Origin: an uncultured archaeon
Lineage (GTDB): Archaea; Asgardarchaeota; Heimdallarchaeia; Heimdallarchaeales; Heimdallarchaeaceae
DNA: 20,770 nt
Direction of reading: 5' to 3'
NCBI GenBank assembly: GCA_964549075.1
Contig: CAZJUB010000044.1
Span: forward strand, 1-20,770
Positions 1-20,770 of this stretch are shown in pieces (positions within the stretch are counted from its first letter, which is position 1; each line of letters starts with the position of its first letter). Made by a program: the position numbers and the translations under genes. Under the pieces are notes generated by a model. That model was not told where the DNA came from. It did not search any database and worked only from the letters and a program-made list of their open reading frames with translations.

Positions 1-563
1 TAGTATGGTTGACAGGCGAGAGGTCCAGCTGCAGCCAGTGCTTCTACCACAAATTCCTTTACACCTTTTATTCCTTTGCCAGGAGGAATCATTTTCATTT
101 TGCCAACATTTGATGATCCTCCACCTTTTGGCATAGCTATAATCTCACACCTATCTCCTTCCACTTAATCAAAATAAAACCAAGGAACGTATCCTCGTAA
201 TCCAACATTGTTTTTGGTGTTTCCTTTGAACATATCTACTGCATTTGGTCTAAGTGGAACAGCAGCAGTAGCTCTTTTTGTTGCTTTTATTAGAGCTGTT
301 TTAATTTCCGATTTCAGAGGGAATTTATCGCCTACTTTTATAAAGAAAGCAACAATACCAGTATCTTGGCACATAGGTTTGATTTGTGTTTCTGCAATGT
401 TTACATTCTCATTTATCGCATGTAATTGAGATTTTCCTAATGCTCCTTCTGTTTCTCTCTCTCCTTTTAGTAAAGCTTCTCTTACTTCTTAAGGCAATTC
501 AGTTGCTGCTATTTTTAATAATCTTGTAGCAGTATCTTCTATTACTTGAGCTATATCTTTCAT
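1..563 (-). pseudogene. Fe-S hydro-lyase (class I fumarate hydratase / L-tartrate dehydratase) alpha subunit, interrupted by two in-frame TAA codons; 3' part runs off the window
   Basis: Manual translation from ATG 563: MKDIAQVIEDTATRLLKIAATELP*EVREAL...KPMCQDTG...VPLRPNAV...PWFYFD*VEGDRCEIIAMPKGGGSSN...AGPLACQPY. Family motifs CQDTG, PLRPN and PKGGGS are all in one frame. TAA at 489-491 and 165-167. Starts 5 nt after the beta-subunit stop. The family call is firm; pseudogene versus sequencing error is unresolved. Confidence 0.75.
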
Positions 564-568
564 TTCTA

Positions 569-1165
569 TCACAATTCCTTTAAAATCTCAACCTTCTTTG
601 CTTCAATGTTCTTTTTTGATTCTTCGGTTAAGTTGCCTCCGTAAGTATCAATGGTCACTGTTAATGGACCAAATTTTTCAACCTCATAAATCCAAAGTGA
701 TTCTGGCATTCCTAGTTCTTCTAACCAGAAAACATCTTTTACTTCCTTTATTCTATCAGCTGCAAGCAAAGCAGCGCCACCAGTAAAATAACCATAGATG
801 CAAGTCTCTTCTTGACAAGCTTTAGTTGTTCTCGCACCCATTCCTCCTTTTCCTATAATCATACCAGGATGGAATGCTTTGATGAATTCATCTTGGAAGA
901 TTTCCATTCTTGCGGAGGTAGTTGGACCTGCAGCAACTACAGTCCATTTGTCATTCTCATCTTTTTGCATAACTGGACCACAATGGAAAAGACCTATTCC
1001 TTTAAAATTCACAGGTGGTTCTTCACCTTTTTCATACATCTCTAATGCTTTTAGGTGAGCTTCATCACGAGCAGTTACTACTGTTCCTGATAGATAAACA
1101 ATATCCCCTATTTTTACCTTTTTTAAGTCTTCTTGGGGAATTGGAGTAGTCAAATAGTGTTCCAT
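569..1165 (-). CDS. Fe-S hydro-lyase (fumarate hydratase / tartrate dehydratase) beta subunit, FumA C-terminal/TtdB family
   Basis: Motifs GDIVYLSG..TARDEAH, HCGPV, AAGPTTSARM, IIGKGG, LGMPES, FGPLTVTIDTYG; directly upstream of the alpha subunit. Confidence 0.95.
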   Translation of the reverse strand: MEHYLTTPIPQEDLKKVKIGDIVYLSGTVVTARDEAHLKALEMYEKGEEPPVNFKGIGLFHCGPVMQKDENDKWTVVAAGPTTSARMEIFQDEFIKAFHPGMIIGKGGMGARTTKACQEETCIYGYFTGGAALLAADRIKEVKDVFWLEELGMPESLWIYEVEKFGPLTVTIDTYGGNLTEESKKNIEAKKVEILKEL

Positions 1166-1185
1166 ATTTTTCGAGCTTAAACAGC

Positions 1186-1200
1186 TTTATTTAATCTTTC
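1186..1200 (-). promoter_or_regulatory. BRE/TATA-like promoter of the hydratase operon, probably leaderless
   Basis: Minus strand GAAAG-ATTAAATA, ending about 23 nt before ATG 1165. Confidence 0.5.
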
Positions 1201-1209
1201 GAAGAGGAC

Positions 1210-1227
1210 TTATGAGTACCGTCATAA
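1210..1227. promoter_or_regulatory. Inverted repeat TTATGA-N6-TCATAA, candidate operator between divergent promoters
   Basis: Perfect 6-bp arms between the hydratase TATA (1188-1195) and the sirtuin TATA-like TTATATA (1250-1256). Confidence 0.35.
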
Positions 1228-1294
1228 TAAACAAGAATTGTAGTCAAAATTATATAGAAGCTTGTAATTGTTTAGTATTAACAGTGAATATCTC

Positions 1295-2065
1295 ATGTCA
1301 TCTATTACTCAACTTTTAGAACAAGTTACCCAGCTTATTATAGATGCAAAGAGTATTGTAATTTTCACAGGTGCAGGTATTAGTGTACCAAGTGGTGTAC
1401 CTGATTTCCGTACTCCAGGGGGGTTATGGGATATATATGATCCTTATGAAGTATCGACAATGAGAGCTTTTAAGAAAAAACCTGAAAAGGTTTGGGAGTT
1501 TTTCAGAGAATTATATGAAAAATTTAGTAATCCAATACCAAATCCTGCACACTTTGCAGTTACAGAAATCCAAAAGATAAAGGGAGTGGATACAACGCAT
1601 ATAATAACGCAAAATATTGATGGTTTGCATAGAAAAGCAGGAGCAGAAAATGTTTTTGAAATTCATGGGAACGCTGAAGTAATGCAATGTTATAAGTGTG
1701 GATTTGAAGAAGAACTAGATATTGAGAAACATCTCAAAACTCTACCCTACCCCCTATGTCCAGAATGTGGTAAGCCTTTAAAGCCAAAAGTAGTGCTTTT
1801 TGAGGAATTACTTGACAATAATCTTTTCCAAAGAGCATTGAGGTTGGCAGTAAAAAGCGATTTAGCTATTGGAATTGGAACTAGTTTAGGAGTTTTTCCA
1901 GCTGCTGACATTTTACTTGCACCACCTCCTAGAACAAAGAAAGTTGTTTTTAATCTCACCAAAACTTACTATGACCATTTGATTCATTATAGAGTTAGAG
2001 GTGATGTTGTAAATACCCTTCCTGAACTAGTGAAAGAAATTAAGAAAAAAATGGGAGAAGAGTAA
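1295..2065 (+). CDS. cobB: NAD-dependent protein deacylase, Sir2/CobB family
   Basis: TGAGISVPSGVPDFR, TQNIDGLH, catalytic HG, two CxxC Zn ligand pairs, GTSLGVFPAA. ATG 1295 is preferred over TTG 1268 because a TATA-like TTATATA at 1250-1256 would put the TSS after 1268. Confidence 0.95.
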   Translation: MSSITQLLEQVTQLIIDAKSIVIFTGAGISVPSGVPDFRTPGGLWDIYDPYEVSTMRAFKKKPEKVWEFFRELYEKFSNPIPNPAHFAVTEIQKIKGVDTTHIITQNIDGLHRKAGAENVFEIHGNAEVMQCYKCGFEEELDIEKHLKTLPYPLCPECGKPLKPKVVLFEELLDNNLFQRALRLAVKSDLAIGIGTSLGVFPAADILLAPPPRTKKVVFNLTKTYYDHLIHYRVRGDVVNTLPELVKEIKKKMGEE

Positions 2066-2148
2066 AATTAAATATTTTTCAATAGATAGGACATTCAGAA
2101 AGTTTAAAGTAGTAAATAGATTAACTTATTGTCGTAAGGTAGATTGTA

Positions 2149-3189
2149 ATGTCATATGATAAAGATCCTGATGAATTCAAAAAGAATGAACCAGAACAAA
2201 GTTCTTTTCAGCAAGAATTACGTAATGCTATAGAAGAACAAGCAGAAGAAGTTGATGAAAAAATTCAAGATGAAGAGCCACAGTATAAGGAAGAGAAAAT
2301 GCAGGAAGAGAGGGAACCAAAGCGAGAGCCTGAACCTGAACCTGAACCTGAGCCAGAGGAAAAGCCTAAACCAATAGCTCTACCAGAAGAATCTAAAGAG
2401 AAGAAAAAAGAGAAAGAAAAGAAGGTAGTCTATTCGCGTATTGATGTTGATCTTTGGAGAACCAAAATGCATAAACAGGAGTGGGGTATAAGACTCGATG
2501 CTCAAAGAGCACAGAAAGACAGACAATGGACCAGAGATATGGATCAACTGGGAACTGTTAAAATAGATGGAGAAGACTATGGTATTTTAGCTATCCGAGA
2601 AAATGCTTGGAAAGAAAAAGATCATCTAGAAAGAAGATTTGTTATGAAATTATTTTCACCTAGTGGTTATTGGAGAGCTAGTATTGAAAGACTTCAAGGA
2701 GAAAGCTTTGCTAATTCCTTAGCTATAAAAGAACCTTCCCCAGCTTACATCTGTGTTTTCAAACACACACGTAACTTGTTCCGAATTAAAAGATTAGCCC
2801 ATTTTCCTCGTTTTCAAGGTCAAATATTTGGATTTAGTTATTTAGATGAAAATGATATTTTCCAAACATTTGTCATAGATGATAAACGACTTAGATTTGG
2901 TTCAGATTGGGTCATTAAAGATATTCATAATAAAGTTGTTGCAAAAATAGATGGAAAATTCATGAACTTAGGTGGAAGATTTAAGATACAAATTTTTAAA
3001 GAAATGCTAGCAAAAGATAAAACATTTTACACTATGCTTATACTCTTTAGTTCTACATTGAGGTACTATAAAGATATCAAGAAAAACATAAAGAAATCAC
3101 TGAAAGAACTCAAACAATCTGATGTTGAAGTAAAACTAGATGAAAGTGAAACTAATCTTTATCTCAATCCTAGAAAATTATCAATTTAA
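2149..3189 (+). CDS. Hypothetical protein: acidic/Pro-rich disordered N-terminus plus possible Tubby-C/LURP-one/scramblase-like beta-barrel
   Basis: First ~90 aa are E/Q/P/K-rich; the C-terminal pattern FVIDDKRLRFGSDWVIKD...VVAKIDGKFMNLGGRFKIQI followed by a hydrophobic helix (FYTMLILFSSTL) resembles the Tubby-C-like fold. The fold call is inference. Confidence 0.6.
   Translation: MSYDKDPDEFKKNEPEQSSFQQELRNAIEEQAEEVDEKIQDEEPQYKEEKMQEEREPKREPEPEPEPEPEEKPKPIALPEESKEKKKEKEKKVVYSRIDVDLWRTKMHKQEWGIRLDAQRAQKDRQWTRDMDQLGTVKIDGEDYGILAIRENAWKEKDHLERRFVMKLFSPSGYWRASIERLQGESFANSLAIKEPSPAYICVFKHTRNLFRIKRLAHFPRFQGQIFGFSYLDENDIFQTFVIDDKRLRFGSDWVIKDIHNKVVAKIDGKFMNLGGRFKIQIFKEMLAKDKTFYTMLILFSSTLRYYKDIKKNIKKSLKELKQSDVEVKLDESETNLYLNPRKLSI
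2326..2358 (+). repeat. In-frame hexamer repeat (GARCCW)x5 encoding (EP)5E linker
   Basis: GAGCCT GAACCT GAACCT GAACCT GAGCCA GAG. Confidence 0.85.
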
Positions 3190-3195
3190 GCTTCC

Positions 3196-3204
3196 TTTTT
3201 TTTT
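3196..3204 (+). terminator. Oligo-T archaeal terminator candidate
   Basis: T9 run 6 nt after the stop at 3189. Confidence 0.5.
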
Positions 3205-3275
3205 AATTTTCTCATTTTATTATAATAAATAGCATTTTTATAGTTAAATAAGATAAATCTAATGAAGGAAATAGT

Positions 3276-4679
3276 ATGACAATTGAAGTCAATATTCGTT
3301 TCAAGGTAGCTTTCGACCTTATTATCGAAGCTAATCAAAAACTTGAAGATTCTAATCTATTAAAGTATCTTAAAGTTAATCCGAAAAAGACGAACGAATA
3401 TCGTGCTTCTCCACACAATTATCAAAAAATACTTCAAATCCTTCAGTCTAGAGATTATATATTAAAATCCTCAATACTGGAAAATCCTAAGTTATCTGAA
3501 AACTATCAAAAACGGATGAAATTGAAACTAAAGCTTAGAGAATATCAAGAAAAAGCTCTAGCAGAATTTCTTGAAAATGAGGGAAGAGGAATAATAATTC
3601 TACCAACTGCTGCTGGAAAGACTATAATAGGTTTAAAAGCTATAGAGAGATTACAACAAAAAACAGTCATAGTTGTTCCGACGAAGAATCTTCTCTATCA
3701 GTGGGTTGAACACCTAACTAAATATACTTCGTTATCCAGAGATTTGATTGGACAACTTGGTGACCAAGTAAGAGATATTAAAGAAATTACAGTAACAACT
3801 TACGACAGTGCACGATTGAATATCAATGAACTAAGAAAAAAATTCAATTTTATAATCTTTGATGAAGCTCATCATGCAGGAGCAAAAGAATCATTGAAAG
3901 TATTAGAAGGATTACCTTCCGCTTTTAGACTTGGTTTAACTGCAACTCCAGATAGATCAGATAAAGCAGAGGAAATTTTGTTTGATTTAATTGGAAAACC
4001 AATCAAAGTTGCTAAGGTTTCAGATCTTGCTGAAAATGGTTATATCGCCAAATATCAACATCAAACAATTAAAGTCCCATTGGACCAAGAGGAGAAAGAA
4101 CTCTACAACAAGTACATGGGAGTATACAGGGGATATCTGAGAAGTAGGAATATCCAAATTCGAACACCAGAAGATTATGAACGATACTTGATTTTCAGAG
4201 TAAATCAAGATTTTGAAGCTAAAGAAGCACTCAATGCTCATCGAAAAGCTAGAACTCTGGTTTTTTCTTCCAATTCGAAACTTAGAAAAGTTGAGGAGCT
4301 ACTGTTAAAACACAAAAATGATCAAGTGATTATTTTTTCTGAATTCAATGATATGGTGTATGATATCAGCAGAAGACATCTAATTCCAGCTATCACGCAT
4401 GAAACAAAAAGTTCTGAACGACAAGCTATTCTTAGAAGATTCAATACTGGTGATTACTCAAAAATAGTTACAGGGAGAGTATTAGATGAGGGGTGGGATT
4501 GCGGTAATGTTAATGTTGGAATAATAGTCAGTGGGACAGGTCAAGCAAGACAATTTATTCAAAGGTTAGGGAGAATTTTACGACCAAAGGAGGGTGAAGC
4601 TGCTCTTTATGAACTAGTTACACCAGAAACATTAGAAGCTGGCACAGCTAGACGTAGAAAAGAAAGTGATGTGATTTAA
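3276..4679 (+). CDS. xpb: XPB/Rad25-like SF2 DNA helicase
   Basis: LREYQ Q-motif, Walker A LPTAAGKT, DEAHH, GLTATPDR, VLDEGWD, QFIQRLGRILR; stop overlaps the start of a DUF790/Bax1 gene (TAATG). Confidence 0.92.
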   Translation: MTIEVNIRFKVAFDLIIEANQKLEDSNLLKYLKVNPKKTNEYRASPHNYQKILQILQSRDYILKSSILENPKLSENYQKRMKLKLKLREYQEKALAEFLENEGRGIIILPTAAGKTIIGLKAIERLQQKTVIVVPTKNLLYQWVEHLTKYTSLSRDLIGQLGDQVRDIKEITVTTYDSARLNINELRKKFNFIIFDEAHHAGAKESLKVLEGLPSAFRLGLTATPDRSDKAEEILFDLIGKPIKVAKVSDLAENGYIAKYQHQTIKVPLDQEEKELYNKYMGVYRGYLRSRNIQIRTPEDYERYLIFRVNQDFEAKEALNAHRKARTLVFSSNSKLRKVEELLLKHKNDQVIIFSEFNDMVYDISRRHLIPAITHETKSSERQAILRRFNTGDYSKIVTGRVLDEGWDCGNVNVGIIVSGTGQARQFIQRLGRILRPKEGEAALYELVTPETLEAGTARRRKESDVI

Positions 4680-6388
4680 TGAGAATTGCACTTGCAGAGC
4701 TAGAATTTGATATTAAAGGTTCAGGGAATAAGTCAACATTCCAACCTCTGTATCTCAAAGCTGAAGACAGAAACAAAGTTAGTGCATTTATTCAATTCTT
4801 AGATAAGAATCTCAAGAAGAAGAAATCAGATATAAACATAGAAATTTTAGACGACTTGTTTCCTTCATACAAGGTTATTCGAGCTCTTCTAGTATCAAGT
4901 TTAAGGTCTTATTCTTATCTTTCTCTTACTTACAAAGACATATTTCAGGAGGAAGAATCTGAAGATAGAAAAGCCACTGACATTACATCTTTTATCAAAG
5001 AAAATACTTCGAAAAATTTGAAAATAAGCAACATGCAACCTTCCGAATTTAGAGAAAAGGTTTTCGATATCATCAATGATGATAAAGGATTTGTTACCAT
5101 AGAAGAAAGAGCTAAGGTGATTGAAGAAATAGAAAAGGAGATTGGGATTCCAGATGGTTTACTTGTAAATTTTCTTTATTTGGATATTGATTCTGAAAAG
5201 GTTTTAATTAAAACTGAAGACATTGATTCCACCCAGTTAATTTATTATCATAATTATGATGTAATAGAGACAACTCTCTCTTTCTCAGTTGACTTGCAAA
5301 TGAGATTGAAGAGTCTTCCAGGGTATCTTGCAAAGAAATTGGTGTATTTATCTAAAAAGAATTATGTTTTTTCTGATATTGTTTTAGAAGACGAAGAATA
5401 TAGAATATCAATTCAACCTCCACTAGAAATGTTCAGAGATCAAGGTGGTTGGGGGAGAAATATGGCAAATGTTGCGTCATATGTTCTGAGAGTGCTTCTA
5501 AGAGAAGAAATACCTTTTCAACTTAATGCCATAGTAGAACCTAGGAAACGAAAAGCGCTCTTTAAATTAAGTTCTGATGATCTACCTCTCCTTCCTACAT
5601 TTAGAAGACAAGAAGAAGATTTAGTGTTTAGACCTGCAATAGATTCAAAGGTAGAAGAACAGTTTTTAAAATCGTGGAGGAACTATCATGGATGGAAAGC
5701 TATACCTGAACCAGAAGCCATAATCGTAGGAAAAAAAATGTATGTACCTGACTTTTTACTTGAAAGAGGGGACAAAACAATTTTCTTAGAAATTGTTGGA
5801 TACTACACAACCAAATACATTCAGAAAAAGAAAAACCAAATGAATGAGTTAGCTAAAACGGGTATTCCTATAATTTACTTAGTTGACGAAAATATCATAT
5901 CTAATTTTGTTGATTTGAGGGGAATAAAGATATTTGGGTATTCAGGCACAAATACTCCTAATCAAGATCTTGCTAGACTACTTGATAAAGAATATTCAGA
6001 TTTCGAAAAAAGACTTCCAAAATTTAAGGAAACACTTAAACAGATTTGTAAATCTCTAGCTGAAGGCCCTTCCCTAATCACACTCCAAGAGTTGAATGAT
6101 AAATTACAAACTTATTCGGAAAATGAAACAAACCGCTTTATGGAGTCGGAAGAAGCTAAGGAAATACTCGAAAATCATAAGATAGTTCTCCTCCCTAGCT
6201 TTGGTTTAGTGAGTAGTACAATTATCGAGGAAATCAACAATTATATGACAAAAATCAAAAAAATCTCCCTATCATCTTTGAAAGATCAGTTTCCTAATTA
6301 TAAAGAAGCATTGATTTCAATATGTCAGTACTTAGGTTGTTCAGTAAAATGGAAATCTATCGACCAAGTTGAAATTTCTAATCCTTAG
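4679..6388 (+). CDS. bax1: Bax1-like endonuclease (DUF790, PD-(D/E)xK), partner of XPB
   Basis: DSKVEEQF...W...EPE...VPDFLLE...FLEIVGYYT.KY..KK nuclease signature; 1-bp overlap with xpb, the established archaeal xpb-bax1 arrangement. Confidence 0.88.
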   Translation: MRIALAELEFDIKGSGNKSTFQPLYLKAEDRNKVSAFIQFLDKNLKKKKSDINIEILDDLFPSYKVIRALLVSSLRSYSYLSLTYKDIFQEEESEDRKATDITSFIKENTSKNLKISNMQPSEFREKVFDIINDDKGFVTIEERAKVIEEIEKEIGIPDGLLVNFLYLDIDSEKVLIKTEDIDSTQLIYYHNYDVIETTLSFSVDLQMRLKSLPGYLAKKLVYLSKKNYVFSDIVLEDEEYRISIQPPLEMFRDQGGWGRNMANVASYVLRVLLREEIPFQLNAIVEPRKRKALFKLSSDDLPLLPTFRRQEEDLVFRPAIDSKVEEQFLKSWRNYHGWKAIPEPEAIIVGKKMYVPDFLLERGDKTIFLEIVGYYTTKYIQKKKNQMNELAKTGIPIIYLVDENIISNFVDLRGIKIFGYSGTNTPNQDLARLLDKEYSDFEKRLPKFKETLKQICKSLAEGPSLITLQELNDKLQTYSENETNRFMESEEAKEILENHKIVLLPSFGLVSSTIIEEINNYMTKIKKISLSSLKDQFPNYKEALISICQYLGCSVKWKSIDQVEISNP

Positions 6389-6419
6389 ATAAAATTGTGT
6401 TTCTTCGAAAAATTCTTTT

Positions 6420-6439
6420 AAGGATACCTTTATTGTTAA
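6420..6439 (+). promoter_or_regulatory. Conserved motif AAGGATACCTTTATTGTTAA (copy 1), between the TATA-like TTTTAA and the start of the phosphorylase gene
   Basis: Matches the reverse complement of 13560-13578 except for one extra T; core AAGG-N3-CCTT is palindromic. Confidence 0.45.
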
Positions 6440-6442
6440 GCA

Positions 6443-7204
6443 ATGTCAAAAAGTATAGCTATTATTGGAGGTTCTGGTGTTTATGACTTGTTTGAAGGTG
6501 GGAAAAATATAATAGTTAAAACTCCTTATGGGAAAGTCGAAAATATAAGCGAAATCACAAGAAAAGATAAAGAAGTTTTTTTTCTACCAAGACATGGACC
6601 TGAGCATTCAGTCCCCCCACATTTGATCAATTATAGAGCAAATATCTATGCACTACATTCTTTAGAAGTGGAGGAGATTTATGCGACTAATGCTGTAGGT
6701 TCAATAATTCAAACTATCCAACCAGGTGATTTTGTTGTTCCAGACCAACTTATTGACATGACTAAAAATAGAATTTTAACTTTTTTTGATGGAGAAACCG
6801 AGATTGTTTTCAAGGATGGTACATCAAAACAAGGAGTTGTTCATCTGGATTATACCGAACCTTATGCTCCTCGTTTGCGAAAGAAGTATCTGTCACTATT
6901 TAAGGATTCATCAGAGAAAATTCATGATAAAGGTGTTTTAGTTTGTACTGAAGGACCAAGATTCGAGACACCAGCTGAAATTCATATGTATCAAAAATTT
7001 GGTGGAACTTTAGTCGGTATGACAACAGTTCCAGAAGCTATTCTAGCTAAAGAAGTACAGATTGCTTACTCAACTCTTTGTCTTGTTACCAATTACGGTG
7101 CAGGAATGCAAGAGGAAATAACTCACAAAGAGGTAATTGAACTTTTCAATGAAAAAACCCAAATCGTTAAATCTATTATGCAGAAGATTATTGAGGGAAA
7201 ATGA
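6443..7204 (+). CDS. MTAP-family purine nucleoside phosphorylase, probably S-methyl-5'-thioinosine / 6-oxopurine nucleoside phosphorylase
   Basis: IIGGSG, FLPRHG..H.VPPH.INYRAN, EGPRFETPAE, VGMT..PE; specificity motif is VTNYGAG (Asn) rather than VTDYD. Confidence 0.9.
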   Translation: MSKSIAIIGGSGVYDLFEGGKNIIVKTPYGKVENISEITRKDKEVFFLPRHGPEHSVPPHLINYRANIYALHSLEVEEIYATNAVGSIIQTIQPGDFVVPDQLIDMTKNRILTFFDGETEIVFKDGTSKQGVVHLDYTEPYAPRLRKKYLSLFKDSSEKIHDKGVLVCTEGPRFETPAEIHMYQKFGGTLVGMTTVPEAILAKEVQIAYSTLCLVTNYGAGMQEEITHKEVIELFNEKTQIVKSIMQKIIEGK

Positions 7205-7313
7205 TCCTTGAAACACTGCAATGCTGAAAGAAGTGACGACAAAAATCCTCTAAAATGGTCGAAATTAGCGCTTTAACAACTAATTTAGGAGGTGTTTTTT
7301 AAACTTGGTCTTC

Positions 7314-7327
7314 CAAAGCTTTATAAA
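7314..7327 (+). promoter_or_regulatory. BRE/TATA of the tbp gene
   Basis: CAAAGC-TTTATAAA about 50 nt upstream of ATG 7377; a second TTTATAAA lies at 7353-7360. Confidence 0.6.
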
Positions 7328-7376
7328 TGAAAGTTTTTTACTTCCTTCAACGTTTATAAAGACGTGATGGGATAAT

Positions 7377-7955
7377 ATGACACCAAAAATAGATTATGGA
7401 ATAGTAATTCAAAATGTTGTAGCCAGTATTAATCTTTTTACAACCATTGATCTTGTTACAGCGTATCAAACCTTAATAGATGATGATGATTTATTCGTCA
7501 GTTATAATCCAGAAACCTTCCCAGGTCTTATATTGAAAATAAAAAAGCCAAAAATAAGCTCATTAGTATTCTCCAGTGGTAAGCTAGTATTAACAGGTGC
7601 CAAATCGACCAACATGGTCCATGAAGGTGTAAATCAAATGATTAAAATCCTCAGAACTGTCGGAACCAGTATAACTGAAGAGCCAGAAATCATTGTTCAG
7701 AACATTGTTGCTTCTGGACACTTCAATCACAGAACTATCAATTTAGAACTAGCAGCTTTATGGTTAGAACACTCAATGTATGAGCCAGAACAATTCCCAG
7801 GCTTAATTTACAGGCTTGCAGAACCAAAGACTGTTCTTCTGTTATTTCAATCAGGAAATTTAGTATGTACTGGTGCAAAAACTGAGGAGCAGGTACGACA
7901 AGCAGTCGAAAATACCTACAATACCCTCGACGAAATCAATGCCTTTGATTTCTAA
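7377..7955 (+). CDS. tbp: TATA-box-binding protein
   Basis: Two repeats: QNVVAS...YNPETFPGL...VFSSGKLVLTGAK and QNIVAS...YEPEQFPGLIYR...LFQSGNLVCTGAK. Confidence 0.98.
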   Translation: MTPKIDYGIVIQNVVASINLFTTIDLVTAYQTLIDDDDLFVSYNPETFPGLILKIKKPKISSLVFSSGKLVLTGAKSTNMVHEGVNQMIKILRTVGTSITEEPEIIVQNIVASGHFNHRTINLELAALWLEHSMYEPEQFPGLIYRLAEPKTVLLLFQSGNLVCTGAKTEEQVRQAVENTYNTLDEINAFDF

Positions 7956-7960
7956 TTACC

Positions 7961-7975
7961 CCTCCTTCTTTTTTT
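7961..7975 (+). terminator. Pyrimidine/oligo-T terminator of tbp
   Basis: CCTCCTTCTTTTTTT in the 24-nt gap between convergent genes. Confidence 0.5.
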
Positions 7976-7979
7976 CGTT

Positions 7980-9176
7980 TTATCTGATTTTTGAAAGAGC
8001 GTGATCCATATCTTCAATTAAATCATCGATATCTTCTAGACCAACTGACATTCGTATCATTGTATTAGGAATTCCTATAGCTAATCGCTCTTCTGAAGTT
8101 AATTGTTGATGTGTTGTAAATGCTGGATGAGTGGCTAGAGTCTTTGTGGTTCCTAAATGTCCTGTATGAACAATAAGTTCAAAAGAATCTATCACATTCT
8201 TAGCATCTTCTAATCCACCTTTAGTTACAAATGACATTAAACCGCTGAAACCTTTCATCTGTTTTTTGGCTAATTCATGTTGAGGATGATTTGATAATCC
8301 AGGATAAAGCACAGATTCAACTTTAGGATGATCTTCCAAATATTCAGCAAGAGCTAAAGTGTTGTCACTATGCTTTTTCATCCTTAAGCTTAATGTTTCC
8401 ATTCCAAGAAGTAAAAGCCAGCTATTGAAAGGGCTTATTGAAGGACCTATATTCCTATAATCTCGTTCATAGATATCGTCAATATAATCAGCTGAACCAG
8501 CCACTACACCAGAAATACTTGAAGAATTACCGCTCAGATATTTTGTAGCAGAATGAATGACTATATCTGCCCCTAGAGCAACAGGTTGTTGAAGAGCTGG
8601 TGATGCTACAGTGTTATCCACCATTAATGGAATTTCATTCTCATGAGCTAGTTTGGAGAGGGCAGGAATGTCCCCTACAAATAGATTGGGATTGGAAGGT
8701 GTTTCAACATAGAGAAACTTTGCATCTTTAGTTATTTTTTCAGACCAACTTTCAATATTTGAAGGATTTTCAATAAAAATAGGATTGAAACCCAATCTTG
8801 GTAAAGTGTCGGTGAATAACTTGTTTGTTCCGCCATAGACTTTATTTGAAGTAAGAAAACTATCTCCTTTCTCAAGTAAGTGGATACATGCCATGAAAAT
8901 AGCAGACATGCCTGAAGATGTTGCTAGTGCTTTATCAGTTAACTCAACTGCAGCTAGCCTCTCTTCAAACATCTTGTTAGTAGGATTATCCATTCGTCCG
9001 TACATGAAACCTTCAATTTCATATCTGAATAGTTTTGCAGCATACTCAGCACTTTCATAAGGATACGCAACACTTTGGTAGATAGGTGGAGTAATTGTTT
9101 GTGTTTTCAAAACATCATGACCCGTGTGAATACAATGAGTATCAAAACCATATTTTTTATCAGATTTTTTCTTCAT
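7980..9176 (-). CDS. PLP-dependent trans-sulfuration enzyme (Cys/Met metabolism family; O-acyl-homoserine sulfhydrylase MetZ/MetY-like or methionine gamma-lyase-like)
   Basis: PPIYQS, YGRMDNPT, SSGMSAI, ETPSNP, VDNT, HSATKY (PLP lysine), HPAFTTHQQL, IRMSVGLE. The THQQL tail favours the sulfhydrylase subgroup. Confidence 0.9.
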   Translation of the reverse strand: MKKKSDKKYGFDTHCIHTGHDVLKTQTITPPIYQSVAYPYESAEYAAKLFRYEIEGFMYGRMDNPTNKMFEERLAAVELTDKALATSSGMSAIFMACIHLLEKGDSFLTSNKVYGGTNKLFTDTLPRLGFNPIFIENPSNIESWSEKITKDAKFLYVETPSNPNLFVGDIPALSKLAHENEIPLMVDNTVASPALQQPVALGADIVIHSATKYLSGNSSSISGVVAGSADYIDDIYERDYRNIGPSISPFNSWLLLLGMETLSLRMKKHSDNTLALAEYLEDHPKVESVLYPGLSNHPQHELAKKQMKGFSGLMSFVTKGGLEDAKNVIDSFELIVHTGHLGTTKTLATHPAFTTHQQLTSEERLAIGIPNTMIRMSVGLEDIDDLIEDMDHALSKIR

Positions 9177-9264
9177 AATAGAATGAAATACAGAGAATTC
9201 TTAAGTTTTTCATATGCTCAAATTTCTTTTCTTTGCAATTAATATTCTCTAATTGAATGAGAGC

Positions 9265-9273
9265 ATATATAAA
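9265..9273 (+). promoter_or_regulatory. TATA box of the TM-RING gene
   Basis: ATATATAAA 27 nt before ATG 9301; supports 9301 over TTG 9253 as the start. Confidence 0.5.
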
Positions 9274-9300
9274 GTAGAAACAGCCATTATTTGCACAAGA

Positions 9301-10539
9301 ATGAGTAAAGTCAGGGCACTAAAAGATTTTATTAAAAGATTCTATTTAGAAATAATTGCTATAGTCTTTTTTATAGCAGCTTCAATAATTTTAGGTTTTT
9401 ATGTTGCTTTTTGGGACTTCATTCTGGCTGAAGCAATTATTATAACTTTAATGATAATAATGATTTTAATCTTAAGAAGGACAATAAATAGAATACATAA
9501 GGCAGATAGTAGATCTGTCAATCGTGCAACACATGCTGAAATGACTGTTGAGACTGAGTTTTCAAAATTAGCAAGAAGTGGCGATAGAGGTGCATTAATA
9601 TCTGGATCCACAGGAGCTCCTTATGGTTATGGCACTAGTGTAAGACCTATGATTAGTATGCATGAGATGGAATTTGGAGGTAAAACTAATGGTAAAACTC
9701 TATTTGGTCAAGTAAATATTCCAAAAAGTGAAATAAGTCTAAAAGAATTAAGACAGAGATTATTAGAAGTAAAAAATAACTTAACACAGAAAGAAAGAGC
9801 AATGCAAATTGAAGAACTAAACACCTTTGAAACTGTGATAAAAAGTGTAGGTGGTCAAGATATTAAAGTATTCAACGACGATTGGGGGTTGAGTTATTCA
9901 TTTAATTTCAACAAAAATGTTCAGAATCAAATCTTCTTAGGAGCAACTTTAGAAAGAAATCAAGATGGAAAGATTGTACTTGAAGGAATCTTAAAGAAAA
10001 CTCAACCTTTTGCTATTTCCATACATAATTTAGGTGATGGAGAAGATAACTATTCAACAATTAATGATTCATCCTTAAATTGGAAAACCATTTATCAACA
10101 AGAAGACATTAAAGAGTTGTTCAAGGAAATAGGCAGTTCTCTAGAACATTTGATGTTTGAAGAAAAGTACTTTACAGCAATTTTTAAGAATCTAACAGAC
10201 TTACTTTTAGTTATAGAACTAATTAGATTAATACACAGGGAATTATTAAGACAGGAATTCAAAAAATCAGAAATTGATGAAATCACTTGTTATAAATGTG
10301 GAACCATTTTATCTTCAAGTGATAAGGTTTGTTCAAAATGTAGTTCAAAAAGACCTACTTGCACTGTATGTCTTCTAGATCTTTATCCTTCAGAAAAACA
10401 AGATGTTGTTCAGACTCCTTGCTGTGGTGTTTATGCTCACAAACTCCATATGATTATGTGGTTAGAAAAAACTCAAAAATGCCCCAATTGCCAAAAACCG
10501 CAGATAAGATGGTTAAATCAACTAAAGAACTCTTTCTAA
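9301..10539 (+). CDS. Membrane protein with two N-terminal TM helices, a zinc ribbon and a C-terminal RING-like finger (putative E3 ligase)
   Basis: Hydrophobic IIAIVFFIAASIILGFYVAF and FILAEAIIITLMIIMILIL; CYKC...CSKC ribbon; CTVC...PCCGVYAHKLH...WL...CPNC RING-like motif with conserved Trp and CPxC. Confidence 0.8.
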   Translation: MSKVRALKDFIKRFYLEIIAIVFFIAASIILGFYVAFWDFILAEAIIITLMIIMILILRRTINRIHKADSRSVNRATHAEMTVETEFSKLARSGDRGALISGSTGAPYGYGTSVRPMISMHEMEFGGKTNGKTLFGQVNIPKSEISLKELRQRLLEVKNNLTQKERAMQIEELNTFETVIKSVGGQDIKVFNDDWGLSYSFNFNKNVQNQIFLGATLERNQDGKIVLEGILKKTQPFAISIHNLGDGEDNYSTINDSSLNWKTIYQQEDIKELFKEIGSSLEHLMFEEKYFTAIFKNLTDLLLVIELIRLIHRELLRQEFKKSEIDEITCYKCGTILSSSDKVCSKCSSKRPTCTVCLLDLYPSEKQDVVQTPCCGVYAHKLHMIMWLEKTQKCPNCQKPQIRWLNQLKNSF

Positions 10540-10677
10540 TTTTTTAATATTTGCAAATTAAAAGACAGATTATAGAGTGAACACACAGCACCATATTAGA
10601 TCAAAAGAACGATTGAAAGCAGTTGTAGCGATTGGGAAAATCTTAAAGCAGTAGAAAAAGTAAGAAATTCGAGATAT

Positions 10678-12015
10678 ATGTCATTAGAAGAAGTTTATCA
10701 AGAAATTGAAAAGAATAAAGAAGATTCTATAGATATTTTATGTGAATTATTAAAAATCCCGAGTATGGCAGCAAAGAAAACTGGAGCTCCAGAAGCAATT
10801 GAGTTTTTATCAAAAATTTTTGAAGAAGCAGGATTTAAGTATTTTATTTCTGAAACCAAAGGTAATCCTGTTTTTTGTGCTGAAATGAATGTCGGTTCTG
10901 AAAAGACTTTATTATTTTATGATCATTATGACGTTCAACCAGAAGATCCCGTAGATCTTTGGGATTCACCTCCTTTTGAGCCAGCAATTAGAGACGGAAA
11001 GATCTTTGCTCGTGGTGTTTCTGACAATAAGGGGGAGATTATCTGCCGATTACAAGCGATTAAAGCTTATAACAAAATTTATGGAAAACCTCCAATTAAC
11101 ATCAAATTTGTAATTGAAGGTGAGGAAGAAGTAGGTTCTCCAAATCTTGAAGAATTTGTCAATAACGACAAAGAATTCATTTCTGATGCTGATGGGTGTA
11201 TCTGGGAATTTGGTGGACGCGATGGAGATGGAATTCAACAAGTTTATCTCGGTGTTAAGGGGATTCTGTATCTTCATTTGAAAACAAGAACAATAGGAAG
11301 AGATGTTCATAGCGGTTATACTCAATTTGTAGATAATGCTGCATACGAGCTAGTATGGGCACTATCAATAATAAAAGATAGAAAAGATAAAATCCAAGTT
11401 CCAGGATTTTACGATAATATCTCAAAACCTTCAGCTGAAGATATGAAAATTATTAAAGAATTTGAGTTAAAAGAGGATTTATTAAAGAAGATGTATGGAA
11501 TAGAAGAATTCAGATTAGGATTAACAGGACTAGAATTAAAAAAGAAGTATTTTCTCGAACCTACTTGCAATATCTGTGGACTTTGGAGTGGTTATCAAGG
11601 ACCAGGAGGTAAAACAGTCACCCCCAATGAAGCTTTTGCTAAAGTTGATTTGAGATTAGTTCCAGGTCAGAATCCTAAAGATTTGATAGAGAAGATTCGT
11701 AAATTCTGGGATGAGAATAATTTTCAGCATATTGAGATCACCGAATGGGATGGTTATGAAGCAGCTAAAACTTCCATTAAAGACCCATTTGCAGTAGCTG
11801 TAATTGAGACTATTAAAGAAGTTGAAGGACATGAACCCATTATTTGGCCCATGGTGGGAGGCTCTGGTCCGATGTATCTTTTTGAAGGCGTTCCATGTAT
11901 TTCAATAGGTTGTGGTCATGCAAATTCAAATGCTCACGCTCCTAATGAAAATATTTTCATTGATGATTTTGTTGTTGGTATGAAAACTATTGCAAAATTA
12001 ATCCATCGATTCTAA
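10678..12015 (+). CDS. M20/M25/M40 metallopeptidase (ArgE/DapE/cytosolic dipeptidase-like)
   Basis: HYDVQP, ARGVSDNKG, EGEEEVGS, C-terminal HAPNE. Confidence 0.93.
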   Translation: MSLEEVYQEIEKNKEDSIDILCELLKIPSMAAKKTGAPEAIEFLSKIFEEAGFKYFISETKGNPVFCAEMNVGSEKTLLFYDHYDVQPEDPVDLWDSPPFEPAIRDGKIFARGVSDNKGEIICRLQAIKAYNKIYGKPPINIKFVIEGEEEVGSPNLEEFVNNDKEFISDADGCIWEFGGRDGDGIQQVYLGVKGILYLHLKTRTIGRDVHSGYTQFVDNAAYELVWALSIIKDRKDKIQVPGFYDNISKPSAEDMKIIKEFELKEDLLKKMYGIEEFRLGLTGLELKKKYFLEPTCNICGLWSGYQGPGGKTVTPNEAFAKVDLRLVPGQNPKDLIEKIRKFWDENNFQHIEITEWDGYEAAKTSIKDPFAVAVIETIKEVEGHEPIIWPMVGGSGPMYLFEGVPCISIGCGHANSNAHAPNENIFIDDFVVGMKTIAKLIHRF

Positions 12016-12032
12016 CTGGAATCGGTGCAAAC

Positions 12033-12040
12033 TTTTTTTT
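12033..12040 (+). terminator. Oligo-T run after the M20 gene
   Basis: T8 run 17 nt after the stop; may overlap the promoter of the next gene. Confidence 0.35.
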
Positions 12041-12066
12041 ATTACTTAAATACATCATTCATTATC

Positions 12067-13470
12067 ATGTGTGATACAGTTGTAGCAGTAGGAAGTGCGA
12101 CCAAAGATAAAAGTGTTATTTTTGGCAAAAACTCAAATAGAGTACCAAATGAAGCGCACAATATAGAATATATTAAAGGTAAGAAACACAAACCTAATTC
12201 TAAAGTTAAATGTACTTACATTTCTGTTCCTCAAGTTGAGCAGACTTATGATGTCTTACTTCTAAAACCATTCTGGATGTTTGGTTGTGAGATGGGGGCA
12301 AATGAACACGGAGTTACTATCGGTAATGAAGCAGTCTGGTCAAAAGAACCTATTCGAGACACTGGTTTGTTAGGTATGGATATGATGAGACTTGCTCTTG
12401 AAAGGACTAAAACAGCAAAAGATGCTTTAACCACAATTACTGATTTATTAGAAAAATATGGCCAAGGAGGACAGTGCTCATATGGAATTGTAGGGAGAGA
12501 TTACCATAATTCTTTCATTATTGCTGATTCAAAAGAAGCTTGGGTTCTTGAAACAGCTGATAAATATTGGATTGCTGAAAAAGTGAAAGGTATACGAACA
12601 ATTTCAAATTCACTCACAATAGGAAGCGAGTATGATTTGATTCATCCTGATTTAATTAAAGATGCTATAGCAAAAGGGTATACAAAATCAAAAGAAGAAT
12701 TTCATTTTGCTAATGATTTTATTCCTAATTTTAGATTTTATCATGCACTTAAAGAATCAAGTCCAAGATCACAATATTTTACTAAAGGATTTGACAGACA
12801 ACAATGTACTACAGCTTTACTTCTAAAAAACAAAGGAAAAATTACACCAGAAGATGTAATGTCGGTATTAAGAAATCACAACATTCCTGAAGAGAGAAAG
12901 GACACTTTTTCTTTGGATAAAGCAAAAGCAAGTAGTCCTTGTCACCATGCAACAGGTATGATTGTACCTGATCAAAGCGCTGGATCTCTTGTATCACATA
13001 TAAAGAAAAACATCCAAGTGCATTGGGTAACAGGCTCAACAGCGCCTTGTATTAGCACTTTTAAGCCGATATTTTTCCCGAAACCTGCACTAAAGAGAAA
13101 ATTAAAATTATCTGATGCGGTTTTTGACGCTGATGCATTTTGGTGGATGAACGAAAAATTCCAGAGATTAGTAAGTTTAGATTATCAAAAACGGTTATTT
13201 ATATTCAAACAAGAACGAGATGATTTAGAAAAAGAATTTTCAGAGCAAGTCCAAACCATTCTCAAAAAGGTTACTGGAAAACCTACTGAAGCAGATTTAA
13301 AGAAAATGGACAAAATCACTTCAGATGCCTTTTCAATTAGCATTAAGAAAGTTAAAGAGTGGACAAGAAAGATAGAGCAATTACCTATTGAAAATAAAAC
13401 TGGTTATCTTTACAGATTTTTCTGGAATAAACAGAATAAAGAAGTCAACTTAGAATTAAGTGATGCGTAG
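12067..13470 (+). CDS. Peptidase C69 / secernin-like Ntn-hydrolase dipeptidase
   Basis: Start reassigned to ATG 12067, giving MCDT (N-terminal Cys nucleophile); FGKNSNR..NE, GCEMGANEHGVTIGNEAV, LLGMDMMRLALER, YHNSFIIAD..EAWVLET. Confidence 0.9.
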   Translation: MCDTVVAVGSATKDKSVIFGKNSNRVPNEAHNIEYIKGKKHKPNSKVKCTYISVPQVEQTYDVLLLKPFWMFGCEMGANEHGVTIGNEAVWSKEPIRDTGLLGMDMMRLALERTKTAKDALTTITDLLEKYGQGGQCSYGIVGRDYHNSFIIADSKEAWVLETADKYWIAEKVKGIRTISNSLTIGSEYDLIHPDLIKDAIAKGYTKSKEEFHFANDFIPNFRFYHALKESSPRSQYFTKGFDRQQCTTALLLKNKGKITPEDVMSVLRNHNIPEERKDTFSLDKAKASSPCHHATGMIVPDQSAGSLVSHIKKNIQVHWVTGSTAPCISTFKPIFFPKPALKRKLKLSDAVFDADAFWWMNEKFQRLVSLDYQKRLFIFKQERDDLEKEFSEQVQTILKKVTGKPTEADLKKMDKITSDAFSISIKKVKEWTRKIEQLPIENKTGYLYRFFWNKQNKEVNLELSDA

Positions 13471-13541
13471 ATTCAGTGGTGCCGTTATTTTCATAGCATA
13501 CTAAATGCTCCAACGGTAAAACCTACATCACTATCCACGCA
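13464..13541 (-). ncRNA. Putative box C/D guide sRNA
   Basis: Minus strand: 9-bp terminal stem UGCGUGGAU/AUCUACGCA, C box GUGAUGU (13531-13525), 12-nt guide, D' UGGA, hairpin GCAU/AUGC, C' AUGAAAA, 11-nt guide, D box CUGA (13476-13473). Both motifs have k-turn geometry. Confidence 0.7.
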
Positions 13542-13559
13542 ATTTATTTTTATTTTTTA

Positions 13560-13578
13560 TTAACATAAAGGTATCCTT
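13560..13578 (-). promoter_or_regulatory. Conserved motif AAGGATACCTTTATGTTAA (copy 2) between the sRNA and the divergent 596-aa gene
   Basis: Near-identical to 6420-6439; palindromic core AAAGG-TAT-CCTTT. Confidence 0.45.
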
Positions 13579-13619
13579 TTACGATAACTTTAATTTAGGT
13601 TTATTCATAATATTTTGTA

Positions 13620-15410
13620 ATGATAGAAGTAATTCAGCAATTTTTAGAAAAAGAATATGAAGAAGCACAGCGAGTCCACAATCTGAAGCTTCAGTTTGAC
13701 CGTTATCGGACCATGAGTAAAAATCTTATTGATGAATATCAATCAGGTAGTTCTGGTTCAACAACACTTATTGTCTCAGCATTATACTCAGCTGATTATA
13801 TCATAACTTCTTCTGATGTTAAATTCGAACTTGAAGATTCAGCAAGAAGAAAAGAAATCATTGATATGTGGTCAAAACTATCTCTTCCTTCAGAGGATAT
13901 TTGGAACGAGATAACGCACATTGTTGCTTTTACATACAAAGTTACTTCAATCTTGAGAAAGAGATATTATTATCTTTTGGATCGAGGAGTAGCTAAACAT
14001 ATTGGAGCTGCTTTAGTAGCAGATTATTATACTAGACACTTACTGAAATTTGTTCGAGAAAAAGTGTCATTCATTCCTTTGTGGTGGATATCCACATTGA
14101 CTGAAACAGCTTTATGTCAAACCATATTCTCAACCACAAATAAAAAATGGGGAAATATGCAAAAAATACTTCAATCAAGTGATAGCGGAGTCATAGCACA
14201 GATTATTGCACGACACTTTGTAGATGAAACTGAAGGGGAACCAAATCAAGCCGTACCTATACCCTACTTTAATGAATCTACTGCATTCTATTACTTCACT
14301 TGGCAAGATGAGGAAACAAAAGGTGACAAATTCGAATCACTTCTTTCAGCTTTAAAAACACCTCAATTAGGAAAAGAATTCAAAAAAATCTCTAGTTTAC
14401 TCAGTGGTGATTATCCTCACCAACTTAAGTATATTAGAATGGGGGGTAAGCTTGAATCATTATCTGCTGAATTAAATTTCTTTCTTGTCCATGCCAAAAC
14501 AGAAAACGCTGAAGGATGGATTGGTTTACTAAGCCCGTTGGATGATATAAATCTACGAGAGATTGAATCTTTGCTGAAATTTAAATTAGAAGATATAAGC
14601 TCTTTAGAGGCTTATAAGAACGTACTACCTAAAGTGGATGTACTGACCAGAGCAAAAGAAGAAAGAGAGATTGTTGAAGAGAAAATGGAACTTGAAGAAA
14701 TGCCCAAACCAACAGGTTTCTTTGCCAAACTATCTGCTATTTTCAAGAGGAAAAAGAAGCCATCGTATAAAAAAACACAAGTTAAAAAAACCGTTCCAAT
14801 TGATGCTTGGTCAAGATTGATTTTAGATGAGATATTACTAGCTAGTGTTTCAGGAATAAGTTTAGGATTAGAAATTTATGATGCTTATAGAGAAGATAAC
14901 TTTACTATAAGTGGAGTGATAGAATCACAACAAAAAGTAGATACATCTTCTTCATTCTATAAAGAAGAAAAACAGCCACCTACAACTTTCTATTCTGAAG
15001 CTCCTATACAATTTCCATCAGAATTTCTTGATCCTGTAATAGGAGTACTTAGTATTGCTAAAAATTTCATCACTATGAGTTTTAAAGAAAAGATAAATTT
15101 CATTGTTCCAGAAGAAGCGTTTTATGAAAACAAACTCAATCCAGAAGTTTTCAGATTAGTCGAGTTTGTTAAAGGGGAAAAAGTGCTTATAGGTATTCTT
15201 GCTGAAAAACAAGCTCGAACAGCTATGACTTATGCACAACAAGAACCTACATATCAGCGAAGATCATTAATTCGAAAAGCAAATGAAATGATTCATGCAC
15301 GAAGAGTCAATAACATAATTGACGCTGGAAAAAGGACTTTAGCAAGAGAGATTAACTGGGATACAGTAAACAAAAGTTTCGAAGAAAATCCAATTTATTA
15401 TGAAGCTTAA
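13620..15410 (+). CDS. Hypothetical protein (596 aa), possibly two longin-like domains flanking an amphipathic/polybasic helix
   Basis: Long ORF with ATG, upstream TATA-like TTTAATTTA and downstream T7 run; internal GFFAKLSAIFKRKKK; the domain guess is inference. Confidence 0.8.
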   Translation: MIEVIQQFLEKEYEEAQRVHNLKLQFDRYRTMSKNLIDEYQSGSSGSTTLIVSALYSADYIITSSDVKFELEDSARRKEIIDMWSKLSLPSEDIWNEITHIVAFTYKVTSILRKRYYYLLDRGVAKHIGAALVADYYTRHLLKFVREKVSFIPLWWISTLTETALCQTIFSTTNKKWGNMQKILQSSDSGVIAQIIARHFVDETEGEPNQAVPIPYFNESTAFYYFTWQDEETKGDKFESLLSALKTPQLGKEFKKISSLLSGDYPHQLKYIRMGGKLESLSAELNFFLVHAKTENAEGWIGLLSPLDDINLREIESLLKFKLEDISSLEAYKNVLPKVDVLTRAKEEREIVEEKMELEEMPKPTGFFAKLSAIFKRKKKPSYKKTQVKKTVPIDAWSRLILDEILLASVSGISLGLEIYDAYREDNFTISGVIESQQKVDTSSSFYKEEKQPPTTFYSEAPIQFPSEFLDPVIGVLSIAKNFITMSFKEKINFIVPEEAFYENKLNPEVFRLVEFVKGEKVLIGILAEKQARTAMTYAQQEPTYQRRSLIRKANEMIHARRVNNIIDAGKRTLAREINWDTVNKSFEENPIYYEA

Positions 15411-15417
15411 TTGGCAC

Positions 15418-15424
15418 TTTTTTT
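15418..15424 (+). terminator. Oligo-T terminator candidate
   Basis: T7 run 7 nt after the stop at 15410. Confidence 0.45.
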
Positions 15425-15534
15425 CCTTCGAGTTTTTATTTCAATCTGCGGATAAAACTATTAGAAAGTATATATTATTTCATATTAGTAATAGCTCAAG
15501 AAGAAATTTCATAATTGGCTAGGGGTTCCAAGAA

Positions 15535-16335
15535 ATGATAGATCAAGCGAACAACGCTAAGCAGTTCTTTTTAAGAGGACAAAAGGATTTCAAGGATGGT
15601 AATTACCAGAATTGTATTAAGGACCTCATTTACGCTCAAGAGATTTTTTCTTCTATTGGTATGAAAGAGCAATCAGCTCAAGCTTTACTTTTAACAGCTC
15701 AAGCTTATCAAAATATTAACCAATTTTCTCAAGCCAGACAATTTTACTCGCTTGCTTTTAGTAGATTCAAAGAATTAAACAATCTTCAAAAGATAGGTGA
15801 TTGTGCGTTGGTTCTAGGAATTATCTATCGCGAAGAAGGAGATTTTAAAAAGAGTAAACAAAACCTTGCAGAAGCTATTGAAGTCTTTACTACTTTGAAC
15901 GATTTTGAGAAACTTGCCGACTCATGGAGAGGATTAGCTCTAACCTACCAAACTAATCTATCGCAGTATTCAGAACATCCAGTACACTCAATTAATGCAT
16001 ACAGAAAAGCCATCTTACTATACAAAAAAATCAAACTTTTTGATAAAAAGGCAGAAACTGAGCACGATCTTGGGCACATACTCGTATCACAATCCAAGTA
16101 TCAAGAAGCTCTAGAAGTTTTTCAAGAAGCATTAAATTACTATAAAAAACAAGATGATAAAGAACAGATCATTCCAATATCTATTCTTATTGGCAGAATT
16201 TATTTCGAGTTAGGTAAAAAACCAAAAGCTAAAGATTTTATGACCAAAGCTATTGAAGAGATGAAAAAATACGATTATTCTCCAGAAAAGATCAATATGT
16301 TGAAGCAATCAATTGTTGCAATGTTTAGCAGCTAA
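15535..16335 (+). CDS. Tetratricopeptide-repeat protein (long ~40-aa TPR/SNAP-like repeats)
   Basis: Repeated patterns such as LGIIYREEGDFKKSKQNLAEAIEVF, LGHILVSQSKYQEALEVFQEALNYY, IGRIYFELGKKPKAKDFMTKAIE. Confidence 0.88.
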   Translation: MIDQANNAKQFFLRGQKDFKDGNYQNCIKDLIYAQEIFSSIGMKEQSAQALLLTAQAYQNINQFSQARQFYSLAFSRFKELNNLQKIGDCALVLGIIYREEGDFKKSKQNLAEAIEVFTTLNDFEKLADSWRGLALTYQTNLSQYSEHPVHSINAYRKAILLYKKIKLFDKKAETEHDLGHILVSQSKYQEALEVFQEALNYYKKQDDKEQIIPISILIGRIYFELGKKPKAKDFMTKAIEEMKKYDYSPEKINMLKQSIVAMFSS

Positions 16336-16341
16336 ATACAA

Positions 16342-17928
16342 TTAAAATAACCTTACATAAGTTGTATCTATCTCATCTGCTGTTACTAATAATTCTATCT
16401 CTTTGAATTTTTGAGGAGATCTAATCAAATTATTGAGAAATTCAACATCATAATCTTCAATATGCTTTTCAGATTTAAGCGAAGGCGGAAGAACATGTCC
16501 AATTATTTGATATCCAGAGAAGACCTTTTTCTTTTTTTTCAATTCCTTTTCATTCATTGTAGTACCGACTAAAAGTAGAGCTTGTAACTCATCATCTATT
16601 GTTACAGTATTGATAACAAAAACCTCTAGATTTTCAAGGATGTCATCTCGTGAATTAGAGTAACGCATAGTGGTTATTGACCTTTGTATTTTGTAGTGGT
16701 CTTTTATACTCGGAATGAGCTTGTCAATTATTAGCTCTCGACCAATTCCAAATGCAGCATCTGAGTCCTTTACAGCATTCTTAAACGAGATGAACTTATG
16801 TGCTTTAGCTGCAAGATTATCAGTATCAGTCTTTATCCCCAGATTCCTTAGTATTTGCGTTGTCTGAGGTGAAGATTGTAAATCATAAAGCATTGAAATT
16901 CCTAAAACTAAAGAGAGTGTGTAAGCATAGTTCTTCTTTATAGTACGTTGATTTTCATCTTTAGTAAAATGCAAAAATTCCTTAGCTTTTTCAAAGAAAA
17001 TCAATGCATATTGGTAATCTTTGTAATCAGCAATCCCACTTGCTAAGGCTGAATAATAAATTGATTTCTTTCTATTGCTTAGTTTCTCAATAAACGCCTC
17101 TATCTCCTTCAAGATAGATTCAACAATCTTCTGTGACAGTTTTATGATACTTAATAATATGGAAAGTCTTCTAGTTGCTTCATAATCATTCTTGAAACGC
17201 TTAATTGTTTTAAGAACAAGTTTTGCTCCATTAATAATAGTATCTTGATATTTGTCGACAACTACTAATCCTGGATTTTCTGAAAAAACTTGAAGAAAAT
17301 AATCCACTGGCATAACTAATTTAGTGTCAGGATAAGGTTTTGATTTAACAATATCAATTACTTCAACACAATAATCAGCTGCTTTAGTGAATTCTTCCTT
17401 GAAATAATGCATTAATCCAATATTGATGATACAAAAGACAACATTATCATAGAGCTCATTTGCTTCAGATATTTCTTTTGATTTTAGTAAATACTCCAGA
17501 GCTTTATCTTTACCAATCGTTCGATGAATGACAAAAAGCATGTTCAAAACTCTAGTTTGCAATCTAGGGTCATCCAGTTTGTTTGCTATGATATTTGCTT
17601 TGTTGACAGATTTCTTAGCGCCTTCGTAATCATTAGCTAACAGAAAGGAATCAGCTAAAGTTAAGTAGAAAAAAGCATCTAATGTTGGACTTACTTGAGG
17701 AAGTAATGGTTTAACACATTTGAGGATAATTAAAGCTTCTTTTCTATTTTCTTCATTAAGTAGTTTCTTGCTTTCTACTAGCATATATTCAACAAATTCT
17801 TCAATAGTTGTATTCTTGTTCAATTCAAGATGAGACAACATACTTTTGAACTTCTCAGAATTATTTATGCGTTCAAGTAGTTCTTTAGGTTGGACAGATT
17901 TAAGGTAATTGTGTAAAGCAACTGTCAT
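16342..17928 (-). CDS. TPR/alpha-solenoid protein with an uncharacterised C-terminal alpha/beta domain
   Basis: TPR-like LADSFLLANDYEGAKKSVNKA, NIGLMHYFKEEFTKAADYC, LASGIADYKDYQYALIFFEKA; C-terminal ~150 aa not recognised. Confidence 0.8.
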   Translation of the reverse strand: MTVALHNYLKSVQPKELLERINNSEKFKSMLSHLELNKNTTIEEFVEYMLVESKKLLNEENRKEALIILKCVKPLLPQVSPTLDAFFYLTLADSFLLANDYEGAKKSVNKANIIANKLDDPRLQTRVLNMLFVIHRTIGKDKALEYLLKSKEISEANELYDNVVFCIINIGLMHYFKEEFTKAADYCVEVIDIVKSKPYPDTKLVMPVDYFLQVFSENPGLVVVDKYQDTIINGAKLVLKTIKRFKNDYEATRRLSILLSIIKLSQKIVESILKEIEAFIEKLSNRKKSIYYSALASGIADYKDYQYALIFFEKAKEFLHFTKDENQRTIKKNYAYTLSLVLGISMLYDLQSSPQTTQILRNLGIKTDTDNLAAKAHKFISFKNAVKDSDAAFGIGRELIIDKLIPSIKDHYKIQRSITTMRYSNSRDDILENLEVFVINTVTIDDELQALLLVGTTMNEKELKKKKKVFSGYQIIGHVLPPSLKSEKHIEDYDVEFLNNLIRSPQKFKEIELLVTADEIDTTYVRLF

Positions 17929-17976
17929 TGGATTTCAATGAAAAGTAAGAATTAAATCTGTTTTGTTCTGAGGCTG

Positions 17977-17991
17977 AAAAAGAAAAAGAGG
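17977..17991 (-). terminator. U-rich terminator after hisS
   Basis: Minus strand CCTCTTTTTCTTTTT immediately after the stop. Confidence 0.45.
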
Positions 17992-19485
17992 TTAAAGCCG
18001 CTCTTTCAACAATTTATGAAGTTCAGAGAGATTAATAATTTCTTGTTTTCCAGTTATCATATTCCTTAAAGTGACTTTATTTTCTTCTAAATCTCTTTTA
18101 CCTATGATAATCATCAAAGAGATAGACCTATTAGCCGCATCTTCTAATTGTCGCTTTAATTTCCAACCAAATGGGTTGAAAAGAACTGAAAAATTCTTTC
18201 GAAGATCTCTGACTATTTCAGCTGCCTCTAAGAGTATATCATCAGAAATTATAGCTACAGATAATTGAGAAGGATGTTCGTAAGGTGGTGTCCTATTGAG
18301 TGCTTTAAGTATTGAGTGTAAAACAGTTTCACCCATACCTATTCCAGTACCGGGGATTTTACCCCCTCCAAGATCTTCTACAAGTCTATCATATCTCCCT
18401 CCGCCTGCAATCGCTCTAGCCACAGAACCAGTTCTATCAAGAAATTCGAAAACAATCCCTGTATAATAGTCTAAACCTCTAGCGATTGACATATCAAACT
18501 CACAATCTTCTTCTACTCCAAACATCTTGAGATAGAGAATTAATTCAGCTAAGTTATCTATTGTTTTGGTGATTTGTTCATTTACTTCTAGTTTTCGTAG
18601 TTCAGAGATTACGTCTTCAGGTTTACCTCTTAATTGTGAGAAGTGGTAGATTTTTATGATTTGTTCTGGTTTCAGATCAGCTTTTTCTAGAGCCTCTTTT
18701 ACAACTTTTTCTTCTAATTCATGTAATTTGGAGAGATAGGTGGATAGAACTTTATCTTTGTGGATTTGAGGATATTCCTTATTCACATCAATGTCCTGTT
18801 GCCAGATTGTTCTAAAATTCTGTGCTTGTTCTTGAGCTTCACTAGCTGAAAATCCTTTCTTTTGCAAATCAGCTTCAATAGCGTTTTGGACAAACTTTCC
18901 TTTAGAATCTAGAATTCTAATAACATCTAAGTAATTGGAAATTTCCAGAAATTCAATATAATTCTGTAGGAGTTCTCTGCTGTTTATTACACAAATGAAC
19001 TCCCCAGTTTTCAAACCAGCTTTTTTGATGATGTTTGTTGAAACAGCTATTATCTCAGCATCAGCTGCTGGATGATCTATTCCAAAGATATCTGCATTAT
19101 ATTGAAAATGTTCCTTGACTCTTCCTCTTTGAGGAGTTTCATCTCTAAAGACTCTTGGAATACTATACCAACGAAGAGGTTTAGGATAACGTTGATGTTG
19201 ATTAGAGATTAACCTAGCCAAAGAAGGGGTCATTTCTGGTCTAAGAACAAGCTTTCTCTCTTCTCTATCAAAGAGTCTATATGTTTCATCAGCTAGTTCT
19301 TTACCTGACTTGTATTCTATTAGTTTAGCAAATTCGAGTATTGGACCTTCGTACAGTTCATAACCAAATTGCTTTGATATGGTGTGCATGGCATTAAAAA
19401 TCGAATTGATTTCTGCATAGTCTTCAGGATAGAAATCTCGATTGCCTTTGATACCTTTGAGAACTTCTTTAATTTCTGGATCCAT
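17992..19485 (-). CDS. hisS: Histidine--tRNA ligase
   Basis: KGNRDF, LRPEMTPSLAR, motif 2 FRDETPQRGR..EHFQ, ARGLDYYTG, GGGRYD, C-terminal anticodon-binding domain. Confidence 0.97.
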   Translation of the reverse strand: MDPEIKEVLKGIKGNRDFYPEDYAEINSIFNAMHTISKQFGYELYEGPILEFAKLIEYKSGKELADETYRLFDREERKLVLRPEMTPSLARLISNQHQRYPKPLRWYSIPRVFRDETPQRGRVKEHFQYNADIFGIDHPAADAEIIAVSTNIIKKAGLKTGEFICVINSRELLQNYIEFLEISNYLDVIRILDSKGKFVQNAIEADLQKKGFSASEAQEQAQNFRTIWQQDIDVNKEYPQIHKDKVLSTYLSKLHELEEKVVKEALEKADLKPEQIIKIYHFSQLRGKPEDVISELRKLEVNEQITKTIDNLAELILYLKMFGVEEDCEFDMSIARGLDYYTGIVFEFLDRTGSVARAIAGGGRYDRLVEDLGGGKIPGTGIGMGETVLHSILKALNRTPPYEHPSQLSVAIISDDILLEAAEIVRDLRKNFSVLFNPFGWKLKRQLEDAANRSISLMIIIGKRDLEENKVTLRNMITGKQEIINLSELHKLLKERL

Positions 19486-19537
19486 GATATAATCAAAGAT
19501 AGTAGAGATAAAAAATATTTAATTCTATTGTTTCACA

Positions 19538-20524
19538 TTAAAAAATCTCGTCAGTGTCTAAAGTAGAGATTTCAAACATTGGTAATTGTTTCTCTGACCA
19601 GAAAGTTTGGTTGTCAATTATATATTTGACCAAATAGCTGGTTAAATCTGATTCAGACAATTCATCCTTCTTAACTCTTAAACCTTGAATTTCTTTGATG
19701 AATTCAGTTAATAATTTCATCAAAAGGCTACTTCCTTTGAATTCATCAGTTCTTGTAGTAATTAACCAGCAGGAAATCTTATTATCAGCAGCCATAACAA
19801 CTTGTCTTCCGCCTATTCTCATATATTCTAAGATTGATTCATTTTTAGGAGCAAATTTGTACCTGATGACAGGAAATGAGCTTTCGTCAACTATTTGTTC
19901 ATCAGCTGTTTTTATGCTAGCTTCAACGAGACCTGTTTCTGTTTTAATGTAAGCCACAAAATAGTCAACAGTTATTCCAGCTTCAATAAGATTAGTGATA
20001 ATAGCATTTGCTAACCAATCAACAGTTTTATTTATATTTTTACCAGTTATGGGGGAAATAGGGAGATATTCTATAAGATGACCGTTTGATGGAGTTGTAA
20101 AAATATCATTGACTGACTTGATAACACTTTCATCTACTGGTTTATCCCAAGTATTAATTAAAACAAGTACAGGAGAATTCTGTTTAATCCACTTAAGAGC
20201 TCGAACAAACCATTCTTGTGATTCATCAAATTTTTCTTCTTTCGTCCCATCGACAACATAAATCAACGCATCTGAACGGGAAAGATAGCTTTGCCAAAGA
20301 GAATTACGAAAAGGTTCTTTACCACCCAGGTCAGTTAAACCAAGAGTTAAGCCATTGATTTTAACAATTTCTTGGTTAATGCCATAAGTAGAGTAGGTTT
20401 CAGTAATCTCTTCTTGCAAAAGTTTGTTAACAATGGAGGTTTTACCAGCTCCATCTAAACCTGCAATAGATACTGTCATATCTCTACTAGACACTGCTAG
20501 ACCATTATTATTTGAATTTAGCAA
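19538..20524 (-). CDS. Arf/Arl-like small GTPase (divergent) fused to a C-terminal longin-like domain
   Basis: G1 GLDGAGKTS, switch I STYG, G3 DLGGK, W..Y in switch II, YVVD, G4 NTWD. Start is TTG 20524 (upstream GTGAG) or ATG 20479. The C-terminal ~150 aa have a longin-like strand/helix pattern (inference). Confidence 0.88.
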   Translation of the reverse strand: MLNSNNNGLAVSSRDMTVSIAGLDGAGKTSIVNKLLQEEITETYSTYGINQEIVKINGLTLGLTDLGGKEPFRNSLWQSYLSRSDALIYVVDGTKEEKFDESQEWFVRALKWIKQNSPVLVLINTWDKPVDESVIKSVNDIFTTPSNGHLIEYLPISPITGKNINKTVDWLANAIITNLIEAGITVDYFVAYIKTETGLVEASIKTADEQIVDESSFPVIRYKFAPKNESILEYMRIGGRQVVMAADNKISCWLITTRTDEFKGSSLLMKLLTEFIKEIQGLRVKKDELSESDLTSYLVKYIIDNQTFWSEKQLPMFEISTLDTDEIF

Positions 20525-20747
20525 AGCTTCTCACATCTGATATTTAATACACTGATAGTGAACAGCCAGAATACCCCTATATACTAGAATCACTTCTGAC
20601 TCTTAAAAATTTTTGCAGAGAGGTAAAGATTAAAGTTAGGAGATTTTTGTCAATATTCTAGTAAAAATATCCGCGATTAAAGTTTTATGGATTTTTACGA
20701 CTGATTCTTCCCTTTTTTATCTGAAGAAAGTAACAAAAGTAGAAAAA

Positions 20748-20770
20748 ATGAGTATATTCACAAGATGGAT
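20748..20770 (+). CDS. Possible start of a divergent gene, truncated by the window edge
   Basis: ATG 20748 after a purine-rich stretch, open to the window end (MSIFTRW...); too short to verify. Confidence 0.3.

Follow-up and report, generated by a model that had tools for sequence, protein, structure and literature searches.

A ~78-nt element on the minus strand of the window (the whole 20,770-nt stretch of DNA that was analyzed, from a Heimdallarchaeota MAG) reads as an independently transcribed archaeal box C/D sRNA that would guide methylation of the SSU rRNA 530 loop at U531, an interpretation to which we assign a probability of about 80%. Box C/D guides are expected in archaea. The full layout on the minus strand is UGCGUGGAU-A-GUGAUGU-AGGUUUUACCGU-UGGA-GCAUUUAGUAUGC-U-AUGAAAA-UAACGGCACCA-CUGA-AUCUACGCA, with the following parts:

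13562–13569, minus strand: TATA-like box TTTATGTT, a putative promoter, its center ~25 nt upstream of the terminal stem's first base
13541–13464, minus strand: box C/D sRNA element, ~78 nt, as read from the sequence
13533–13541, minus strand: terminal stem, 5' strand, UGCGUGGAU, covarying with 13464–13472
13525–13531, minus strand: C box, GUGAUGU, a 6/7 match to RUGAUGA
13513–13524, minus strand: D' guide, AGGUUUUACCGU, 12 nt, the core of which, GGUUUUACCGU, pairs with SSU rRNA GCGGUAAAACC
13509–13512, minus strand: D' box, UGGA, degenerate, with only GA conserved
13496–13508, minus strand: internal hairpin, GCAU-UUAGU-AUGC, closing the C'/D' motif and showing covariation
13488–13494, minus strand: C' box, AUGAAAA, degenerate, with R-U-G-A kept
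13477–13487, minus strand: D guide, UAACGGCACCA, 11 nt, in which GGCACC(A) pairs with SSU (U)GGUGCC
13473–13476, minus strand: D box, CUGA
13464–13472, minus strand: terminal stem, 3' strand, AUCUACGCA, antisense to the final 7 nt of the C69 peptidase ORF on the plus strand

An earlier note had written out this minus-strand sequence, its boxes and its 9-bp terminal stem with one G-U pair exactly as we found them, and the other features that it named are all present: spacers of 12 nt (C to D') and 11 nt (C' to D), complementarity between the two guides (CCGUU/AACGG), and a 7-nt antisense overlap of the 3' stem with the C69 peptidase ORF, which ends at 13470, the overlap taking in the stop codon. 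It had also called C, C' and D' non-consensus, as GUGAUGU, AUGAAAA and UGGA indeed are; the second half of the consensus is missing from C'. The geometry that it described at C/D (stem, 3-nt bulge and tandem G-A pairs), which is that of a kink-turn, can be read from the sequence: after the stem come an A-G-U bulge, a G-A facing that of box D, and U opposite U. The C box together with A13532 supplies the bulge and the G-A of the tandem sheared pairs, and the C box also contributes a U to the U-U pair and, as partner for the C of box D, a G. Because the internal hairpin closes it, the C'/D' motif would be a stem-closed K-turn and not a K-loop.

The element is conserved in relatives. A covariance model (R1) was applied to the genome itself, to genomes of the same family and to those of the order's other families. 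The element scored 94 bits in its own genome, where the next best match reached 19 bits; one copy was found in 29 of the 30 other genomes of the family, and none in 17 genomes from the order's other families. By blastn, the block was present in 17 of 18 genomes of the same genus, and conservation still began with the 5' end of the element in copies whose flanks did not match. In a second family of the same class, a pattern consisting of the C box plus guide was found in 21 of the 22 genomes, while the reversed pattern, used as a control, gave only scattered single matches among 400 genomes. Eight of the 21 matches were fetched and read. Six are whole sRNAs with canonical C' (AUGAUGA) and D (CUGA) boxes, and two had no recognizable 3' half in the stretch that was read. 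The D' box in the second family is CUGA (or CCGA, in one of the eight, or CUGG) in an unchanged register, the C box reads UGAUGA, UGACGA or UGAAGA, and a longer hairpin occupies the position of the internal hairpin; some copies have all four boxes canonical. Within its own family the element always lies at the C69 gene's end, whereas its neighbor in the second family is an unrelated gene of ~305 aa. That the RNA is kept despite different neighbors argues for an independent gene.

The relatives' copies support the box C/D reading, the minus strand and the box positions as originally proposed. Compensatory changes were seen in 9 of 12 model pairs, a number reached in 0/500 shuffles. They fall in both stems, affecting seven of the nine pairs of the terminal stem and appearing as GC/UA/GC and CG/UA/AU in the internal hairpin. 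The paired fraction of cells in this model is 91.8%, compared to at most 51.7% with the partners slid. Among the 29 family copies, box D is CUGA in 28 and the D' box is NNGA in all 29; box C is exactly RUGAUGA in 14 and RUGAUGU in 12. The UGA core of C' is present in 21/29 copies, while the remaining eight have UGU, changing G-A to G-U, which should make for a weaker C'/D' kink-turn to position the D' guide. The core of that guide, GGUUUUACCGU, is invariant in all 29 copies. On these sequence comparisons, conservation and covariation of both stems, the element is beyond chance.

An SSU rRNA gene was absent from the window and from the element's own 89.7%-complete assembly, and the target was therefore read from the SSU of 13 relatives belonging to five families. 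The D' guide forms 11 bp (10 Watson–Crick and one G-U) with the 530 loop, GCGGUAAAACC, corresponding to E. coli 527–537, and the pairing starts at the base adjoining the D' box. The fifth nucleotide upstream of D' (A13517) faces U531. All of the copies examined, 29 from the family and eight from the second family, place D' +5 on U531, and this fixed register fits selection for a specific methylation site. The match takes in a lineage-specific A, at a position where most archaea have U. When the guide was shuffled, 73 of 5000 sequences matched SSU as well as the D' guide did (p ≈ 0.015). Most likely, judging from the pairing and its register, the sRNA directs 2'-O-methylation of U531, next to the decoding nucleotide G530.

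Of the two targets predicted in the earlier note, the one for D', ACGG[U]AAAACCU, is matched closely by GCGG[U]AAAACC in the relatives' SSU. The full D target, UGGUGCCGUUA, was not found: it occurs nowhere in the assembly other than in the element's own complement, and only UGGUGCC is matched in SSU. The suggestion that the RNA may be an orphan guide does not hold: the target of the D' guide in rRNA is clear, but it was invisible to the earlier reader because the SSU gene lies in neither the window nor the assembly. In LSU rRNA there was no good target match for either guide, and a search of 36 tRNAs gave nothing convincing. Variants of the guide, GGUAUUACCG, were considered in other Asgard families, but the seven pattern matches inspected were without box architecture and thus give no evidence of guide–target covariation.

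The D guide pairs through GGCACC(A) with SSU (U)GGUGCC (513–519), on the 5' strand of helix 18, over only 6–7 bp, a match that is weak by itself, being equaled in SSU by 2026 of 5000 shuffled guides. Against the roughly 9 bp or more expected between an archaeal guide and its target, the D' pairing is long enough and the D pairing falls short. The +5 register of the D guide slides between lineages: the nucleotide is G517 for this genus, C518 for other genera, and C519 for the second family's copies. A whole-genome search for the full complement of the D guide, GGUGCCGUU, returned only the element's own antisense strand, and the same search with G-U pairs allowed returned hundreds of matches and was uninformative. 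The D guide may direct a second methylation, which in this genus would fall on G517; alternatively, its role may be limited to helping keep helix 18 open. The AAC located 5' of the D-guide pairing is also conserved, which that pairing does not explain.

RNAalifold favored a long hairpin in which the two guides pair with each other. We rejected this as a selected structure because none of its inner pairs covary and two members of the genus break it; it arises automatically, since the guides match the two strands of rRNA helix 18.

The same arrangement bears on a different function, in which the box C/D RNP acts mainly as an rRNA-folding chaperone, with the guides clamping both strands of helix 18 in nascent pre-16S rRNA, and one or both sites either go unmethylated or are methylated only incidentally. 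Under this model, the two guides address opposite strands of one rRNA hairpin, which would also explain their mutual complementarity, and the drift of the D-guide register while complementarity to GGUGCCAG is kept would be expected if pairing counted for more than which nucleotide stands at +5. PMC4644070 proposes that double guides have a chaperone role. However, a duplex of 6–7 bp would make a weak clamp, and the D' register is fixed, with its +5 nucleotide always U531 in the copies examined from both families. We consider a primarily chaperoning role improbable.

It is very unlikely that the element is some other L7Ae-binding or structured noncoding RNA (for instance a kink-turn RNA with a regulatory role, or one antisense to the C69 3' end) that resembles a box C/D RNA but does not guide modification. 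Such an RNA might well have degenerate C' and D' boxes, as seen in this genus, and an antisense overlap with the C69 stop codon, and binding of L7Ae to kink-turns outside sRNAs is described in the part of PMC5539422 that was available. The overlap is just 7 nt, however, and the gene seems to stop short of the element in several relatives. Furthermore, the 11-bp complementarity to the 530 loop is invariant and lies in the exact box-D' register, and the second-family copies are textbook box C/D RNAs.

Folding energy alone is mildly unusual and does not choose between the strands: the minus strand has z = −2.5, with 3 of 200 shuffles folding equally well, and the plus strand z = −3.3, with one of 200 shuffles as good. 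The minus strand is favored because the family copies have 26 G-U cells in the terminal helix, which the plus strand would read as A-C mismatches. The position of the TATA-like box, a putative archaeal promoter of the sRNA, points to the same strand: an AT-rich motif (TTTAT/TTAAT) is found at equal distance upstream in the 17 aligned genus copies. A plus-strand hairpin that ends the C69 peptidase mRNA as a terminator or attenuator, with a T-rich run behind it, would agree with the plus-strand folding, with AATTTATTTTTATTTTTT after the element and with its constant position at the C69 gene end in the family, but it is extremely unlikely in view of the A-C mismatches, of the unpaired "guide" segments being the most conserved, of boxes that read properly only on the minus strand, and of the second family keeping the RNA with no C69 gene nearby.

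Rfam gave no match at gathering score, and at E ≤ 10 only two chance-level matches, to SIB_RNA and to a CRISPR repeat. A strict box C/D regular expression requiring RUGAUGA had no matches in the genome, because the sRNAs of this genome end their C box in U; a relaxed scan of the genome recovered the element and others. A permissive, target-driven scan gave 450 matches, barely above the 333 in a reversed-genome control. With respect to the protein machinery, L7Ae is encoded in the genome (93.7 bits), fibrillarin and Nop5 gave no match over the cut-off in the 89.7%-complete assembly, and fibrillarin is encoded in 30 of 30 relatives.

If the element is indeed a methylation guide, the terminal stem would bring box C and box D together as a kink-turn, and the internal hairpin would do likewise for UGGA (D') and AUGAAAA (C'), the degenerate pair. 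As in characterized archaeal sRNPs, L7Ae would bind the kink-turns and recruit Nop5 and fibrillarin. The D' spacer would pair with the 530 loop, so that by the D' +5 rule a 2'-O-methyl group would be placed on U531, while the D spacer, on the other strand of helix 18, could either direct a second methylation or keep helix 18 open during 30S assembly.

The element resembles archaeal box C/D sRNAs, for which the +5 rule and box consensus are given in the available part of PMC7994747, in its C, D', C', D order, its spacers of ~12 nt, and its terminal-stem kink-turn with 3-nt bulge and tandem G-A pairs, as well as in having an rRNA-complementary guide under the +5 rule and in being a double guide to neighboring rRNA sites. 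It differs in its length (78 nt, compared to the usual 50–70), in its long terminal stem of 9 bp, in having a 13-nt hairpin between D' and C' instead of a short K-loop, and in the degenerate C'/D' boxes of this genus and the lack of an Rfam family match. The case shows that, within one genus, a functional-looking guide can see its C'/D' boxes degenerate with no change in the guide sequence.

A parallel in target choice comes from crenarchaeal double guides that address both strands of helix 18 in 16S rRNA, reported in 2015 in PMC4644070, the authors of which, in the available text, note selection for coupled interaction of both guides. As in the present case, the 530 loop is addressed on its 3' side by the D' guide, and helix 18 on its 5' strand by the D guide. 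The predicted sites themselves are different: A535 and G515 (E. coli numbering) for the crenarchaeal guides, as against U531 and G517 (C518 or C519 in relatives) here.

The predicted target nucleotide is also the one modified by the eukaryotic guides of clan CL00057: snR77 (yeast Um578), SNORD65/HBII-135 (human Um627) and AtsnoR77Y (Arabidopsis Um580/582). According to PMC4896748, yeast G577 corresponds to E. coli G530, which makes Um578 the counterpart of U531. Tables in PMC2794176, PMC3511168 and PMC11542601 give the site for yeast, human and plants, the last of these tables listing no Pyrococcus abyssi equivalent, and the U531-equivalent site is counted among the C/D snoRNA modification targets of LECA. 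A survey from 2012 (PMC3511168) reports only a handful of positionally equivalent archaeal guides, and the passage naming them does not include the U531 site. The clan's Rfam families RF00571 and RF01181 had no match to the local region of the element even at E ≤ 10.

A link between Asgard archaea and eukaryotes through the shared methylation site is possible, and the site may be shared either through common descent or because guides converged on helix 18 as a hot spot. That the element is an archaeal orthologue of the snR77/SNORD65 family by vertical descent, and not convergence, has in our estimate a small but real chance. If so, eukaryotes would have inherited the U531 guide (yeast Um578, human Um627) from an Asgard ancestor, and the stem-closed C'/D' module and long terminal stem would represent early steps toward a snoRNA-like architecture. 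A literature search, in sources available in part, found no account of individual box C/D sRNAs from Asgard archaea. The element described here is a concrete, conserved Asgard guide with a predicted target in the decoding center; its covariance model and sequence pattern can be used to annotate the family in Heimdallarchaeia, and with it the question of whether individual snoRNA families are older than eukaryotes can be put to the test.

The minus-strand sequence that the earlier note had proposed as a box C/D guide RNA at positions 13464–13541 was exact, and every part was confirmed in order. The parts of the element and its two neighbouring genes are as follows:

12025–13470, plus strand: upstream neighbour, a C69-type peptidase ORF
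13464–13541 (outer ends), minus strand: terminal stem, 9 bp with one G-U pair
Minus strand, after a single A that follows the 5′ stem strand: box C, GUGAUGU
Minus strand, between box C and D′: D′ guide spacer, 12 nt, AGGUUUUACCGU
Minus strand, directly after the 12-nt spacer: D′ box, UGGA
Minus strand, between D′ and C′: internal hairpin, 4 bp, GCAU-UUAGU-AUGC
Minus strand, after a single U that follows the internal hairpin: C′ box, AUGAAAA
Minus strand, between C′ and D: D guide spacer, 11 nt, UAACGGCACCA
Minus strand, ahead of the 3′ stem strand: D box, CUGA
13620–15410, plus strand: downstream neighbour, a 596-aa ORF

The element sits in the 150-nt gap separating the two plus-strand genes and runs 7 nt into the 3′ end of the peptidase ORF. 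It had no match in Rfam at the gathering score, and only two chance-level matches at E ≤ 10. Its folding energy was modestly below that of shuffled sequences on both strands (z = −2.5 and −3.3), so that folding energy alone proves little.

A blastn search with the region found the block conserved in 17 of 18 same-genus genomes, and several matches started at the 5′ end of the element, where the flanks could no longer be aligned. A covariance model, R1, was built from an alignment of 17 copies and scored the element at 94 bits in its own genome, the next match reaching 19 bits. Across the order, R1 detected the element in 29 of the family's 30 other genomes (23/24 in the genus and 6/6 from four further genera, two of the six being single-contig genomes) and in none of 17 genomes from the order's other families. 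A pattern consisting of the C box and the D′ guide, run over 400 Asgard genomes, again matched 29 of 30 in the family, and it also matched 21 of 22 genomes in a second family within the class. Outside both families the matches were sporadic, and the reversed pattern, used as a control, likewise gave only scattered singles.

Within the first family, the order of peptidase, antisense sRNA and 596-aa gene is kept, whereas the neighbours in the second family differ, showing that the RNA is conserved independently of its flanks. In three second-family sequences (L171–L173, from genomes G066, G057 and G074), the sRNA lies immediately upstream of a ≈305–313-aa ORF on the same strand that opens with Cys-rich motifs (C-x-C-G ... 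C-S-S-C-F), and the C69 peptidase is absent near the sRNA. One genus member, G014, carries a second, weaker copy (contig C117:15375–15455, L038:256–336; 37.6 bits) ≈2 kb from the intact one. Its 3′ half is near-identical to the family; in the 5′ half, unrelated sequence stands in place of the stem strand and D′ spacer, leaving the terminal stem unable to form. It probably represents a relic, or else a copy altered by recombination.

The two proposed helices were examined in 30 aligned copies (29 distinct rows), with partners slid by 1–3 columns as a control. Standard pairs occupied 91.8% of cells, compared to at most 51.7% with slid partners. Compensatory changes were seen in 9 of 12 pairs, and none of 500 shuffles did as well on these values; the 17-sequence alignment gave the same picture of pairing and covariation. 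The terminal helix contained 26 G-U cells, which would be A-C mismatches if read on the plus strand, and this identifies the minus strand as that of the RNA. Some 25 nt upstream of the stem, the minus strand carries a TTTAT motif resembling a TATA box, at a position kept in the genus alignment. This is the expected distance for an archaeal promoter, and the motif may serve as the promoter of the element. A long hairpin pairing both spacers, suggested by RNAalifold, was rejected: its inner pairs lacked any covariation, and it was broken in two genus members.

Box variants among the 29 parsable family copies
C box: exact RUGAUGA in 14, RUGAUGU in 12, UGA(C/A)G variants in 3
D′ box: NNGA in 29 (UGGA 15, UUGA 7, UCGA 4, AUGA 2, CUGA 1)
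C′ box: UGA kept in 21, UGU in 8
D box: CUGA in 28

Of eight second-family copies examined, six had the whole RNA, with a canonical C′ (AUGAUGA) and D (CUGA), a longer internal hairpin between D′ and C′, and a D′ of CUGA (or CCGA, or CUGG) in a register identical to that of UGGA here. In the other two, the 3′ half was not recognisable in the stretch inspected. The element thus belongs to a true box C/D family, and it is in this genus that the internal boxes have degenerated.

The core of the D′ guide, GGUUUUACCGU, was invariant in all 29 family copies and present in all eight second-family copies examined. No SSU rRNA gene was found in the source assembly, and the target was read from the SSU genes of relatives. 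In six same-genus genomes the 530 loop reads GGCUGGUGCCAGCCGCCGCGGUAAAACCAGCUC, and the segment core UGGUGCCAGC-GCCGCGGUAAAACCA occurred in all 13 relatives inspected (five families); in one of them, the loop joining the two target segments has A in place of C at one position. With GCGGUAAAACC, the D′ guide forms 11 bp, 10 Watson–Crick and a terminal G-U, starting from the base adjoining D′; an equally good SSU match was found for 73 of 5000 shuffled guides. The 530 loop was GGUAAAACC in 13/13 SSU genes inspected (L039–L048, L163–L170; five families of the class). In most archaea it is GGUAAUACC, and most archaea and bacteria have U where these relatives carry A. The D′ guide has the U matching this A, which lies inside the guide–target pairing.

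The modified nucleotide was assigned by the +5 rule (PMC7994747). Five bases upstream of D′, the guide faces the U following the GG of the 530 loop. Based on the 515–533 primer site, we take this to be U531 in E. coli numbering. The equivalences G507 = G530 and A512 = A535 in PMC4644070 are consistent with this numbering. U531 is thus the predicted site of D′-guided 2′-O-methylation.

The D guide was more variable. In the genus it reads AAC-GGCACC-N ahead of CUGA, with AAAGGCACC in two genomes; the family's other genera mostly have AACUGGCAC-N, one has UAUUGGCAC-A, and the second family mostly has AACUGGCAA. All forms are complementary to the helix 18 5′ strand, GGUGCCAG, over 6–7 bp only, and the register slides, placing the +5 position on G517, C518 or C519 in turn. 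The match was not significant alone (2026 of 5000 shuffles were as good), and the full complement, GGUGCCGUU, did not occur elsewhere in the assembly. The CCGUU/AACGG pairing between the guides, also pointed out in the earlier note, is present and is explained by both guides matching one rRNA hairpin: the two rRNA segments are its two strands, so the guides are necessarily partly complementary to each other. The D guide would then act either as a second guide, though a weak one, or as an auxiliary element that pairs with this hairpin. For crenarchaeal double guides addressing both strands of helix 18, selection for a coupled interaction of both guides was inferred by the authors of PMC4644070.

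The source assembly (3.23 Mb, 217 contigs, 32% GC), in which the window is contig C44, is 89.7% complete. It encodes L7Ae, and searches for fibrillarin (PF01269) and Nop5 (PF01798) gave nothing over the cut-off. Since fibrillarin was present in all 30 relatives searched, its absence is most simply due to assembly incompleteness; loss of one contig carrying both genes would explain the two gaps. The LSU rRNA is archaeal (2371 bits, compared to 1631 with the bacterial model) and, at 4.2 kb, unusually long: the match on contig C65 (1287–5521) covers 4235 nt, compared to 2987 positions in the archaeal model, implying ≈1.2 kb of extra sequence as expansion segments or introns. A review (PMC8339473) cites expansion segments of supersized length in Asgard archaea.

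A relaxed scan of the source genome, requiring a C box RUGANGN, a CUGA 45–84 nt downstream and a stem no shorter than 6 bp, yielded 69 candidates, mostly noise; two stood out, both outside the window. The first (contig C7:65618–65665, minus strand), a 48-nt box C/D sRNA candidate of textbook form, has a 6-bp terminal stem, AUGAUGU, 12-nt guide, CUGA, 4-nt loop, UGAUGA, 11-nt guide and CUGA, and a TATA-like box upstream. Its D′ guide forms 11 Watson–Crick bp with SSU helix 44 (GUCGUUGCAAC), and its D guide 8 bp with the helix's other strand, at AAAAGUCG. The second (contig C1:6294–6348, plus strand) combines an 8-bp terminal stem with AUGAUGA, a D′ of UUGA and a D of CUGA, in a region without an ORF of at least 60 aa; a clear C′ box was not visible. 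Its D′ guide has a 14-nt pairing run (score 12.5) with SSU rRNA around GAGGUAGUGCAUGG. Judged by these pairings, the element is one of a small set of predicted guides, all directed to the functional core of the SSU. Also outside the window, a tRNA-Trp(CCA) gene (contig C107:6103–6242) has a 59-nt intron at position 39, within which lie the motifs GUGAUGC and AAUGAAAA. The intron of tRNA-Trp is known to double as a box C/D guide in certain Euryarchaeota.

The interest of the element lies in its predicted site, which coincides with the eukaryotic Um578/Um627 site. Yeast G577 corresponds to E. coli G530 (PMC4896748), making U531 equivalent to yeast U578. According to tables in PMC2794176, PMC3511168 and PMC11542601, U578 is 2′-O-methylated, guided by snR77, and equivalent to human Um627 and Arabidopsis Um580/582; PMC3511168 places the snR77 snoRNA family among LECA C/D snoRNA modification targets. 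The 2024 table in PMC11542601 gives no Pyrococcus abyssi equivalent of the Um578 site, and other predictions of U531-directed guides in archaea may exist in the supplements and figures of the cited papers. Since helix 18 is a recognised hot spot of methylation in archaea (PMC4644070), convergence is a serious alternative to common descent.

In the parts of the literature searched, we found no published catalogue of individual guides for this lineage. By its predicted function and anatomy, the element falls within the archaeal box C/D sRNA class and is of a kind already known. It differs from the usual members in being longer, in its long terminal stem and in having a C′/D′ module closed by a stem.
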